This document shows positions 1 through 64,000 of a stretch of 64,000 nucleotides of DNA, one piece after another. Below the pieces are notes generated by a model. It saw only the letters and a list, made by a program, of their open reading frames with translations, made no database searches and was not told the DNA's origin. Made by a program: the position numbers and the translations under genes. This DNA comes from an uncultured Flavobacteriaceae bacterium (GTDB lineage Bacteria > Bacteroidota > Bacteroidia > Flavobacteriales > Flavobacteriaceae): contig CAVOQU010000012.1 of NCBI GenBank assembly GCA_963698455.1, positions 83,395 through 147,394 on the forward strand. Reading direction: 5' to 3'. The stretch's first letter is position 1; the number at the start of each line of letters is the position of its first letter.

Positions 1-222
1 ATATCCTTCATGACGCGATCCTACCAAATAGGTAATATTTAAAGTAATTGTTTGCGAAGAATTGTCCGGAAACAAAAGCACTTTCATACCGTTATTTAAA
101 GCATATTCGGTAATCCCTTCTACACTGGCGGCTTTTTTTATTTGTGCATAAGAACTAGCACTTATTCCTATTAGAAGTAAAAAAAACATAGCCGTTTTTG
201 AAAATTGATGGATTTTGCTCAT
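1..222 (-). CDS. M16 family zinc peptidase (pitrilysin/PqqL-like), N-terminal part running off the window
   Basis: Not in the ORF track. Manual minus-strand translation from ATG at 222: [74 protein letters not shown], a signal peptide followed by the typical M16 N-terminus (GSRHE, which precedes HxxEH). Confidence 0.8.
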
Positions 223-455
223 AAAATAGTTGTTTTTCGATTTTCGTAAATATACAATTTACATCTTTTAAAAAAATGTTAAAATTTTATTTTTTATATG
301 TAATTACTTTCAAAACATGTTGTATTTATTGATAAATTTACATAATGTATAAAAGATATTATGCCCAACTTTTCTTTTAACCTAATGTTTGCATTTTGGG
401 TTTTTATTCCTCATAAATAATTGTATTTTTACCGTTCATAAAACCAAATCATTTA

Positions 456-1220
456 ATGGGTAAAATCATTGCAATTGCAAATCAAAAAGGAGGCGTTGGT
501 AAAACAACCACTTCCATTAATTTAGCGGCGTCACTTGGCGTTCTGGAAAAAAAAGTGTTACTTATAGATGCTGACCCTCAAGCAAATGCAACTTCAGGAA
601 TAGGAATTGATGTTGATTCTGTAGAAATAGGAACCTACCAACTTTTAGAACACTCAAGCACGGCAAGAGAAGCTATTATTAAAACAGAAACACCTAATTT
701 AGATATTATTCCTGCGCATATCGACTTAGTTGCTATAGAAATAGAACTTGTTGATAAAGAAGCTAGAGAATACATGCTAAAAAAAGCATTAGTAGAAATT
801 AAAGACGATTACGACTATATTTTAATTGATTGTGCTCCTTCTTTAGGTTTGTTAACACTAAATGCATTAACCGCAGCCGATGCCGTTATAATACCAATAC
901 AATGCGAATATTTTGCATTAGAAGGATTAGGTAAGCTTTTAAACACCATAAAAAGTGTGCAAAAAATTCATAATCCGGAATTAGATATAGAAGGTTTATT
1001 ACTTACTATGTATGATTCAAGACTAAGACTTTCAAACCAGGTGGTTGAAGAGGTTCAAAAACATTTTAACGATATGGTTTTTCAAACCATCATTCAGCGA
1101 AACGTAAAATTGAGCGAAGCTCCAAGTTATGGTGAAAGTATCATTAATTATGATGCAGCTAGTAAAGGTGCGAGTAATTATTTAAGTTTAGCAAAAGAAA
1201 TTATCAATAAAAACTCTTAA
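456..1220 (+). CDS. parA: ParA/Soj chromosome partitioning ATPase
   Basis: Deviant Walker A NQKGGVGKTT, IDADPQANAT, IDCAPSLG; directly followed by parB. Confidence 0.97.
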   Translation: MGKIIAIANQKGGVGKTTTSINLAASLGVLEKKVLLIDADPQANATSGIGIDVDSVEIGTYQLLEHSSTAREAIIKTETPNLDIIPAHIDLVAIEIELVDKEAREYMLKKALVEIKDDYDYILIDCAPSLGLLTLNALTAADAVIIPIQCEYFALEGLGKLLNTIKSVQKIHNPELDIEGLLLTMYDSRLRLSNQVVEEVQKHFNDMVFQTIIQRNVKLSEAPSYGESIINYDAASKGASNYLSLAKEIINKNS

Positions 1221-1223
1221 ATT

Positions 1224-2132
1224 ATGGCTAAGGCAATGAAAAAACAAGCTTTAGGTAGAGGTTTATCTGCACTTTTAAAAGATCCTAGTAACGACATACA
1301 ATCCGTTCAAGATAAAAATGCCGATAAAGTTATAGGTAATATTATTGAATTAGATATCGATTTTATTGAAGTAAACCCATTTCAACCGCGTACTAATTTT
1401 AGCGAAGAATCATTACGTGAATTAGCTTCATCTATTAAAGAATTAGGTATTATTCAACCTATAACAGTTAGAAAAATAGGTTTTAATAAATACCAGTTAG
1501 TTTCGGGTGAACGTCGTTATAGAGCTTCAAAATTAATAGGTTTCGAAACTATTCCTGCCTATATACGAATTGCAAACGACCAGGAATCGTTAGAAATGGC
1601 GCTGGTTGAAAACATTCAACGTCAGGATTTAGACCCTATTGAAATCGCCTTATCGTACCAACGTTTAATTGACGAGATTAACTTAACTCAAGAACAAATG
1701 AGTGAACGTGTCGGCAAAAAACGTTCAACAATTGCGAATTATTTACGTTTATTAAAACTAGATCCCATAATTCAAACGGGAATGCGCGATGGTTTTATTT
1801 CTATGGGCCATGGGCGTGCTTTAATTACTGTTGAAGACACCGCGACTCAATTAGATATTTACGAAAAAATACTTTCAAACGAACTATCAGTGCGAGATAC
1901 AGAAAACCTCGTACGAAACTACAATACGACGCAAGAAGTAAAAGTAGCACCGAAAAAAGAAGTAGAATCTGTTCCCAACCATATTAAAGATGGAGTTGGT
2001 GCATTTTCAGAATTCTTTGGGCATAAAATTGAAGTTAAAGTCGCTAAAAACGGAAAAGGTAAAATCACGATTCCTTTTCATTCAGAAGAAGATTTTAACC
2101 GTATTAAAAAACTAGTTCAAGGTGCCAAATAA
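1224..2132 (+). CDS. parB: ParB/Spo0J partition protein
   Basis: ALGRGLSALL N-terminus, NPFQPR, GERRYRA, ENIQRQDL and HTH region. Confidence 0.97.
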   Translation: MAKAMKKQALGRGLSALLKDPSNDIQSVQDKNADKVIGNIIELDIDFIEVNPFQPRTNFSEESLRELASSIKELGIIQPITVRKIGFNKYQLVSGERRYRASKLIGFETIPAYIRIANDQESLEMALVENIQRQDLDPIEIALSYQRLIDEINLTQEQMSERVGKKRSTIANYLRLLKLDPIIQTGMRDGFISMGHGRALITVEDTATQLDIYEKILSNELSVRDTENLVRNYNTTQEVKVAPKKEVESVPNHIKDGVGAFSEFFGHKIEVKVAKNGKGKITIPFHSEEDFNRIKKLVQGAK

Positions 2133-2736
2133 ACTTTTTATTGCTGGCCTATTTTCACTATTTTTTTGTTGGTGTTTAACAGCACAGGAAAAAAATAAGA
2201 AAAAAAACGAGATTCCTAAAGAGATCGTTACAGATTCAGTTATAGTTTTACAAGAAACCATAAATGCATTAGCCCCTGCTAAAGCCGCTTTTTATTCGGC
2301 TGTTTTACCAGGTCTTGGTCAAGCCTACAATAAAAGTTATTGGAAAATCCCATTAGTGTATGCTGGATTAGCTACAGGGGTTTATTTTTACACCTCAAAT
2401 AACAAAGAATACAACCGATATCGAGATGCTTATAAAAGCCGTTTAGCGGGTTTTACCAATGATGAGTTCTATTTAGACACGCAAGGCAATCAACTTTCTA
2501 CCCCCAGAGTCACAACAGATGGATTACAACGTGGGCAAGAATTTTACAAAAAAAATAAAGAAATATCACTTTTAGTGACCATTGGTATTTATGCCTTAAA
2601 CATTATTGATGCTAACGTAGATGCGCATTTAATGCAATATAACGTAGATGAAAATCTTTCTTTGGCACCACATTTTAAAATAAATGAGATTGACAGAACA
2701 AGCGATCTTGGATTAACTTTAAATTTTAAATTTTAA
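2122..2736 (+). CDS. DUF5683-type membrane protein
   Basis: SAVLPGLGQAYNK motif; usual Bacteroidota position between parB and dapB. Confidence 0.75.
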   Translation: MPNKLFIAGLFSLFFCWCLTAQEKNKKKNEIPKEIVTDSVIVLQETINALAPAKAAFYSAVLPGLGQAYNKSYWKIPLVYAGLATGVYFYTSNNKEYNRYRDAYKSRLAGFTNDEFYLDTQGNQLSTPRVTTDGLQRGQEFYKKNKEISLLVTIGIYALNIIDANVDAHLMQYNVDENLSLAPHFKINEIDRTSDLGLTLNFKF

Positions 2737-2738
2737 CT

Positions 2739-3443
2739 ATGAACATTGCTTTACTCGGATACGGAAAAATGGGGAAAACCATCGAGCAAATTGCTATAAA
2801 ACGTGGTCATATCATTGTTTTAACGGTTGACAAAGATGATGAAGGTTATGATATTACGAAAGCAGATGTTGCTATAGATTTTAGTGTTCCAACAGTGGCA
2901 TTCAATAACATTTCTAATTGTTTAAATAACGGCGTTCCTGTTATTTCAGGAACCACAGGCTGGTTACATGAATACGATAAAGCCGTTGCTTTATGTAAAG
3001 AAAAAAAAGGCGCTTTTATATATGCATCTAACTATAGTTTAGGCGTAAACATCTTTTTCGAGCTTAATAAAACGCTTGCAAAAATGATGAGTACATTAAA
3101 ACAGTATAACGTTTCTATGGAAGAAATTCATCATACGCAAAAATTAGATGCGCCCAGTGGTACTGCCATTACTTTAGCGAATGACATTATTGCAAATAAT
3201 TCTAATTTTGATAAATGGAAATTAGATGAAACGGGTGAAAAAACGATTCCAATTGTTGCGAAACGCATTGAAGATGTTCCTGGAACACACACTGTTAATT
3301 ACGAAAGTGAAGTAGATACAATTACTATAGAACACATTGCGCATACAAGACAAGGATTTGCACTCGGCGCTGTAATAGCTGCCGAATGGCTCGTAGGAAA
3401 AACAGGTGTATTCACAATGAACGATGTGTTAAATATTGGTTAA
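2739..3443 (+). CDS. dapB: 4-hydroxy-tetrahydrodipicolinate reductase
   Basis: GYGKMG, ISGTTGW, EEIHHTQKLDAPSGTA. Confidence 0.96.
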   Translation: MNIALLGYGKMGKTIEQIAIKRGHIIVLTVDKDDEGYDITKADVAIDFSVPTVAFNNISNCLNNGVPVISGTTGWLHEYDKAVALCKEKKGAFIYASNYSLGVNIFFELNKTLAKMMSTLKQYNVSMEEIHHTQKLDAPSGTAITLANDIIANNSNFDKWKLDETGEKTIPIVAKRIEDVPGTHTVNYESEVDTITIEHIAHTRQGFALGAVIAAEWLVGKTGVFTMNDVLNIG

Positions 3444-3509
3444 TACATCCACAAACGTGTAACATCAACAGTAAGTTTAACTACAAACTAAAAAATAAAA
3501 TTTTCGATT

Positions 3510-5088
3510 ATGACACTTATGCAATGGTTTATTTTTATTTTGATTATTCAGGTAATACATGGTTTAGGTACTTGGAAATTATATATTAAAGCAGGTAGAC
3601 AAGCTTGGGAAGCCTTTGTGCCAGTATATAATGGTATAATATTAATGAAGATTATAAACCGCCCTTGGTGGTGGGTTATTCTTTTATTTTTACCAATTGT
3701 AAACCTCATTATGTTTGCCGTTGTTTGGGTTGAAACCGCTCGAAGTTTTGGCAAGAACACTTATTTAGATACCTTTTTAGCTGTTATTACTTTAGGTCTT
3801 TACAACTACTATTTAAATTACGTTGCCGATGTTAAATACATCGAAAACCGAAATTTACACCCAAAATCTGCTTCTGGTGATTGGGTGAGCTCTATTTTGT
3901 TTGCAGTTGTAGCCGCAACCATTGTTCATACGTATTTTATTCAACCGTTCACCATTCCATCATCATCGTTAGAAAAATCGTTATTAGTAGGCGATTTTCT
4001 ATTTGTAAGTAAATTTCATTATGGCGCCAGAGTGCCTATGACAACCGTTGGAGCACCAATGGTACACGACACGATTCCATTTCTTAAAAAGAAATCTTAC
4101 TTATTTGATGATAATTTTTCGGATAAGAAAAACATCATGGGAAAACAAATTACAGTTGCCCTATTTACGCTTTCCGGCATTCGAAAAAATTGAAAGAAAC
4201 GACATTGTGGTTTTCAATCAACCTGCTGATACCTTGCTGGATATGAATGACTTTCATCCAGACAGAAACTATTACAAACCTATTGATAAAAAAACCAACT
4301 TAGTTAAACGATGTGTAGGTGTTGCTGGCGACTCTCTGGAAATTCGCAATGGCTATGTGTATATAAACGGCAAACAAAATGCATTACCAGACAGAGCACA
4401 TTTGCAATTTAGCTATCACGTTCAACCAAAATCTACACAATTTAATCCGGCATATCTTAAAGAACGTTATGACATTACAGATGGTTTTGGCATTATAAAT
4501 AATGAAAATACCTATTATTTTTCTGCTATTTCTGATGAAGCTCGGGACAAATTTAAAGATAATCCAAATGTTCTAAGTATTACACCTGCCCTGGCTAAAA
4601 AAGGAGAACCTAATTCTAGTATGTTTCCACACAACCCAGATTATAATTGGAATGTTGATTTCTTCGGACCCATTTATATTCCTGAAAAAGGAAAAACTAT
4701 TGAGTTGAATTTAAATGTTTTGCCTATTTACGAACGCGTTATTACGGAATATGAAGACAACACCTTACAGATAAGAGGTAACCAAATTTTAATTAATGGT
4801 GAAATTGCAACTAATTATACATTTAAACAAAACTATTACTGGATGATGGGAGATAACCGCCATAACTCTATCGATTCGCGTTATTGGGGGTTTGTACCTT
4901 TTGACCATGTAGTTGGAAAACCTGTTTTTATTTGGATGAGCTGGGACGGGAAAAAACCTCGTTGGGATAGATTCTTTACAACCGTAAGCGGAACTGGAAA
5001 AGCAACCTCGTTCTTCATTCCATTTATTGTTTTTTTGCTTGGATGGTTTGGTTATAATAAATATAGAAATCGCAAAAAAGATAATTGA
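3510..5088 (+). CDS. lepB: Signal peptidase I, split by one extra A near 4130
   Basis: First ORF has the catalytic Ser box (FTIPSSSLEKSLLVGDFLFVSK); second has VKRCVG and GDNRHNSIDSRYWGFVP. Removing one A from the run near 4130 joins the frames. Confidence 0.92.
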
Positions 5089-5092
5089 TTTT

Positions 5093-5171
5093 GTTTTTCC
5101 TACTAAGGCAGGAATACAGTTTAAAGTAGTCAAGATTCAATGAAAAAGATTCCTGCCTTCGCAGGAAAAAC
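5093..5171. repeat. Inverted pair of REP-like hairpins
   Basis: GTTTTTCCTACTAAGGCAGGAATAC (5093-5117) and AGATTCCTGCCTTCGCAGGAAAAAC (5147-5171) match at 21/25 as inverted repeats. Confidence 0.8.
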
Positions 5172-5178
5172 AGCAGCA

Positions 5179-5802
5179 ATGAACATCATCATACATCCAA
5201 CATATTTTCCAAACATTGCACATTTTGTGGCTATAACAAAAGCTGAATATGTCATGTTTGAAGTGGAGGATAATTTTCTAAAACAAACCTATAGAAACCG
5301 AACTTATATTTATGAAGCAAACGGAAAATTAGCTTTAAATATCCCTGTTATTCACACACAAAAAAACCGACAGAAGTATCGCGATGTCAAAATTTTTAAC
5401 GATACCAAATGGCAGGAATTACATTGGAAATCGTTACTTTCAGCTTACAGAACATCGCCGTTTTTCGAATTTTATGAACATGAATTACAACCATTATTCA
5501 GCATGAAAACAGAATATATTTTAGATTATAATTTGAAATGCTTTGATGTAATTTGCGAGTGTTTACAGTTAGATTTGAAGATTTCAAAATCTGAAGTCTA
5601 TCAGAAAACTATAGAAAACACGACGGATTATAGATTTTTGGTAAATGCGAAAAAAGAAAACCCTCAATGCTTTGATGAATACACGCAAGTTTTTAATGAA
5701 AAACATGGGTTTATTCCGAATCTGAGTATTTTAGATTTACTATTTAACGAAGGTCCCAACGCCCTAAATTATTTAGAATCACAAACCATATCACTTCAAT
5801 AA
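5179..5802 (+). CDS. WbqC family protein
   Basis: HPTYFPNIAHF, RNRT, YRTSPFFEFY, NLSILDLLFNEGP. Start placed at 5179 because the upstream MKKIPAFAG is REP-derived. Confidence 0.85.
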   Translation: MNIIIHPTYFPNIAHFVAITKAEYVMFEVEDNFLKQTYRNRTYIYEANGKLALNIPVIHTQKNRQKYRDVKIFNDTKWQELHWKSLLSAYRTSPFFEFYEHELQPLFSMKTEYILDYNLKCFDVICECLQLDLKISKSEVYQKTIENTTDYRFLVNAKKENPQCFDEYTQVFNEKHGFIPNLSILDLLFNEGPNALNYLESQTISLQ

Positions 5803-6110
5803 TGTTACAAACTTTAGCACATTATGGTTGCCATTTTTTGATTCCCTTAGGCGTGGCGTTCGTTTTTTATAAATCGAGTTGGAAATTTGCTTTTTTAATA
5901 ATGATTTTAGGCATGCTTATAGATTTAGACCATCTTTTAGCAACGCCCATTTTTGATTCAAATAGATGTAGCATCAACTTTCATCCACTTCACTCCTACT
6001 TTGCGATTGGTGTTTATGTATTGCTACTAATTCCGAAGAAAACCAGATTAATTGCATTGGGTTTGGTAATACATATTTTTGCAGACACAGTAGATTGTGC
6101 TTTAATGTAA
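5802..6110 (+). CDS. Small membrane protein (DUF6122-like)
   Basis: IDLDHLLATPIFDSNRCSINFHPLHS motif; hydrophobic. Confidence 0.7.
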   Translation: MLQTLAHYGCHFLIPLGVAFVFYKSSWKFAFLIMILGMLIDLDHLLATPIFDSNRCSINFHPLHSYFAIGVYVLLLIPKKTRLIALGLVIHIFADTVDCALM

Positions 6111-6152
6111 TTTTTCTATTTATATTAAGAAACTTAAAACTGAAACCGAAAA

Positions 6153-7178
6153 CTACTCTTTCAAACTTAAAGTAGCCATAATAGGATAATGATCGGAGTA
6201 ATGCTGATTATACGTTTTAAATCCGTTTACTTCAAAATCGGTATCTGCAAAAATATAATCAATTCGCACAGGGAAAAATTTAAAATCATAAGTACGTCCA
6301 AAACCATTTCCCGCTTTTTTGAAAGTATCATTTAAATCGCCTTTAATTTTTCGATACACATACGAATATGCTGTATTATTAAAATCGCCGCAAATAATCA
6401 TTTTATAATGACATTGGTTTTTATGTAACAAAAATATTTCAGACTGAAATTGTTGTCTTTTAAATGTATTCTCTACTTGTTTGAAAAGACGTGAAGTGCT
6501 TTCCTTTTTAAGTTTTTCAACATCTGTATCAATCTTCAATGATTGCAGGTGAATATTATAAATTCTAATGGTGTCTTTACCCTTAACAACATCAGCAAAT
6601 ATGGCATTATTCGCCGTATTAGGAAACTCTAACGATCCGGAATTTATAATGGGAAATTTAGATAGAATAACCTGTCCGTTATGTATTTTATTTCCAGATG
6701 TTTTTTCGAACTTATATTTAAAAAAAGATAAATCGACTTTAGGGTTAGGACGATAATCTTGAATACATAAAATATCTGGTGTTTCTGCTTTAATAAAATC
6801 TACAATTTTTGTGTCGATACTTTTCTCTGGAATCCAATCGTACAGATTAAACAATCTTACGTTGTAATTCATAACCTTAATATTATTTGGGCTCTCAATT
6901 TTTAATGAAGATGAAAATTTGTATAATGACCCAAACACTAATTGTCCAATTATAAGCACTACCAAAGAAATAAATAATTGCTTTTCCAACTTTACTAACC
7001 AGTACAAGAAAAATAAAACATTACATAAAATTAGAATAGGAACACTTAAACTAAGTACCGATAATACTGCAAAAGCTCTGGGTGGTAAAAAAGGTAAGGC
7101 GTAAGCTAATAATAACACGATAGCACCCAAAATATTGACCCAATAGACAGCTTTATTGATGGTGCTTAGTTTTTTCAT
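6153..7178 (-). CDS. Endonuclease/exonuclease/phosphatase family protein with N-terminal TM helices
   Basis: MNYNVRLF, ICGDFNN, RIDYIF and SDHYPI motifs. Confidence 0.9.
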   Translation of the reverse strand: MKKLSTINKAVYWVNILGAIVLLLAYALPFLPPRAFAVLSVLSLSVPILILCNVLFFLYWLVKLEKQLFISLVVLIIGQLVFGSLYKFSSSLKIESPNNIKVMNYNVRLFNLYDWIPEKSIDTKIVDFIKAETPDILCIQDYRPNPKVDLSFFKYKFEKTSGNKIHNGQVILSKFPIINSGSLEFPNTANNAIFADVVKGKDTIRIYNIHLQSLKIDTDVEKLKKESTSRLFKQVENTFKRQQFQSEIFLLHKNQCHYKMIICGDFNNTAYSYVYRKIKGDLNDTFKKAGNGFGRTYDFKFFPVRIDYIFADTDFEVNGFKTYNQHYSDHYPIMATLSLKE

Positions 7179-7213
7179 GGATCTATAGTGGTCTTAGCAT
7201 TTTTATTAAATTA

Positions 7214-8061
7214 TTATTTCCCGGATTTAAATAAAAATTCCTTTTCCTCGGCATTTAAACTTTCATAACCGCTTTTGCTTATTTTATCTAGAATCACATC
7301 AATTTTCTTTTGATGTGTAAACTCATTAAAATCGGATTTAGTATAACCTCCAACCTTACCTTTATTTTTATAAACAGTTTTTAAAGGTCCTTTCTTTGAT
7401 ACTTTAAATATTTTAGTCAAAGAATCTATTAATCTTTCAAACCCTTTACCAATATCATCTCCCTTTAACAATTGCTTTGCATAAACATACCCTAATAATG
7501 CACCTCCAAGATGAGCTAAATTTCCACCTGCATTTAATCCGAAAAGTCCAAAAACATCGAGAATAACAATAACCAATCCAACATGCCAAAGTTTTAAATT
7601 AATCACAAAAAAGCGAACATCTTGATTTGGCATATACGCACAAATAAAAATCAACAAAGCCCTAACTGCCGCCGAAGCACCAACTAAATTAGCGTTTGCT
7701 CCGAATAAGACTTGGAAACAGCGTGTAGCCTAACATAAATAACAACCCACCAGACATGGCTCCAAGAAAATAAATGTTTATTGCCATTTTAGCACTAAAC
7801 AAATTTAAAAACATGCGTCCAATAACATATAACCAAAGCATGTTAAACAGGATATGTAAAAAATCGTAATGTATAAAGGCATACGTAATAATGGCCCAGG
7901 GTTTTGTTAAGAAGGAACCAAAACTACTAGGTAATTCAAACCAGTTTAAACTAGATTTTAAAAAGTAATCCAATTGCAAAAACAATCACATTCACCGCAA
8001 TTATTTTTTCTAAAACATTTAAATTTTTAAGTTTAAATTTTATGTCGTTTGTTAAACTCAT
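7214..8061 (-). CDS. Rhomboid family intramembrane serine protease (frameshifted)
   Basis: FIHYDFLHILFNMLWL, VGASAAV, GNLAHLGG; C-terminal IDVILDKISKSGYESL. Confidence 0.85.
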
Positions 8062-8832
8062 TAATACCAGCGATTTTTATTAAATTGATTTCTTTTCCAA
8101 TACCACATGATAAGAAACCCTGTTAAAGCACCACCAACGTGTGCCATAAATGCGGTGTTACTCGGACTAAAAAATGATTGCCCGGTTATACCTGAAATTA
8201 AATCTAAAATAATAATCCCAGGAATAAAATACTTAGCTTTTATAGGTATCGGTAAAAAAATAAGCATCAATTCTGCGTTAGGATTCATCATTCCAAAAGC
8301 AGCTAAAATACCCATAATACAACCAGAAGCTCCTACCATAGTGGCATTAAATACTGGAAATATATTTTGCAATTCTACAAGTTGAGATGGCAGATACGGT
8401 ATCAAATACTTTATTCAGTTGAAAGCATTTGTATAATCTGATCTGTTGTAAACCCCGATGAAATTAAAGAATTGTAGTTTGGTAAGTATTGAAAATAATA
8501 AAAACCTACTTGCATTGCTACAGCACCTAAGACCTGCCGAAAAATAAATAAACAAAAAGCGTTTAGAGCCCAAAACCTGTTCTACTGGCGTACCAAACAT
8601 CCAAAGTGCAAACATATTAAACAAAAGGTGCATAATACTTAAATTTTCTAAGTAAGCACCACCGTGCATAAACATGTGCGTAATTATTTGCCAAGGTTTA
8701 AATACATGGTTTTTTGGAAAATACATCGCAAACCAATCGTAAAAAACACCATTATCTGATAAATAACGTTCCAATAAACATCATCACATTAATGATTATT
8801 AAATGCTTAACGGTTTCAGAAATCCTCATCAT
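8061..8832 (-). CDS. Rhomboid family intramembrane serine protease (frameshifted)
   Basis: PWQIITHMFMHGG, HLLFNMFALWMFG, MVGASG, AHVGGAL. Confidence 0.87.
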
Positions 8833-8835
8833 ATT

Positions 8836-10686
8836 TTATATAAATTTTTTATCCAATTCATCAACACTCATGGTTATAAATGTTGCTCTGTTTGTTGGTG
8901 ACACATTAGGTGCTTTGCAAGCAAACAGCTTATTAACTAAATGTTCCTGTTCTTCTTTTAGCAAGGACTGTCCTCGTTTTATAGCTAAACTTTTTGCCAT
9001 TGATTTTGCTAATAAATCAGTAGAACTAAAATTACTATCTGGTACTTCATTTTCAACATCACCAATTAATTGTTCTAAAATAATAGAAACTTCACTTTCT
9101 GGAACATTTAAAGGTACACCAATAATTTCTATAGTTTCTTTTGTAGTGTTTGAAAATACAAATCCTGTATGCTCCAAATCGCCTTTTAATTGATTGATTA
9201 TTTCAATTTCTTGCGTTGAAAAGTGTAGTTGAAGCGGAAATAGTAATTGCTGACTTACTCCTTCCTTTATGGTCATATTCTTGAGGAAATCCTCATACAA
9301 AACACGCTGATGTGCCCGATGTTGGTCGATTACCAACATCCCGGATTTTATAGTGCTTACTATATATTTATTATGAAGCTGATAGGTGGTTTGAATCTTA
9401 TCAATTTTATTTTCATCACTAAAAGCAGAAATGGTTGTTTCCTCACTTTCAAAATGAACCTCACTAAAATTGTGTTCTGTTTTCGTTCCTTTAGATTCTA
9501 ACCCAACATATAGACTATCCCAATTATTTAAGGTTTGCCTTTTAAAAGCTGTAATTTGCTTACCCGAGCTATAACTTTCTTTAAACGGGTTAAACGTTCT
9601 ATCTACTTCAATTACAGGCGTATTTGTGTCTTTTTTATCAAAATTGTAAGGTGTGTCTAAATTAGCATCGCGGTCAAAATCGAGTACCGGCGCAATGTTA
9701 AACTGCCCCAAACTATGCTTTACTGCCGAACGTAACAAGGCATACAATGTATGTTCGTCATCAAATTTAATTTCTGTTTTTGTGGGATGGATATTAATAT
9801 CGATACTTTGCGGATCAACTGTTAAGTTTAAAAAATAACTAGGATGATTTCCGGTTTTTAACAATCCATCAAATGCCGATGAAATAGCATGATTCAAATA
9901 CGGACTTCTAATAAATCTATCGTTTACAAAAAAATATTGTTCGCCTCTGGTTTTCTTTGCAAATACTGGTTTTCCAACAAAACCTGAAATATTTAAAACT
10001 TCAGTCTCTTCTTCAACAGGAACTAATTTTTCATTCGTTTTAGCTCCAAAAATATTTACAATGCGTTGTCTGTAATTGCTAATCGGTAGGTTGAAAGTTT
10101 CGCTACCATTATTATAAAAAGCAAAACTTATATTGGGATGTGCTAAAGCAACACGGTGAAACTCGTCAATAACATGACGTAATTCAACAGTATTCGATTT
10201 TAAGAAATTTCGTCTAGCCGGAATATTAAAAAATAGATTTTTTACCGAAATTGACGTGCCTTTTGGTGTTACTACCACATCTTGAGACGTTATATTACTA
10301 CCTTCTATTACAATGGCGCTTCCAACGTCGTCATACTCCTGTTTCGTTTTTAATTCTACATGCGCAATGGCGGCAATACTTGCCAAAGCTTCGCCACGAA
10401 AACCTTTGGTGTGTAAATGAAATAAATCTTCAGCAGTACGGATTTTAGAAGTAGCATGACGCTCAAAACTTAAACGAGCATCAGTTACACTCATGCCTTT
10501 TCCATTATCAATTACCTGAACAAGTGTTTTGCCAGCGTCTTTAATAATAAGCTTTATGGATGAAGCATCAGCATCAATAGCATTTTCTAATAATTCTTTA
10601 ACAACTGATGCCGGACGTTGTACAACTTCTCCAGCGGCAATTTGATTTGCAACATGATCGGGCAAAAGCTGTATAATGTCTGCCAT
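8836..10686 (-). CDS. mutL: DNA mismatch repair protein MutL
   Basis: ANQIAAGEVVQRP, KELLENAIDA, GFRGEALASI, DQHRAHQR. Confidence 0.97.
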   Translation of the reverse strand: MADIIQLLPDHVANQIAAGEVVQRPASVVKELLENAIDADASSIKLIIKDAGKTLVQVIDNGKGMSVTDARLSFERHATSKIRTAEDLFHLHTKGFRGEALASIAAIAHVELKTKQEYDDVGSAIVIEGSNITSQDVVVTPKGTSISVKNLFFNIPARRNFLKSNTVELRHVIDEFHRVALAHPNISFAFYNNGSETFNLPISNYRQRIVNIFGAKTNEKLVPVEEETEVLNISGFVGKPVFAKKTRGEQYFFVNDRFIRSPYLNHAISSAFDGLLKTGNHPSYFLNLTVDPQSIDINIHPTKTEIKFDDEHTLYALLRSAVKHSLGQFNIAPVLDFDRDANLDTPYNFDKKDTNTPVIEVDRTFNPFKESYSSGKQITAFKRQTLNNWDSLYVGLESKGTKTEHNFSEVHFESEETTISAFSDENKIDKIQTTYQLHNKYIVSTIKSGMLVIDQHRAHQRVLYEDFLKNMTIKEGVSQQLLFPLQLHFSTQEIEIINQLKGDLEHTGFVFSNTTKETIEIIGVPLNVPESEVSIILEQLIGDVENEVPDSNFSSTDLLAKSMAKSLAIKRGQSLLKEEQEHLVNKLFACKAPNVSPTNRATFITMSVDELDKKFI

Positions 10687-10977
10687 CTATTTTTTTGAAA
10701 AGAATATAGATAAATCGAAGTCGATAATTAACAAAAAGACAAAAACAAGAATTCCAGCAATTATTAAAATGCGTCTACTTGCAGCTTTATCTGGATTATT
10801 TTTTAATTCAGCAAAAGCATTTACAATTTTAGTTTTTAAACTGGTGTTAGGACCTACCGTTTTCCTGAAATCGTCGAATTTATGTTTAATTTCAAACGGA
10901 TTACCTTCACCTTTATCGTTATAATAACGCGGTGTATAACTGAATTTTTTGTTTTTACGCAATTTTAAAATTCCCAT
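10687..10977 (-). CDS. Small conserved protein with C-terminal TM helix
   Basis: MGILKLRKNKKFSYTPRYY... plus a hydrophobic C-terminus. Confidence 0.65.
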   Translation of the reverse strand: MGILKLRKNKKFSYTPRYYNDKGEGNPFEIKHKFDDFRKTVGPNTSLKTKIVNAFAELKNNPDKAASRRILIIAGILVFVFLLIIDFDLSIFFSKK

Positions 10978-10994
10978 AATTTCAAGGTTTTTAG

Positions 10995-11225
10995 TTATTT
11001 GAATCTTGAATCCAATATATACATACAAATCAATAATAATACCAAAACTATCACTAGCATGCGTATAGACATAACACCTCTTACTTTCGGTCTTCCTGTT
11101 CTATTGTTTTTCCATTTTGAAATAAAATCTCCTTGTTTAGCTTCATCTAAACTAGTATCTAATTCATTTTTTTTAGAAAAAAAGGATTGACTATTAAAGG
11201 TTTTATTTCTGCGTGGTTTAAACAA
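10995..11225 (-). CDS. Small protein with C-terminal TM helix (TTG start, uncertain)
   Basis: 76-aa ORF co-oriented between ribH and mutL; hydrophobic C-terminus. Confidence 0.55.
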   Translation of the reverse strand: MFKPRRNKTFNSQSFFSKKNELDTSLDEAKQGDFISKWKNNRTGRPKVRGVMSIRMLVIVLVLLLICMYILDSRFK

Positions 11226-11371
11226 ACTTTATGATTACTTAAACCTCAAAAATACTTAAAAATAGGCAGAAACAACGGATAGAATTGCTAAAAAATGTTA
11301 ACAAAAGGAGTGAATTGACAATTGATAATTGACAAATGAAAATTTAAGAACCAGATTAGCTTAATGCTATA

Positions 11372-11857
11372 TTAGCTATTTTTACGTAGCTCTGCCATTT
11401 TAATAGCAGCAACAGCAGCTTCCGTTCCTTTGTTTCCATGTTTCCCACCAGAACGATCGATAGCTTGTTGCATTGTATTATCTGTAAGTACACAGAAAAT
11501 AACAGGGGTCTCATACAACACGTTTAAATCTTTAATGCCTTGTGCTACACCTTCGCAAACAAAATCGAAATGTTTAGTTTCTCCTTGAATAACACTTCCT
11601 ATCGCAATAACAGCATTTACTAGTTGATGTTGCATTTTTTTGCTTCCATAAATAAGCTCGAAACTGCCAGGGACATTCCAGCGAATAATATTATTTGGCA
11701 ATGCACCATGTTCAATCAAAGTATCGTAAGCACCTTGAAATAAGCCTTCGGTTATAGAATCGTTCCACTCTGAAACAACAATCCCAAACCGAAACTTGCT
11801 CGCATTTGGGATTGTTGCCTTATCGTACTGAGATAAATTTTTATTTGCCGTAGCCAT
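11372..11857 (-). CDS. ribH: 6,7-dimethyl-8-ribityllumazine synthase
   Basis: IVVSEWN, VPGSFEL, IQGETKHF, GNKGTEAAVAA. Confidence 0.97.
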   Translation of the reverse strand: MATANKNLSQYDKATIPNASKFRFGIVVSEWNDSITEGLFQGAYDTLIEHGALPNNIIRWNVPGSFELIYGSKKMQHQLVNAVIAIGSVIQGETKHFDFVCEGVAQGIKDLNVLYETPVIFCVLTDNTMQQAIDRSGGKHGNKGTEAAVAAIKMAELRKNS

Positions 11858-11858
11858 A

Positions 11859-12629
11859 TTATTTATTTACCAAAACCTGAGCTTTACCAATAAAAACTTC
11901 AATGGTAGATGCTTCAGATGAATTTGGAAATTCGTCCTTTATTTTATTAAAATATTTAAGCGCCTTATCTGGCTTATCTAAATCTAAAGCAATAACACCC
12001 GCTTTATATAAATACATAGGTGCTGTATATTCGTTATTACGCATTTCAGCAGCTTGCTCGTAATAATCTAACGCGTCTTCCTTTTGATTTAATTGCGCAA
12101 ATGCATCGCCAATATTTCCTTTCGCTAAAGGAGCCAAAATTTCGTCGTCGCTTTTAAAATTACCTAAATGCTCAATCGCGTTTTTATAATCTTTCAATCT
12201 CAAATAAGCAGTACCGGCATAATAATTTGCCAAATTAGCAGATGGTGTTCCGCTATATTCTTTAATAATATCTAACATTCCAAACTTACCTTCACCACCA
12301 TTTAATGCTAAAGTATATAGTGAATCTTTTGCAGTGCCATTAACAGCTTCGTTAAAATATTTTTGAGCCTGACTCATATCGTTCATTGCAGTAACTTGCT
12401 TAGGTTTTGCTATAAATTCGTTATAACCTAAATATCCTAATACCACTGCGGCTACAACTGCTATAATAACAAAAATATATTTTTGATTTTTTTCTACAAA
12501 TGCTTCCGTCTTTGAGGCGGTTTCATCTAATGTATTAAAAACTTCGGCTGTCGTTGATCCTGCTGCAATATCTTGTTCCTTTTCTGCCTTAGATTTTCCT
12601 TTATTTCCTTTTTTTGTATAAGTTGCCAT
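11859..12629 (-). CDS. Membrane-anchored tetratricopeptide repeat protein
   Basis: Single TM helix followed by TPR-like helices (ANYYAGTAY, ALDYYEQA, ALKYF). Confidence 0.85.
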   Translation of the reverse strand: MATYTKKGNKGKSKAEKEQDIAAGSTTAEVFNTLDETASKTEAFVEKNQKYIFVIIAVVAAVVLGYLGYNEFIAKPKQVTAMNDMSQAQKYFNEAVNGTAKDSLYTLALNGGEGKFGMLDIIKEYSGTPSANLANYYAGTAYLRLKDYKNAIEHLGNFKSDDEILAPLAKGNIGDAFAQLNQKEDALDYYEQAAEMRNNEYTAPMYLYKAGVIALDLDKPDKALKYFNKIKDEFPNSSEASTIEVFIGKAQVLVNK

Positions 12630-12769
12630 GTATTTTATGTAAAATTAATGCGCCGCAAAAATATAATTTTTCTTCATAACTAAAAGGTTATTTATTTGAT
12701 ATTTTTCAATAATTTGCACATCCTTTTAAACAGTTGTATCTTCTTTACACTATATAAGTTACTTTTTGC

Positions 12770-13852
12770 ATGATTTTAAAATCACTTTCATTACTAAATT
12801 ATAAAAATTTCGATAGTAAATCGTTCATATTCAATGACAAAATTAATTGTATTGTAGGCAATAACGGTATCGGAAAAACAAATGTTTTAGACGCTATTTA
12901 CCATTTATCATTTGGAAAAAGTTACTTTAATCCAGTAGCGACTCAAAATATAAAGCATGATGAAGATTTTTTTGTGATTCAAGGCGATTATGAAAAGGAC
13001 GATAAACCCGAAAAAGTAATTGTAAGTTTAAAACGTGGACAAACCAAAATAATTAAGCGCAATGGTAAAGCTTATGAAAAATTTAGTGAACATATTGGCT
13101 TTCTTCCTTTAGTCATCATTTCACCGGCAGACAGAGATTTAATTATAGAAGGTAGCGAAACAAGAAGAAAATTTATAGACAGTGTTATTTCGCAAAGTGA
13201 TAAAAGTTACCTTAATCATTTAATTAAGTACAATAAAATACTATCGCAACGAAATGCTTTATTAAAATATTTTGCATTAAATCATACTTTTAACAAAGAT
13301 ACTTTAGATGTTTACAACCTTCAGTTAAATGATTATGGAACCGAAATTTTCAAAAAACGAGAACACTTTCTAAAAGCATTTATTCCTATTTTCAAGAAAC
13401 GTTACGAAGCAATAAGCAATGGAAACGAGTTAGTGGAATTAAATTATCACAGTGATTTGTTTGAGGATAACTTAAATTCGCTGCTTCAGAAAAATATTAA
13501 CAAAGACAAAACCTTACAGTATACTAGTGTTGGCATACATAAAGACGATTTGCATTTTAATATTGAAAGTCATCCAATTAAGAAATTTGGAAGTCAAGGA
13601 CAACAAAAATCATTTTTAATTGCTTTAAAATTAGCACAGTTTGATTTTATTAAAGCGCAAAGTAATGTAAACCCAATTTTATTACTTGACGATATATTTG
13701 ATAAATTAGATGAAAATAGAGTGACACAAATTATTAAATTAGTTGACGATGAAAATTTTGGACAAATTTTTATTACAGATACGCACGCAGATCGTACTGA
13801 AAATGCAGTAAAACAAGTGCATCAGTCTTTTGAAATTTTTAAGTTAGATTAA
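12770..13852 (+). CDS. recF: DNA replication/repair protein RecF
   Basis: GNNGIGKTN Walker [20 protein letters not shown]. Confidence 0.96.
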
Positions 13853-13856
13853 TAAC

Positions 13857-14153
13857 ATGGCAAAACGTAATAACGAACATATTAGCATTTCAGACGCTTT
13901 AAAAGAATTTGTTGAAAGCAATAAACTTGAAAAAGGCTTAAACAAAGTGAATGTAGCAGATGCCTGGGCAAACCTTATGGGAAATGGTGTAAATAACTAC
14001 ACAACATCGGTGAATTTAGAGCGTGACACACTTTACATTCAACTAAGTTCTAGTGTTTTGAGAGAAGAATTAAGTTACGGAAAAGAAAAAATAATTAATA
14101 TGCTTAACGAGGAATTGGGTAAAATAATTATTAAAAAACTGGTACTTAGATAA
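13857..14153 (+). CDS. DUF721/DciA family protein
   Basis: SSSVLREELSYGKEKII motif; typical position after recF. Confidence 0.8.
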   Translation: MAKRNNEHISISDALKEFVESNKLEKGLNKVNVADAWANLMGNGVNNYTTSVNLERDTLYIQLSSSVLREELSYGKEKIINMLNEELGKIIIKKLVLR

Positions 14154-14250
14154 TTGAAAGATTTAAGTAGAAATAAAAAAATCGATTAAAAATTTCAAGT
14201 TATTATTATTTTTACTAAATTTGTGCCTTAATTTTTTATAAATAAATACA

Positions 14251-14442
14251 ATGAGTAAAGGTACCGTAAAATTCTTCAATGATTCTAAAGGTTTTGGATT
14301 CATCACTGAAGATGACAACAACAAAGAACATTTCGTACACATTTCAGGACTTATCGACGAAATTCGTGAAGGTGATGCAGTTGAATTCGATCTACAAGAA
14401 GGTAGAAAAGGGTTAAACGCCGTAAACGTAAAAGTAATCTAA
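14251..14442 (+). CDS. csp: Cold-shock protein, copy 1
   Basis: RNP1 KGFGFI and RNP2 FVHIS; 63 aa. Confidence 0.97.
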   Translation: MSKGTVKFFNDSKGFGFITEDDNNKEHFVHISGLIDEIREGDAVEFDLQEGRKGLNAVNVKVI

Positions 14443-14467
14443 TACATATACTTTAACAATTACAATT

Positions 14468-14500
14468 AAAAGTCTATCAATCAAATTGATAGACTTTTTT
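14468..14500 (+). terminator. Intrinsic terminator after csp copy 1
   Basis: AAAAGTCTATCAAT-caa-ATTGATAGACTTTTTT. Confidence 0.8.
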
Positions 14501-14597
14501 GTTGGGTTTTACTTTAGTATAAAATTAGTTGCGAAATAAATGTTTTATCAGGATAATTAGTATTACTTTTGCAACATTAATAATTAATATTTATAAC

Positions 14598-14789
14598 ATG
14601 AGTAAAGGTACCGTAAAATTCTTCAATGATTCTAAAGGTTTTGGATTCATCACTGAAGATGACAACAACAAAGAACATTTCGTACACATTTCAGGACTTA
14701 TCGATGAAATTCGTGAAGGTGATGCCGTAGAATTCGATCTACAAGAAGGTAAAAAAGGTTTAAACGCCGTAAACGTAAAAGTAATCTAA
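14598..14789 (+). CDS. csp: Cold-shock protein, copy 2
   Basis: Differs from copy 1 by one residue (EGRKG vs EGKKG); true start is the ATG at 14598. Confidence 0.97.
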   Translation: MSKGTVKFFNDSKGFGFITEDDNNKEHFVHISGLIDEIREGDAVEFDLQEGKKGLNAVNVKVI

Positions 14790-14928
14790 TACATATACTT
14801 TAACAATTACTACTAAAAGGCTATCAATTTGTTTTGATAGCCTTTTCTGTTTTTATAAACTTTAAAAAAATATTTTATTTAAATATTTTTTTGCATTACT
14901 TTTATACTACTAATTTAATATTATAAGT

Positions 14929-15120
14929 ATGAGTAGAGGTACCGTAAAATTCTTCAATGATGCCAAAGGGTTTGGGTTCATAGTTGAAGATGGATCAAAA
15001 AAAGAACATTTTGTTCACATTTCAGGATTAGTTGACGAAATTCGTGAAGGCGATGCCGTTGAATTCGATCTACAAGAAGGCAAAAAGGGTTTAAACGCCG
15101 TAAACGTAAAAGTTATTTGA
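14929..15120 (+). CDS. csp: Cold-shock protein, copy 3
   Basis: KGFGFI and FVHIS motifs. Confidence 0.97.
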   Translation: MSRGTVKFFNDAKGFGFIVEDGSKKEHFVHISGLVDEIREGDAVEFDLQEGKKGLNAVNVKVI

Positions 15121-15225
15121 TACGTTAACAATTACAAAAAAAAGTCTACCAATTATTTGATAGGCTTTTTTTTTGTGGCATCACTTTTGCATTCTACTAT
15201 TTATAATAATTTAATATTTTAAACA

Positions 15226-15417
15226 ATGAGTAAAGGAACAGTAAAATTCTTCAACGATTCAAAAGGTTTTGGATTCATAACTGAAGAAGGTTCAAACAGT
15301 GAATATTTTGTTCACATTTCTGGATTAATTGACGAAATTCGCGAAGGCGACATCGTTGAATTCAATCTACAAGAAGGTAAAAAAGGGTTAAACGCAGTAA
15401 ATGTAAAAGTGATTTAA
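15226..15417 (+). CDS. csp: Cold-shock protein, copy 4
   Basis: KGFGFI and FVHIS motifs. Confidence 0.97.
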   Translation: MSKGTVKFFNDSKGFGFITEEGSNSEYFVHISGLIDEIREGDIVEFNLQEGKKGLNAVNVKVI

Positions 15418-15444
15418 TATATACTAGAGTACTTTTTTAAAACA

Positions 15445-15479
15445 AAAATCCCGCAATTACATTGCGGGATTTTATTTTT
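15445..15479. terminator. Terminator between convergent csp4 and ndk
   Basis: AAAATCCCGCAAT-tac-ATTGCGGGATTTT. Confidence 0.8.
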
Positions 15480-15498
15480 ATCGATGTTTTAAAAATGT

Positions 15499-15918
15499 TT
15501 AAAACATCTCTCTGCCAGAAAAATGAAAAGCAGCTTCAATAGCCGCATTCTCATCGCTATCACTACCATGCACCGCATTTTCGCTTATAGATACTGCAAA
15601 TAATTTTCTAATTGTACCTTCTGCTGCATCAGTAGGATTTGTTGCTCCAATTAATGTTCTAAAATCATCAACAGCATTTTCTTTTTCTAAAATGGCTGCT
15701 ACAATTGGTCCACGCGTCATATATTCAACCAAATCATTAAAAAACGGTCGTTCGTTATGTATTGCATAAAATGTTTCTGCATCCCCATTCGTCATTTGGG
15801 TTAATTTCATCGCTACAATTCTAAATCCTGAAGCTGAAATTTTCTCTAATATTGCTCCTATGTGCCCTTTTTCAACCGCATCCGGTTTTAGCATTGTAAA
15901 TGTTCTGTTTGTTACCAT
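15499..15918 (-). CDS. ndk: Nucleoside diphosphate kinase
   Basis: [25 protein letters not shown]. Confidence 0.97.
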
Positions 15919-16096
15919 TATAATAGTTTAAAATTTTTCAGATAATAATAATTTGATAAATAAGTCTTCATGAAATCACAAAATACATTTCTGAATGCAA
16001 TTTTACAAATTTCTTAAGATTTTGTGAGCAAAAGTACGGCATTTATCATAAAAAACAAGCCTATCGAATTTTAAAAAAATTGTATATTCGTCGTCT

Positions 16097-17116
16097 ATGA
16101 ATAAGCAAGATATTTTAAAACTAAAACAATTATTATCAACCAAAAAAAAGATAGTTATTGTTCCTCATAAAAATCCAGATGGCGATGCTATTGGCTCTAC
16201 ACTAGGACTCTATCATTATCTTATAAAGGGAAATCATCAGGTAAATGTTATATCTCCAAATGATTATCCAAACTTTCTAAAATGGATTCCAGGAGAAAAC
16301 ACCATACTTAAACACGATTCTCAAACCAAAATTTGTGACACTTTAATTAATGATGCAGATATTATTTTTACTTTAGATTTTAATGCATTTCATAGAACGG
16401 GTAACATGGAAAACGCATTGTCAGAAAGTAATGCGATTAAAATAATGATCGACCACCACCAGGCACCAGATGATTATGCTACTTTTATTTTTAGCGATGT
16501 ATCCATGAGTTCTACCTGCGAAATGGTTTATCATTTTATTGATAAATTGGGCGATTCTAATTTAATGGATGCTACGATAGCAACGTGTTTATATGTTGGC
16601 ATTATGACCGACACAGGGTCTTTCAAATTTCCATCAACCACTAGTAAAACACATAAAGTTATAGCACATCTTATTGAAAAGGGTGCAAAAAACACCGAAA
16701 TACATAATAACATTTTCGACACCAATAGCTATAAAAGTCTCCAATTATTGGGTTGTGCATTAACCAATTTAAAAGTAATTCCAGAACTAAGAACTGCCTA
16801 TATAACGCTTTCACAAGAAGAATTAAATAAGTACGATTACAAAAAAGGCGATACAGAAGGCATTGTAAATTACGGCTTGTCGCTAGAAAATACCATACTC
16901 GCCGCCATTTTTATTGAAGACAAACAAGAAGGTATTATTAAAATTTCGTTGCGCTCGAAAGGAGACTTCTCTGTAAACGATATGGCAAGAGCACATTTTG
17001 ATGGTGGTGGACATATAAACGCCGCTGGAGGCAAATGCTATTTATCTTTAAAGGATACAGTTGAAAAATTTATTAGTATATTGCCTAGTTATTATAAAGC
17101 CCTGAATAATGAATAA
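16097..17116 (+). CDS. DHH/DHHA1 phosphoesterase (NrnA-like)
   Basis: HKNPDGDAIGS, IDHH, TDTGSF, GGGHINAAG. Confidence 0.92.
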   Translation: MNKQDILKLKQLLSTKKKIVIVPHKNPDGDAIGSTLGLYHYLIKGNHQVNVISPNDYPNFLKWIPGENTILKHDSQTKICDTLINDADIIFTLDFNAFHRTGNMENALSESNAIKIMIDHHQAPDDYATFIFSDVSMSSTCEMVYHFIDKLGDSNLMDATIATCLYVGIMTDTGSFKFPSTTSKTHKVIAHLIEKGAKNTEIHNNIFDTNSYKSLQLLGCALTNLKVIPELRTAYITLSQEELNKYDYKKGDTEGIVNYGLSLENTILAAIFIEDKQEGIIKISLRSKGDFSVNDMARAHFDGGGHINAAGGKCYLSLKDTVEKFISILPSYYKALNNE

Positions 17117-17649
17117 AATAATTTTTTTAACCTTAATTTTTGTAGCTATTGGTTGTAAATCGCCAGAAGCCAGACGTCCTATTTCTGTAAAAACGGGTTC
17201 TTTTATTGATGCCTCAGTTGAACGAAATAAAAAATTAAATACCGAAGAACAATTGCGTATCGAAAAAATAATGCAACAGCAAAAGGATAAGAACTTTATT
17301 GCTTCTGCAAACGGATTTTGGTACCATTATATAACTAAAATTGAGGCAGATAGTTTAATAACACCACAATTTGGTGATTTGATTAATTACAATTACAATG
17401 TTAAAAATTTAAATGGCAGCGTTATTTATTCTACCGAAACAATAGATACACTTAACTTACGTCATGGATAAGCAAGAATTATTTACTGGTTTGCGTGAAG
17501 GACTTAAATTAATGAAAACGGGTGAAACAATTACCTTTATTTTTCCTTCAGGAAAAGCCTATGGTTATTATGGAGACGGCGATAAAATTGGCAGTAACAT
17601 CCCTTTAATTTGTGATGTTACGGTAAATTCGATTACCCCAAAAAACTAA
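17109..17649 (+). CDS. gldI: Gliding-associated FKBP-type PPIase GldI (frameshifted near 17460)
   Basis: Lipoprotein signal, PEARRP, FKBP region LREGLKLMK...FPSGKAYGYYGD; typical position after the DHH gene. Confidence 0.82.
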
Positions 17650-17659
17650 CCAAATTAAT

Positions 17660-18786
17660 ATGTCCTATATTAAAATACCTTTGAGATTTTTATTAATTAT
17701 TTTAATAACACTATCCTCTTGTAAATCACAATATCCTGATTTGGAAGATGGTATATATGCCGAATTTATAACCACAAAAGGTATTATGGTTGCTAAATTA
17801 GCTTATGACAAAACACCTGTAACGGTTGCTAATTTTGTTTCACTTGCCGAGGGAACAAACACAATGGTGGATAGTTTATACCAAGGAAAAAAATTCTACA
17901 ATGGACCTTATTTTTCATAGAGTAATGGATAAATTCATGATTCAAGGTGGTGACCCAACTGGTACTGGAAATGGAAACCCTGGATACATATTTATGGACG
18001 AGTTCATACCAGATTTAAAACATGATAAACCTGGTATTTTATCTATGGCAAATTCGGGCCCAAATACCAACGGTAGTCAGTTTTTTATCACCGAGGTTCC
18101 TAAACCACATTTAGACAATGTGCATTCAGTATTTGGAGAACTTGTTTTAGGCGTGGATGTTCAAGACAGTATCTCTAATGTTAAAACTGATACTAATAAA
18201 AGACCAATTGAAGATGTTGTAATTAATGAATTGAATATTATCAGGAAAGGTAATAAAGCAAAATCTTTCGATGCCCCGAAAGTTTTTTATAATCATTTTA
18301 TTGAAGCCGAGCGTGTAGCAAAAAAAAATGCTGATAAGGTAGCTGCACTTTTAAAAGCAACTTTAGGAAAATTTAAAAAGCAACAAGAACAAGCTATTAC
18401 ATTAGATTCTGGTTTGCAATATATTATTACAGAAAAAGGTGCCGGTAAAAAATTAAAAACCACTTCAAAAGTATTGACCCATTATTCTGTTTATTTTGAG
18501 AATGGCAAATCTATTAGAAACTAGTAAACTTGAAACAGCAGAAGCCCACAATATGGTTGATGAGGACAGAAAAACAGCTAACCAATATCAGCCCATTAAA
18601 GCAGATATAAGTCCGAACGCAAGAATGATTCCTGGGTTTAAAGAAGGTCTGCTCCAATTAAGTGTTGGCGATAAAGCCACTTTATTCATTCCGTTTCATT
18701 TAGGATATGGTGCTGCTGGGAGTAGAGATATTCCACCTAAAACTAATTTAATTTTTGAAGTTGAAATTGTAGAACTTCTTAACTAA
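17660..18786 (+). CDS. Peptidyl-prolyl isomerase, cyclophilin plus FKBP domains (two frameshifts)
   Basis: [54 protein letters not shown]...IPFHLGYG. Confidence 0.88.
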
Positions 18787-18840
18787 TTTTAATTATAAAA
18801 ATTTAACAATCCTGTATCTTTACACAGAAAATTAAAACTT

Positions 18841-19770
18841 ATGCATCTTTTAAAATTTGATTGGAATCCTATTACAGGTATCGATATTATTGGAAACTTC
18901 AAGCTTCATTTTTATAGCCTAATGTGGGTGATTGCCTTTGTTATAGGCTGGTATATAATGAAACGTATTTTTACTAAAGAAAAAATATCATTAGAGTATT
19001 TAGACCCATTATTTATTTACACGGTGCTTGCCACAATGATTGGGGCACGATTAGGTCATGTTTTATTTTATCAATCAGAGTTAATTTCTGAAGATTTTTT
19101 CAGCATATTTCTCCCATTTAGATTTAAAGGTGGTTTTGAATTTACTGGTTTTCAAGGATTGGCTAGTCATGGTGCAGCCATAGGTATTATTATTGGCATG
19201 TATTTATACCGAAAGAAATATAATTATAAATCACTGCTTTGGATATTAGACCGTGTCGTTATATCGGTCGCTTCAGGCGCTATATTTATTCGTATAGGTA
19301 ATTTTATAAATTCAGAAATTATTGGAAAAGTAACCGATTCTTCATTTGGTGTTCGTTTTATTCAGGATGAATATTATAAGAATCAAATTATGCAACTTAC
19401 AGGTATCAACGATGTTAAACAAGCATATGCAGCCGTAACTGATAATCCACAATTTGCTGAATTATTAAACGCAGTTCCTTACAGACATCCAGCTCAATTA
19501 TATGAGTCTTTTAGTTATATTTTTGTGTTTTTAATTTTATGGTACTTTTATTCTAAAACGTCAAAAAAAGATCAGAGTGGATTCTTATTTGGTTTATTTT
19601 TAGTTTTACTTTGGACAGTTCGGTTTTTTGTAGAATTTGTTAAAGAACCTCAAGGCGAAGAATATATTAACTGGTTTAGTTTAAATACCGGACAATGGTT
19701 AAGTATACCTTTTATTATTATTGGGCTTTATTTTATGTTTATTTATAAACCTAAAACTGCGGTTAAATAA
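18841..19770 (+). CDS. lgt: Prolipoprotein diacylglyceryl transferase
   Basis: GARLGHV, GLASHG, RIGNFINSEIIG, HPAQLYE, RFFVEF. Confidence 0.96.
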   Translation: MHLLKFDWNPITGIDIIGNFKLHFYSLMWVIAFVIGWYIMKRIFTKEKISLEYLDPLFIYTVLATMIGARLGHVLFYQSELISEDFFSIFLPFRFKGGFEFTGFQGLASHGAAIGIIIGMYLYRKKYNYKSLLWILDRVVISVASGAIFIRIGNFINSEIIGKVTDSSFGVRFIQDEYYKNQIMQLTGINDVKQAYAAVTDNPQFAELLNAVPYRHPAQLYESFSYIFVFLILWYFYSKTSKKDQSGFLFGLFLVLLWTVRFFVEFVKEPQGEEYINWFSLNTGQWLSIPFIIIGLYFMFIYKPKTAVK

Positions 19771-19771
19771 A

Positions 19772-20263
19772 ATGAATTTTAAAAGATTTTATACTTTTCT
19801 GTTTCTAGGAGGCTGCTTTCTAGTTTTAAATCTGGTTTCCTGTAAAGAAGATAAAAAAGTTATAAAACAAACTGAAATTACATTTAAAAAAGAAGGAGAA
19901 CTTACTATATTTAAAATATCTGATTCTACCAAAATTAAGTTAGATATTGAAATAGCCGATACTGATTTTGATATACAAACGGGATTAATGTACCGAGAAT
20001 CCATGGAAAAACATCAAGCGATGTTATTTGTTTTTAACGATGAAAGTGAGCGCTATTTTTATATGAAAAATACCAAAATTCCTTTAGATATTATTTATTT
20101 AGATGCGAATAAAACCATTGTAAGTTTTCAAAAGAACACGAAACCTATGGATGAATCCTCTTTACCTTCAAATGCACCAGCTAAATACGTACTTGAAGTC
20201 AATGCAGGTTTGGTTGATATTTGGTCACTTGCTATAGGCGATAGTATTAACTATAGTAATTAA
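19772..20263 (+). CDS. DUF192 family lipoprotein
   Basis: GLMYR, MKNTKIPLDIIYLD, YVLEVNAG. Confidence 0.88.
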   Translation: MNFKRFYTFLFLGGCFLVLNLVSCKEDKKVIKQTEITFKKEGELTIFKISDSTKIKLDIEIADTDFDIQTGLMYRESMEKHQAMLFVFNDESERYFYMKNTKIPLDIIYLDANKTIVSFQKNTKPMDESSLPSNAPAKYVLEVNAGLVDIWSLAIGDSINYSN

Positions 20264-20384
20264 AAACATTGACTATAATTTAAAAATTATAAAATAGCAA
20301 AATGATATTTTTCAAATATCGTGCAATAATATAAAAGCCCATGAAAATAAAATTTACATGGGCTTTTCTATTTTAAATCGTTAG

Positions 20385-20919
20385 TTAATTTATTCTGTTT
20401 CTTCCATGGTATCTAGGAGTATGTAAATACATCATTAAACCAGTAAAATCACCATAAACTTGCTGATAGACAATTTTGCCATTAGCATCAAAATCAAAAG
20501 ATTCATATAACTTAATAACTCCTGTTTTGGAAGGCGTTGAATCTGTCGCGGTTAAGGTCACTTCCCAATCACAATAATGTCTTACGGATCCATCTACCTT
20601 TTTAGTTTCTGGATTTACACCAGGCAATAAAACAGGTGGATTCATTAATTTGAAATCATAGTCTTTCCACATCATTTTGTCGTTGTTCCATCATTTCCTG
20701 AAGACTTATAGAATCATTAGCAACACCAAAACCTGTGTCGCGCATAATAAAATTCTCTGCATATTGAGAATAATCTAAATTTTCATTTTGCCAACCCTCT
20801 AAATTGGCTAATACGGTCTGGGAGTTTTTATCAAATGCTTCCTGAGCAGAATTATCGGGTTTTGGTTGGCACGAAACCAATACCAATAATAAACAAAAAA
20901 TTGAAATTAGTGTTTTCAT
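20385..20919 (-). CDS. NTF2/SnoaL-like lipoprotein (frameshifted near 20660)
   Basis: Lipobox LVSC; two fragments join into one ORF with LYESFDFDANGKI. Confidence 0.6.
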
Positions 20920-21033
20920 ATGATAGTTTTTAGTTAGTGATAAGACATAAAATTACATAAAAAAACCTGTAAATCATTGATTTACAGGTTTTAATTAATT
21001 ATATCTTAAAAATTCAGTTTTCCTGAATTTTGA

Positions 21034-21303
21034 TTAACCTACTTTTTGTCTTTCTTTCATTTTTCCGAGCAACATCAATTCTTTTTGAATTTCTTCTTTT
21101 CTTTCATTAAATGCTCTAACTTTTTCATCAATAATTTCTTGTTTTTTCAAACTTTCTTGTTTTCTAAGCTCAAACTTATGCACATTTCGTTTCTTTTCTC
21201 TTATCGCTTTAATTTTTTCTAAGGCAACAGAAAAATACGCATAGCCATACATACTTATAAATAACAATGCTACAATTCCTAATATTACGTAACCGTTCTC
21301 CAT
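21034..21303 (-). CDS. Hypothetical single-TM coiled-coil protein
   Basis: N-terminal hydrophobic helix and K/E-rich tail; terminator-like hairpin at about 20965-20995. Confidence 0.55.
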   Translation of the reverse strand: MENGYVILGIVALLFISMYGYAYFSVALEKIKAIREKKRNVHKFELRKQESLKKQEIIDEKVRAFNERKEEIQKELMLLGKMKERQKVG

Positions 21304-21462
21304 GAGGGATGAATTTTATGGATTAATTACAATAAATATAAATAAATAAGATTTCTTTAAAAAATAAAAAAGGTAAAGTGCCCAAAAAAAAGATGAAAAC
21401 GCAAAAAATCGATGAAATGCATGCCATGAACTTATTCTAATAGTCAAATAAAAGAATTTTCA

Positions 21463-21867
21463 TTAATCGAATACAACTGGCAATCCTTCAGATTTCCAAC
21501 CCACTATTCCAACTTCTAAATCGTGAACTTCTATGAAACCGGCATTCAAAAAATCCTTAACACTTTTACCACTTCTATTTCCAGAACGGCAATAAATATA
21601 CACCGGTTTTTCTTTATCTAATTCACTTATTTCTTTTGTAAAAGAAGATGATAAAAAATCTATGTTTTTAGCATTTTTTAAATGTCCTTCCTGAAATTCA
21701 GCTGGAGTTCGAATATCAATTATTTGAACCGATCCAGAATCGATAGCTTTTTGCATTTCTTTTGGAGAAATAACTTTCACCTGATCTTGAGCAACCGTTT
21801 CTCTACAACTAAAAAGCGTTGTACAAATTATAAGGCAAATCAATAAGTTTTTGTATATAATTTTCAT
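21463..21867 (-). CDS. Rhodanese-like lipoprotein
   Basis: IDIRTPAEF, YCRSGNRS. Confidence 0.9.
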   Translation of the reverse strand: MKIIYKNLLICLIICTTLFSCRETVAQDQVKVISPKEMQKAIDSGSVQIIDIRTPAEFQEGHLKNAKNIDFLSSSFTKEISELDKEKPVYIYCRSGNRSGKSVKDFLNAGFIEVHDLEVGIVGWKSEGLPVVFD

Positions 21868-21868
21868 A

Positions 21869-22177
21869 TTATTCTAAATCACCTTCCCATCTTAAAATAC
21901 CGCCTTCAAGATTATAAGCATTCTCAAAACCCAATTGCAACATTATGGCACATGCTTTTCCGCTTCTATTACCAGAACGACAATATACATAGTAATTTTT
22001 AGACTTATCTAAAGCTTCAATTTCGTCTACAAATAATTGCCCTTTATAAATATCAATATGAATGGCGTTTGGTATAATACCGGCTGCAACTTCGGCATCG
22101 GTTCTAACATCTAATATCACTGCATTGGCATCTTCTGCTAATTGAGACGCCCATTCTTCTTGTGATAAATCTTCCAT
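21869..22177 (-). CDS. Rhodanese-like domain protein
   Basis: LDVRT, YCRSGNRS, YNLEGGI. Confidence 0.92.
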   Translation of the reverse strand: MEDLSQEEWASQLAEDANAVILDVRTDAEVAAGIIPNAIHIDIYKGQLFVDEIEALDKSKNYYVYCRSGNRSGKACAIMLQLGFENAYNLEGGILRWEGDLE

Positions 22178-22289
22178 TTTTTTAAATTATAGTTTTATAC
22201 AACGCGAAATTAATACATCTAAAATTGATAGACGAAAAAAAATCTAAAGTTTTACACTTTAGATTTTTATAATATTTTCCGAGTAAAAA

Positions 22290-22910
22290 TTAAACTTTAA
22301 TCGAACATCCAATAGCTTTTGTTTCTTTTAGTTCAACTTCTTTTCCTTGAAGCAACGCATCTACAGCATTTTCAACATATTTTGTAGTTACTGCTGAAAC
22401 ATCTTTGTAATTATCATCAATAGCTCCAATATATTTAACGACATTACCTTTTTTAGTTTTTTGAAGCACAAACATGTGAGGCGTTTTGGTCGCTCCGAAT
22501 TTAGGGTATACGTTCTGTCCTTCATCAATTAAATAAGGAAACGTAAATCCTTTCTCTTTTGCGCGTTGCTTCATCGCAGCCGGATTATCGTCTGGTTTTA
22601 CCGCGATATTGTTTGGCATAATTGCAATTACCGGATACCCTTTTGAGGCATATTTTTTATCTAAAGCAATAATTCTGTCTTCATAAGCAACTGCATATGG
22701 GCAGGTGTTACAAGTAAACGTTACTATAAATCCTTTAGCATTTTTATAATCGGATAACGACACCATTTTCCCATCAACATTTTTAAGCGAAAAATCTTCA
22801 GCGACATCCCCAATTTTATAGCCTTCACTAAAAGTTGTTTTTCCAACTGTAAATGCACTAACACAAACTAAAATTATAGCAGCAGCAATTAATTTGATTG
22901 TCTTATTCAT
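22290..22910 (-). CDS. Thioredoxin-fold AhpC/TSA family protein
   Basis: FTCNTCPYA, GATKTPH, KAIGCSIK. Confidence 0.9.
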   Translation of the reverse strand: MNKTIKLIAAAIILVCVSAFTVGKTTFSEGYKIGDVAEDFSLKNVDGKMVSLSDYKNAKGFIVTFTCNTCPYAVAYEDRIIALDKKYASKGYPVIAIMPNNIAVKPDDNPAAMKQRAKEKGFTFPYLIDEGQNVYPKFGATKTPHMFVLQKTKKGNVVKYIGAIDDNYKDVSAVTTKYVENAVDALLQGKEVELKETKAIGCSIKV

Positions 22911-22916
22911 AATTTT

Positions 22917-23456
22917 TTATTTTAAAAATTGTTTAACTTCAGTTTCTAATTCTTCAAATGTAAATGATTGTTCAAAAAATTTACGCTTGTTATTTTTATA
23001 AATAACAGTAGCAGGTAAAGATCCTGACCATGTTTCATCCACTTTTGGAATCCATGTATTCATATCAACATCATCTAAAGCTATTACTTTAGATTGTAGA
23101 TTCTTTTTCTTTATAAATGGCTTCAATTTCGATTCGTACAAATGCGGAAAATCTAAACTTACCAACAAAACATCTACATTCTTATTGGCATATTCGGTAT
23201 TCAGTTTTTCAAAATAAGGTAATTCTTTTACACAAGGTGCGCACCAGGTTGCCCAAAAATTAATAACATGAACTTTACCATCCTTTTTATTAAGAAACTT
23301 CTCAAAACCGGCATAATCGTAAATTTCTAAATCATCATTTACTGAGATAGCCACTTTTTCAACAGCTACCTCCTTATTATTACCAACATCTGTTTTTTTA
23401 GAATTATTGCAACTTATTAATCCAAGCGCAAAAATGAATACTATTTTAAACCTCAT
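22917..23456 (-). CDS. TlpA family disulfide reductase lipoprotein
   Basis: NFWATWCAPCVKELP. Confidence 0.9.
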   Translation of the reverse strand: MRFKIVFIFALGLISCNNSKKTDVGNNKEVAVEKVAISVNDDLEIYDYAGFEKFLNKKDGKVHVINFWATWCAPCVKELPYFEKLNTEYANKNVDVLLVSLDFPHLYESKLKPFIKKKNLQSKVIALDDVDMNTWIPKVDETWSGSLPATVIYKNNKRKFFEQSFTFEELETEVKQFLK

Positions 23457-23578
23457 TATATTTTTTAATGTTTGACGAACTAACCTTAGCAAAAATTCAA
23501 TAGAAGCATAAAAATAATTAATACTTCATAGTTATAGTATAGTTTAACATACTTTTATATAAAAAACACCCTAAAGTA

Positions 23579-23609
23579 TTGTGTAATTATATTTTCATTT
23601 CTATATTTG
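23579..23609 (+). promoter_or_regulatory. Bacteroidota housekeeping promoter of the trp leader
   Basis: TATATTTG (TAnnTTTG, -7 element) at 23602-23609, with TTG about 20 nt upstream. Confidence 0.55.
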
Positions 23610-23629
23610 AACTCGTTAAAAACATAAAA

Positions 23630-23692
23630 ATGAAATCAATTTTAAATAATACTTGGTGGTGGAGCTTTCTAAACTTACGTTACGTGAAGTAA
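23630..23692 (+). CDS. trpL: trp operon leader peptide
   Basis: MKSILNNTWWWSFLNLRYVK*: three tandem TGG codons upstream of a terminator and trpE. Confidence 0.9.
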   Translation: MKSILNNTWWWSFLNLRYVK

Positions 23693-23723
23693 AATCCTAG
23701 TATATTTAAAACTTAAAATATCC

Positions 23724-23757
23724 AAAAGGCTTGTCGTTCACGACAAGCCTTTTTTTT
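23724..23757 (+). terminator. trp attenuator terminator
   Basis: AAAAGGCTTGTCG-ttca-CGACAAGCCTTTTTTTT. CGTGAA at the end of the leader can pair with TTCACG in this hairpin, a candidate antiterminator. Confidence 0.88.
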
Positions 23758-23764
23758 AGAGTAT

Positions 23765-24148
23765 TTTGTCATTTCCGCGAAGGCGGAAATCTTAAACTTA
23801 TTATAGATGTTTAATGAAGACACATATTATATTTACATTATGACAAATAAGAAAAATGGTGTAATTTATATTGGAATGACGGGAAATTTTAAGCAAAGAA
23901 TAAATCAACACAAGAAAAAATATAGCAGCGGATTTACAAATAAATACAATTTAGATTTATTGGTTTATTATGAAAAATTTCAGAATCCAAACGAAGCAAT
24001 TAAAAGAGAAAAACAAATAAAAAAATGGAATAGATCATGGAAAATCAATTTGATAAACGATTTTAACCCAGATTGGAACGATTTAAGTTATTTTTTTAAC
24101 ACTTAGGTAGAATAATAAAAAGATTTCCGCGTTCGCGGAAATGACAAA
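23765..24148 (+). mobile_element. REP-flanked GIY-YIG nuclease cassette (putative selfish element)
   Basis: 28-bp inverted repeats at 23765-23792 (TTTGTCATTTCCGCGAAGGCGGAAATCT) and 24121-24148 (AGATTTCCGCGTTCGCGGAAATGACAAA), one mismatch, enclosing a single GIY-YIG ORF. No target-site duplication visible. Confidence 0.7.
23807..24106 (+). CDS. Stand-alone GIY-YIG nuclease family protein
   Basis: YYIYIM (GIY), IYIGMT (YIG), conserved R in QRINQH, E in AIKREKQIK, and C-terminal WKINLI...NPDWNDL. Confidence 0.93.
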   Translation: MFNEDTYYIYIMTNKKNGVIYIGMTGNFKQRINQHKKKYSSGFTNKYNLDLLVYYEKFQNPNEAIKREKQIKKWNRSWKINLINDFNPDWNDLSYFFNT

Positions 24149-24158
24149 GACATTTTAA

Positions 24159-25565
24159 ATGACAAAATACAATTTATATACACATTACAAAAAAATTCTG
24201 GCAGATACTATTACACCTGTTAGTATTTATTTGAAAATTAGAGATAAATACCCAAATAGTATATTGCTTGAAAGTAGCGATTACCATGCCAATGATAATA
24301 CGTTTCTCATACATCTGTTTTAACCCTATTGCAACTATTAAGGTTGAAAACGAAACTATTTTTCAAACTTTTCCTGATGGAAGCGAAACTTCAAATCCAA
24401 TTACTAAAACTACCGATGTTTCCGAAGAAATTAATCAATTCACCAAACGTTTTAAAGTGAATTCTGAAGAAGAATTTCAAGTTTATAAATAATGGTATTT
24501 TTGGCTACATCGCTTATGATGCAGTAAGATATTTTGAAGATGTTGAAATTTCAAAAAAAGAAAATTCAGTAGCAATTCCAGATGTTAATTATGCTGTTTA
24601 TCAAAATATTATTGCCATAAATCATCATAAAAACGAAGCATATATTTTTGCGCATTGTTTTAATTCTGAACCTAATATTGAAGAAATAGATCATTTAATT
24701 AAAGTTAAAAACTTTGCGTCTTACAACTTTTCTTCAAATGGAGATATTAACTTCGAATTTAACTGATGACGAATACAAAAACCATGTAGAATTAGCAAAA
24801 AAACATTGTGGACGTGGTGATGTATTTCAATTGGTATTGTCAAAAAGTTTTTCACAGGAATTTAAAGGCGATGAATTTAATGTATATCGTGCTTTAAGAA
24901 GTATCAATCCGTCACCATATTTATTCTATTTCGATTATGGAAATTTTAAAATATTTGGAAGTTCTCCAGAAGCACAACTTGTTGTGAGCGATGGAAAAGC
25001 CGAAATACACCCAATTGCTGGAACTTTTAAACGAACAGGAAACGATACTCAAGATGCCGAATTAGCTCAACAATTGGTTGTAGACGATAAAGAAAATGCA
25101 GAACATGTTATGCTGGTAGATTTGGCAAGAAACGATTTAAGTAGACATGGCAGCGACGTTACTGTAGACACCTATCGTGAAGTTCAGTTTTTCTCACACG
25201 TTATCCATTTAGTTAGCAAAGTTACAGGACAGAAACACAAAGAAACCTCAACCATGCAGATGGTTGCCGACACTTTTCCTGCTGGAACTTTAAGTGGTGC
25301 GCCAAAGCACAGAGCGATGCAACTTATTGAAAAATACGAAAAAACGAGTCGTTCTTTTTACGGTGGCGCTATTGGGTTTATGGATTTTGATGGTAATTTT
25401 AATCACGCCATTATGATACGTACATTTTTAAGTAAAAACCACAAATTACATTGGCAAGCAGGTGCAGGAATAGTATCTAAATCAAGTCCGGAAAACGAAT
25501 TAGAAGAAGTATATAATAAATTAGGGGCCCTAACAAAAGCTATTGAATTAGCTGAAGAAATATAA
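24159..25565 (+). CDS. trpE: Anthranilate synthase component I (several frameshifts in the 5' half)
   Basis: Manual start MTKYNLYTHYKKILADTITPVSIYLKIRD; C-terminal INPSPY, GSSPE, PIAGT, EHVMLVDLARND, FPAGTLSGAPK. Confidence 0.93.
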
Positions 25566-25691
25566 TTCCTGAGTAGGCAGGAAATCCTCCAAGAGGAAAC
25601 AATAAACATAAGTCCATTAAAACATTCGTGTATTCGTGGCAAAGAAAAATTAAATTAATTAAATATAGATTCCTGCTTTCGCAGGAATGAC
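25566..25691. repeat. Inverted REP pair between trpE and trpG
   Basis: TTCCTGAGTAGGCAGGAAATCC directly after the trpE stop, and AGATTCCTGCTTTCGCAGGAATGAC at 25667-25691. Confidence 0.8.
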
Positions 25692-25697
25692 AAAAAA

Positions 25698-26264
25698 ATG
25701 ACGAAAGTACTAGTTATAGATAATTACGACAGTTTTACATACAATCTTGTACATTATTTAGAAGATTTAAATTGCGATGTTACCGTTGTTAGAAATGATA
25801 AACTAAGTTTAGATGACGTGGAGCCTTTTGATAAAATTGTATTATCTCCAGGACCTGGAATTCCAGATGAAGCTGGTTTATTAAAACCAATTATTAAAAG
25901 ATATGCACCTACAAAAAGTATTTTAGGGGTTTGTTTAGGACAACAAGCTATTGGTGAAGTTTTTGGAGGTTCTCTTATTAATTTGGAGGATGTATATCAT
26001 GGTGTTGCAACAAAAGTAACCATTTGTGTTAACGATGAATCCTTATTTAAAGGCATGGATAAAGAGATTGAAGTTGGTCGTTATCATTCTTGGGTGGTAA
26101 ATCCAAATTTACCGGATTGTTTAGAAGCCACTTCTTTTGATGCAAACGGACAAGTGATGTCGTTACGTCATAAAGTTTACGATGTAAAAGGTGTACAATA
26201 CCATCCAGAATCGGTATTAACACCAAACGGAAAACAGATATTAAAAAACTGGTTATCAAATTAA
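25698..26264 (+). CDS. trpG: Anthranilate synthase component II
   Basis: IDNYDSFTYN, SPGPG, GVCLG, QYHPES. Confidence 0.96.
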   Translation: MTKVLVIDNYDSFTYNLVHYLEDLNCDVTVVRNDKLSLDDVEPFDKIVLSPGPGIPDEAGLLKPIIKRYAPTKSILGVCLGQQAIGEVFGGSLINLEDVYHGVATKVTICVNDESLFKGMDKEIEVGRYHSWVVNPNLPDCLEATSFDANGQVMSLRHKVYDVKGVQYHPESVLTPNGKQILKNWLSN

Positions 26265-26330
26265 GCAAAAGACAAAAAATTAAAAATCAAAAGAAAACAC
26301 TTGTGATTTCGTGCCTTAAAAAATAAAAGA

Positions 26331-27324
26331 ATGAAAATTATATTAAACAGACTTATAAATCACGAAAGCATTTCCAGCGAAGAAGCAAAACAGGTTTTGG
26401 TAAATATCTCAAAAGGAGATTATAACCAAAGTCAAATTGCAGCTTTTCTAACCGTTTATCATGATGCGAAGTATCACTCTTGAAGAATTACGAGGTTTTC
26501 GAGATGCACTTTTAGAATTATGTATTCCTATCGATTTAAAAGATTTTAATGCGATTGATTTATGTGGAACTGGTGGTGATGGAAAAGACACCTTTAACAT
26601 TTCAACCTTAGCATCTTTTGTAACTGCTGGTGCAGGCGTAAATGTTGCAAAACATGGAAATTATGGTGTGTCATCTACTTGTGGATCTTCAAATGTTATG
26701 GAATTTTTAGGTATTAAATTTTCAAGTGATGAAGATTTTTTAAAACACTCTATTGATAAAGCTGGAATTTGTGTTTTACATGCACCTTTGTTTCATCCAG
26801 CTATGAAAAATGTGGCACCTATTCGTCGCGAATTAGGTGTAAAAACCTTTTTCAATATGTTAGGTCCTATGGTAAATCCATCATTTCCAAAAAATCAAAT
26901 GGTAGGTGTTTTTAATTTAGAATTGCTTCGTCTGTATGGATATCTTATATCAAAATACCGATAAAAATTATTCCATTGTTCATGCTTTAGATGGTTATGA
27001 TGAAATATCTTTAACAGGACCAACCAAAGTGATTTCAAATCATGCAGAAACCATGTTTTCACCAGAAGATTTAGGACTTTCAGAAATAACGCAAGAATCT
27101 ATTTTTGGAGGAAACACAGTAGAATCATCTGCCAAAATTTTTATGAATGTCATTCAAGGGAAAGGTACAGAAGCACAAAACAATGTGGTTTGTGCCAATG
27201 CTGGTTTAGCAATTGCAACCGCAAATCAAAATTGAGTCATAAGACAGGTTTTGAACTAGCAAAAGAATCTTTATTAAGTGGAAAAGCAAAACGAGTTTAG
27301 TAAATTAATGAATTAAGTAAATAA
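26331..27324 (+). CDS. trpD: Anthranilate phosphoribosyltransferase (frameshifted)
   Basis: DLCGTGGDG, FNIST, KHGN, TFFNMLGP, DGYDEIS. End coordinate approximate. Confidence 0.9.
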
Positions 27325-27354
27325 GTCAATACGAGAGAAACGACGAAGTAATCT
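27325..27354 (+). repeat. Single REP half between trpD and trpC
   Basis: GTCAATACGAGAGAAACGACGAAGTAATCT resembles the left arms at 28481 and 28902; it starts directly after a TAA. Confidence 0.7.
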
Positions 27355-27393
27355 CTAAAGAATTAGAGCTAAAATGCAATGATTCAAGAAAAA

Positions 27394-28170
27394 ATGAATA
27401 TACTAGACAAATAGTAGCGATAAACGCATTGAAGTCGATTTAAGAAAATCGTTAATTCCTGTTAAACAATTGGAACAATCAGTTTTATTTGAAAGACAAA
27501 CCATTTCATTAGCAAATAAATTACGATCAATAGTCAAACAGGAATTATCGCAGAACATAAACGTAGGTCACCTTCAAAATCTGTTATCAATCAAAACTTA
27601 AATGTATTTGATGTCGCAAAAGGCTATGAAGATGCAGGTGTTTGTGGGATGTCTGTTTTAACCGATGGAAAATATTTTGGTGGTTCTTTAGACGATTTAT
27701 TAACTGCACAGAGCAAGTTGTAATTTACCACTTATTACGTAAAGAATTTATTATTGACGAATACCAATTATTAGAAGCTAAAGCCTATGGTGCCGATGTT
27801 ATTTTACTAATTGCAGCTATTTTAACCAGAGAAGAAATCAAACAGTTTTCAGAATTTGCAAAAAGCTTAAATTTGGATGTGTTATTAGAAGTTCATAATG
27901 AAGAAGAATTACATAAATCCATCATGCCAAGTTTAGATATGTTTGGTGTAAACAATCGAAATTTAAAAACCTTTGACGTCAGTTTAGAAACCAGTAAAAG
28001 ACTTAAGTAAACTAATTCCAAACGATTTTGTAAAAGTATCAGAAAGTGGTATTAGTACTATTGAAGCCATTAAAGAATTACAACCTTATGGATATCAAGG
28101 TTTTTTAATTGGTGAAAATTTTATGAAAACCGATAATGCAGGTGAAAGTGCAAAACAATTTATATAATAG
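27394..28170 (+). CDS. trpC: Indole-3-glycerol phosphate synthase (frameshifted)
   Basis: IIAEHKRRSPSK read manually; LLRKEFIIDEYQ, EVHNEEEL, GVNNRNLKTF, VSESGI. End approximate. Confidence 0.88.
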
Positions 28171-28189
28171 AACTATTACGAAGAGAACA

Positions 28190-28932
28190 TGAAACTATAA
28201 AGAAGATTCTGCTGGCAATGCAAAATATCAAATTGGGATGAAATATCAGACATGCAAGTTGCAGCCTTGCAACCAGACTATCTTGGTTTTATATTTTATG
28301 AAAAATCTGCAAGAAACTTTGATTCTAAAAACATTCCTAAATTACCTAAATCCATCAAAAAAGTAGGTGTTTTTGTTGATGCAGATTTAGAATGTTGTTA
28401 TTGAAAAAATAAAAACACATAATTTACAGGCAGTTCAATTGCATGGTGATGAATCTCCTGAATATTGTTTAAAATTAAAACGTCATTACGAGGCGAGAAA
28501 CAACGAAGTAATCTCATCAAAAGAAGCAGATTGCTTCGACTTTGAAAAAAAGTCTCGCAATGACGATAAACTAGAAATCATCAAAGTATTTTCCATCAAA
28601 GACGAATTCAATTTTGATGTTTTGAAACCTTATGAAGATGTTTGCGATTACTTTTTATTTGACACCAAAGGAAAATTACCAGGAGGCAATGGTTACACTT
28701 TCGATTGGAATGTTTTAAACAATTATCCATCAACAAAACCTTTCTTTTTAAGTGGTGGAATTGGATTAGAAGAATTAGAAAACTTAAAAAATTTAAACAA
28801 AGTAAGGCTTCAAAATATTGTTATGCCATCGATGTGAATAGCAAATTTGAAATAGAAGCAGGATTAAAAAATATAGAATTATTACAAAAATTTAAAGACA
28901 CTGTCATTACGAAAGAGAAACGACTGAAGTAA
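28190..28932 (+). CDS. trpF: Phosphoribosylanthranilate isomerase (frameshifted, with in-frame REP insertion)
   Basis: PDYLGFIFY, VGVFV, QLHGDES, FLFDTKG...GGNG..FDW, FFLSGGIG, IDVNSKFE. The 5' end is garbled, so the start is approximate. Confidence 0.85.
28481..28565. repeat. CGTC-tagged REP dimer inside trpF
   Basis: Outer arms CGTCATTACGAG / CTCGCAATGACG and inner arms CGAAGTAATCT / AGATTGCTTCG. Confidence 0.88.
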
Positions 28933-28987
28933 TCTCATAATTTGAAATTTAAAACAAACAGATTGCTTCACTGCGTTCGCAATGACG
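28902..28987. repeat. REP dimer overlapping the trpF 3' end
   Basis: TGTCATTACGAA...TGAAGTAATCT / AGATTGCTTCA...TTCGCAATGACG. Confidence 0.88.
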
Positions 28988-29026
28988 ATAGTATAAAATC
29001 AAAAAGACTCTTAAATGACAAAAATT

Positions 29027-30211
29027 ATGAAATTACAACGTTAACGAAAAAGGTTATTATGGCGAATTTGGAGGTGCATATATTCCAGAAATGCTATATC
29101 CAAATGTGGAAGAATTACGCCAAAATTATTTAAAAATAATGGCAGAACCCGACTTTAAAAAAGAGTTCGACCAACTTTTAAAAGATTATGTAGGACGTCC
29201 TTCTCCACTCTATTTTGCAAAACGACTTTCTAGAAAAATACAACACCAAAATATATTTAAAGCGTGAAGATTTAAATCATACTGGTGCACATAAAATCAA
29301 TAATACCATCGGGCAGATTCTCATGGCAAAACGTTTGGGTAAAACCCGAATTATTGCCGAAACTGGAGCAGGTCAACATGGTGTTGCCACTGCTACCGTT
29401 TGTGCTTTAATGGGACTGGAGTGTATTGTTTACATGGGTGAAATTGATATTGCACGTCAAGCACCAAACGTGGCTCGTATGAAAATGTTAGGAGCTACGG
29501 TTGTTCCTGCATTATCAGGAAGTCGAACTCTAAAAGATGCCACTAATGAAGCCATTCGCGATTGGATTAACAATCCTGTTGACACGCATTACATTATTGG
29601 TTCTGCTATTGGTCCGCACCCCTATCCAGATATGGTGACGCGGTTTCAATCGGTCATTTCCGAAGAAATAAAATGGCAATTAAAAGAACAAGAAGGTCGT
29701 GAAAATCCTGATTATGTGGTGGCTTGTATTGGTGGTGGTAGTAATGCCGCAGGTACATATTATCACTTTTTACACGAAGAAGATGTTAACATTATTGCTG
29801 TTGAAGCCGCTGGTTTAGGCATCGATTCTGGTGAAAGTGCTGCCACTTCAGTATTAGGAAAAGAAGGTATTATTCATGGTTGCAAAACCTTGTTAATGCA
29901 AACTAACGATGGGCAAATTACAGAACCCTACTCCATTTCCGCTGGATTAGATTATCCTGGTGTTGGTCCAATGCATGCTCATTTATCAAAAACAGGTCGT
30001 GCTGAATTTATGTCTATTACAGATGATGATGCTATGGAAGCTGGTTTAGAACTCTCAAAATTAGAAGGTATTATTCCAGCTATTGAAACATCACATGCGC
30101 TTGCTATTTTCTAACACAAAATCTTTAAACCAGACGATGTGGTGGTGGTAAGTCTTATCTGGTCGTGGAGATAAGGATTTAGACACGTATATTAATTATT
30201 TTAAATTATAA
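29027..30211 (+). CDS. trpB: Tryptophan synthase beta chain (frameshifted)
   Basis: [52 protein letters not shown]. Confidence 0.95.
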
Positions 30212-30272
30212 CGTCATTCAGAACAAAGTGAAGGAATCTCGCTATACCGATTGCTTCGTTCCTCGCAATGAC
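30212..30272. repeat. REP dimer between trpB and trpA
   Basis: CGTCATTCAGAACAAAGTGAAGGAATCT directly after the trpB TAA, then GATTGCTTCGTTCCTCGCAATGAC. Confidence 0.82.
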
Positions 30273-30286
30273 AAAACAATATTATT

Positions 30287-31048
30287 ATGAATCGAATTCA
30301 AAATAAATTAAAAGAAAATAAAAAGTTACTTTCTATATATTTTACAGCAGGTTATCCTAATCTAAATGATACGGTTACTATTATTCAAGACTTGGAAAAA
30401 AGTGGCGTTGATATGATTGAAATTGGTTTGCCTTTTAGCGACCCACTTGCCGATGGTCCAACCATTCAAGCCAGTTCTACGCAGGCTTTAAAAAATGGGA
30501 TGACTACAGAAGTGCTTTTTAATCAATTAAAAGATATTCGGAAATCAGTTTCAATTCCATTAATCATCATGGGCTATTTTAACCCGATGCTTCAATATGG
30601 TGTAGAAGCATTCTGTAAAAAATGCAAGGAAATAGGTATTGATGGATTAATTATTCCTGATTTACCCGTAGATGTATATCATGAAGAATACAAAACCATT
30701 TTTGAAAAATACGGGCTTATCAACGTGTTTTTAATTACGCCACAAACATCTGTAGAACGCATCAATTTTATTGATTCAATTTCCAACGGATTTATTTACA
30801 TGGTAAGTAGCGCCAGTGTTACAGGTTCACAATCTGGATTTGGCGAAGAACAAACTAATTACTTTAAACGTATTGCAGACATGAATTTAAAGAACCCACA
30901 AATCATTGGGTTTGGTATTTCAGACAATAAAACCTTTACTCAGGCTACACGATACGCCAAAGGCGCCATTATTGGTAGTGCTTTTATTAAATTTCTTAAT
31001 GATAATTCTATAGAAAGTATAAACAATTTCGCTAAATTTATAAGATAA
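30287..31048 (+). CDS. trpA: Tryptophan synthase alpha chain
   Basis: IEIGLPFSDPLADGPTIQ, GFGIS, GAIIGSAF. Confidence 0.97.
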   Translation: MNRIQNKLKENKKLLSIYFTAGYPNLNDTVTIIQDLEKSGVDMIEIGLPFSDPLADGPTIQASSTQALKNGMTTEVLFNQLKDIRKSVSIPLIIMGYFNPMLQYGVEAFCKKCKEIGIDGLIIPDLPVDVYHEEYKTIFEKYGLINVFLITPQTSVERINFIDSISNGFIYMVSSASVTGSQSGFGEEQTNYFKRIADMNLKNPQIIGFGISDNKTFTQATRYAKGAIIGSAFIKFLNDNSIESINNFAKFIR

Positions 31049-31075
31049 TTTACATCGAATAAAATCGTTGATGCA

Positions 31076-31807
31076 ATGAAAAACAATCTTAGTGCCATCG
31101 TGTTTGCAATAGCAATCGTAGTAGCTTCCATCATTTTAGGAAATGCTGTAATTAATAGAAATAAACAAGTAGGGACTATCTCGGTTACCGGTTTAGGGCA
31201 AACCAATTTTACATCGGACTTGATTGTTTGGGAAGCTAGATTTTCACAGATAAACAGTGATCTAAAACAAGCGTATTCCGACTTAAAAAAAGATAAAGAA
31301 ACCATATCTGAATATTTAAAATCGAAAGGTTTAAGTAATGAAGTTATCGTTTTCAATGCCGTTGCAACTGATAAAGAATTTAAGCAGAACTATACGTCGG
31401 ATGGTAAATACTTAGGACAAGAATTTATTGGTTATACATTAAGTCAAACCGTTCAAATAAATTCTAAAGAGGTTGAAAAAGTTGAAAAAATATCGCGTGA
31501 AGTCACCGAACTATTAAATAAAGGGATTCAATTATACTCGATAGCTCCTAGATATTACTACACAAAACTTGAAGATTTAAAAATTGAAATGGTGGCACAA
31601 GCAACCGATAATGCACATGTTAGAGCTAAAAGCATTGCTGAAAACTCGGGTACTAAACTGGGTGATTTATCCCTTGCTCAAATGGGTATTTTTCAAATAA
31701 CTGGTCAAAATTCAAACGAAGATTATTCATGGGGAGGCGCTTACAACACTTCTTCTAAAGAGAAAACGGCATCTATTACTATGAAACTTACTTACCAAGT
31801 AAAATAG
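31076..31807 (+). CDS. SIMPL (DUF541) domain protein
   Basis: TISVTGLG, QATDNAHVRAKSIA. Confidence 0.85.
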   Translation: MKNNLSAIVFAIAIVVASIILGNAVINRNKQVGTISVTGLGQTNFTSDLIVWEARFSQINSDLKQAYSDLKKDKETISEYLKSKGLSNEVIVFNAVATDKEFKQNYTSDGKYLGQEFIGYTLSQTVQINSKEVEKVEKISREVTELLNKGIQLYSIAPRYYYTKLEDLKIEMVAQATDNAHVRAKSIAENSGTKLGDLSLAQMGIFQITGQNSNEDYSWGGAYNTSSKEKTASITMKLTYQVK

Positions 31808-31857
31808 AAATTCTATTCATAAGTTGATATAATTTGGTTTACACCTATTAATTTGAT

Positions 31858-31886
31858 TATATTTGGTCAACCACTTTGGTAAACCA
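31858..31886 (+). promoter_or_regulatory. Promoter -7 element overlapped by tandem TGGTNNACCA operators
   Basis: TATATTTG at 31858, TGGTCAACCA at 31864-31873, TGGTAAACCA at 31877-31886. Confidence 0.7.
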
Positions 31887-31900
31887 AATATTTTGAAATT

Positions 31901-33008
31901 ATGAAATCAGTTATTTCCTTAAGTCTTCTATTGTTTTGTCAATTCAACGCACTTAACGCTCAAGTTACACTGGATGCTGATGGACCTAGTGGCGTAGAGA
32001 CCTATAATTTAATTAATTCCGTTTTAGCTCCTGGTTATGATGCTGTTGAAGAGCCAGATTGCAGCCATTTACCAGATATTGTTAAACATATAGATGAAAT
32101 TATGGATGCAGCCACTAACGAAGCTGGTTTAGGCATCAATGTATTCCGCTTCACGTTGCATGCATTAACAGACACGGATAGATGTAATGGATCTACCGAT
32201 CGTCAACGCAACGAAATAAAAACATATGATCAATCACCCAATAATTTAAAAGGTGTGGAAGGCGAAACAGTCGTTTATAAATGGAAATTTAAATTACCTG
32301 ACGGGTTTCAATCATCTTCTAGCTTTACACACATTCATCAATTAAAATCTGTTGGCGGGCTTTATGAAGTCCATGCCTATGTATACCTTAACGACTCGTA
32401 AAGGAACTCCGGATAAATTAGAATTACGCTATGCCGAAGCAGCATCACAATCAACTTTAACACAAACCGATTTAACACCTTTTAAGGGTGTGTGGGTTGA
32501 CGTTACCGAAACCATAAAATTTGGCACTAATGCTAGCCCTAATTCTGGTACATATTCTATTATAATTAACAAAGTTAGTGATGGAACAGAATTATTAAAT
32601 TATTCTAACAATTCAATTAAAAATTGGCAAACTGATGCCAACTTCGTTCGACCAAAATGGGGAATCTACCGCAGCTTAAATAGTGTGGCCGATTTAAGAG
32701 ATGAGGAAGTATTATTTGCCAATTTTAGTATTCAAGAAAACCCAACACTCTCAGTAAATAAACTAGAAGATAATACTAATTTAGTTAGCATTTTTCCTAA
32801 TCCTAGTAATAATGAAGTTCATATTAAAGAAACCATTCCAAATAGTTTCAATTACATCAATATCCTTGATAATTTAGGTAGAATTATTCGCTCTCAAAAA
32901 TCTTCATCTAAAACTATTAGTATTTCAAACTTAAAAAAAGGTCTCTACTTTGTTGAATTGAAAAAAGATTCGAATACAATTCGTATTGAAAAATTGGTTG
33001 TAAATTAA
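31901..33008 (+). CDS. T9SS-secreted jelly-roll polysaccharide lyase-like protein (frameshift near 32370)
   Basis: Signal peptide; RQRNEIK, HIHQLK and RPKWGIYRS echo the three conserved PL7-like boxes; C-terminal IFPNPS...KKGLYFV T9SS domain. Confidence 0.65.
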
Positions 33009-33135
33009 ATATCAACCTTGCCTTAAATTAGCGCTTAATCCATTTTTTTAGTAATCTTATCTAAAAGATAGTTATTTACCTGTATAACAGGTGATAATAA
33101 TAAATAAAAATTTAGTTGTTTTTTAAAAAAAACAT

Positions 33136-33164
33136 TATATTTGGTTAACCAATTTGGTTTACCA
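33136..33164 (+). promoter_or_regulatory. Promoter -7 element overlapped by tandem TGGTNNACCA operators
   Basis: TATATTTG at 33136, TGGTTAACCA at 33142-33151, TGGTTTACCA at 33155-33164. Confidence 0.72.
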
Positions 33165-33193
33165 ATTATTATTCACTTACTAAACTATTCGAA

Positions 33194-35805
33194 ATGAGAT
33201 TAAAAACTACTCTAAATTATCGATCTTTAATTAAAGGTCTGTCCTTTAAAACTTTTGTTTTTACATTAATTCTATGCTGTAATTATGGAGTTTTTTCGCA
33301 AACGAGAACAACTCCAGGAGTACCACAAACTTTTACAATTACGAGCCCCTCAGCACTTACAGCTACTTATTCTGCTAATCTTATTCCAGGAGATATAGTT
33401 GAATTGGCAAATGGAACATATTCTTCAAGTGCAACAATGAAAATTAATGGTGTGGGTACAGAAGCTTTGCCTATTACTTATAAACCAGCGACTCCTGGAG
33501 GTGTTACATTTACTGGTGGTCAAACAATGGATATTGGTGGAGACTACTGTATTGTTGAAGGTTTTCGTTGGAAAGGTGGTGTTGGTACTAGCAATTTTAT
33601 TGAATTTAGGGATAGTACTAATTATGCCTACAATAGCACTCTTCAAAACTGTGTGGTTGATGGTGTAACTGTTAGTGGTGGTGTTAATCCATCAGGTGGT
33701 GTGAGTGTAAAACACAATTGGGTGGTACTGTACGGAACCAACAACACTGTAATTAACTGTTCTTTTTTGAATAAAATAACTTCTGGAAATATGATTCTGG
33801 GAGAATATGAATTTAATGCTGCAGATGATCGTTGTAAGGTTGTAGGTCATAAAATTCTTAATAATTACTTCTATAATTACTCAAAAATTGACGCCACAGC
33901 AACAAATTCTGGAGATAGTGAAGCGATACGTATAGGCACGAGTGAATTTCAAAACGTCCATAGTGATGCATTAGTTCAGAACAATTATTTTGTATCGGCT
34001 GATGGTGAAAATGAAATCATCACTAATAAAAGTAAAGGCAATAGCTATATTAATAACACGTTTAGAAAATGTAGAGGTTCTTTAGTACTACGTCATGGTT
34101 CTGACACCAAAGTTAATGGAAATTACTTTTTAGGTGAAAATGTTGAAGGTACTGGAGGTATTAGAATTGTTGATAGTAACCAATCCATTAGAAACAATTA
34201 CATTCAAGATTGTGTTACAACCACGGATAATGCTATTTGGAATAACGGAATCACCTTTTTAGGAGGAAACGATGCCAGTGCAGTTGATTGTTCTTTAACA
34301 AGCATGACAAACGGCTATCAAAAAGTTCAAAATATTGACGTATCTAACAATACAATCGTAAATACAAATGCCCCGTTATTTTTTAATATTAATACGGGAA
34401 CTACCAAACCATTAGGCACAGTTTCCAATAACTTAATTTATTTTGCTGCTGGCAACTCCAATATAACCCCGGTAATTTCTGGAAATACCACATCTCCTAT
34501 TGCAATGGGAACTGGACTAACATATTCCGGAAACGAATATAACGGAACTACATTGGGTGAAACAACATATAACGGTTTTTCTGAAAATACAGGAATTTCA
34601 GCCAATACATCTGGTGAAATTTTCACGTTCACCGGTGTAGCCGGTAAGGGTGCAGATATGGGTGCTTATACGCCAATAACTGATGGTATGGTTGGTTATG
34701 GTATAGGCGCTTGTTTTGTAAATAATATAGGAAATGTAATATCAGACGGCGATTGCAATGTGGTTATACCAGAATCTTTAATTGTTAGTACTTTGCCTAC
34801 GCTTTCTTATGTTGCAGGTAGCTACGATGTTAACTGTTACTGCTAATGTAGGCTGGTCTGCCGTGTCTAACGATGCTTGGATAACAACTATTAATCCTGC
34901 TTCGGGTTCGGGTGATGCTACAGTTTCGGTTACGGTTACTGAAAACACAGGTACAATTAGTAGAAGTGGATCAGTAACTTTTACCCAAGATCCTGGAGGT
35001 GATGATATTGTAAGAACCTTAAACATTACACAAGATGCACCACCACCACCAGACCCACGTGATGGTTTAAACCAAATAAACGCTAATTGCTGCTGATGTA
35101 GAAGTAGATTATGTTTCCAATGAAGAAGTGACTGTACTACAAAATTTAATTATGCAGTGAATAGTTTAGATAAAGACCTTAATACGCAATGGGCTGGAAA
35201 TGGCGCTGCAGATCCAAGCAATAATGCCATTATAATTTACGATTTAATAGGTGCTTTTGATTTACAATTGGTAGATATTGCAACAACGAATGGAAAAACA
35301 TACTAATTTACAAATATTGGTTTCATCAACAGGAACTGCAGATGGTGATTTTACAAATCCATTTCCTGCTATTCCTGAATACCTTGAAAGTAATACAGAT
35401 GCAAGTTTTAAAGCTTTTGTGCTTCCAACTACCGCAATCGGTACTAAATATGTAAAAATTATTGGTAATGGACAAGTTGGAAGTACTAGTAGATATACAA
35501 CTTTACATGAAGTCGAATTTTATGGTGATACAAGTACGCTTTCAGTAAATGATAATTTGGTAAATCAAATAAAATTATATCCAAACCCTGTTAAAGATAT
35601 TTTAACACTTAAAAACATAAGTAACCATGTGAATTTGATTCAGGTTTTTACAATTGATGGTAGAAAAATTTTAGAAAAATCTATAAAATCTTCAGAAGCT
35701 GAAATCAAAATAGATATGTCTTCGTTTTCAAATGGTGCATATATCTTAAATACTATTAATGACAGTCAATCTAAACAATCTAAAATGATTATTGTTTCAC
35801 ATTAA
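33194..35805 (+). CDS. T9SS-secreted PL6 (chondroitinase B/alginate lyase) with BACON and F5/8-like domains (frameshifted)
   Basis: PGDIVELANGTY, SEAIRIGTS, ENEIITNKS, GSLVLRHG; BACON-like WSAVSNDAWIT...GSGDATVSVTV; PPPP linker; LHEVEFYG; LYPNPVKD C-terminal domain. Confidence 0.85.
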
Positions 35806-35880
35806 TCATCCTATTTATAATTAAAAGTTTCTTTTTATTAATATGTATCTTCGTATTAAAATAAAAAGAAACTTTTTTTT

Positions 35881-36336
35881 ATGCCCTTAAATATCGTACT
35901 TATTGAGCCCGAAATACCTAACAATACTGGAAATATTGGGCGTTTAGCATTGGCTTCTGGTTCTACATTGCATTTAGTAAGACCCTTTGGTTTTGAAATT
36001 GATGACACTCGATTAAAACGTGCCGGTTTAGATTATTGGAAACACGTGTCCATTGTTTATTATGACAACATTGAAGAATTTTTCAGCATAAATAAAAACC
36101 TAAACATAGTATTTCTTTCCAGTCATGGAACCAAAAACCATTGGGATATTCCATTTGAAGATAATATGTTTTTAATCTTCGGAAAAGAATCTGTTGGATT
36201 GCCAAAATCTATTATTGAAAAAAATGCAAATCAACTTTATAAAATACCCATATATAGTGAACATGTTAGAAGTTTAAATTTAGCCAACGCTGTTGCTATT
36301 GTAGTTTATGAAGGATTGAAACATGTGAAATTATAA
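35881..36336 (+). CDS. trmL: tRNA (cytidine/uridine-34-2'-O)-methyltransferase
   Basis: PEIPNNTGNIGR, KRAGLDYW, FGKESVGL, RSLNLAN. Confidence 0.95.
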   Translation: MPLNIVLIEPEIPNNTGNIGRLALASGSTLHLVRPFGFEIDDTRLKRAGLDYWKHVSIVYYDNIEEFFSINKNLNIVFLSSHGTKNHWDIPFEDNMFLIFGKESVGLPKSIIEKNANQLYKIPIYSEHVRSLNLANAVAIVVYEGLKHVKL

Positions 36337-36376
36337 ACACCTGATAAAAAATCAGATAACAAAAAGGTTCAAATAT

Positions 36377-36619
36377 TTAATTTGAACCTTTTTTATATTC
36401 ATTTTGCTTTAACATATTTAAATACAAAGCCTCTACTTTAGTTCTTGCCCAAGGTGTTCGTCTTAAAAATTTTAAACTCGATTTTACCGATGGTTTATCT
36501 GTAAAGCATTTAATTTTAATATTGTAACCCATATACTCCCAGCCATAATGCGCAACCAAATCGTTTATGATTTGTTCTAGTTTTATGCCATGAAGTGGGT
36601 TGTTGGGTTGAGAATCCAT
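36377..36619 (-). CDS. VF530/DUF2132 family protein
   Basis: [27 protein letters not shown]. Confidence 0.9.
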
Positions 36620-36683
36620 CGCTTTTTAACTTCTTCTATCGGTACGACGTCTATCCGTATTTCGTTTTGGTCGTCTAGAACTA

Positions 36684-37908
36684 TCATTTTTTTGAGTATT
36701 TGAACTTACTATTTCTAGAGCGATTTCCGCCGCCACCTCGCTGTTGTCTTTTTTCCGGTTCAGTTGAGGCATTTGGGTCCGGTTCAAAACCTTCAACAAT
36801 TTCTACTGGAATTCGCATGCCAACTAATTTTTCAATATCTCTTAAAAATGTCGTTTCATCAGCACTTACTAGCGAAATAGCTTCACCACTCGCTCCTGCT
36901 CTACCCGTTCTACCTATTCTATGTACATAATCTTCAGAAATATTAGGCAATTCAAAATTAATAACGTGAGGCAATAAAGGAATATCCAATCCACGGGCTG
37001 CAATATCAGTTGCTACTAAAACACTTACACTACCGTTTTTAAAACCGCCCAAAGCTTTGGTACGAGCTCCCTGACTTTTATTGCCGTGAATTGCTGCAGC
37101 TTTAATACCTGCCTTCGCCATTTTTTCACATAGCTTATTAGCGCCATGTTTAGTACGTGTAAAAACCAATACCTGTTGCCAGTTTCCGTCCAAAATCAGT
37201 TTAATAATCAGATCTGTTTTTAAACCTTTGGCAACCCTGTATACTTTTTGTGAAATAGCTTCAACTGTTGTGTTTTCTGGCGTTGCTTCAACATGCACCG
37301 GATGATTTAGAATACCATGAGCCAGTTTCTTAATATCATTTGAAAATGTTGCCGAAAACATTAAATTCTGACGTTTTACAGGCATCATTTTTATAATACG
37401 TTCAATATCACGTAAAAAACCCATATCGAGCATTCTATCGGCTTCATCTAAAACCAAAATTTCAACACGTTTTAATGAAATATGGTTCTGATTTATTAAA
37501 TCTAATAAGACGGCCAGGAGTTGCTACTAAAACATCAATTCCCTGTCGCATAGTTGCAACCTGTGGATTCTGGTTAACACCTCCAAAAATAACAGCACTA
37601 CGTATATCTAAAAACTCGCCGTACTCTCTAACATTGGCATACACTTGTGCCGCCAATTCACGTGTTGGCGTTAATATTAATGCACGAACTGGTTTGTATT
37701 TTTCTTTTGGGTTTTCAGACAATATATGCAACAGTGGCAACGTAAAACCAGCTGTTTTCCCTGTACCGGTTTGTGCGCTAGCCAATACATCTTTTCCTTG
37801 TAAAATCGGTGGAATTGCTTTTTGCTGAATAGGACTTGGAGTTGTGTATCCCTTTTTGCTAATTGCTTTTAGCAAGGCTTGAGATAAGCCTAATGAATTA
37901 AATGACAT
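36684..37908 (-). CDS. DEAD-box RNA helicase, RhlE-like (frameshift near 37490)
   Basis: [31 protein letters not shown]. Confidence 0.93.
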
Positions 37909-38143
37909 ATAAATTGTTTGGTAATCCCTTGTAGGATATTGGAGATGACAATCTATAATTACATATCACCCCGTTTTAATTAAGCGGCAAATGTACGGTT
38001 AATTTATGGAGCAGCATTTTTTATTTCCTTCTTGACTTTGTGAAAAATTTCAATTACCTTCGTTTACCTTCAGATATTATCTGCTTTTTGCATGGCTAAA
38101 ATTTCAATTTCATGATACCTTTAGCTTTTATACATACAATTTA

Positions 38144-39085
38144 ATGAGATATAACAAATACATAAAACAATCACCCCCAGTTTCTGAAATAGGTTTTGGT
38201 TCTTGGCAATTAGGAGTTAATTCGGGTTGGAAAAATCTGACCGATGAAGAAGCTGCAACTATGATAAATAAATCTTTGGATTTAGGAGTTAATTTCTTTG
38301 ATACAGCACCAAATTACGGACACGGAACAAGTGAAATAAGACTTGGAAAGTCGTTGCAAAAGGCTGACCGAAGTAAACTTGTTATAAATACAAAATTTGG
38401 TCATACAGATTCTGGAAAAACAAATTATAGCTCAAAATACATTCGCGAATCTTTAGAAGGGAGTTTAAAAAGATTGCAATCGGAGTATGTTGATTCAATA
38501 ATAATTCATAACCCTCCTTCCGAGTATCTTGACGGTAACAAAAATGACCATTATGAAATCCTGGAAAAATTAATGGATGAAGGAAAAATTAAAGCTTATG
38601 GCGCATCATTAGATACGTATAGTGATATGAAGCTGTTTATGGAAACTACAAAATGTGAGGTAATAGAAGCCTTTTTTAATATTTTACATCAAGATAGCGC
38701 ACGTGCATTTACTTTAGCTAAAGAAAAAGAAGTTGCCATCATTGCAAAAATCCCCCTCGATTCTGGTTGGCTTACAGGGAAATACAATGAAGACAGTATA
38801 TTTAACGATATAAGAAAACGCTGGACAAGAAATGATATCAAAACAAGAGCAAAATTAGTTAATAAAGTAAAAAATATTATTGGTTCAGAAATGAATCTTT
38901 CTCATGCGGCACTATCATTTTGTCTGGCTTATGACGCCGTATCGACTGTAATTCCAGGAAATACTAGCATTGCGCAGTTAGAAAATAATTTGGCTAGCAT
39001 TTCAAAGCCAATGTCAAAAGAACTTGTTAAAAAGATTGAGAAATTCTATCAAGATGAAGTTAAAGAACTAAAACTTCCTTGGTAG
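38144..39085 (+). CDS. Aldo/keto reductase
   Basis: IGFGSWQLG, FDTAPNYG, TKFG, SLKRL. Confidence 0.92.
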   Translation: MRYNKYIKQSPPVSEIGFGSWQLGVNSGWKNLTDEEAATMINKSLDLGVNFFDTAPNYGHGTSEIRLGKSLQKADRSKLVINTKFGHTDSGKTNYSSKYIRESLEGSLKRLQSEYVDSIIIHNPPSEYLDGNKNDHYEILEKLMDEGKIKAYGASLDTYSDMKLFMETTKCEVIEAFFNILHQDSARAFTLAKEKEVAIIAKIPLDSGWLTGKYNEDSIFNDIRKRWTRNDIKTRAKLVNKVKNIIGSEMNLSHAALSFCLAYDAVSTVIPGNTSIAQLENNLASISKPMSKELVKKIEKFYQDEVKELKLPW

Positions 39086-39258
39086 GATAGTTTATTGTTT
39101 AATTTTTTCTGATTATAAAGGTTGTGTTTGACAAGCTATAAATATTCAAATTTTTGCTTAAAAAATGTTTTAACAATTCATTTATATTTAATTTCGCCCA
39201 AAATTAATTAAAAATAGTCCATTCAGGAGATTCTATTCAACAATGACCTAACGATTTT

Positions 39259-41860
39259 ATGCCTAAACTCCTGAATTATAAAAAACCACTTTTATTCATA
39301 TTAATTATAATTACTTTTGGAAGTTGTGGTATATCAAGATCTGTTTCTGAAAAAGAATTAAACGACCATTGGTATTTTAAAAAGTCTCTGGATACCTTAT
39401 GGAAAAACGCTACTGTTCCTGGAACGGTTCACACAGATTTATTAGCACTTCAGGAAATAGAAGAACCATACTATTGGCTTAAATGAACATAATCTTCAAT
39501 GGATAGATAAGACAAATTGGGATTATCAAACAACATTTAATATTTCAAAAAGAGAACTTTCAAAACAACATATTGAATTAGATTTTTCCGGACTTGACAC
39601 TTATGGTCATATTTTTATAAATGACTCCCTAATACTTCAAACAGACAATATGTTTCGCAACTATACTATTGATGCGAAACAATTTCTAAAAAAGGGTGAT
39701 AACAAACTTCTAATAGCATTCGATTCCCCCATAAATAAAGGCATAGAAAAATATGATGCTTTAGCTTATAAATTTCCGTTTTCCGACAATGATCTGGCTA
39801 AAATTGGTCAGGTAGAAAACGAAAAAAGAGTAAGTATATTTACAAGAAAAGCAGGTTATCATTTTGGATGGGATTGGGGACCAAGACTCGTTACCTCAGG
39901 TATTTGGAAACCTATTAAACTACTAAGTTGGAATCAACATAAAATTGAGGATGTTTTTATACAGCAAAATAGTATTGGCGAAAAAGCAAACATGACTGCA
40001 CATATTGAATTGGCAGTAAATAACAAAAGTGAAAAAGGAGTAGTTGAAGTTATAGTTAACGGAAAAACAATCAAAAAAACACGCGTCAAATTATCTGAAG
40101 GAAATAGCAATCTTCAAATTCCATTCGAAATAAAAAACCCTGAGTTATGGTGGCCAAATGGTATGGGTGATCAGGTTTTATATGATGTAGAAGTAAAACT
40201 TACTTCTGGTTTTTATACCGTTACAAAATCACACAAAATTGGTTTAAGAACCATAGAATTAATTAGAGAACCAGATGCTATAGGAACCTCTTTTTATTTT
40301 AAAGTGAATGGGCATGCCGTATTTATGAAAGGCGCAAACTATATACCCCAAGACGTATTTTTACCCAACGTAAAAAAAGCAAATTATGAACATATTATAG
40401 CTTCAGCCAAAAATGCCAATATGAATATGCTTCGTGTATGGGGCGGTGGAATTTATGAAAATGATAAATTTTACCAATTGTGTGATGAAATGGGCTTATT
40501 AGTCTGGCAAGATTTCATGTTTGCTTGTGCTATGTATCCTGGCGACACGTCCTTTCTGGAAAATGTAAAACAGGAAGCTATAGATAATGTTAAACGTTTG
40601 AGAAATCATACATCCATAGCACTTTGGTGCGGAAATAACGAAGTTCTCTCTGCATGGGAAAACTGGGGTTGGAAAAATAACGTAACAGAAGAGCAGTCTA
40701 AAGAAATAGCTGATACTATTTGGAAAGCATATGATGATGTTTTTCATAAAATATTACCCGAAGTTGTTACAAGTTATGACGGTACACGTGCTTATTGGCC
40801 ATCATCTCCCGGAAGTGATTTTGGTGGAAAAGAATCATTTGAAAAAGGAGATGCCCATTATTGGATGGTTTGGTGGGGCAAAGAACCTTTTGATAATTAT
40901 AACAAAGCCATCCCACGATTTATGTCGGAATATGGCTTTCAATCATTTCCTGAATTTTCAACCGTTGAAAAATACACACTTCCTGAAGATCATAACATCT
41001 ATTCTGAGGTCATGAAATCGCATCAAAGATCAGGTATTGGGAATGAAACTATTGAAGAATATATGCTTAGGGACTATAAACAACCAAAAGATTTTGAGAG
41101 TTTTCTATACGTTAGTCAGTTATTACAAGCACATGGAATTAAAATTGGAATTGAAGCACACAGAAGAAACAGAGATAGATGTATGGGAAGTCTTTATTGG
41201 CAAATTAATGACTGTTGGCCCGTAGCTTCTTGGTCGAGTATAGACTATTATGGCAAATATAAAGCGTTGCATTACACAGCTAAAAAATCGTTTGAAAATT
41301 TTTTAATAAGCTTTGAAAATAAAGAAGATAATTTAGACGTATTTGTGGTTTCAGATTCTCTGAAAAATATGAATTCGAACCTTAAGATTGAATTATTGGA
41401 TTTTGATGGGAATCTTTTAAAACAATGGGAAAAGCTTATTACGACTGAAGCGAATAAATCCATTAAGTATATTAGTGTATTAAAAAATGACATTTTAAAT
41501 ATTTCCAATTTAGACAACGTAGTACTTCACGCAGCATTATTAAATAATGAAAACAATAGAATTATTACAGAAAATCTATTTTATTTATCACCTTATAAAG
41601 AACTGAAATTAACAAATCCAGACTTAACTTTTGCGGTTAATGAAAATATGGATGAATTTGAGCTCATTTTAAAGACTAAAAAATTGGCTAAAAATGTTTA
41701 TTTATCTGTTGGTTCCGACAACAATTTTTCGGACAACTATTTTGATATGCTTCCTAACGCAGAGAAAAAAGTCACCATTAAAAAAAGTCAATTAGAAAAC
41801 TTAGAATCATTTATAGAAAAACTTAAAGTGATTACCTTATTTGATAGTTATATAAATTAA
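39259..41860 (+). CDS. GH2 beta-mannosidase-like lipoprotein (frameshift near 39475)
   Basis: ATVPGTVHTDL, HFGWDWGP, NMLRVWGGG, WCGNNE, RFMSEYGFQS, WQINDCWP. Confidence 0.92.
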
Positions 41861-41988
41861 AATTTATATAACCACTAACTACCAAAAAACTCAGTTGTGA
41901 AAAGTTTTAAGAAATGCTGTAGTAACTATCTTTTTAGACACGCAACCTTTAACGGTTTTCAGCATCTAATTAAAGAATATTAATCTTT

Positions 41989-42360
41989 ATGAAAAAGTCA
42001 CTTTTGGTTTCAGTCCTTTTAATATGTACTTTATTATCATGTAAAGATAATGATGACAATTTATCTAATACTTGTAACGTATCTAACCCTATTGAAGATT
42101 TGTCTTGGTTAAAAAATAAAATTCTAGAGCTTGAAGAAACAAGTTTATATCAATCTGGAGAAATCTTTATATCACAAGCAAAATACCGCGATAAAACTAT
42201 TTTTATTTTAAATAATTGCTGTGCAGTATGCAACACTATTGTCCCTGTTTTTAATTGTGAAGGTGAAGCAATAGGTTATATGGGTGATGATTCAATTAAC
42301 TCTAGTGAAATTAAGGAAAATATTATTATCTGGAAACCAGAAAACTTCATCTGCATTTAA
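41989..42360 (+). CDS. Hypothetical Cys-containing lipoprotein (DUF6970-like)
   Basis: Lipobox LLSC, CNVSNPIEDLSWL, CCAVC..VFNCEG. Confidence 0.7.
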   Translation: MKKSLLVSVLLICTLLSCKDNDDNLSNTCNVSNPIEDLSWLKNKILELEETSLYQSGEIFISQAKYRDKTIFILNNCCAVCNTIVPVFNCEGEAIGYMGDDSINSSEIKENIIIWKPENFICI

Positions 42361-43055
42361 AAAAACTCAGCTTCAAAAAGTTTTGAAAAATGCTTCAGTA
42401 GTTTTTCTTTTACTTCTTCCATCGGAACTTCTTCAACACCGAGTTCAACTTGCAATGAAGTCACGGCTTTACCTCTAATGCCACAGGGTATTATGTTATC
42501 AAAATACCCCAAATTGGCATTTACGTTAAGCGCAAAACCATGCATTGTGACCCATCTGCTTGCTCGTACTCCCATGGCACATATTTTACGGGCAAATGGT
42601 GTGCCTACATCTAACCAGACACCTGTTTCACCGGGGCTTCTTTCGGCATTTAAGCCATATTCCGCAAGGGTAAGAATTATCATTTCTTCTAAAAAGCGCA
42701 AGTATTTATGGATATCGGTAAAAAAATTTTCTAAATCTAATATGGGATACCCTACAATTTGCCCCGGTCCGTGATAGGTTATATCGCCGCCACGGTTTAT
42801 TTTATAAAAAGTGGCCCCTTTTTCGGTTAGTTGTTTTTCACTTAAAAGCAAGTTAGACAAATCGCCACTTTTACCCAATGTATACACATGTGGATGTTCA
42901 ACAAATAAAAAATAATTGCTTGTTTTTAATTGAGTCTCTTCTTTTCGGTTTTTAATTTTAGTATCAACGATACCTTTAAACAACTGCTCTTGATAATCCC
43001 AAGTTTGTTTGTAATCTTTAAGACCTAATTCTTGCAGTTCTATTTGCTTATTCAT
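42357..43055 (-). CDS. lipB: Octanoyltransferase LipB
   Basis: EHPHVYTLG, RGGDITYHGPGQ, KICAMG, HGFALN, IPCG. Confidence 0.97.
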   Translation of the reverse strand: MNKQIELQELGLKDYKQTWDYQEQLFKGIVDTKIKNRKEETQLKTSNYFLFVEHPHVYTLGKSGDLSNLLLSEKQLTEKGATFYKINRGGDITYHGPGQIVGYPILDLENFFTDIHKYLRFLEEMIILTLAEYGLNAERSPGETGVWLDVGTPFARKICAMGVRASRWVTMHGFALNVNANLGYFDNIIPCGIRGKAVTSLQVELGVEEVPMEEVKEKLLKHFSKLFEAEFF

Positions 43056-43168
43056 AGAGTGCAAAATTACATTATTTATGCTCGCGAAGTCGCAAAGTGG
43101 TAGAGAAAAAAAACAAAAAAATCTCCAAATTAAGTCCTAAAGTCAAGATTTTAAACTGTGAATGTAAA

Positions 43169-43327
43169 CTAACTCTTAGGATTATTTAAGATAACCAATG
43201 CTGCAATAACTCCAGGAACCCATCCGCAAAGCCATAATAGGAAAACAATAAAGATAGACCCGCAACCTTTATCTATAACGGCTAATGGCGGACAAATAAT
43301 AGAAAGTAGTACTCTCCAAAAACTCAT
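43169..43327 (-). CDS. YqaE/Pmp3 family small membrane protein
   Basis: SIICPPLAV...GWVPGVIAA. Confidence 0.88.
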   Translation of the reverse strand: MSFWRVLLSIICPPLAVIDKGCGSIFIVFLLWLCGWVPGVIAALVILNNPKS

Positions 43328-43422
43328 ATTAAAAAAATTATAGTATAAATTAATTCTTATACACAAATATGACGCTATTACAAGAATATTGTTACAGCGT
43401 CATATTTAAAAGCTAATAAAAA

Positions 43423-44310
43423 TTATTTACATAAAGCCTCAAGGGTGTCTTCTATATCTCCTGGAGTGCTCATTATTTTCATAAAGGTTCCCATAGTAAG
43501 TTCCGGCCAATGCAAAGCAATTCTGTATTTTCCATGTAGCATTGTTGCTTTGTTTCCTTGTAATATAATCTCATATGGTAATGCAGCAACATGGTCTTCT
43601 CCAATTTTTGGTAAAAAATAAGATTCACCATCTTCTTTACTTTGCAATCCCACACCAAAAACTGCCACTTTAGAATTGTTGTAAACCAATTTATATACCA
43701 TTAAGGTGTTTCCTTTTTTATTCTCAAGATTTTTGGTAATAGTTTTTACTCCTTCCTCAAAAGAAGAGAATTCATTTAACTCCTCAGGATCTGTAAAATA
43801 AGGCATCATTATTTTATAATGATAACTTGCTAATTTATCAGCTTGAACGCTTCCTCCAAAAGGGCTAAAATCGTTACCCAGAGAAGATAATGCTGTTTTT
43901 AAATCGTCAGAAAATGCAGTAAACGTACTTTTATAAGTATTATAATTTTTAGGCAAATAAGCTCGCAAAATATACTCCGGATTCGTATAAGATATAATTA
44001 CTTTTCCGTTTTTTTGTACCAAACCAACTTTCATTACAGCCGCTAACGCACCTCTATCAGCCACTTTCACTACTGTATTTTTAAGGTCATCTCGTGTAAA
44101 AGCAATAACAGCCAATGAACTTTTATTAGAAGGATTATAAGATCCTAATACCGTGAAATTATTATCCTTTAATGTCTGGATAACATCCTTGGTTACCTCT
44201 TGAATAGATTTAGAAGTTTCGCTAACCTTTATATAAGGCGATAAATTTTGGGAGAAAGAAAAAAAGTTAACAATCAAAAATGCCATTGTACTCAAAATAA
44301 GATGTCTCAT
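43423..44310 (-). CDS. Conserved secreted hypothetical protein
   Basis: Signal peptide; intact 295-aa ORF; no motif assigned with confidence. Confidence 0.7.
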   Translation of the reverse strand: MRHLILSTMAFLIVNFFSFSQNLSPYIKVSETSKSIQEVTKDVIQTLKDNNFTVLGSYNPSNKSSLAVIAFTRDDLKNTVVKVADRGALAAVMKVGLVQKNGKVIISYTNPEYILRAYLPKNYNTYKSTFTAFSDDLKTALSSLGNDFSPFGGSVQADKLASYHYKIMMPYFTDPEELNEFSSFEEGVKTITKNLENKKGNTLMVYKLVYNNSKVAVFGVGLQSKEDGESYFLPKIGEDHVAALPYEIILQGNKATMLHGKYRIALHWPELTMGTFMKIMSTPGDIEDTLEALCK

Positions 44311-44528
44311 CTTTATGTTTTTTTTTAAAAAAATTATACTGATTTATTTAATTATAATTAGAGAAATATCTGTAATTATAATCATGGAAAAGTAAGCGGT
44401 TTTAATAAGAATTTTTATGACTATTATCATACAAAAGTTTAGATTTTTAACGAATTACAAAGAATAATCTAAAAGAAGCTTTTCAATTTTTTTAAATAGT
44501 TTAATTTTGCAGTTCTAAAAAATAAAAA

Positions 44529-46217
44529 ATGCAGCTTTCTGAACAAGAATTAGTAAGAAGAGAAAAACTTACCAAACTACGCGAATTAGGTATAAACCCC
44601 TATCCAGCCGATTTATATCCGGTAACTCATACATCGAAACAAATTAAGGCGCAATTTGAGACAGATAAGAAGGTCGTTATTGCCGGCAGATTGATGCTGA
44701 TAAAAGTGCAAGGAAAAGCCAGTTTTGCCGATTTACAAGATGCTGAAGGGAAAATACAAGTTTATTTTAACCGTGACGAAATTTGCCCAGGTGAAGACAA
44801 AGTAAAATATAACGAGGTTTTTAAAAAGCTGTTAGATTTTGGCGATTTTGTGGGTATTGAAGGTGAATTATTCACCACACAAGTAGGCGAAAACAGTGTA
44901 CGCGTAAAAGACTTTACCTTATTAAGTAAAGCCCTAAAGCCGTTACCTTTACCTAAAGAAAAAGATGGTGTAGTCTTTGATGCTTTTACAGATCCCGAAC
45001 AACGATACAGACAACGCTATGCGGATTTAGTGGTAAACCCACAAGTGAAGAATATTTTTGTAAAGCGTACCAAATTATTTAATGCCATGCGTCAGTTTTT
45101 TAACGACGCTGGGTATTTTGAAGTAGAAACGCCGGTCTTGCAACCTATTCCAGGTGGTGCTGCGGCACGTCCGTTTGCTACACATCATAATGCTTTAGAT
45201 ATTCCATTATACTTGCGAATTGCCAACGAATTGTATTTAAAACGATTAATTGTTGGGGGTTTCGATGGCGTTTACGAGTTTTCAAAAAACTTTAGAAACG
45301 AAGGCATGGACCGGACTCATAACCCAGAGTTTACCGCAATGGAAATTTATGTGGCTTACAAAGATTACAACTGGATGATGGAATTCTGTGAACGATTGCT
45401 CGAACATTGTGCGATGGCCGTAAATGGTACCACAAAAGCAACTTTTGGCAAACATGAAATAGATTTTAAAGCGCCTTATGCTAGAATAACCATGGCAGAT
45501 TCTATAAAACAATTTACTGGTTTTGATATTACCGGAAAAACTGAAAATGAGATTAGAACTGCTGCAAAAAGTATGGGTGTTGAAGTTGATGACACCATGG
45601 GCAAAGGCAAACTTATTGATGAAATTTTTGGCGAAAAATGTGAGAGTAACTACATCCAGCCAACCTACATTACCGACTACCCGAAAGAGATGAGTCCGCT
45701 ATGTAAAGAACACAGAGAAAACCCAGAATTAACAGAGCGTTTTGAGTTAATGGTTTGTGGAAAAGAAATAGCGAACGCCTATTCAGAATTAAACGACCCG
45801 ATTGATCAACGTGAGCGTTTTGAACACCAAATGGAATTAGCAAAAAAAGGTGACGATGAAGCTACTGGGACCATCGATTACGACTTTTTACGTGCTTTAG
45901 AATACGGAATGCCACCAACATCTGGTATGGGAATTGGCATGGACAGATTAATTATGTTTTTAACTAACAACCAATCAATTCAAGAAGTTTTATTCTTCCC
46001 GCAAATGCGTCCGGAGAAAAAAGCAGTAGATTTAAGTGATTCTGAAAAAGCTATTTTTGAAATTTTAAAATCGCAAAAAAGCATGTCTTTAAACGACCTG
46101 AAATCGCAATCTGGTTTAAGTAACAAAGCCTGGGATAAAGGCATTAAAGGATTAACTAAACACAAATTAGCAAACGTTACTAAAACGGATGATGACTTAA
46201 TTGTTGAAATAGTTTAA
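44529..46217 (+). CDS. lysS: Lysyl-tRNA synthetase
   Basis: [42 protein letters not shown]. Confidence 0.98.
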
Positions 46218-46220
46218 TAA

Positions 46221-46240
46221 CATTTCCGCGAAAGCGAAAT
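46221..46240 (+). repeat. Single REP hairpin of the same subtype as the GIY-YIG flanks
   Basis: CATTTCCGCGAAAGCGAAAT compared with the flank CATTTCCGCGAAGGCGGAAAT. Confidence 0.65.
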
Positions 46241-46342
46241 AATATATCTTAAAAAGAGAATCACAATGTGGTTCTCTTTTTTATTTGATGTTGTACTTAA
46301 TAATTTGTATTTTGAAACAAATTAACTTCTAAATATTTTCAA

Positions 46343-47230
46343 ATGAAAAAAATAAAAAAAGAAGACATAAGTCAAGACGTTTTTGATCTATACGACGATT
46401 ATGCACATAATAAACTTGATAGAAGACAATTTATTGAAAAACTGTCTTTATACGCCATTGGAGGTCTTACCGTCTCTTCGTTACTTAGTTTCGTAATGCC
46501 TAATTATATTGATTCACTTTTAGTAAAACCAGATGATTCCAGAATACAATCAGATTATATCACTTACCAATCGCCAAAAGGAGGCGGATCTATTCGTGCT
46601 TTACTTTCAAAACCTGCAAATACAAACAAAAAGCTTCCCGGAATTATTGTTGTACATGAAAACAGAGGCTTAAACCCATACATTGAAGATGTTGGAAGAC
46701 GTGCTGCGATTGAAGGTTTTATCTCTTTAGCCCCCGATGCCCTTACACCTTTAGGAGGTTATCCTGGTAATGATGACGAAGGAAGAGCAATGCAACAAAA
46801 GCGTGACAAAAACGAAATGCTTGAAGACTTTATTGCTGCTTTTGAATATCTAAAATCACATAAAGATTGTAACGGAAAAATTGGTGTTGTTGGTTTTTGT
46901 TTTGGAGGGTGGATTTCCAATATGATGGCGGTACGCGTTCCCGAATTATCTGCAGCCGTTCCTTATTATGGAGGTCAACCTACGGAAGAAGAAACCGCAA
47001 AAATAAACGCACCACTAATGATTCATTATGCTGATTTAGACAAAAGAGTTAATGAAGGTTGGCCTGCTTATGAAGCCGCTTTAAAGAAATACAACAAAGA
47101 CTACGTAACATTTATTTACCCAGAAGTAAATCATGGGTTTCATAATAATACAACACCTCGGTTTGATGAAGCGGCGGCAAATTTATCTTGGACCCGAACC
47201 ATAGATTTTTTCAAGGAAAAACTTATCTAG
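46343..47230 (+). CDS. Dienelactone hydrolase family protein (YghX-like, Tat-like RRQF)
   Basis: VHENRGLNP, GFCFGG, HGFHNNTT. Confidence 0.92.
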   Translation: MKKIKKEDISQDVFDLYDDYAHNKLDRRQFIEKLSLYAIGGLTVSSLLSFVMPNYIDSLLVKPDDSRIQSDYITYQSPKGGGSIRALLSKPANTNKKLPGIIVVHENRGLNPYIEDVGRRAAIEGFISLAPDALTPLGGYPGNDDEGRAMQQKRDKNEMLEDFIAAFEYLKSHKDCNGKIGVVGFCFGGWISNMMAVRVPELSAAVPYYGGQPTEEETAKINAPLMIHYADLDKRVNEGWPAYEAALKKYNKDYVTFIYPEVNHGFHNNTTPRFDEAAANLSWTRTIDFFKEKLI

Positions 47231-47375
47231 ATTTATAATTACTAAAGTAAAAACCTTTCCAAAAAATTAATTTATTTCTAATAAACTTAACAACTTTTTT
47301 TAAGTCTAACTATCATTGTGATTCAATTGTAGTATCGCAGTTTTGTTTTACATTTATCATCTATTAAATAAAAAA

Positions 47376-49853
47376 ATGCTTAAAAAAATCGCTGTCGGTA
47401 TTACTCTCATAACGCTTTTATCTTTTGCACTACTTAATAATTTTAGAGAGCTGGTTATTAATAAATTAAATGCGTACGCAGAAAATTATCCCGAAAAAAT
47501 ATATATACAAACTGATAAACCATATTATTCCACTGGGGAAAGTATTTGGTACACAGCTTATTTAATTAATGGGATAGACCATTTAAAATCGGATAAAAGC
47601 CGAATTATTTATGTAGAACTAATCAATGAAAAAGACAGCATCCTATCAAAAAAACAACTTTACACCAACGATGTAAGTGTTGCAGGAGATTTTGAAATTA
47701 AAAAAGAATGGAAACCTGGAAAATATTTACTTAGAGCATATACCAACTATATGCGTAACAGTGATACTGATTTTATGTTTCAAAAAGAATTATTGATTTG
47801 GAATACGACATCCAATAACTCTTTTATCCCACTGGTATCAAACACCGATGCTATTAAAAATTCTGATTCTGATGAACGGATAACAACCATACCAGACATT
47901 AAGTTTTATCCGGAAGGCGGTTATATGGTAAATGGAATTCTTTCTAAAATTAGTATTAAAGTTAAAGACAAACTGAATAGGAATATTGTTGTTGAAGGTG
48001 TTATTAAAAATTCTGATGATCATATAATATGTCCATTCAGAACTCAAGAATTCGGACTAGGAGTTGTCAATATTATACCAGAAACTAATAAAACTTATTA
48101 TGCTAGTTTTCTTGTAAATAACCAGGAGGTTCAAATGCCTTTACCTAAAGCATTACCTTTTGGCTACATGTTAAATCTAGTAAATAATGGTAACCAAATT
48201 ATTTTAAAAGTTACTAGCAATAGCGAAATTGGTTTGAAAAATTCTTTCATAGTAGCCCATCAGCGAGGGAAAATAATTTTTGAAAAACTAGAAACCGAAA
48301 GTATAAATTCATACACTTATAAGTTGTCCACTAACGATTTGCAGGATGGAATAGCGACATTCACTTTGTTTAACAACGATGGAAATCCTGTATGCCAAAG
48401 ATTGGTTTTTATAGACAACCCTAATAATAAAATAGACGTAAACATAATTAAAAACAAGGAAATATATAAAACCAGAGACAAAGTAACATTGCTAATTAAT
48501 CTTAAAGATAAAAGTGGCAACCCCGTTTACGGGAACTTATCTATGGCAGTAACAGATTTAAATGTTGTTGGAAAAAAAGCAGGAAATGAAAACATAAAAA
48601 CCTACTTATTATTAAACTCTGATTTAAGAGGTTATATAGAAAACCCCGGGTACTTTTTTGAAAAGGAAAACGACCCAAAGCGTAGATATATACTAGATTT
48701 AGTAATGCTTACGCATGGATGGAGTCGATTTACCTGGAATGACATATTATATAAAAACGCACAGAAAACAAATCAGTTTAACACAGAAAAAGGTATCTAT
48801 ATTTCTGGGCGCACTTCAGCATTAAAAGAAATTAATCAGCAAATTCCTGCTACAACCCGACTTACTTTTATGGGCAGTAGTCCTTATCAGGAGCTTAAAC
48901 AATCAGATGCAAATGGCATATTCAAATATGGCCCGTTTGTATTTTCAGATTCTATTCCAGTACTTATTGAAGCGCGCGTTAATAATTTTAAAGATGATAA
49001 AGACATAAAAAACAGATTTGTCGATATTAATTTAACAGAAAACTTTAACAGTAGTCCTCAAGTTCAAAAAAATAATATTGTAAAAACGAACATTGAAGAC
49101 GAAAATAAAATATCTAACTTCATTAAATTATCACAATCAATTTCAAAAATTGACACTGAATTTTTAGAATCTGCAAGAATACTTGACGAAGTTGTAATTA
49201 TAGCCAATAGACAATCGGATTTAGACAAAAGAAATAAAATGTTGAATGAACGCACCAATTATGGTTTTCCGTCGAATAGAATAGACCTGAATGACATACC
49301 CAATTCAGAGACATTAACAGTTTTTGATTTGCTCAACAGAATACCTGGCGTTACGGCATATTACGATTCTATTTCAATAAGAAACAGTGGCGTTCCAGGA
49401 ATTTATCTTGATGGTATACAGGTTCAAATGGAAGATATTTCCAGTCTAATGGGTAGTCAAATAGAATTTATCGACGTCTTAAAAGGAGCCGATGCTGCAT
49501 CGTTTAGTAATGCAGGGAATGGTATTGTCGCTATACATTCTAAAACAGGTGCTAATATTCGAAATATTAATATTAAACGAAAACCAGGAATTATAGATTT
49601 TCAAGCTATTGGATTTTATACTGCCCGAGAATTTTATGCTCCCGATTATATTAATGCCCAAGATGAATTTTCAAAACAAGACTTAAGATCCACTTTACAT
49701 TGGGCACCCAAAATTCAACTTACTAAAAATAAGAATTCAGCCGAAATATCTTTCTTCACAAGCGACTCCAAAAGCAAATATTCAATCGAAATAGAAGGCA
49801 TAACAGAAGACGGTATTCCAATTCATCATATAAACACATTAGAAATAGAATAA
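47376..49853 (+). CDS. Large protein with macroglobulin-like N-terminal domains and a TonB plug-like domain
   Basis: EKIYIQTDKPYY..GESIWY, FYPEGG, DLVMLTHGWSRF, IEFIDVLKG..A, DLRSTLHWAP. Confidence 0.7.
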   Translation: MLKKIAVGITLITLLSFALLNNFRELVINKLNAYAENYPEKIYIQTDKPYYSTGESIWYTAYLINGIDHLKSDKSRIIYVELINEKDSILSKKQLYTNDVSVAGDFEIKKEWKPGKYLLRAYTNYMRNSDTDFMFQKELLIWNTTSNNSFIPLVSNTDAIKNSDSDERITTIPDIKFYPEGGYMVNGILSKISIKVKDKLNRNIVVEGVIKNSDDHIICPFRTQEFGLGVVNIIPETNKTYYASFLVNNQEVQMPLPKALPFGYMLNLVNNGNQIILKVTSNSEIGLKNSFIVAHQRGKIIFEKLETESINSYTYKLSTNDLQDGIATFTLFNNDGNPVCQRLVFIDNPNNKIDVNIIKNKEIYKTRDKVTLLINLKDKSGNPVYGNLSMAVTDLNVVGKKAGNENIKTYLLLNSDLRGYIENPGYFFEKENDPKRRYILDLVMLTHGWSRFTWNDILYKNAQKTNQFNTEKGIYISGRTSALKEINQQIPATTRLTFMGSSPYQELKQSDANGIFKYGPFVFSDSIPVLIEARVNNFKDDKDIKNRFVDINLTENFNSSPQVQKNNIVKTNIEDENKISNFIKLSQSISKIDTEFLESARILDEVVIIANRQSDLDKRNKMLNERTNYGFPSNRIDLNDIPNSETLTVFDLLNRIPGVTAYYDSISIRNSGVPGIYLDGIQVQMEDISSLMGSQIEFIDVLKGADAASFSNAGNGIVAIHSKTGANIRNINIKRKPGIIDFQAIGFYTAREFYAPDYINAQDEFSKQDLRSTLHWAPKIQLTKNKNSAEISFFTSDSKSKYSIEIEGITEDGIPIHHINTLEIE

Positions 49854-49860
49854 AATAAAT

Positions 49861-49894
49861 AAAAAACCCAGTAATTAAAAATTACTGGGTTTTT
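49861..49894. terminator. Bidirectional intrinsic terminator
   Basis: AAAAAACCCAGTAATT-aa-AAATTACTGGGTTTTT. Confidence 0.85.
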
Positions 49895-50198
49895 ACAAAC
49901 TAACCAACTAAACTAAACTTATTAACTTCTAATAATTATCTTACTATCGAGAGTAAAACTATGTTGCAATTATTATGTGTTAAACTAATTATAGTACAAA
50001 TAGACAAAAAACATCCTGAATATTTATTGCTATTTAGATATGTTTAACATAGCTTTCTTAAATTTTAATCTTTCTTTAAGAGAATAAAGAACTTTTGTTA
50101 ATTTTTTTAAGAATTCACTACTCCTTTTACTCGTTATTTGGATTGTTTTATATAAATATCGTTAATTAAAAATATAAAACTTTTCCTATTTTTGTTCT

Positions 50199-51418
50199 AT
50201 GCCTAAAAACGCACTTATTCTACTCATTTATTTTTGTGGCTATTTTATAATAGCTCAACAACAAAAAGATAGTTTATTTGTTAAAAATGGCATAGATAAC
50301 CCAAGCACCCTATCTACACATCATTTTGGTATTTTTAGTGCACGTATAAATACAAATTTCAAATTTACTCCAATAAATCGTACGTCTATAGAATTTACAT
50401 CTGCAAGTGGAAATAACTTTCATCCTTTTGTAGAAGCCTATTTTCCACAAGACCCAGTAACACAAGCAGAACAAAGAAAACTTGTCTGGTATAAGAGAAA
50501 TTTTCAATTCATAAATCAAGAAACAACGCCTGCCGATTACATGAATATTGTAATCGATGCCGTTATAAAAGAATTTAGGCTCAACGTTAATATTCCTTTA
50601 GCAAAAAAACACGAACTAGGTATTACACTTCGATCATACTTAATTACTAAAGGAAAACATCCCTTTTCACTCTTTACCGGCGACGAAAGTATAGAATGGT
50701 TTCATACTCATATTGCTGGTGGCGAAGATCCATACGGCAGGCGCTATTATGGCTTAAACCAGGTAAATTTTAAGTATAACGATCGAAACGGAAACACACT
50801 CGAGTTACATAATAACGACTTCTTTATAAGTGGCATAGAGATTAATCATTTTTACTATCCAAGCCTCAATATAAATAAAACGAAAAATATTTATGTCAAT
50901 TTTGGGAGCCACATGGGTATCAATACATCAAAATTTAACCCGTCAATAGACCTTGGTGTTTCAGCAAATGCCATTAAAAATGTCGATTTAAAAAACAACT
51001 ACCAACTTAATGTGGGTGTGGGTATGAACGTTTTACGCAAAAACCTCATCAACTTTAAAGAAGTGATAGACTTAGGAAACAATCCTTATTTAGCAACTAT
51101 TGAAAGTGATATTGAACTTACTAAATTCACAAAAAAAGGAAATTACAATGCCCTTACAGTAAACTACCAAATACAATCCGATATAACAAGCGAAGCGAAG
51201 CCGATTATTACAGATTAATTGGAAAATGGAAAGAAATAAACGGAGGCTGGCAACATGGTGTTTCAACCTTGTATAATGCCTTATCCTATTGGAGCTTTAT
51301 TTACACCTACGGGCGTCCAAATTATAAAATATCATTATACTTTAAAGAAGATTTTCGTATTAATAATGCCGCCGATTTTCAAACAGGTATCAGCTTAAAA
51401 ATACCCGTATTTAAATAA
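50199..51418 (+). CDS. Secreted hypothetical protein, possibly outer-membrane (frameshift near 51190)
   Basis: Signal peptide; the second frame continues ...NAADFQTGISLKIPVFK*. Confidence 0.6.
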
Positions 51419-51428
51419 CATATTCTTT

Positions 51429-51600
51429 TGGGCGTTACCACACCCTTCGACTCCGCTCAGGGCAGGCGGTCGGGTCTTCCGCTATATCTTTTTAAAATGG
51501 CGTCGTTAAAACGAGCAACATAGCAATCTCCCAATTTAAAGTCCAAAGCAAGTTCATTACAAAAAGTTTTAAAAAGGATGCCGCTACAACCCCTAACGCA
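51429..51600 (+). ncRNA. Flavo-1-like structured RNA/repeat element
   Basis: GGGCGTTACC...GGTCGGGTCTTCCGCTATATCTTTTT...AAAAAGGATGCCGCTACAACCCCTAACGC; GCGTTA/TAACGC and ATCTTTTTAAAA/TTTTAAAAAGGAT pair. Resemblance to Rfam Flavo-1 is from memory, not a search. Confidence 0.65.
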
Positions 51601-51699
51601 ACCCATCCCTTGTTAAGTTCTTGTTAAAAACAACCCCTGCTTTAAACCTTTTTAAATTCTTAAAGTCCTAATAGTAATTAAACATAAAATATTTAAATA

Positions 51700-52182
51700 A
51701 TGAAAAAATTAATAATTATTGCAATTGCTTTAATAGCTATTCAAGGCATTGCTCAAGGAGAAAAAAAACAACGTCCTAACAATCAAGAAAGATCACAAAG
51801 GATGAACGACCTAACTCCAGAAGAATCGGCAACGCTTAAAACAAAAAAAATGACACTTCATTTAGATTTAAATGAAAAACAGCAAAAGGATATCTACAAA
51901 ATAAACCTTGAAAATGCTACCAAGCGTAAAGAAATGATGGCAACCATGAAAGCCAAGAAAGAAAGCGGACAAATGGAAAAACCATCAAAAGAAGACCGTC
52001 TTAAAATGATGAATGCTAAGTTAGATTATCAAATTGCTACAAAAGCAAAAATGAAAAGCATTTTAAATGCCGACCAATTTGCGAAATGGGAAAAATCACA
52101 AGCAAAAACGAATGAAAGACACAAAGGAATGAAAAAAGGTGATGGTAAAAAACGTGGTGAAAAAGCACCAAAACAAGAATAA
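51700..52182 (+). CDS. Periplasmic helical protein, Spy/CpxP-like
   Basis: Signal peptide, LTPEE...LDLNEKQ, ILNADQFAKW; K/M-rich. Confidence 0.6.
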   Translation: MKKLIIIAIALIAIQGIAQGEKKQRPNNQERSQRMNDLTPEESATLKTKKMTLHLDLNEKQQKDIYKINLENATKRKEMMATMKAKKESGQMEKPSKEDRLKMMNAKLDYQIATKAKMKSILNADQFAKWEKSQAKTNERHKGMKKGDGKKRGEKAPKQE

Positions 52183-52254
52183 AATTGGTTTAGTTAGTTT
52201 AGTTAATTATAGTTTGTTTTTAAAAAGCGCATTCAAAAAGAATGCGCTTTTTTA

Positions 52255-53542
52255 TTATAAGGTTTTTGCCACTTTATTAATAGCACTTATAGTTTCATCT
52301 AAATCTTTATACGAAAGTGCGTCAGTTATAAACCAAGTTTCAAAAGCACTTGGTGCAATATAAATACCTTCATTTAGTAACCCGTGAAAGAATTTTTTAA
52401 AGGTGTCATTATTTCCTTTTGCAGCAGAATCAAAGTCTACAACCAGAGCGGCATCAAAATGTACCGAAATCATAGAACCTATTCTATTAATGGTATGTAC
52501 AATTTTGTTTTCATTTAGAACTTTAGCCATTCCAACATGTAAGTATTCTGTTTTTTTAGCTAACCTATTAAAAATTTCCCCATCATTATTTAATTCTGTT
52601 AACATCGCATAACCTGCAGCCATTGCCAGCGGGTTACCACTTAATGTTCCTGCTTGATAAACGGGTCCTAGAGGCGATAAATAATTCATGATTTCGTTTC
52701 GTGCAGCAAACGCTCCTACTGGCAAACCACCACCAATTACTTTTCCGAAGCAAACAATATCTGCATTCACATTATATAATTCTTGTGTGCCACCTTTTGC
52801 CAATCGAAAACCTGTCATGACCTCATCAAAAATCAATAATATATTATTAGCGTCGCATACCGTTCTTAAAGCTTGTAAAAAATCTCCTTTTGGTGGTATA
52901 CAGCCCATATTGCCTGCAACAGGCTCAATAATAATACATGCTATTTCATTTTTATTAGCTTCAATAACTTGCTTCACATCTATCAATATCGTTAAAACGT
53001 GCTAACAAGGTGTCTTTTGCTGTACCTTCTGTGACACCAGGACTATTTGGTGTTCCAAAAGTAATCGCGCCACTACCCGCTTGTATTAAAAACGAATCGC
53101 TATGCCCATGATAACAACCGGCAAACTTGATGATTTTATCTTTTTTAGTAAATCCTCGAGCTAATCGTACAGCACTCATACAAGCTTCAGTCCCAGAATT
53201 TACAAATCGAATTTTATCTATATTCGGCACCATAGAAACAGCTAATTCTGCAATTTTAGTTTCTATTTCTGTTGGCATACCAAATGAAGTCCCTTTTTTA
53301 GCTTTTTCCACAACCGCATCAACCACTGGTTTATAGGCATGCCCTAAAATCATGGGTCCCCATGAGTTTATGTAATCAATTAATCGGTTTCCGTCTTCAT
53401 CATATAAATAAGCTCCTTTGGCTTCCTTTACAAAAATAGGTGTGCCTCCAACACTTTTAAACGCTCTTACTGGAGAATTTACGCCCCCAGGAATTACTTT
53501 TTCAGCTTCTAAAAATAAGGCACTACTTCTACTATAATTCAT
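52255..53542 (-). CDS. hemL: Glutamate-1-semialdehyde 2,1-aminomutase (frameshift near 52980)
   Basis: [53 protein letters not shown]. Confidence 0.96.
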
Positions 53543-53546
53543 GAAT

Positions 53547-54563
53547 TTATCTGTTTTTAATTTTAAGTTCCTGACCAATGCTTATCCCATTATCATTCAA
53601 ATCATTTAATTGTTGTAAATCACTTATAGTAACATCATATTTTTTTGAAATTGAATATAACGTTTCGCCTTTTTCAACAATATGTATTTTTTTAGAAATG
53701 GCAATATTTGCTGGTAATTTGGAATTCGATGCTTGTGCAATCGTATCTATTGAACTACTATTTGTATTTAATTTTTGACCAACACTAAGTGCAGAATTTG
53801 TTAAATTATTCAAATCTTGAAGCTCTTTTACGGTCATATTATACTTTTTTGAAACAGAATACATAGAGTCGCCTTTTTCAACAATATAGGTTGAACCGTT
53901 CAACATAGTTTCATCAACTTTTACATAAGTGTTTCCAAGAGTTTCTTCGTCGAATTTATTTAATTCATATCTTTCAATTAAACCTATTAATTTATCCGGA
54001 TATTTTCTATCTGTAGCATAACCTGCCCTTTTTAATTCTCTTGCCCAACCTTTATAATCTTCTTTTCTGAGTTTGAATAATCCGGCATAACGAGAACGTT
54101 GCGTTAAAAATAATGAATGATCGCGGTACGAATATTTAGCATCATTATACTTTCTAAAACATTCTTGAGAAGCATCGTCGTCATGATAAATTCTATCCCC
54201 TGTCCATTCATGGCACTTAATTCCAAAATGATTATTGGCCTCAACAGAAAGTCGTCCTTTTCCAGAATTCGATTCTAAAATCCCTTGTGCTATGGTAATA
54301 CTCGCAGGAATACCGTATAATCGCATTTCTTCTTGTGCTATGGGTTTAAAGGCAGCAATATAATCTTCGGTTGAAGAAATTTTAACTTCTACGCCATTTA
54401 CCATTTCCTCAACTTGGTCTGAACCAATTCGAGTTTCTTTTCGAATAACAACATGCTCTGTACTTTGTTTTTTAGTCGATTTTTTTGTTACGGCTATTTT
54501 TTTAGAACCACAACTCAAAACAAAACCTGCTAACAAGCACAACATCACTATTTTCTTCATCAA
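53547..54563 (-). CDS. GH73 glucosaminidase lipoprotein with two LysM domains
   Basis: [20 protein letters not shown]; two KG(D/E)(S/T)xYSxSKKY LysM repeats. Confidence 0.93.
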
Positions 54564-54564
54564 A

Positions 54565-55476
54565 TTATTCTAATATTTGTAAGTTTTTCTTTTTTAAAAC
54601 AGTATTCATTCCAGATATTCCTTGTAAACCACCGGTATGAATTGCTAATATTTTTGTTCCTTTTGGAAAATACCCCTTTTCAATTAAATCGAAAATTCCA
54701 TACATCATTTTCCCTGTATAAACCGGATCTAAGGGTATGTTTTGCTTATTTTTAAACTGATTGATAAACGATACCAATTCATCATTTATTTTAGCATACC
54801 CACCAAAATGATAATCGGTAATTAACTTCCAATTATTATCTGTTGCAAATTTACTAATATCTTGTTGTAAAAAATCACCTTTTAATGCAGGAAATCCTAA
54901 AACTTGTTGACCGGGTTTTGAACAATTTATAAGTCCAGCAACTGTACCTCCAGTACCAACTGCACAACATATATAATCGAAATTTTTATCGGTGTCGTTT
55001 AAAATCTCTTCGCAACCCTTAATTGCTAAGTCATTTGTACCACCTTCTGGGACTAAATAAAAATTACCAAATTCAGCCAGTAATTTTTCAATAAACGTGT
55101 TGGTTGTTTTAGCTCTATAAGACTCTCTAGAAACAAATTTAAATTGCATGCCACAATCTTGAGCGAAACTTAAGGTTGGGTTGCTATTTACAACATTTTC
55201 CAACTCATCACCTCTAATAACTCCAATGGTTTCAAACCCAAGAATAGCTCCAGCCGAAGCAACCGCAGCAATATGATTTGAGTATGCGCCACCAAAAGTT
55301 AGCAGGGTTTTAAAACCCATTTTATCGGCTTCCAAAAGATTGTACTTTAACTTGCGATACTTGTTCCCAGAAACAAAAGCATGAATTTTATCTTCTCTTT
55401 TAATAAACAACTCAATACCCAACTTTTCGGGTAAATGTATCTGTTGATTTTTGCTTTGTTCTAGATTGAAAACCAT
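54565..55476 (-). CDS. ACC deaminase/D-cysteine desulfhydrase family PLP enzyme
   Basis: SGNKYRKLKYN, TFGGAYSNH, LDPVYTGK, HTGGLQG. Confidence 0.9.
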   Translation of the reverse strand: MVFNLEQSKNQQIHLPEKLGIELFIKREDKIHAFVSGNKYRKLKYNLLEADKMGFKTLLTFGGAYSNHIAAVASAGAILGFETIGVIRGDELENVVNSNPTLSFAQDCGMQFKFVSRESYRAKTTNTFIEKLLAEFGNFYLVPEGGTNDLAIKGCEEILNDTDKNFDYICCAVGTGGTVAGLINCSKPGQQVLGFPALKGDFLQQDISKFATDNNWKLITDYHFGGYAKINDELVSFINQFKNKQNIPLDPVYTGKMMYGIFDLIEKGYFPKGTKILAIHTGGLQGISGMNTVLKKKNLQILE

Positions 55477-55612
55477 GACCGCAAATATACCTTATTTCAG
55501 ATCTTTTATATAATCTAATTTTGCCATAAAAAATTATAAATTATGCTACATTAGCATTAGAGTTTTGCATTGCGCCACTACTTTATACAACCCATAAAGA
55601 AAATTTTAAATT

Positions 55613-56302
55613 ATGAAAACACTAAAATTTGTTTTATGCATTTTAACAATATGCTTTCTTTTGGAATCTTCATATGCTCAAGATTGGGCTAATTTAAAAT
55701 GCTATCAGAAAGAAAATGCCGAACTGCCAATTTCTAACCCTAATGAACATCGAATAGTATTTATGGGTAATTCCATTACGGCAGGTTGGAAAAACACTCA
55801 CCCAGAATTTTTTGCAAATAAACCTTATGTAAACAGAGGTATTAGCGGACAAACAACGCCTCAAATGTTATTGCGTTTTAGACAAGATGTTATCAATTTA
55901 AAACCTTCAGCGGTCATTATATTAGCAGGAATAAATGATATAGCGGGAAATACTGGTCCGTCAACAATTGAAATGATTATGGACAACATAGTTTCGATGG
56001 TAGAATTATCAAAAGCAAATAAAATAAAAGTGGTATTATGTTCTTTGCTTCCAGCATATGATTTCCCTTGGAGAAAAGGACTAGAACCTGCTGAAAAAGT
56101 AATAAAAATGAATGCATCATTAAAAGCTTACGCTAATCAAAACAACTTAATTTATATAGATTACTTTACTCCTATGGCAAACGCGTCCAATGGTTTAAAA
56201 GAAAACCTTGGAAATGATGGTGTTCATCCAAATTTAACTGGATATTTGATTATGGAACCACTCGTGGAAGCAGCCATATCAAAAGTGTCAATTCAAAAAT
56301 AA
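55613..56302 (+). CDS. SGNH/GDSL hydrolase
   Basis: GNSIT, NRGISG, AGIND, DGVHP. Confidence 0.93.
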   Translation: MKTLKFVLCILTICFLLESSYAQDWANLKCYQKENAELPISNPNEHRIVFMGNSITAGWKNTHPEFFANKPYVNRGISGQTTPQMLLRFRQDVINLKPSAVIILAGINDIAGNTGPSTIEMIMDNIVSMVELSKANKIKVVLCSLLPAYDFPWRKGLEPAEKVIKMNASLKAYANQNNLIYIDYFTPMANASNGLKENLGNDGVHPNLTGYLIMEPLVEAAISKVSIQK

Positions 56303-56381
56303 AGCATATCGGTTATATAAGAACACCATTAAAAGTATAAATCATTAGCAGTATATTTAAATATGAACTGGTTGATTTATA

Positions 56382-56732
56382 TTATGCTTTAGGGAGAAAT
56401 TCATTACTACAATGATACTTCAAAAAACTCCAAAATGTTCGCTGTTTTAAATAATCTAATTGCGACTCGTTGGCATACGCTTCACGTTCAAAAGAAATAT
56501 TTCTATAAGCTAAATCCCAGTTCTTATATTGAATTATTCGGATTAAAAATTCAATCCCATAAGCCAAATAAAAAGGAATCACCAAAAGCTCTAACTGCTG
56601 TCTTTTATGAATATTTTCATGATTGACTAAAGTTCGATTTAACCTTAAATCCTTCGTCTTTAAAAATACAAAAGGAAAAATAGTTATCCCCAAATATCCT
56701 TTTGGGACCATATATTTTGAAATGAAAATCAT
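56382..56732 (-). CDS. Conserved hypothetical protein with a metalloprotease-like HExxH
   Basis: TIFPFVF, NHENIH, YRNISFEREAY. Confidence 0.75.
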   Translation of the reverse strand: MIFISKYMVPKGYLGITIFPFVFLKTKDLRLNRTLVNHENIHKRQQLELLVIPFYLAYGIEFLIRIIQYKNWDLAYRNISFEREAYANESQLDYLKQRTFWSFLKYHCSNEFLPKA

Positions 56733-56782
56733 ACTTAATAGCTTTCAAAAACCAATCCAAATTACGTTATCTTTGTTTAAAT

Positions 56783-56944
56783 ATGAAAAAAATAATCCCT
56801 ATAGAAGAAGGCGACTACTATTTAACTCCAGAAGGTTATCGTTGTTTTACTGAGCAATATCTGCTAAAAAGAGGCTATTGTTGCGAAAGCGGATGCAGGC
56901 ATTGCCCTTATGGTTTTGATAAAAACAAAAATTACAGAAACTAA
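56783..56944 (+). CDS. DUF5522-type small Cys-rich protein
   Basis: Not in the ORF track: MKKIIPIEEGDYYLTPEGYRCFTEQYLLKRGYCCESGCRHCPYGFDKNKNYRN*. Confidence 0.85.
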   Translation: MKKIIPIEEGDYYLTPEGYRCFTEQYLLKRGYCCESGCRHCPYGFDKNKNYRN

Positions 56945-56961
56945 TTATTCAACCTATTAAT

Positions 56962-58948
56962 ATGACTTTTGAAGCTCAAATATTAGAAGGCATTCCAGAG
57001 AATCTCCCATCTATAAAACCATATGATACCTCTATAAATCATGCTCCAAAACGCAAAGATATTTTATCGGATGAAGAAAAAAAACTAGCGCTCCGAAATG
57101 CCTTACGCTATTTTGACCAAAAGCATCATGCAGCATTAATTAAAGAATTTAAAGATGAATTAGAAACTTACGGACGTATATATATGTATCGGTTTCGGCC
57201 AAATTACAAAATGTATGCACGCCCTATTGATGCATATCCTGCAAAATGTAAACAGGCTGCAGCCATCATGCTAATGATTCAGAATAATTTAGATTATGCG
57301 GTGGCACAACACCCTCATGAACTAATAACTTATGGTGGAAATGGTGCTGTTTTTCAAAACTGGGCTCAATATAGATTAACCATGAAATATCTGGCTGAAA
57401 TGAGCAACGAGCAAACTTTAACTATGTATTCTGGCCACCCCATGGGTTTATTCCCATCACATAAAGAAGCGCCGAGAGTTGTTGTTACCAATGGCATGAT
57501 GATTCCAAATTATTCAAAGCAAGACGATTGGGAAAAATTTAATGCTTTAGGTGTGACACAATATGGACAAATGACTGCTGGTAGCTATATGTATATTGGC
57601 CCACAAGGAATTGTTCATGGAACCACTATTACAGTTTTAAACGCTTTCAGAAAAATAAAAAAATCACCAAAGGGACATTTATTTGTTACTTCTGGATTAG
57701 GTGGAATGAGTGGCGCACAACCCAAGGCAGGAACTATTGCAGGTTGTATTACTGTTTGTGCTGAAGTGAATCCAAAGATTACTCAAAATACGACATGAAC
57801 AGGGTTGGGTAGATGAAATTATTACCGATTTAAATGAATTATCTAAGCGTGTCAAAAAAGCGAAAGCTGAAAAAGAAACGGTTTCCATTGCGTACTTAGG
57901 AAACATTGTTGATGTTTGGGAAACTTTTGATAAAGCAGATATTCATATTGATTTAGGAAGTGACCAAACTTCACTTCACAATCCATGGGCAGGAGGTTAT
58001 TATCCGGTTGGAATGTCTTTTGAAGATGCAAATGATATGATGGCAAATAATCCTGAAAAATTCAAACAAGAAGTTCAAAAAACATTACGTCAACATGCTA
58101 ATGCTATTAATAAACATACCGCAAAAGGCACCTATTTTTTCGATTATGGAAATGCTTTTTTATTGGAAGCATCTCGTGCTGGGGCTGATGTTATGGCTAA
58201 AAATGGTATCGATTTTAAATACCCAAGTTATGTACAAGATATTATGGGACCTATGTGTTTCGATTATGGTTTTGGACCATTTCGCTGGGTGTGTACCTCA
58301 GGAAAACCTGAAGATTTGGCAAAAACAGACACTATTGCATGTCATGTTTTGGAGGAAATTAAAAAACATTCGCCAGATGAAATTCAGCAACAAATGGCAG
58401 ATAATATTCAATGGATAAAAGGCGCTCAGGAAAATAAATTGGTGGTGGGTTCACAAGCCAGAATACTTTATGCCGATGCCGAAGGACGCATGAAAATAGC
58501 AAAAGCATTTAACGATGCTATTGCAAAAGGCGATATTGGAATTGTTGTTCTGGGCCGTGATCATCACGATGTTTCGGGAACCGATTCACCTTACAGAGAA
58601 ACCAGCAATATCTATGATGGTTCTCGATTTACCGCAGATATGGCCATTCAAAACGTTATAGGTGACAGTTTTAGAGGCGCAACCTGGGTAAGTATCCACA
58701 ATGGTGGTGGTGTTGGTTGGGGCGAAGTTATAAATGGCGGATTTGGTATGGTTCTTGATGGTACTATAGAAGCCGAAAACAGATTAAAATCGATGCTTTT
58801 CTGGGATGTAAATAACGGAATAGCCAGAAGAAGTTGGGCAAGAAATGAAGAAGCTGTGTTTGCAATTAAACGCGCTATGGAAATCGAGCCAAATTTAAAA
58901 GTTACTATACCTAACATAGTTGATGATAATTTAATAAATTTATTATAA
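56962..58948 (+). CDS. hutU: Urocanate hydratase (frameshift near 57795)
   Basis: ELITYGGNG, GQMTAGS, GLGGMSGAQ, SDQTSLHN, GRDHHD, HNGGGVGWG. Confidence 0.95.
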
Positions 58949-58966
58949 CCATTTAAAAAATTCGCT

Positions 58967-59518
58967 ATGAAACACTTACTTAAAACATTACCACTATTAG
59001 CCATCCTATTTGTGGTATCATCCTGCACCTCAGTTAGAGTAGCAGCCGATTATGACAAAAATGCCAATTTTAGCACTTACAAAACCTTTGCATTCTTTAA
59101 AACAGGTATTGATAAAGCTGAAATTAGCGACTTAGATAAACGTAGAATTCTACGTGCCATTGAATCGGAAATGTTAGCTAAAGGCTTTGCAAAATCCGAA
59201 AATCCCGATTTACTAATAAGCTTATTCACTAAGTCTAACCAACGTGTTGATGTTTACAACAACTCTTGGGGCTATGGTGGCTGGGGCTGGGGAGGTTTTT
59301 ACAGTCCATGGGGTTGGGGTTGGAACCAACAACCTAATGTAACCACCAGAACCGAAGGTGTTTTATACATCGATTTAATTGATGCTAATAAAAAAGAATT
59401 AGTATGGCAAGGAATGGGAACAGGTTACCTAACACAAAACATGGAGAAAAAAGAAGAACGTATTAAAGAGTTTGTTTCTAAAATAATGGAAAAGTATCCT
59501 CCGGGAATGTCTCAATAA
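58967..59518 (+). CDS. DUF4136 lipoprotein
   Basis: Lipobox, DYD...FSTYKTF, EGVLYIDLID...LVWQG. Confidence 0.88.
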   Translation: MKHLLKTLPLLAILFVVSSCTSVRVAADYDKNANFSTYKTFAFFKTGIDKAEISDLDKRRILRAIESEMLAKGFAKSENPDLLISLFTKSNQRVDVYNNSWGYGGWGWGGFYSPWGWGWNQQPNVTTRTEGVLYIDLIDANKKELVWQGMGTGYLTQNMEKKEERIKEFVSKIMEKYPPGMSQ

Positions 59519-59629
59519 AATAATTTAAAAAAGCAGCTTGAAAGAGTTGCTTTTTTATTCAACAACACTTTTAATACCATTTTATATAGAATTTGTATTT
59601 TTACTTAAACCTAGTATTATAAAAAATCA

Positions 59630-61396
59630 ATGTCCAACTCTATAGAAGCAAATCCTATTCTAGATCGCTTACCTAAACATTTATTGCAATTTATTAAACC
59701 TCAAAACTACGAGGATTATTCAGCAATAAATCAAGCAGTTTGGCGCTATGTGATGCGAAAAAATGTCGATTTTTTAAAAACTGTTGCACACAAATCATAC
59801 CTAGATGGTTTAAAACAAACAGGTATTTTAGTCGATAGTATTCCGAATATGTATGGTATGAATCGTATTTTAAAAGACATAGGATGGGCAGCGGTGGCTG
59901 TAGATGGTTTTATTCCTCCAAATGCATTTATGGAATTTCAGGCGTACAATGTACTGGTTATTGCCAGCGATATTCGCCAATTGGAACATATAGAATATAC
60001 CCCTGCACCCGATATTATTCACGAAGGCGCGGGTCATGCACCTATTATCGCAAACCCCGAATATGCGGAGTATTTACGAAGGTTTGGAGAAATTGGTTGT
60101 AAAGCTATTTCATCATCTAAAGATTATGAACTTTATGAAGCCGTTAGGCATTTATCGATTATTAAAGAAGCGCCAAATACAGATGAAAAAGATATCGCTT
60201 CCGCGGAAAAAAAGGTAGAAAGCCTACAAAATAATATGGGTGAACCCAGTGAAATGGCACTCATTAGAAATTTACACTGGTGGACCGTCGAATATGGCTT
60301 AATAGGAACTCTCGAAAATCCAAAAATTTATGGTGCCGGCTTATTATCATCTATTGGGGAAAGTGCCTGGTGCATGACCGACGAAGTTAAAAAACTACCA
60401 TACACTATTGAAGCGATTTATAAGGATTTCGACATCACAAAAGCACAACCTCAACTTTTTGTAACGCCAGACTTTGCACATTTAAGTTTGGTATTAGAAG
60501 AATTCGCCAACACTATGGCATTGCGAAAAGGTGGACTTTCGGGAATAAACAAACTAATACAATCGAATGCTTTAGGAACCATTGAATTGAGTACAGGTAT
60601 TCAAGTATCGGGTGTTTATACAAGTGTCATAGAAGATAACGGCTATCCTATTTATATTCAAACAACGGGTGAAACTGCGTTGTCTTATAGAGAAAAAGAA
60701 TTGGTAGGACATGGTACCAACGTACACGAAAAAGGATTTGGGTCGCCTATTGGAAAACTTAAAGGCATTAATTTAGCTATTGAAGATATGAGTCCGCGCG
60801 ACTTAAGTGCTTACCATATTTATGAAGAAAAAACAGTAACACTTGAATTTGAAGGAGGAATCACTGTTTCGGGCGATATTATTACTGGTAAACGAAATCT
60901 TCAAGGTAAAATAATTCTTATTAGTTTTAATAATTGTACGGTTAAACATCGTGACACTATTTTATTTAAACCTGAATATGGAATTTATGATATGGCCGTT
61001 GGAAAAACCATTGTTTCGGCTTTTTCCGGACCTGCAGATTTAAATAGTTTCGATTTAATTACTCATATCCCTACATCTAAAACCATTCATGTAAAAAAAA
61101 CAAACGAGCAATTAAAATTAGAAACCCTTTATCAGCAAGTCAGGGATTATCGCGAAGGTAAAAACAGAACTATTTCAAGAACAAAAGTACTGGAGGAACT
61201 TATTGAAAACCACCCCACTGATTGGTTATTACCCATTGAATTGTATGAATTAGCGTTTAAAGGACATGAAACAAAACTATGTGAAGCAATTTTGAGCCAT
61301 TTAGAAGGCATCAAACAAAATAAACCTCAAGTTGGAAGATTAATTGATGACGGGTTGGCTATTGTTGAAAATCAGGAAATAGGCAATAGGAAATAG
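59630..61396 (+). CDS. phhA: Aromatic amino acid hydroxylase (phenylalanine 4-monooxygenase, long Bacteroidota form)
   Basis: YTPAPDIIHEGAGH, WWTVEYGL, IYGAGLLSSIGE. Confidence 0.9.
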   Translation: MSNSIEANPILDRLPKHLLQFIKPQNYEDYSAINQAVWRYVMRKNVDFLKTVAHKSYLDGLKQTGILVDSIPNMYGMNRILKDIGWAAVAVDGFIPPNAFMEFQAYNVLVIASDIRQLEHIEYTPAPDIIHEGAGHAPIIANPEYAEYLRRFGEIGCKAISSSKDYELYEAVRHLSIIKEAPNTDEKDIASAEKKVESLQNNMGEPSEMALIRNLHWWTVEYGLIGTLENPKIYGAGLLSSIGESAWCMTDEVKKLPYTIEAIYKDFDITKAQPQLFVTPDFAHLSLVLEEFANTMALRKGGLSGINKLIQSNALGTIELSTGIQVSGVYTSVIEDNGYPIYIQTTGETALSYREKELVGHGTNVHEKGFGSPIGKLKGINLAIEDMSPRDLSAYHIYEEKTVTLEFEGGITVSGDIITGKRNLQGKIILISFNNCTVKHRDTILFKPEYGIYDMAVGKTIVSAFSGPADLNSFDLITHIPTSKTIHVKKTNEQLKLETLYQQVRDYREGKNRTISRTKVLEELIENHPTDWLLPIELYELAFKGHETKLCEAILSHLEGIKQNKPQVGRLIDDGLAIVENQEIGNRK

Positions 61397-61405
61397 GCAA
61401 TTATA

Positions 61406-62158
61406 CTACCTAAACCGTTTCAAGGTGTTTTTAGTAAACTTACTTAAAACTAAGGCGCCACTAATTTCGGCACGTTCGGCTAATAGTGTATCCCAATGTT
61501 CTGTGCCCTCCCAAAAAACAGACTTCATTCGTTTTAAAGCCTCGGGATTGTAGTTGCTTAACCTTTCAGCAAGTTCTTTTACGGCTTCATCTAAGGCTTC
61601 CACTGTTTCAAAAACATCAGCAAACAATCCTTTTCCCATGGCATATTCCGCAGAAAAAAAGGTTTCAGCATCTATAGTCAATTGCGACATTGCTGCCAGA
61701 CCAATTTTTCTTGTTACAGCTGGTTCTATAACAAAAGGCCCGATACCAATACTTAATTCGCTTAACCGTATCGAAGCATATTTGGTTGCCAAACAATAAT
61801 CGGTTGCAGCAGCTAAACCAACGCCACCACCAACTGTTTTTCCTTGAACACGTCCAATAATAAGTTTTGGGCAAGTTCGCATCGCATTAATAACATTGGC
61901 AAAACCTGAGAAAAAAGCTTTCCCTTGTTCTGTATCTTGTACCGCCATGACTTCGTTAAAACTAGCACCCGCACAAAACGTTCTGTCACCACCACTTTTT
62001 AAAACAATGACGTGTATCGCTTCATTATCTCCTGCATCATCTATAGTTGCTTTCAACTTAAGTAAAATATCGCTTGGCATAGAGTTTCTATTCGGATGAT
62101 AAAACTCAATATATCCAACTTTGTTTTTAATGTTTAAAGTAACGTAAGGCTCAGTCAT
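61406..62158 (-). CDS. Enoyl-CoA hydratase/isomerase family protein
   Basis: FCAGAS, GKTVGGGVGLAAATD. Confidence 0.92.
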   Translation of the reverse strand: MTEPYVTLNIKNKVGYIEFYHPNRNSMPSDILLKLKATIDDAGDNEAIHVIVLKSGGDRTFCAGASFNEVMAVQDTEQGKAFFSGFANVINAMRTCPKLIIGRVQGKTVGGGVGLAAATDYCLATKYASIRLSELSIGIGPFVIEPAVTRKIGLAAMSQLTIDAETFFSAEYAMGKGLFADVFETVEALDEAVKELAERLSNYNPEALKRMKSVFWEGTEHWDTLLAERAEISGALVLSKFTKNTLKRFR

Positions 62159-62281
62159 TTTAGCGCAATTATTATAGTCTTTTTAAAGGTTGAATATACA
62201 TAATTTTTTAATGAACTGTTAAGCAACTTATGTTACTTTCACTTTAAAAAAAATTGAAGTAATTTGCCAAAAAATTAAATT

Positions 62282-62587
62282 ATGGGATTATTAGATTTAT
62301 TATTTGGGAACAATCAAAAAAATATTCAAGATTTTCAATCGAGAGGCGCGATTATTTTAGATGTTAGAACTACAAGGGAATACCAACAAGGTGCTATTAA
62401 AGGTTCTAAAAACATACCTCTGCAAAGCATTAACTCAAAAATTAGCGAGATCAAAAAATTAAACAAACCAGTTATTACATGTTGCGCTAGTGGTGCGCGA
62501 TCTGGAAGTGCTGCAGGTATTTTAAAAAGCAATGGTATTGAAGCGACCAATGGAGGTGGCTGGATGAGTTTGAGTAATAAACTATAG
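62282..62587 (+). CDS. Rhodanese-like protein
   Basis: LDVRT, CCASGARS, NGGGW. Confidence 0.9.
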   Translation: MGLLDLLFGNNQKNIQDFQSRGAIILDVRTTREYQQGAIKGSKNIPLQSINSKISEIKKLNKPVITCCASGARSGSAAGILKSNGIEATNGGGWMSLSNKL

Positions 62588-63196
62588 TTTAATAGTTTCG
62601 AGTTGGCGCGAGCTTTCAATAATGTTATCGTTATACTTAAGCGTCCACCCCAGCGAATTAGTTAGAATATAAAATTTAGATAATTCACTAATCAATCTGT
62701 TTTTGGCGTTTTTTTTAATTTCGGAATTTTCTAACTTTTTCATTAAAGACTTTTTTATAGTTTCTTTAATGTCGTTATAGTCTTTGGCTTCAAAAGCATT
62801 TAAGTAATCTGCCTGAATATCATAATATTCTAAATCTGGATTTATTTTTATCTCTTCCTCAGGAATACTTAAAATAGTAAGTGTTTTTGTTTTTTCATCT
62901 ATATTATATTCAATAAGACTTAAATCATAAGACACAAAAACATCTGCATTTACAACAATGAGCGCTTTCTTTTCTGAAGTGAAAAAAGATCCAAATATTT
63001 CTTTGGAATTTCTATAATTAAAAACCTCACTAAAATGGCCTTCTGTAACTATTAGTTTTCCAACATTTTTAATTTGTTCCTGAATGAGTGCCGAACTTTC
63101 TTGAAGCACTATTCTATCTTCTTTCTGATCTACGCAATATTTAAAAGTAAAAATTACAATAAAGGATATAACAACAATGGTTAGAATTCTTCGCAT
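62582..63196 (-). CDS. DUF4230 domain protein
   Basis: VGKLIVTEGHF, VSYDLS; N-terminal TM helix. Confidence 0.85.
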   Translation of the reverse strand: MRRILTIVVISFIVIFTFKYCVDQKEDRIVLQESSALIQEQIKNVGKLIVTEGHFSEVFNYRNSKEIFGSFFTSEKKALIVVNADVFVSYDLSLIEYNIDEKTKTLTILSIPEEEIKINPDLEYYDIQADYLNAFEAKDYNDIKETIKKSLMKKLENSEIKKNAKNRLISELSKFYILTNSLGWTLKYNDNIIESSRQLETIKL

Positions 63197-64000
63197 AGGA
63201 GTAAAAAACAAGTTTTATTCAACATAAAAAGTATAACGAATGTATAACTAATTCTAAACTTGTCAAAAACAGTCACGACTATTTTAATTGTATTAATTCC
63301 TTTTTTTTTAGAAAAAATGTTTTTGACAATTGAATTAAAGTTTAAGCCTTAACTTAATGTACTAAAGTCTACAAAAACGGTTCAAATAGGTGCATAAAAA
63401 AAACATCAAATGCAGACCATTTTACTGGTTATCGCAATTGATGTTTTTAATAAGAACTGATTAATAGCATAATAAATCTAACTCAATTGCCTGAATCTAA
63501 ACAAATTTTTCGATGAAATGTTATTAAAAAAGATAAAGCGTGAAAATGTGATTTACTAAACCCATTGAACAAATATCCACCTTTAAATGTTAAATGTGAT
63601 AGGTTTATTTTTATTGAAACTTGCAGATAATTAACGAACTAATTTCTCCATTATTTTAATAAATGGCATTAATTTCTTTACAAATGACTATAAAATAACC
63701 CTGTTGAGAAACATCACAATTGCCTGCGCCTTTTTTAGCTCGTTTTATATTTTATTTATTTCGAAAATTAAAAAAAGGTTGCCTTAATTAAAACAACCAT
63801 TTAATTTAGGACAACCTTTTTAAACTTATATTAGAATTACTTCCTTAAAAAATTTAACCCTCAATAATTTAAAATTCTAATACATTTAATATAACTACAT
63901 CTATTTGAGAATATAGAAGTATTCATTTAAATAAAACAATTAAGTAAACATATTAATAAAAATTGAAGCTTAGCACTTACCAAATGGACACAGTCGATTT

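What the first reader, a model, noticed from the sequence alone, without database searches (positions are those of the whole stretch)
23765..24148. GIY-YIG nuclease flanked by inverted GTCA-tagged REP hairpins: candidate GIY-YIG/REP selfish system
Seen: a lone 99-aa GIY-YIG gene with the expected Y, R and E residues, tightly bracketed (14 nt each side) by 28-bp inverted repeats with one mismatch. Each repeat is GTCA tag + 7-bp stem TTTCCGC/GCGGAAA + GAAN loop + TCT. No target-site duplication is visible. The cassette interrupts the attenuator-trpE junction, and related hairpins occur elsewhere in the window without the gene. Established: GTAG-type REPs flank and are processed by HUH RAYT transposases, whereas CGTC/GTCA-type REPs have been described as lacking a dedicated transposase. 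Inference: this small GIY-YIG subfamily (C-terminal NPxWxDL) may be the enzyme that nicks and spreads these REPs, a RAYT/REPIN analogue built on a different nuclease fold.
Basis: partly seen in the sequence, partly recalled or inferred. Interest (0 to 1): 0.92.

Follow-up and report, generated by a model that had tools for sequence, protein, structure and literature searches.

The report
Ssn hairpin-nuclease cassette in trp operon

Summary
A 99-aa single-domain GIY-YIG gene (23807-24106) is bracketed 12-13 nt away by inverted 28-29-nt repeats. Each repeat is TGTC + 8-bp stem + GAAG/GAAC loop + C. The cassette lies between the Bacteroid-trp leader terminator and trpE.

The interpretation matches a published system. 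Chenal et al. 2025 (PMC11893778) described Ssn nucleases: about 94-aa GIY-YIG proteins flanked by NTS/SRM hairpins (CGTCATTCCCGCGMAVGCGGGAATCYRG). These enzymes cut single-stranded DNA a few nucleotides 5' of the hairpin. The authors had already raised the IS/RAYT-REP analogy.

Findings specific to this genome:
- All four paralogues whose flanks were read carry tagged inverted repeats.
- 34 of 125 tagged REP arms lie within 5 kb of a paralogue, against 1.7 expected.
- The closest homologues (63-91% identity) sit inside trp operons, in five named genera besides this one.
- The terminator-plus-hairpin junction occurs in 8 of 302 sampled genera.
- Among 14 genomes of this genus, two carry the full cassette, one keeps only the right hairpin and 11 are empty.
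- The gene is under purifying selection (dN/dS 0.15).
- This copy's own stem variant has no other tagged copies in the genome.

Active movement is not shown. Verdict: a new member of a known kind, of modest interest.

The parts
23610..23735 (+). Bacteroid-trp leader RNA (context). It contains the leader peptide ORF 23630-23692, MKSILNNTWWWSFLNLRYVK.
   Evidence: Rfam RF01692, 55 bits against a gathering score of 49. Sequence read.
23724..23759 (+). Attenuator terminator hairpin (13-bp stem) followed by a T run. It lies immediately upstream of the cassette.
   Evidence: I4.: -13.9 kcal/mol, z -8.1. Nearly identical in 14 congeners.
23767..23794 (+). Left SRM/REP hairpin, TGTC ATTTCCGC GAAG GCGGAAAT C TTA. 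The tag points away from the gene.
   Evidence: It keeps the GTC 5' of the palindrome and the C directly 3' of it, the two features that Chenal et al. found critical for cutting and binding.
23807..24106 (+). ssn-like gene: a 99-aa single-domain GIY-YIG nuclease.
   Evidence: Pfam PF01541 E=3.9e-19. Catalytic Y10/Y21/R31/E68 are invariant. It is 50-62% identical to homologues from other phyla and other flavobacteria, and the NPxWxDL tail is conserved in the cross-phylum set. dN/dS is 0.15 against the G003 orthologue.
24119..24146 (-). Right SRM/REP hairpin, TGTC ATTTCCGC GAAC GCGGAAAT C TTT on the minus strand. The tag points away from the gene.
24159..25565 (+). trpE (context). The apparent frameshifts are assembly errors.
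   Evidence: rpoB of the same assembly is also split by frameshifts.
25563..25587 (+). Degenerate hairpin arm (TAATTCCTGAGTAGGCAGGAAATCC) that begins in the trpE stop codon.
25665..25692 (-). Solo SRM hairpin, TGTC ATTCCTGC GAAA GCAGGAAT C TA, between trpE and trpG. Its stem variant is the one that flanks the paralogue on contig C6.
27325..30272 (.). Seven further GTC-tagged REP arms of the ATT(G/A)CGAG...GAAG(C/T)AAT family and related forms inside the trp operon: 27325, 28482/28564, 28903/28986, 30213/30272.
   Evidence: Counted as family F2.

Best explanation
The locus is an Ssn-type cassette: a single-domain GIY-YIG nuclease gene enclosed by two inverted copies of its cognate hairpin repeat. 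That repeat is an SRM, a TGTC-tagged member of the CGTC REP superfamily.

By homology to the four Ssn enzymes tested in vitro, I infer the following. The protein binds the hairpin only when the DNA is single-stranded and only on the tag-bearing strand. It reads the stem sequence and the C just 3' of the palindrome. It then hydrolyses the strand a few nucleotides 5' of the GTC tag.

Both tags point outward. The predicted cuts therefore fall just outside the cassette, on the top strand at the left end and on the bottom strand at the right end.

In this lineage the cassette is a long-term resident of the spacer between the trp attenuator and trpE. It is co-oriented with the operon and has no terminator of its own on the sense strand, so it is probably transcribed by attenuator read-through.

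It is kept by purifying selection, yet it has been deleted in most species of the genus. Its likely cellular role is cleavage of SRM-bearing single-stranded DNA, for example incoming transforming or conjugative DNA, or replication and repair intermediates. A possible second, selfish role in generating or maintaining the SRM copies that cluster around ssn genes is not shown.
For: Shown here:
- GIY-YIG domain with intact catalytic residues.
- Inverted, tag-outward hairpins that fold as single-stranded DNA.
- All four paralogues whose flanks were read carry GTC(A)-tagged inverted repeats, with compensatory stem changes between copies.
- In 80 homologous loci from many phyla, a strict tag-plus-hairpin detector hits 26 on at least one side and 15 on both. 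Background is 0.9% of control windows. A gene-centred inverted-repeat score of 14 or more occurs in 27/80 loci against 1/153 shifted controls.
- Hairpin type tracks protein clade. ATTTCCGC/ATTTCGAC stems go with the 63-91% identity clade and ATTCCTGC stems with the roughly 55% clade.
- 34 of 125 tagged arms lie within 5 kb of a paralogue, against 1.7 expected.
- dN/dS is 0.15.
- The hairpin stems co-vary across genera: CCGC/GCGG, CGAC/GTCG, CCAC/GTGG.

From the literature:
- Ssn enzymes cut single-stranded DNA 5' of the NTS. They do not cut double-stranded DNA, RNA or the reverse strand.
- The GTC and the 3' C are critical.
- Catalytic Y6/Y17/E64 of N. meningitidis SsnA have the same spacing as Y10/Y21/E68 here (PMC11893778).
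- A homologue 56% identical to this protein (L085) is flanked on both sides by the canonical NTS.
Against: - No biochemistry exists for this protein or for any Bacteroidota homologue.
- Homology to N. meningitidis SsnA and the CDD cd10448 assignment could not be tested directly.
- The two hairpins miss the published degenerate SRM search string by 2 and 1 positions.
- The exact ATTTCCGC stem variant has no other tagged copy in the genome, so this particular nuclease has no evident dispersed substrate beyond its own flanks.
- Transcription from the trp promoter is inferred from geometry only.
- In the more distant trp-resident orthologues the GTC tag has decayed to GAA or AGA. By the published mutagenesis this should abolish cutting at those flanks.
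Confidence: 0.8

Rival explanations
1. The cassette is an autonomous mobile element. The GIY-YIG protein acts as its transposase or excisase and also mobilises the gene-less hairpins, in a RAYT/REPIN-like or IS200/IS605-like single-strand mechanism.
For: - The hairpin-gene-hairpin layout resembles an insertion sequence.
- Genomes carry 1-9 copies each, some with premature stops.
- The attenuator-trpE site is polymorphic in the genus: full, solo hairpin or empty.
- A sister-clade cassette of 391 nt, hairpin to hairpin, is present in G003. At the same slot in the close relative G011 there are 149 nt of unrelated repeats.
- Proteins over 85% identical sit in non-homologous flanks.
- Arms cluster around ssn genes.
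- The G011 deletion has its left breakpoint 3-4 nt 5' of the tag, near the position where Ssn enzymes cut.
- Synonymous divergence of ssn between G000 and G003 (dS 0.43) is lower than that of trpE (0.96) and trpG (0.87).
Against: - The genome holds no near-identical copies; paralogues are at most 58% identical.
- No target-site duplication is visible.
- The closest subclade occupies the same trp-operon site in several genera, and its identity tracks TrpE identity.
- GIY-YIG enzymes hydrolyse DNA and have no known strand-transfer chemistry (established knowledge).
- The polymorphism seen at this site is explained by deletions: G011 keeps the stop codon and 3' spacer.
- Nucleotide identity shows no sharp island around the cassette.
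Confidence: 0.15
2. The nuclease and the hairpins are functionally unrelated. REPs simply accumulate in intergenic spacers and happen to flank a housekeeping YhbQ-like GIY-YIG gene. In this view they act as RNA stabilisers or terminators.
For: - REP arms also fill other spacers of the trp operon.
- The right hairpin read on the minus strand looks like an intrinsic terminator.
- The nearest solved structures are UPF0213 proteins of unknown function.
Against: - The tag-outward inverted arrangement recurs at all four paralogues whose flanks were read and across phyla, far above background.
- Hairpin type co-varies with protein clade.
- Direct, sequence-specific binding and cutting have been published for four homologues.
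- The matches to UPF0213 structures are weak (E=4e-5).
Confidence: 0.03
3. The cassette has been co-opted for a tryptophan-linked role. One version is a nuclease expressed only under Trp starvation. Another is that the hairpins and protein modulate trp-operon expression or mRNA fate.
For: - The position downstream of the attenuator and co-oriented with trpE is conserved in at least eight genera.
- One relative sits between trpG and trpD.
- The gene is under purifying selection.
- The hairpin structure is retained even where the cutting tag has decayed.
- REP arms are unusually dense in the operon.
Against: - 11 of the 14 genomes of this genus lack the cassette altogether and one keeps only a hairpin, yet all 13 other than G000 keep an intact trpE and the leader.
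- Only 8 of 401 sampled family genomes have the junction.
- Ssn enzymes do not bind RNA.
- No mechanistic link between a single-strand DNase and tryptophan supply is known.
Confidence: 0.05

Closest known systems
Ssn nucleases with NTS/SRM repeats (SsnA of Neisseria meningitidis, CDD cd10448; Chenal et al., Nat Commun 2025, PMC11893778)
   Same: Both are single-domain GIY-YIG proteins of about 94-99 aa, with the same spacing of the catalytic Tyr, Tyr and Glu. Both genes are enclosed by inverted hairpin repeats. The repeat has a (C/T)GTC tag, an 8-bp stem starting AT, a GAAG-type loop and a C after the palindrome. It matches the NTS consensus at 24 of 28 positions, and one stem pair is changed on both sides. 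Further copies are scattered in the genome and cluster near the gene.
   Different: The host is a Flavobacteriaceae bacterium; the paper's main text does not mention Bacteroidota. The hairpins fall just outside the published degenerate SRM search string. This copy is embedded in a trp operon behind the attenuator. Its exact stem variant is not amplified. Activity is untested.
CGTC/TGTC-tagged REP superfamily (Di Nocera, De Gregorio and Rocco 2013, PMC3733652), including Neisseria dRS3
   Same: The TGTC tag, the 8-bp stem beginning AT, the 4-nt loop, the short tail and the head-to-head dimers all fit their CGTC-1 description. They listed Bacteroidetes, including Gramella forsetii, among the hosts.
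   Different: That paper found no associated enzyme. Here, and in Chenal 2025, a GIY-YIG gene sits between the arms.
REPtrons: RAYT (Y1/HUH, IS200/IS605-related) genes flanked by GTAG-tagged REPs, and REPIN doublets
   Same: The architecture is the same: an enzyme gene between inverted copies of the repeat it recognises as a single-stranded hairpin. Gene-less singlets and doublets are scattered in the genome.
   Different: The fold and chemistry differ: a hydrolytic GIY-YIG nuclease rather than a covalent-tyrosine HUH enzyme. The tag differs (GTC rather than GTAG). No transposition activity has been shown.
UPF0213 / YhbQ-type stand-alone GIY-YIG proteins (PDB 1ywl, 1zg2)
   Same: They have the same fold and size, and they are the closest solved structures by sequence.
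   Different: Similarity is weak (E=4e-5 and 7e-3). They lack the NPxWxDL tail. In this genome the UPF0213-like paralogues (C17, C7) form a separate group at only 39-40% identity.

Membership tests
Ssn nuclease family (Chenal 2025) | Single-domain GIY-YIG protein of about 90-100 aa with no extra DNA-binding domain | tested here: met
   The protein is 99 aa. Pfam GIY-YIG covers residues 7-81 and no other domain is found.
Ssn nuclease family (Chenal 2025) | Catalytic Tyr, Tyr and Glu (Y6, Y17, E64 in N. meningitidis SsnA) | tested here: met
   Y10, Y21 and E68 are invariant in alignment A2. Their spacing (11 and 47 residues) equals that of the residues mutated in the paper.
Ssn nuclease family (Chenal 2025) | Sequence homology to N. 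meningitidis SsnA (E<1e-10), or a CDD cd10448 hit | not testable with these tools
   No CDD library and no Neisseria SsnA sequence were available, and the paper's supplements are not held. Indirect support: 56% identity to a homologue (L085) flanked on both sides by the canonical NTS, and 54-57% identity to Rickettsiales homologues.
Ssn nuclease family (Chenal 2025) | Gene flanked on both sides by hairpin repeats (NTS-ssn-NTS) | tested here: met
   Inverted hairpins lie at 23767-23794 and 24119-24146.
Ssn nuclease family (Chenal 2025) | Repeats match the published SRM search string HGTCWYN(0-2)YYVSBRHN(0-5)WNVSBRGN(0-2)RNCYNB | tested here: not met
   The left arm needs 2 substitutions and the right arm 1. 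Exact hits across the genome number 4, which equals the shuffled expectation. The misses come from one stem pair changed on both sides and from the tail. The GTC tag and the 3' C are intact.
Ssn nuclease family (Chenal 2025) | Strand-specific cleavage of single-stranded DNA next to the hairpin | not testable with these tools
   This needs purified protein.
CGTC-tagged REP superfamily (Di Nocera 2013) | (C/T)GTC tag, 8-9-bp stem starting AT, 4-5-nt loop, short tail, head-to-head dimers, many copies | tested here: met
   The genome has 26 arms of this form. 25 of the 26 carry TGTC and 25 are followed by C; shuffled genomes give 0-5. A gene-less head-to-head doublet lies at C2:150293/150367.
REPtron / RAYT system | HUH/Y1 tyrosine transposase and GTAG-tagged REPs | tested here: not met
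   The enzyme is GIY-YIG and the tag is GTC.
Autonomous transposable element | Target-site duplication, or near-identical copies at several sites in one genome | tested here: not met
   No duplication beyond a low-complexity ATTTT is seen. The paralogues in the genome are at most 58% identical.
Autonomous transposable element | Presence/absence polymorphism with element-sized boundaries between close relatives | tested here: inconclusive
   The trp site occurs in full, solo-hairpin and empty states. A sister cassette present in G003 is replaced by other repeats in G011. Both cases are compatible with deletion or replacement as well as with insertion.
GIY-YIG homing endonucleases (I-TevI type) | Nuclease domain joined to a DNA-binding domain, located in an intron or free-standing in phage | tested here: not met
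   NCBIfam TIGR01453 scores 23 bits against a cut-off of 56, and there is no C-terminal DNA-binding domain.

The most novel reading that the evidence does not exclude
Ssn cassettes are mobile. They repeatedly reach, or are repeatedly retained at, the spacer between the trp attenuator and trpE in Flavobacteriaceae. The nuclease is the enzyme that seeds the gene-less GTC-tagged hairpins that pile up around it; here there are 11 arms in the 6.5-kb trp operon. That would make GIY-YIG a second, independent enzyme class behind REP dispersal. It would also give a natural system, with full, solo-hairpin and empty alleles in one genus, in which to test the idea.
Probability: 0.2. Interest if true: 0.75.

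Novelty: new member of a known kind. Interest (0 to 1): 0.3.

Why it matters
The link is now published, so the headline claim is not new.

This locus adds three smaller things:

- **A gap in the published search string.** Flavobacterial Ssn hairpins escape the published SRM search string. Surveys based on that string will undercount the system in Bacteroidota.
- **A defined and partly conserved location.** One Ssn subclade has lived behind a tryptophan attenuator in several genera. This gives a regulated expression context that can be tested.
- **A natural allelic series.** The genus contains full, half-deleted and empty alleles of the same site, and the hairpins cluster strongly around ssn genes. 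This is the kind of material needed to test whether Ssn enzymes only restrict single-stranded DNA or also generate and move their repeats.

Tried and rejected
- **The 14-nt exact inverted match** between the left flank (23761-23774) and the trpE start (24157-24170), seen I5. I considered it as an inverted target duplication and rejected it because it is not conserved in the orthologous G003 cassette.
- **trpE and trpD as pseudogenes caused by the insertion.** Rejected, because rpoB of the same assembly is also frameshifted and G003 has an intact trpE behind the same cassette.
- **Target-site duplication inferred from the G010-like empty spacer** (CTATTTT^AAATG). Only a 5-nt ATTTT repeat is present, which is low-complexity, and the insertion is old. 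This is not convincing.
- **A recombination tract around the cassette.** Sliding-window identity between G000 and G003 shows no sharp island, although ssn dS (0.43) is lower than trpE or trpG dS. The question is left open.
- **Literature searches** for GIY-YIG together with REP or RAYT terms found nothing relevant.
No read-level test of excision, transcription or the frameshifts was possible.
- **Supplements of the Ssn paper** are not held, so no N. meningitidis SsnA sequence was available for direct comparison.
- **A denominator search** for the trp terminator alone across the family was not run. The prevalence figure of 8/401 genomes is therefore relative to all sampled genomes.

Full report
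**1. What is there.**
The window is contig C12:83395-147394 of a 3.7-Mb, 33% G+C, 17-contig assembly of a Flavobacteriaceae bacterium. Rfam finds one family in the window, the Bacteroid-trp leader (RF01692) at 23610-23735. It contains a leader peptide with three consecutive Trp codons (23630-23692) and a 13-bp terminator hairpin at 23724-23753.

The features follow in this order:
- left hairpin repeat, 23767-23794;
- a 99-aa ORF, 23807-24106;
- right hairpin repeat, 24119-24146;
- the trpE start, 24159.

The ORF is a single GIY-YIG domain (Pfam PF01541, E=3.9e-19). Its invariant residues are Y10, Y21, G23, R31 and E68.

Each repeat reads TGTC + ATTTCCGC + GAAG (or GAAC) + GCGGAAAT + C, and both tags point away from the gene. 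The 29-nt core has one mismatch, in the loop. The hairpins fold as single-stranded DNA at -7 to -8 kcal/mol, z about -3.7.

**2. It is part of a repeat system in this genome.**
- tblastn finds three further small GIY-YIG paralogues at 39-58% identity, and a whole-genome search adds a fifth, weaker copy on C7.
- All four whose flanks I read are bracketed by GTC(A)-tagged inverted repeats.
- The C6 copy is bracketed by TGTC-ATTCCTGC-GAAG-GCAGGAAT, the same hairpin with stem pairs changed on both sides.
- The C2 copy is bracketed by the CGTC-ATTGCGAG...GCAAT-CTG family.
- The C17 copy is bracketed by a TGTCACTTCGAG family.

A census finds 26 arms of the 8-bp-stem, 4-nt-loop form. Of these, 25 carry TGTC and 25 are followed by C; shuffled genomes give 0-5. 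With the other two families the total is 125 arms. Of these, 34 lie within 5 kb of one of the five paralogues, where 1.7 are expected.

The trp operon holds 11 arms between 23.7 and 30.3 kb. This confirms an earlier unchecked note of this scan (e1-5233845). The exact ATTTCCGC stem variant occurs as a tagged arm only at the two positions flanking this gene.

**3. It is a known kind.**
Di Nocera et al. 2013 (PMC3733652) defined CGTC/TGTC-tagged REPs. These have 8-9-bp stems beginning AT and 4-5-nt loops, and they form head-to-head dimers. Bacteroidetes were among the hosts. The authors concluded that these repeats lack a dedicated enzyme.

The paper reports the following:
- The 94-aa GIY-YIG protein SsnA of Neisseria meningitidis (CDD cd10448) and thousands of homologues are encoded by genes flanked by NTS/SRM hairpins. 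The NTS is CGTCATTCCCGCGMAVGCGGGAATCYRG.
- 71% of homologues have at least one SRM nearby and 42% have one on both sides.
- Four purified homologues bind the hairpin only as single-stranded DNA and only on one strand. They cut a few nucleotides upstream of it.
- The three bases 5' of the palindrome matter most for cutting, and the C just after it matters most for binding.
- SsnA lowers transformation by NTS-bearing DNA.
- The Discussion notes that NTS-ssnA-NTS looks like an insertion sequence and compares it with RAYT/REP systems.

The hairpin here matches the NTS at 24 of 28 positions. The tag has C changed to T, one stem pair is changed on both sides, and the tail differs. The hairpin keeps both the GTC and the 3' C. 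The catalytic residues here have the same spacing as Y6/Y17/E64 of SsnA.

**4. Independent check of the association.**
The search for related loci returned 595 relatives. The best 80 come from Flavobacteriaceae, Candidate Phyla Radiation (CPR) lineages, Rickettsiales, Colwellia, Deltaproteobacteria, KSB1, Ignavibacteria, Endomicrobia and Helicobacteraceae, at 50-77% identity. The NPxWxDL tail is conserved across these phyla.

| Test on the 80 loci | Result | Control |
|---|---|---|
| Strict detector (GTC plus a perfect hairpin of at least 7 bp, tag outward, within 160 nt), at least one side | 26 loci | 0.9% of control windows |
| Same detector, both sides | 15 loci | not applicable |
| Gene-centred inverted-repeat score of 14 or more | 27/80 | 1/153 shifted controls |
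| Exact match to the published SRM string | 6/80 | not applicable |

The published string misses the two hairpins here by 2 and 1 positions. Its exact hits in this genome equal chance. The string therefore undercounts flavobacterial variants.

One of the string-positive loci, L085, has the canonical NTS on both sides, and its protein is 56% identical to this one. I could not test cd10448 membership or compare with the Neisseria sequence directly.

**5. A trp-operon subclade.**
Every homologue with at least 63% identity lies between the Bacteroid-trp leader terminator and trpE. These are Hyunsoonleella pacifica, Flavivirga sp. (gene disrupted), Flagellimonas nanhaiensis, an Aggregatimonas MAG and two other MAGs. 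The Salegentibacter flavus copy (60% identity) lies between trpG and trpD.

Protein identity tracks TrpE identity in these comparisons:

| Measure | G003 | Hyunsoonleella | MAG (L053) | Flagellimonas | Aggregatimonas | MAG (L059) |
|---|---|---|---|---|---|---|
| Ssn identity to this protein (%) | 91 | 77 | 70 | 65 | 66 | 63 |
| TrpE identity (%) | 94 | 78 | 81 | 78 | 76 | 77 |

The flanking hairpins persist with co-varying stems. In the more distant genera the GTC tag has decayed. A pattern joining the terminator to the left hairpin hits 8 of 401 sampled family genomes, each in a different genus. An earlier agent note (e1-3742075) reported the same arrangement in another genome.

**6. Gain and loss within the genus.**
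- G003 carries the orthologous cassette at the same site (91% protein identity, about 90% nucleotide identity), with an intact 467-aa trpE.
- G011 is the sister of G003 (97.5% identical in rpoB). It keeps only the right hairpin plus the stop codon and 3' spacer of the gene. This is a deletion of the left hairpin and the ORF, and its left breakpoint lies 3-4 nt 5' of the tag.
- G001 and ten other congeners have no cassette.
- On the rpoB tree the occupied genomes fall in one clade, ((G000,G001),(G003,G011)).
- dN/dS for ssn between G000 and G003 is 0.15.
- ssn dS (0.43) is lower than trpE dS (0.96) or trpG dS (0.87). Sliding-window identity shows no sharp island around the cassette.
- At a second site, a sister-clade cassette in G003 (391 nt, hairpin to hairpin) is replaced in G011 by 149 nt of unrelated repeats.

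These data show turnover of whole cassettes. They do not distinguish insertion from deletion or replacement. The genome holds no near-identical copies and no target-site duplication is visible.

**7. Mechanism.**
- *Shown here:* the anatomy, the conservation, the clustering of arms around ssn genes, and purifying selection.
- *Taken from the literature on homologues:* hairpin-specific, strand-specific cutting of single-stranded DNA 5' of the tag.
- *Inferred:* with the tags pointing outward, the cuts would fall just outside the cassette on opposite strands. The gene is probably expressed by read-through of the trp attenuator, because it is co-oriented with the operon and has no sense-strand terminator. 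Its role is probably restriction or processing of SRM-bearing single-stranded DNA. Dispersal of the repeats is possible but unproven.

**8. Verdict.**
This locus is a new member of a known kind. It comes with a conserved trp-operon location, hairpin variants that escape the published motif, and a natural series of alleles. Interest is modest.

Noticed in passing
window 24159-25565 (trpE), 26331-27235 (trpD); G000:C12:32155-35947 (rpoB): trpE, trpD and the essential rpoB are all broken by frameshifts in this assembly. G003 has intact versions. This looks like indel error in the assembly (93.6% completeness), not gene decay.
   Followed up: partly
window 23765-30272: Eleven GTC-tagged REP arms of at least two families lie inside the 6.5-kb trp operon, several directly after stop codons. 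None with a hairpin was seen in the rest of the window.
   Followed up: yes
window 28482-28564: A head-to-head REP dimer (CGTCATTACGAGG... / ...CTCGCAATGACG) lies in what another first-reader note calls the trpF coding region, possibly in frame. I saw the dimer but did not check the frame.
   Followed up: no
G000 C2:150293-150367 (outside the window): A gene-less head-to-head doublet of TGTC-ATTCCCGC-GAAG-GCGGGAAT, with arms 74 nt apart. It carries the exact Neisseria NTS core and resembles a REPIN.
   Followed up: no
G000 C2:257097-261778 and C17:36302-37123, C17:143204-147953: Dense tandem arrays of REP arms with periods of about 125 nt lie next to the C2 and C17 GIY-YIG paralogues. One further array of 10 arms has no nuclease gene nearby.
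   Followed up: partly
window 23761-23774 vs 24157-24170: A 14-nt exact inverted match links the left flank of the cassette and the trpE start codon region. It is not conserved in the orthologous G003 locus, so it is probably chance or a remnant of another arm.
   Followed up: yes
L054 (Flavivirga sp. 57AJ16): The trp-resident ssn gene there is interrupted after about 13 codons by an insert of about 200 nt that has its own inverted repeat (AAGTGGTTTAAACTTTTT...). This is a second small element nested in the cassette.
   Followed up: no
L027 (G003 C1:1662400-1662840) vs L008 (G011 C23:274238-274388): The same intergenic slot holds an Ssn cassette in one species and CCCTCTCC-AAAG-GAGAGGG-type palindromes in its close relative. 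The slot is a hot spot for exchange of different repeat families.
   Followed up: partly
window 23807-24106 vs flanking trpE/trpG: Synonymous divergence between G000 and G003 is about half as large in ssn (0.43) as in trpE (0.96) or trpG (0.87). The cause could be constraint on the DNA, noise from only 98 codons, or a more recent shared history of the cassette.
   Followed up: partly
genome-wide, and loci L052-L131: The published degenerate SRM search string finds only chance-level hits in this genome and matches 6 of 80 homologous loci. Yet most loci carry obvious tagged hairpins. The string is too narrow for AT-rich Bacteroidota variants.
   Followed up: yes

Follow-up and report, generated by a model that had tools for sequence, protein, structure and literature searches.

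The repeats analyzed here have close counterparts among described systems. Ssn nucleases are known together with NTS/SRM hairpin repeats (Chenal et al. 2025, Nat Commun 16:2388, PMC11893778), with CGTCATTCCCGCGMAVGCGGGAATCYRG as the NTS consensus and Y6, Y17 and E64 as the residues mutated in SsnA from Neisseria meningitidis, and the family is characterised by site-specific cutting of ssDNA only, a few nt 5' of the motif; the main text of that paper mentions neither an Ssn in a trp operon nor the Bacteroidota. CGTC-tagged REPs have been described as families CGTC-1 to -4 (Di Nocera, De Gregorio & Rocco 2013, PMC3733652), for which that article concluded that a dedicated enzyme is lacking; neither Flavobacteriaceae families nor an operon-wide colonisation appear to be reported in it. 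With these publications of 2013 and 2025 the repeats and the Ssn nuclease system are already known. New is that one Ssn lineage is a conserved resident of flavobacterial trp operons, where it is located behind the tryptophan-sensing leader.

The window, that is the whole stretch of 64,000 nucleotides analyzed from an uncultured Flavobacteriaceae bacterium, contains a trp operon in which a sequence-only reading had counted 11 REP arms within 6.5 kb. We could confirm all 11 at their positions, nine of them being canonical and two degenerate. The canonical arms pass a strict rule (GTCATT followed by a stem that is perfect over at least 4–5 bp counted from ATT, and then by AATC) and are found at 23768+, 24122-, 25668-, 28482+, 28529-, 28903+, 28961-, 30213+ and 30249-. 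The degenerate arms are 25565+ and 27325+, the latter reading GTCAAT with a decayed partner near 27366–27385. The elements and genes are as follows:

23610..23735, + strand: Bacteroid-trp leader, an attenuator with a Trp-codon leader peptide (Rfam RF01692, full-length model 1–131 matched with 55 bits, gathering score 49)
23765..23793, + strand: left arm of the ssn cassette, TGTCATTTCCGCGAAGGCGGAAATCT (strict arm rule)
23807..24106, + strand: ssn, encoding a 99-aa GIY-YIG nuclease with a single domain, from the Ssn clade that resides in trp operons (Pfam PF01541, E 3.9e-19)
24120..24148, - strand: right arm of the ssn cassette, GTCATTTCCGCGAACGCGGAAATC on the minus strand (strict arm rule, profile search, folding)
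24159..25565, + strand: trpE, its frame broken by three 1-nt insertions in the assembly (alignment with the intact 467-aa orthologs of the congeners G014 and G009)
25565..25583, + strand: degenerate arm ATTCCTGAGTAGGCAGGAA without GTC head, beginning at the trpE stop codon (nhmmer E 0.015)
25666..25694, - strand: arm GTCATTCCTGCGAAAGCAGGAATC of the NTS-like class, just before trpG (strict rule, profile search)
25698..31048, + strand: trpG (25698–26264), trpD, trpC, trpF, trpB (29027–30211) and trpA (30287–31048), with small indels in trpD, trpC, trpF and trpB of the assembly (alignments)
27325..27385, + strand: decayed arm dimer at the trpD/trpC junction, GTCAATACGAG...GAAGTAATC, then ...GCAATGAT (alignment)
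28480..28566, + strand: inverted arm dimer in frame within trpF, ATTACGA on + and ATTGCGA on - (strict rule)
28902..28988, + strand: arm dimer at the trpF/trpB junction (strict rule, junction alignment, folding)
30212..30272, + strand: arm dimer at the trpB/trpA junction, CGTCATTCAGAAC...GGAATCT on + and GTCATTGCGAGGAACGAAGCAATC on - (strict rule, genome-wide arm search)

About four arms had been counted in the other 57 kb, which agrees with the 3–4 weak matches of our profile search; outside the trp region this search found only the pair 5097–5167, a fragment at 46221–46236 and a weak match at 51513. Genome-wide the strict rule gives 177 arms compared to 15–17 in Markov-2 simulated genomes, and ~0.3 arms would be expected per 6.5 kb. 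The trp region is the third-densest 6.5-kb segment of the genome by arm count, and with six separate repeat sites the operon ranks first among the 7-kb stretches of the 3.7-Mb genome, the next one having four. The concentration is indeed non-random and the arms form a family of REP type that is linked to the GIY-YIG nuclease, as had been proposed.

With their form [C/T]GTCATT-hairpin-AATCT the arms are CGTC-tagged REPs, for which the name Ssn-related motifs (SRM) is also in use. They carry an unpaired CGTC or TGTC tag at one end, a stem opening with AT and a short tail: at position -1, 69% of the arms have C and 24% have T, followed by GTC and the ATT that opens the stem, the tail is CT and position +1 after AATC is T in 90%. 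These preferences at -1 and +1 match the CGTC/TGTC tag (PMC3733652) and the NTS consensus (PMC11893778). At least three different cores had been recognised, and in the trp region we found ATTTCCGC twice, ATTCCTG twice and ATTACGA/ATTGCGA (RCGA) six to seven times including one ATTCAGA variant. In the whole genome the ATTTCCGC class has two copies, the NTS-like ATTCC class ~27 and the RCGA class ~120; two genomic copies read GTCATTCCCGCGAAGGCGGGAATC. Arms with ATTTCCGC and ATTCCTGC form 8-bp stems with GAAG/GAAA loops and are within the range of CGTC REPs (stem 8–9 bp, loop 4–5 nt), whereas RCGA arms with their 5-bp outer stem and an interior of 10–26 nt are outside this range as well as outside the published SRM definition. 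The published SRM motif (HGTCWYN(0-2)YYVSBRHN(0-5)WNVSBRGN(0-2)RNCYNB) shows no excess in the genome, with four matches compared to one to four in simulated genomes, and as it has zero matches inside the window the trp arms fail it, the ATTTCCGC arms falling short by one stem position. Despite this failure their architecture of head, hairpin and C after the stem is the same as in SRM. Arm dimers are predicted to fold as long RNA hairpins, and no sense-strand terminator was predicted at any arm.

The 99-aa GIY-YIG gene encodes a predicted nuclease of the Ssn type. PF01541 spans residues 7–81, and the product shows the size of Ssn proteins (~94–106 aa) without an extra DNA-binding domain. Y10, Y21 and E68 are spaced by 11 and 47 residues exactly like Y6, Y17 and E64 of N. 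meningitidis SsnA, and neither the three paralogs with flanking arms nor any of the trp-linked orthologs shows a change at these catalytic positions. The terminator of the trp leader ends near 23760, directly followed by the left arm (predicted RNA hairpin of -11.3 kcal/mol, z -3.4), and the inverted arm pair brackets the ORF at a distance of 14–15 nt from each end. Flanking arms on both sides are also present at the C6 copy and at many homologs across phyla. Across genera the column identity is 94% for the left and 96% for the right arm and 98% for the attenuator terminator, compared to 62–82% for the spacers, and ssn itself is under strong purifying selection (pN 0.11 vs pS 0.61 in the cross-genus comparison).

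The order leader-arm-ssn-arm-trpE, with the same Bacteroid-trp leader upstream of ssn, was found at no fewer than 10 loci in at least six genera (Hyunsoonleella, Algibacter, Jejuia, Seonamhaeicola, Flavivirga and Aggregatimonas), and ssn orthologs with 68–91% identity occupy the same position in the congener G003 (91% amino acid identity, behind the leader) and at least six other genera. In the phylogenetic tree this leader/trpE clade (13 rows, support 96/84) is sister to a clade (10 rows, 100/93) with a trpB/trpA location in numerous further genera. A survey with one genome per genus showed 17 of the 133 Ssn-type genes to be inside trp operons, four at leader/trpE and 13 at trpB/trpA, while ~0.3 would be expected.

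Using tblastn, four GIY-YIG matches were obtained in the genome, of which three are Ssn-type. These three copies have flanking arms and group with homologs from many phyla that are likewise flanked by arms, and two UPF0213-like paralogs without arms are clearly separated from them. This separation and the 50–57% identity of the trp-resident Ssn to homologs in Rickettsiales, Bradyrhizobium and Patescibacteria indirectly support its assignment to cd10448 or the published Ssn clade. The ATTTCCGC arm type is restricted to the two flanks of the trp-resident ssn plus one fragment elsewhere in the genome, and the other arms of the trp region belong to the classes that flank the ssn paralogs on C2 and C6. 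The ortholog of the C2-type ssn in G009 is also flanked by RCGA arms, and relatives of the C2 clade are located in RCGA arrays. From adjacency alone we infer three Ssn lineages with one arm class each, namely the trp-resident copy with ATTTCCGC, the C6 copy with NTS-like ATTCC and the C2 copy with RCGA arms.

Taken together we favour, with a probability of about 0.72, an Ssn/hairpin system in which an old ssn cassette was joined by later dimers of other classes, with neither local seeding nor targeting of TAA. The arms would be recognised by the small GIY-YIG Ssn nucleases when single-stranded, and the arm-ssn-arm cassette between attenuator and trpE would be old and vertically inherited, with ssn presumably transcribed by read-through of the attenuator. 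The inverted dimers of the other two classes, which resemble REPINs as composite hairpins, would have been copied in as separate later insertions into short intercistronic spacers and one permissive loop of TrpF. Since a U-tract is absent from their sense strand, they should not act as transcription terminators, and this, together with reading frames being kept or stop codons being supplied, would explain why they persist.

Occupancy of the junctions varies among 15 congeners, some of which still have empty sites. At trpE/trpG, where the arms at 25565 and 25666 fold as a 137-nt composite hairpin (-30.9 kcal/mol), a decayed pair is also present in G014 while G009 shows the empty site TAAAAGATG; at trpD/trpC, stop and start codon overlap without a spacer in relatives. 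The dimer within trpF is an insertion of 84 nt or 28 codons (composite hairpin -32.3 kcal/mol, z -6.4), and the site is also occupied in G009, with an open trpF ORF of 263 aa, and in G005, G010, G004 and G001, carries other arm types in G007, G013 and G002, and is empty in G014 and two outgroup genera. The left arm of the trpF/trpB dimer codes for the last amino acids of TrpF and provides its stop codon, a TAA located 30 nt inside the arm (28930–28932). The trpB/trpA dimer is shared by G006 and G012, and G010, G011 and G003 have a whole ssn cassette in its place; of the leader cassette G011 has retained only the right arm after a deletion.

Arms directly after a TAA had been taken as a possible target preference. 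They are real at trpE (TAA 25563–25565) and trpB (TAA 30209–30211, C, then GTCATT) and probable at trpD, but genome-wide a stop triplet lies within 0–2 nt upstream of just 23 of 159 arms and the distance from stop codon to element is 3 nt or less in only nine of 101 cases. Upstream flanks are only AT-rich with no TAA preference, and the arm position within unidirectional gaps is approximately uniform. The apparent adjacency results from the elements filling very short intercistronic spacers.

A selected function at the RNA level, with the hairpins setting segmental mRNA stability, uncoupling the translation of cistrons or affecting ribosome release near stop codons, is rather unlikely as the main explanation. 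Roles of this kind are known for REPs of E. coli. Strong composite hairpins located exactly in intercistronic spacers would fit, as would junctions occupied across several species, sometimes by different arm types at one site, and the genome-wide preference of the arms for regions downstream of genes (0.55 arms per kb of intergenic region between convergent genes, compared to 0.22 between unidirectional and 0.07 between divergent ones), which is already known for CGTC REPs (PMC3733652). However, the sites are occupied in a patchy manner, hardly any arms are present in the operon of G014 and of the outgroup genera, the sequences at one site are replaced and not conserved, and one dimer lies within a coding region.

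Local seeding, with the nuclease of the trp operon copying arms into nearby DNA at a density falling with distance, had been suggested by the sequence-only reading and we consider it improbable. Within 7 kb of the four GIY-YIG matches there are 17, 1, 7 and 0 arms, and two of the four loci have arm-dense neighbourhoods, which exceeds chance (permutation P ~0.002–0.004); moreover the densest array of the genome (C2:257–262 kb, ~30 arms) includes an ssn. Some form of local growth of arm clusters near ssn loci may therefore take place. For the trp locus, however, seeding is already largely refuted, since the arm class of its own ssn has only the two flanking copies, the neighbouring arms being of other classes, and since five congeners without ssn in the trp operon (G009, G008, G013, G005 and G001) have 3–4 arms at the same junctions. 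An equal arm load in relatives lacking the nuclease is what the sequence-only reading itself had named as a refutation. Conversely, the trp operon of G003 includes an intact ssn cassette and a second, interrupted one, yet its genome has zero RCGA arms, and other genera with the cassette have 0–1 canonical arms in the visible 3 kb downstream.

Control of recombination, with Ssn cutting incoming ssDNA at the arms and thereby limiting allelic replacement of flanked genes, has been shown for SsnA and NTS of N. meningitidis (PMC11893778). Every trp gene is bracketed by arms here, but there is no reason for trp genes to need such protection and both arm orientations are present at each site, making this reading quite improbable. 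It is very doubtful that the repeats piled up in pseudogenes under relaxed selection, even if trpE, trpD, trpC, trpF and trpB show ~20 frame-breaking small indels: the substitutions unique to this genome (G000) are 161 synonymous and 34 non-synonymous, a ratio as in intact relatives, and congeners with intact trp genes have the same arms. Most of the indels are +1 and lie outside homopolymers. Equal damage is seen in a dxs that is apparently split (assigned by eye) and in three of 12 SusC genes, while the genome otherwise reads open, and the frameshifts are probably assembly errors. That the arms are REP/RAYT elements of the classical kind, or MITEs mobilised by a DDE transposase, is extremely unlikely, although the inverted dimers with terminal GTCATT...AATGAC resemble terminal inverted repeats, as a Y1 transposase (PF01797) is absent from the genome while control genomes gave matches, no target-site duplication was found at the sites compared with empty sites, and the tag is CGTC and not GTAG.

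One could tentatively propose that a distinct Ssn clade has long been kept as a real flavobacterial trp gene, directly behind the attenuator or between trpB and trpA, and that a hairpin-specific ssDNA nuclease would then be made specifically when tryptophan runs out. This would link amino-acid starvation to the processing of ssDNA, for example of taken-up DNA, in recombination or in the mobilisation of hairpin repeats, and would be the first known case of an Ssn controlled by a physiological signal. With an Ssn clade that has been conserved together with its two hairpins in an operon of well-understood regulation, the role of Ssn nucleases outside Neisseria becomes testable: tryptophan limitation should switch on the nuclease, whose putative cognate site is known and has only two copies. 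The analysis also accounts for small 'GIY-YIG' ORFs and odd spacers in the annotation of flavobacterial trp operons and for 28 extra residues of TrpF, and since the published SRM motif misses the main flavobacterial arm class, current repeat counts are underestimates.

In comparison with the known systems, the locus shares with Ssn/NTS (PMC11893778) a single-domain GIY-YIG protein of ~95–105 aa, a gene bracketed by inverted hairpins with GTCAT head and C after the palindrome, many further repeat copies clustered around genes and several pairs of paralog and repeat in one genome, the NTS-like class being almost identical to the Neisseria NTS; different are the dominant RCGA class, which fails the published search motif, and an Ssn clade, known from sequence, that is fixed in the trp operon behind the attenuator in many genera of Flavobacteriaceae. 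CGTC REPs (PMC3733652) have the same CGTC/TGTC tag and stems opening with AT, form inverted dimers that are often heterodimers, are located near 3' ends of genes, supply stop codons and encode 20–30 aa as in-frame intragenic dimers, whereas RCGA arms differ in that their outer stem is shorter and their interior is long and structured. REPIN/RAYT and Rickettsia palindromic elements also show inverted doublets that fold into long hairpins, an enzyme gene that is present once and has its own repeats on both sides, and in-frame protein insertion, but unlike in REPIN/RAYT the enzyme is a GIY-YIG nuclease in a genome lacking the Y1 (HUH) transposase.

The trp operon of the genome under study (3.70 Mb in 17 contigs, G+C 32–33%) carries a small nuclease gene between its leader and trpE. 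The window corresponds to C12:83395-147394 of this genome. Judged by similarity of the Ssn and Trp proteins, its relatives are marine Flavobacteriaceae, e.g. Algibacter, Hyunsoonleella, Jejuia and Seonamhaeicola. After the leader follow an arm, the GIY-YIG ORF, a second arm and then trpE, trpG, trpD, trpC, trpF, trpB and trpA.

Features at the start of the trp operon (window positions)
23610-23735, Bacteroid-trp leader (Rfam RF01692, 55 bits)
23807-24106, ssn, a 99-aa GIY-YIG ORF with one arm on each side

The crowding of REP arms in this operon described in the sequence-only reading is confirmed, as all 11 listed arms were found, nine of them passing a strict rule (GTCATT, a perfect stem counted from ATT, and AATC) and two being degenerate. 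A profile search also bore out that arms are few elsewhere in the window: one pair, at 5097-5167, plus a fragment or two. The pair lies between the ORFs 4048-5088 and 5140-5802 and is NTS-like (the Neisseria arm type); one of its arms is degenerate, and the other, on the minus strand, reads TTCCTGCGAAGGCAGGAATCT. Apart from the cassette itself, the arm type flanking the trp-resident ssn has left a single trace in the window, CATTTCCGCGAAAGCG at 46221-46236, immediately after ORF 44529-46217. Genome-wide the strict rule gives 177 arms vs 15–17 in Markov-2 simulated genomes; a looser arm finder was inferior (176 hits vs 52 simulated, with true arms missed) and was dropped. Ranked by the number of arms per 6.5 kb, the trp region takes third place, after C2:257 kb with 21 arms and C17:143 kb, where there are 10, and by separate sites it ranks first in the genome with six in 7 kb vs four in the runner-up window. 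The latter, at C1:68 kb, consists of neighbouring intergenic sites and is non-operonic, and no other multi-junction operon was found in the genome. The array at C2:257097-261801 holds about 30 arms of the RCGA class with an ssn in its middle and alternating arms regularly spaced by ~125 bp in runs; the one at C17:143204-147953 holds 10 RCGA arms without ssn.

The base preceding the arms is C in 69% and T in 24%, and AATC is followed by T in 90%, so that the arm unit can be written as (C/T)GTCATT-hairpin-AATCT. Its tag, CGTC/TGTC, is the one described by Di Nocera et al. 2013 (PMC3733652), and the unit agrees with the NTS, CGTCATTCCCGCGMAVGCGGGAATCYRG, published by Chenal et al. 2025 (PMC11893778); two arms of our genome have the sequence GTCATTCCCGCGAAGGCGGGAATC. 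Chenal et al. showed Ssn to be small GIY-YIG proteins flanked by such motifs, which they bind exclusively in single-stranded form, cleaving the DNA a few nt upstream, and thus the association of nuclease and REP arms was already known. The published degenerate motif for Ssn-related motifs (SRM) has four sites in the genome, not above simulated genomes, and its regular expression was therefore rejected as a detector, which does not reject the relationship to SRM itself. The RCGA class (ATTGCGA/ATTACGA), the abundant flavobacterial class with a 5-bp outer stem and an interior of 10–26 nt, lies outside the published motif. Most arms are paired in inverted orientation, their GTCA heads pointing outward, and most pairs are heterodimers of ATTACGA and ATTGCGA.

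The trp-resident protein is a single-domain GIY-YIG protein in which the spacing of Y10, Y21 and E68 is identical to that of the residues mutated in N. meningitidis SsnA. Five GIY-YIG paralogs are present in the genome, three of Ssn type with arms (ATTTCCGC at the trp copy, ATTCCTGC at the C6 copy, and within the RCGA array at the C2 copy) and two UPF0213-like ones, which are armless and serve as an internal control. No Y1 transposase or RAYT was found in the genome, and a PDB sequence search with the nuclease returned UPF0213 structures only (E 4e-5), a result uninformative for Ssn.

On comparative grounds the cassette between leader and trpE is no stray insertion. Among the congeners it is present in G003 (91% aa identity) and represented in G011 by the right arm alone after a deletion, while in G009, G014 and G008 its place is taken by another spacer, of 30 nt. 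All ten best extra-generic matches, from Hyunsoonleella, several Algibacter species, Jejuia, Seonamhaeicola, Flavivirga and one Flavobacteriaceae MAG, show the leader, an arm ~30–70 nt on, ssn, an arm and trpE. A tblastn set adds an Aggregatimonas MAG (L059) and an uncultured Flavobacteriaceae bacterium (L062) with ssn immediately upstream of trpE. No leader reached the Rfam gathering score in these two loci or in that of a Seonamhaeicola (L055), where terminator, arms and ssn nonetheless align with the other cassettes. Across the cassette genera ssn shows a pN of 0.11 vs a pS of 0.61, and conservation stands at 94–96% in the arms and 98% in the attenuator terminator, against 62–82% in the spacers. 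This Ssn clade is conserved and sits where the tryptophan attenuator should control it. Two loci deviate: in Algibacter sp. 2305UL17-15 (L050, ~2890-3000) the left arm is present in three tandem copies, and in Flavivirga sp. 57AJ16 (L058) a ~190-bp insert interrupts the ssn ORF and the right arm is decayed.

A second position in the operon is occupied as well, since the best 80 Ssn loci include 12 at leader/trpE and 12 between trpB and trpA, the latter from Leeuwenhoekiella, Dokdonia, Kordia and Flavimarina among others; the congeners G010, G011 and G003 also have ssn there. In the protein tree both groups form sister clades (96/84 and 100/93), and one trpB/trpA locus (L117) is placed elsewhere and therefore represents an independent event. 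In a survey of 150 genera with one genome each, 70 of the 150 genomes had Ssn-type genes, and 17 of the 133 hits were assigned by hand to a trp operon (four at leader/trpE, 13 at trpB/trpA) vs ~0.3 expected for a 7-kb target. Because of shared ancestry these 17 hits reflect few independent events, and it is the retention of ssn in trp operons that is striking. In G011 (L036) and G003 (L038) the trpB/trpA cassette is split by a ~0.65 kb insertion (trp alignment A3, columns ~2780-3500) with an ORF (MTENEI...) that by eye we take to be like a GxxExxY/PD-(D/E)XK-like family.

When trpE, trpD, trpC, trpF and trpB (24159 to 30211) are aligned with intact orthologs, they differ by ~20 small indels, mostly +1 and non-homopolymer. 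Substitutions unique to this genome are 161 synonymous vs 34 non-synonymous, as in intact relatives, and with this pattern of purifying selection the indels look like patchy assembly errors; they are most likely consensus errors and not decay. Most of the genome reads open (ORFs of 200 aa or more make up 74%), and similar breaks occur in three of the 12 SusC genes and in a gene, by eye presumably dxs, that is apparently split (C1:70818-72481 and C1:547762-550688).

The other cassette genera have 0–1 canonical arms in the visible 3 kb downstream, so the crowding is specific to this genus, in which RCGA arms have proliferated (118 copies in our genome, the most among relatives). We propose that tolerant trp spacers would repeatedly receive insertions, some of which would be inherited and others replaced at the same site. 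At the site within trpF at least four arm types start at the identical position across species. The trpB/trpA spacer, where our genome has an arm dimer, is filled in G009, G007, G013, G005, G008, G004 and G002 by a common ATGGCGTTACCACAAGGGTCGGGC...CAATCCCTAACGCA... element (A3 columns ~2700-3600), followed by a hairpin in several species; with these distinct fillers the junction has taken up inserts of at least three kinds. A Flavo-1 RNA motif (RF01705, 56.8 bits) in the trp locus of G010 (L033, 6104-6185), roughly where trpE meets trpG and antisense to the operon, may be another junction-filling repeat in its behaviour.

Selection at the RNA level, also raised in the sequence-only reading, and selection on recombination are both possible causes of the dimer crowding. 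The dimers form long composite hairpins (predicted fold of the one in trpF: -32.3 kcal/mol, z -6.4), and no T-run follows any of them on the sense strand. Taken together, the ssn loci have a raised arm density around them (P ~0.002); for the trp locus, evidence of three kinds speaks against the seeding from the nuclease locus that was proposed earlier. First, the arm class of the trp ssn itself is limited to the two flanking copies, the remaining trp arms being NTS-like at the trpE/G junction and RCGA at four sites. Second, in an alignment of 16 relatives, congeners without ssn in the operon bear dimers in trpF, at trpF/B and at trpB/A; empty sites are kept in G014 and the outgroup genera, and the trpE/G site is empty in G009. 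Third, RCGA counts range from 0 to 118 per genome and do not track ssn copy number (no obvious correlation among 41 relatives): G003 and G011 have 8–9 GIY-YIG matches (E 1e-5 or better, UPF0213-like included) and zero RCGA arms, which fits class-specific pairing. Like this seeding, targeting of TAA is not supported, as stop-codon adjacency fails genome-wide and trp arms only seem stop-adjacent because the native spacers measure 0–30 nt. What is real is a bias to positions downstream of genes: convergent intergenic regions have 0.55 arms per kb, unidirectional ones 0.22 and divergent ones 0.07. No target-site duplications were seen at the trpE/G, in-trpF, trpB/A and leader/trpE sites. At trpD/trpC (27280-27400) a decayed dimer has on either side a sequence like the stop/start overlap that relatives have once (TTCAAGAATTGAGTAAATGAAC), as expected from a ~20-nt duplication on insertion, uncertain owing to the indel noise in trpD.

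In comparison with known systems, the arms and their nuclease belong to the Ssn/SRM and CGTC-REP system, and the downstream-of-gene bias, REP-supplied stop codons and in-frame dimers are likewise known patterns. Bacteroidota are absent from the main text of Chenal et al. (PMC11893778), and a literature search pairing GIY-YIG or Ssn with either the trp operon or the Bacteroid-trp leader found no report. New are the arm class outside the published motif, the operon-wide colonisation including an in-frame TrpF insert common to several species, and a conserved clade of Ssn that resides in the trp operon.

Follow-up and report, generated by a model that had tools for sequence, protein, structure and literature searches.

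CGTC-tagged REPs are described as multi-copy units of 20-40 bp with a terminal CGTC (or TGTC) and a stem of 8-9 bp, often arranged in opposed pairs; dimers located in ORFs encode 20-30 amino acids, and the class is said to be without a dedicated transposase (Di Nocera, De Gregorio & Rocco 2013, BMC Genomics 14:522, PMC3733652). In-frame dimers of CGTC and GTAG REPs are known from several phyla, CGTC repeats have been reported in Bacteroidetes, and the Rickettsia elements RPE-4 and RPE-6 are counted as CGTC repeats (PMC3733652). A second group of hairpin repeats, termed NTS and SRM, is associated with the Ssn nucleases (Chenal et al. 2025, Nat Commun 16:2388, PMC11893778). The Ssn proteins are encoded by small single-domain GIY-YIG (cd10448) genes bracketed by repeats, NTS being CGTCATTCCCGCGMAVGCGGGAATCYRG and the Neisseria NTS reading CGTCATTCCCGCG..GCGGGAATC (PMC11893778). 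Their published activity is cleavage of ssDNA near NTS (PMC11893778), and no Ssn protein is known to transpose or copy its repeats.

The stretch of DNA analysed here (the window, 64,000 nt, C12:83395-147394) comes from genome G000 (3.70 Mb, 17 contigs, ~33% G+C), which belongs to a Mariniflexile species, and carries an 85-bp palindrome at 28481-28565 (+ strand; sequence CGTCATTACGAGGCGAGAAACAACGAAGTAATCTCATCAAAAGAAGCAGATTGCTTCGACTTTGAAAAAAAGTCTCGCAATGACG) within trpF (phosphoribosylanthranilate isomerase, PRAI; 28189-28932, + strand). Like the CGTC REPs of Di Nocera and colleagues, the repeats of this family have a CGTC tag, occur mostly as opposed pairs, form in-ORF dimers of 20-30 amino acids and have no dedicated RAYT. 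Unlike them, the trpF family is linked to an Ssn-like GIY-YIG gene as candidate partner, and several repeat families are found at one codon position; the earlier survey places its stress on replication and repair genes and contains no trpF or Flavobacteriaceae cases (PMC3733652). The likeness to the Ssn/SRM systems consists of the head CGTCATT, the tail AATCT and an oriented hairpin with the same head/tail layout as in NTS, together with inverted copies that bracket a single-domain GIY-YIG gene and a separate repeat subfamily for each nuclease clade. However, in the Mariniflexile arms the AT-rich core is longer and the SRM pattern does not match, the associated proteins are putative nucleases, and translated copies within genes are not described in PMC11893778.

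With the Rickettsia RPEs (Ogata et al. 2000, cited in PMC3733652), the insert shares the character of an in-frame palindromic repeat in the surface loop of a still-functional gene. RPE-1 is longer (~100-150 bp) and belongs to an obligate intracellular alphaproteobacterium, whereas the trpF insert is a dimer of 33-37 nt units and its host is a free-living marine flavobacterium. The REP/REPIN-RAYT systems of Proteobacteria are also similar, being short non-autonomous hairpin repeats, often in inverted doublets, with a single-copy enzyme gene flanked by repeats; in contrast, their tag is GTAG and not the CGTC found in G000, where there is no Y1 (HUH) transposase and the associated gene is of the GIY-YIG type. 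A search of the literature on in-frame hairpin repeats in Flavobacteriaceae or in trpF returned nothing specific. In-frame CGTC REP dimers are already known (PMC3733652) and the link between Ssn nucleases and repeats was published in 2025 (PMC11893778); two aspects are modestly new, namely that a CGTC repeat found within an ORF now has a candidate GIY-YIG partner, and that a single codon position is a hotspot at which several repeat families occur and cassettes are exchanged. The trpF case shows that RPE-like 'selfish DNA in coding sequence' extends beyond bacteria with tiny genomes or an obligate intracellular life to free-living marine Flavobacteriaceae, where it affects the core biosynthetic enzymes TrpF and PurL.

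The palindrome is bounded by outer arms of 12 nt each, CGTCATTACGAG (28481-28492) and CTCGCAATGACG (28554-28565), which are 92% complementary, and the inner segments CGAAGTAATCTC and CAGATTGCTTCG pair too. Computational folding of the 97-nt stretch containing it, as a single strand, gave one long interrupted hairpin with an energy of -18.5 kcal/mol for DNA (z -5.5) and -32.3 kcal/mol for RNA (z -7.3), and 0 of 200 shuffles folded as well. In this fold the arms pair with each other, while a single arm shows by eye just ATTAC/GTAAT, ~5 bp. Both arms terminate in CGTC/GACG. The left arm (28481-28515, + strand; match to the unit GTCATTRCGA..GAAGYAATCT at C12:111876-111908) consists of the head CGTCATTACGAGG, a copy-specific loop and the tail GAAGTAATCTC. 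The right arm (28528-28565, - strand; unit match C12:111922-111958) is of the same family in reverse and reads CGTCATTGCGAGACTTTTTTTCAAAGTCGAAGCAATCT on the minus strand, giving a tail-to-tail dimer of CGTC-headed hairpin repeats that is read through as RHYEARNNEVISSKEADCFDFEKKSRND. The first-pass annotation of this DNA had described an 85-bp CGTC-ended palindrome that lies in frame in trpF and adds ~28 amino acids, a description borne out by the arms, the fold z-scores and the read-through of the ORF.

The family unit comprises a head (C)GTCATT[AG]CGAGG, a variable core and a tail GAAG[CT]AATCT, and the two trpF arms are inverted copies of it. In the window the head motif was counted 6 times (0.88 expected), and GTCATTRCGA heads occur 138 times in G000 against ~12 expected. 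Full arms of the family number 40 in the genome (28-50 nt), and convergent head>...<head dimers number 35 (71-124 bp), which end in CGTC, less often in TGTC or AGTC; the trpF copy (C12:111876-111958) and a further one at 28902-28987 are both among them. The copy-specific loops of the trpF insert are unique within G000, including the right-arm internal loop GACTTTGAAAAAAAGTC, which is common to the orthologous trpF inserts described below. An Rfam search yielded no match on the element, and two chance-level matches nearby only. Tandem dimer arrays with periods of ~125 bp and ~110 bp are present at C2:257097-258170, C2:261277-261752 and C2:521636-521936. Another dimer, at C1:115876-115957, lies within an open frame that continues through it (..RHYEEERRSNLFGLRDCHRKLEIFFAMT..) and for 46 and 41 codons on its two sides, though this frame may be a fragment of a frameshifted ORF.

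In the G000 assembly trpF is spread over three frames (28252-28404, 28439-28837 and 28705-28932), as judged from the ORF list, three-frame translation and the Pfam PRAI profile (PF00697). The ORF 28439-28837 spans the insert, reading ...QLHGDESPEYCLKLK-RHYEARNNEVISSKEADCFDFEKKSRND-DKLEIIKVFSIKDEF... (right flank also written DKLEIIKVFSIKDEFNFDVLKPYEDVCDYFLFDTKGKLPGGNGY...), and scores 41.9 bits against PF00697 (cut-off 22.7). The insert shares its frame with the conserved TrpF blocks directly on either side, as it does in the intact ORFs of relatives; that the assembled gene is not a single ORF had been missed in the first-pass annotation. Alignment with five relatives located three lesions: ~27 extra garbled bases towards the 5' end (28198-28250), one inserted base at about 28393 (+1) and one lost base at about 28780 (-1). 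The Asp is present in G000 TrpF (FLFDTKG), and the Cys region is garbled by assembly indels.

Since trpE, trpD, trpC and trpB of G000 are split too, each trp gene over 2-4 frames, and since non-3n indels are denser in the trp genes than in part of the neighbouring genes, one could read trpF and much of the operon as decaying pseudogenes, in which case an 'in-frame' insert would be without consequence in this genome. Against this, 10 of the 15 G000 genes compared with proteins of M. fucanivorans DSM 18792 (genus-mate G009) are found in 2-4 frames, including unrelated genes, one of them on contig C7, and the residues near the trpF breaks are still highly conserved. The frame is broken overwhelmingly by insertions of one base (+1) outside homopolymers, a signature of uncorrected long reads and not of the usual deletion-biased gene decay, and completeness is only 93.6% for a 17-contig assembly. 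We therefore consider decay of the operon unlikely. Because they pervade the assembly and are mostly +1 insertions, the frameshifts are probably assembly or uncorrected long-read consensus errors, and the G000 assembly is flagged here as indel-rich. Indel-rich examples are found at 24150-30114 of the window and at C7:489311-490480. The nature of the insert is unaffected by these frameshifts, since the same insert is found in clean assemblies of relatives.

From a search with PF00697 in 40 relatives and a scan of a single genome for each species, 87 usable trp loci were obtained, and intact orthologs were retrieved with the profile and extracted as open frames. The same insert is present in intact trpF ORFs (232-270 aa) of M. 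fucanivorans, of three further Mariniflexile genomes (G005, G010 and a MAG) and of Algibacter sp. 2305UL17-15. These copies share one origin, as they include the copy-specific loops that are unique within G000. In most Flavobacteriaceae the distance from ..EYC to IIKVF is 7-16 residues (for example KQLKSESVE), and the insert is absent from M. jejuense, which reads LKLK-FVASTTV-EIIKVF (LKLKFVASTTVE); its FVASTTV segment may be a deletion remnant of the insert, to which it shows a weak similarity (12/16 nt). RPE-like behaviour, a parallel drawn in the first-pass annotation, is seen among the orthologs, with an ORF (232-273 aa) that is kept open and with alleles that lack the insert in M. jejuense and in other genera. 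Where orthologs have long loops, these carry the same palindrome or a sister palindrome, and a non-palindromic loop of equal length was not found among them.

The site is populated by a range of further alleles. Truncated copies of the insert are found in M. sp. AS56 and an Algibacter MAG, eroded copies in Winogradskyella bathintestinalis and G006, and copies with further arms nested inside in M. aquimaris and UBA6231. A sister family, CGTCATGCTGAACTTGTTTCAGCATC.. (RHAELVSASH..), occupies the site as a dimer in M. sp. HMF6888 and G003 and as a single 30-nt arm in Wocania and M. sp. HNIBRBA6329; a third family reads CHFERSRE.., and hybrid forms occur in M. soesokkakense, G007 and Flavivirga rizhaonensis. 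A tree of TrpC, TrpF (loop masked) and TrpB requires at least 21 state changes at the site, a count from a quick search that recombination may distort. In the flanking DNA the sister species AS56 and soesokkakense share 90-97% identity, but from just after EYC to LEIIK they are completely different. In addition, the 4-5 residues before the repeat co-vary with the repeat type, LxLK with type A (the trpF-type arms of G000) and xALKK with type B. The swap between these two sisters and the co-varying residues point to exchange of cassettes through conserved flanks, besides arm replacement and nesting, and we infer that the loop cassette has been exchanged between lineages by homologous recombination via these flanks. 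This natural allele series (empty, single arm, dimer, nested, swapped) could serve as material for studying the movement or recombination of Ssn-type nucleases and their repeats.

The class features of PRAI are the (beta-alpha)8 fold with a catalytic Cys on beta1 and Asp on beta6. An AlphaFold2 model of M. fucanivorans TrpF (45 aligned sequences) has a mean pLDDT of 85.6 and shows a confident eight-stranded barrel, its top structural matches are PRAI structures (TM 0.81-0.85 normalised to PRAI), and C5 and D150 are invariant among the 45 TrpF sequences. Counting strands in the model, QLHG closes beta4, ESPEYC..LK forms helix alpha4 (residues 82-97), beta5 corresponds to IIKVFSI, and beta6 bears the catalytic Asp (in FLFDT). 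Helix alpha4 extends about eight residues into the insert, and residues 99-117 have a pLDDT below 50. In a sequence comparison with T. maritima PRAI (1NSJ/1LBM), the insertion point lies between residues 95 and 96. In the model the insert lies in the alpha4-beta5 loop, a surface loop after the QLHGxES helix on the face away from the catalytic one, and is predicted to be mostly disordered; the first-pass annotation had placed it in a short surface helix/loop after QLHGxE. The alpha-to-beta loops of TIM barrels form the N-terminal face, opposite the catalytic face. Position on the face opposite the active site makes tolerance of the insert plausible.

The evolutionary regime of the insert was compared with that of its flanks in six type-A trpF orthologs. 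The flanking trpF codons diverge by 0.065, 0.049 and 0.368 at codon positions 1, 2 and 3, the pattern of ordinary purifying selection at the protein level. The insert diverges by 0.155, 0.188 and 0.126 at the same positions, without codon periodicity; the contrasts between insert and flanks are significant in both directions (permutation p<=1e-4), and the dip in third-position divergence matches the borders of the insert. Amino-acid identity is 66% in the insert and 90.5% in the flanks, indicating that the peptide sequence is not what is conserved.

These values bear on whether the 28 residues have been domesticated, conferring on TrpF a novel trait, for instance in oligomerisation, in the binding of a partner or in regulation. 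In favour of this, at least six lineages have the insert in frame, a lengthening of helix alpha4 by its first residues is predicted, and T. maritima PRAI reportedly uses the N-terminal barrel face, on which the insert lies, for dimer contacts. However, codon positions 1 and 2 change 3 times faster in the insert than in the flanks, with the loss of amino-acid identity given above; residues 99-117 are modelled with very low confidence; and in sister species the site holds an unrelated repeat peptide, a truncated copy or no copy at all. Domestication is, on these grounds, very improbable, and of the two possibilities offered in the first-pass annotation, a tolerated or a domesticated peptide, the first stands and the second is dropped.

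Something besides plain neutral decay nevertheless acts on the insert, as divergence at its third positions (0.126) is far below that of the flanks (0.368), and divergence of the insert does not scale with that of the flanks: between Algibacter and Mariniflexile the insert differs by 0.12-0.24 and flank third positions by 0.43-0.49. The low divergence of the insert may stem from weak constraint at the nucleotide level, from conversion by other copies or from a cassette that spread laterally at a later time. A rival reading would have the insert kept by selection on the nucleotide sequence with the peptide as a by-product, either (a) in the form of an mRNA hairpin by which translation or stability within the polycistronic trp message is tuned or (b) as a DNA hairpin recognised by an Ssn-like nuclease, with the site as recombination breakpoint. 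Such selection would fit the 3-fold greater conservation of would-be synonymous positions with its sharp borders, the decoupling from flank divergence even across genera, the strength of the RNA hairpin, the presence of the same family at the trpF stop and of other arms at gene ends within the operon, and cassette swaps that break exactly around the repeat; SsnA has also been reported to shorten recombination tracts near NTS (PMC11893778). It is opposed by the pattern of change within the hairpin. Compensatory changes were absent, with 0 of 29 pairs changed on both sides and 86% of cells paired, equal to shuffles, although six sequences give this comparison low power, and conservation was not significantly higher in heads and tails than in loops (Fisher p 0.18). 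The element is moreover absent, eroded or truncated in some species, and later lateral spread of the cassette explains the low divergence equally well. We regard selection at the nucleotide level as rather improbable. With neither codon periodicity nor compensatory pairs, the insert appears to be a passenger that the enzyme tolerates rather than a domesticated peptide.

G000 gave no match to the RAYT transposase profile (Y1_Tnp, PF01797) at E<=0.01, the control being positive in 6 of 14 genomes, and the head tetranucleotide of the family is CGTC, not GTAG. A RAYT-type REP was rejected on the absence of Y1_Tnp from G000. The description of the element as a REP dimer can therefore be kept for its two inverted CGTC-ended units but not in the RAYT sense, the arms flanking an Ssn-like GIY-YIG clade instead. 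Four small Ssn-like GIY-YIG ORFs are present in G000, each between inverted hairpins of its own subfamily (Pfam GIY-YIG 53-60 bits, 84-86 aa); these paralogs were found by tblastn with the GIY-YIG gene of the window. The latter gene (23840-24097, + strand; Pfam 60 bits) is located just upstream of trpE, in a segment at 23768-24145 bracketed by inverted hairpins of another subfamily (GTCATTTCCGCGAAGGCGGAAATCT; GTCATTTCCGCG..CGGAAATCT). Ssn-like genes are also found within a few kb of the trp operons of G003 (G003:C1:3082322) and G010 (G010:C1:2862958).

The paralog at C2:257547 sits within arrays of trpF-type (type-A) arms; the array C2:257097-258170 encloses this gene (C2:257547-257798). Type-A arms are present on both sides of the gene in 6 of 6 loci of the C2:257547 clade (genes with >=73% identity; G000, G008 twice, G014, G010 and G009), and in 0 of 5 loci of the other Ssn-like clades, which have their own hairpins instead. 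The type-A arm family is thus linked to one Ssn-like clade, and the long-orphan CGTC REP class gains a candidate partner enzyme clade. G005 has the trpF insert without a close ortholog of the linked clade. The degenerate SRM pattern HGTCWYN(0-2)YYVSBRHN(0-5)WNVSBRGN(0-2)RNCYNB has 4 matches in the genome, compared with 1-3 in shuffles, and none in the window. We call the arms SRM-like and not SRM, as the published pattern fails on these AT-richer arms, and it is only through architecture and gene linkage that they can be placed with the SRMs. The partner of the repeat is likely a small Ssn-type GIY-YIG single-strand nuclease and not a RAYT transposase.

Taken as a whole, the reading that we prefer, with a probability of about 0.72, is that the palindrome, a tail-to-tail dimer, is a non-autonomous and MITE-like member of a family of CGTC-headed hairpin repeats, belonging to the CGTC REP superfamily and resembling NTS/SRM, which would be mobilised through ssDNA cleavage by an Ssn-type partner. 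One copy would have landed in the DNA for the alpha4-beta5 loop of TrpF, on the barrel face opposite the active site, and would have survived selection for the frame because it contains no stop codon in its frame and keeps that frame. The insert is presumably translated as ~28 extra residues, the first eight or so lengthening helix alpha4 and the rest forming a disordered loop. The decorated enzyme would tolerate the insert and remain active, the sequence of the peptide being free of selection. The cassette, with 4-5 flanking codons, would since have been exchanged between lineages within Mariniflexile and neighbouring genera, while single arms were replaced by other families, further arms nested, and copies were trimmed or lost.

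A more far-reaching idea, which we hold to be quite doubtful, is that the hairpin cassettes in trpF and purL are working targets of Ssn-like nucleases, which would cut ssDNA at the arms and so make recombination breakpoints. If this were true, incoming or replicating ssDNA would be cut at the arms, and loop cassettes with a few flanking codons would be swapped between species and genera; the arms would be re-templated from other copies and so be kept far more uniform than neutral sites. The Ssn/repeat system would then shape mosaic housekeeping genes from within the coding sequence.

The insert in the alpha4-beta5 loop is not the sole copy within a gene. The second dimer of the same family (28902-28987, + strand; C12:112297-112380 in the genomic list), linked to the first copy through repeat families D2, D5, D6 and D8, lies across the 3' end of trpF: its left arm encodes the last TrpF residues (..TVITKEKRLK) and, in the arm tail, the TAA stop at 28930-28932. 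The TrpF C-termini of relatives read ..TVITKEEQLK or ..TVITMNEERMKK, and ..KYFKEKLKE where the repeat is absent. Repeat-derived tails (..TVITKEEQLK, ..HLSFRT, ..CHFE) are seen in many Flavobacteriaceae TrpF proteins. Such repeats explain odd low-complexity loops and C-termini, these three tails among them, in annotated flavobacterial proteins.

In purL of G000 (C7:536012-536083, minus strand, locus L113), an in-frame dimer of the trpF-type family reads VIASGTKQSVSNKEIASSQTPRND and is located in the linker before the glutaminase domain. Comparison of this linker across 14 genus-mates showed the dimer in G000, G005 and G001 and a single arm in G009 and G004; other repeat families are found in G014, G002, G011 and G003, and nothing in G010, G007, G008, G006 and G013. 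The linkers of G011 and G003 contain a PSPSPKE(S/R)G repeat related to MNKDKRNTPQSIPSPLGRVRVGL. The latter lies on the 5' side of trpF: several Mariniflexile trpF frames (L043, L019, L022 and L026) are open upstream through MNKDKRNTPQSIPSPLGRVRVGL, which looks like another repeat family that is translated. Finally, TrpF and TrpB form a single open frame of ~610-670 aa in many Flavobacteriaceae, with a fusion end reading ..GRGDKDLxNYIxYFKI (loci L050, L052, L054, L061-L062, L065-L066, L068-L070, L074, L076-L084, L086, L088-L089, L092, L100 and L111).
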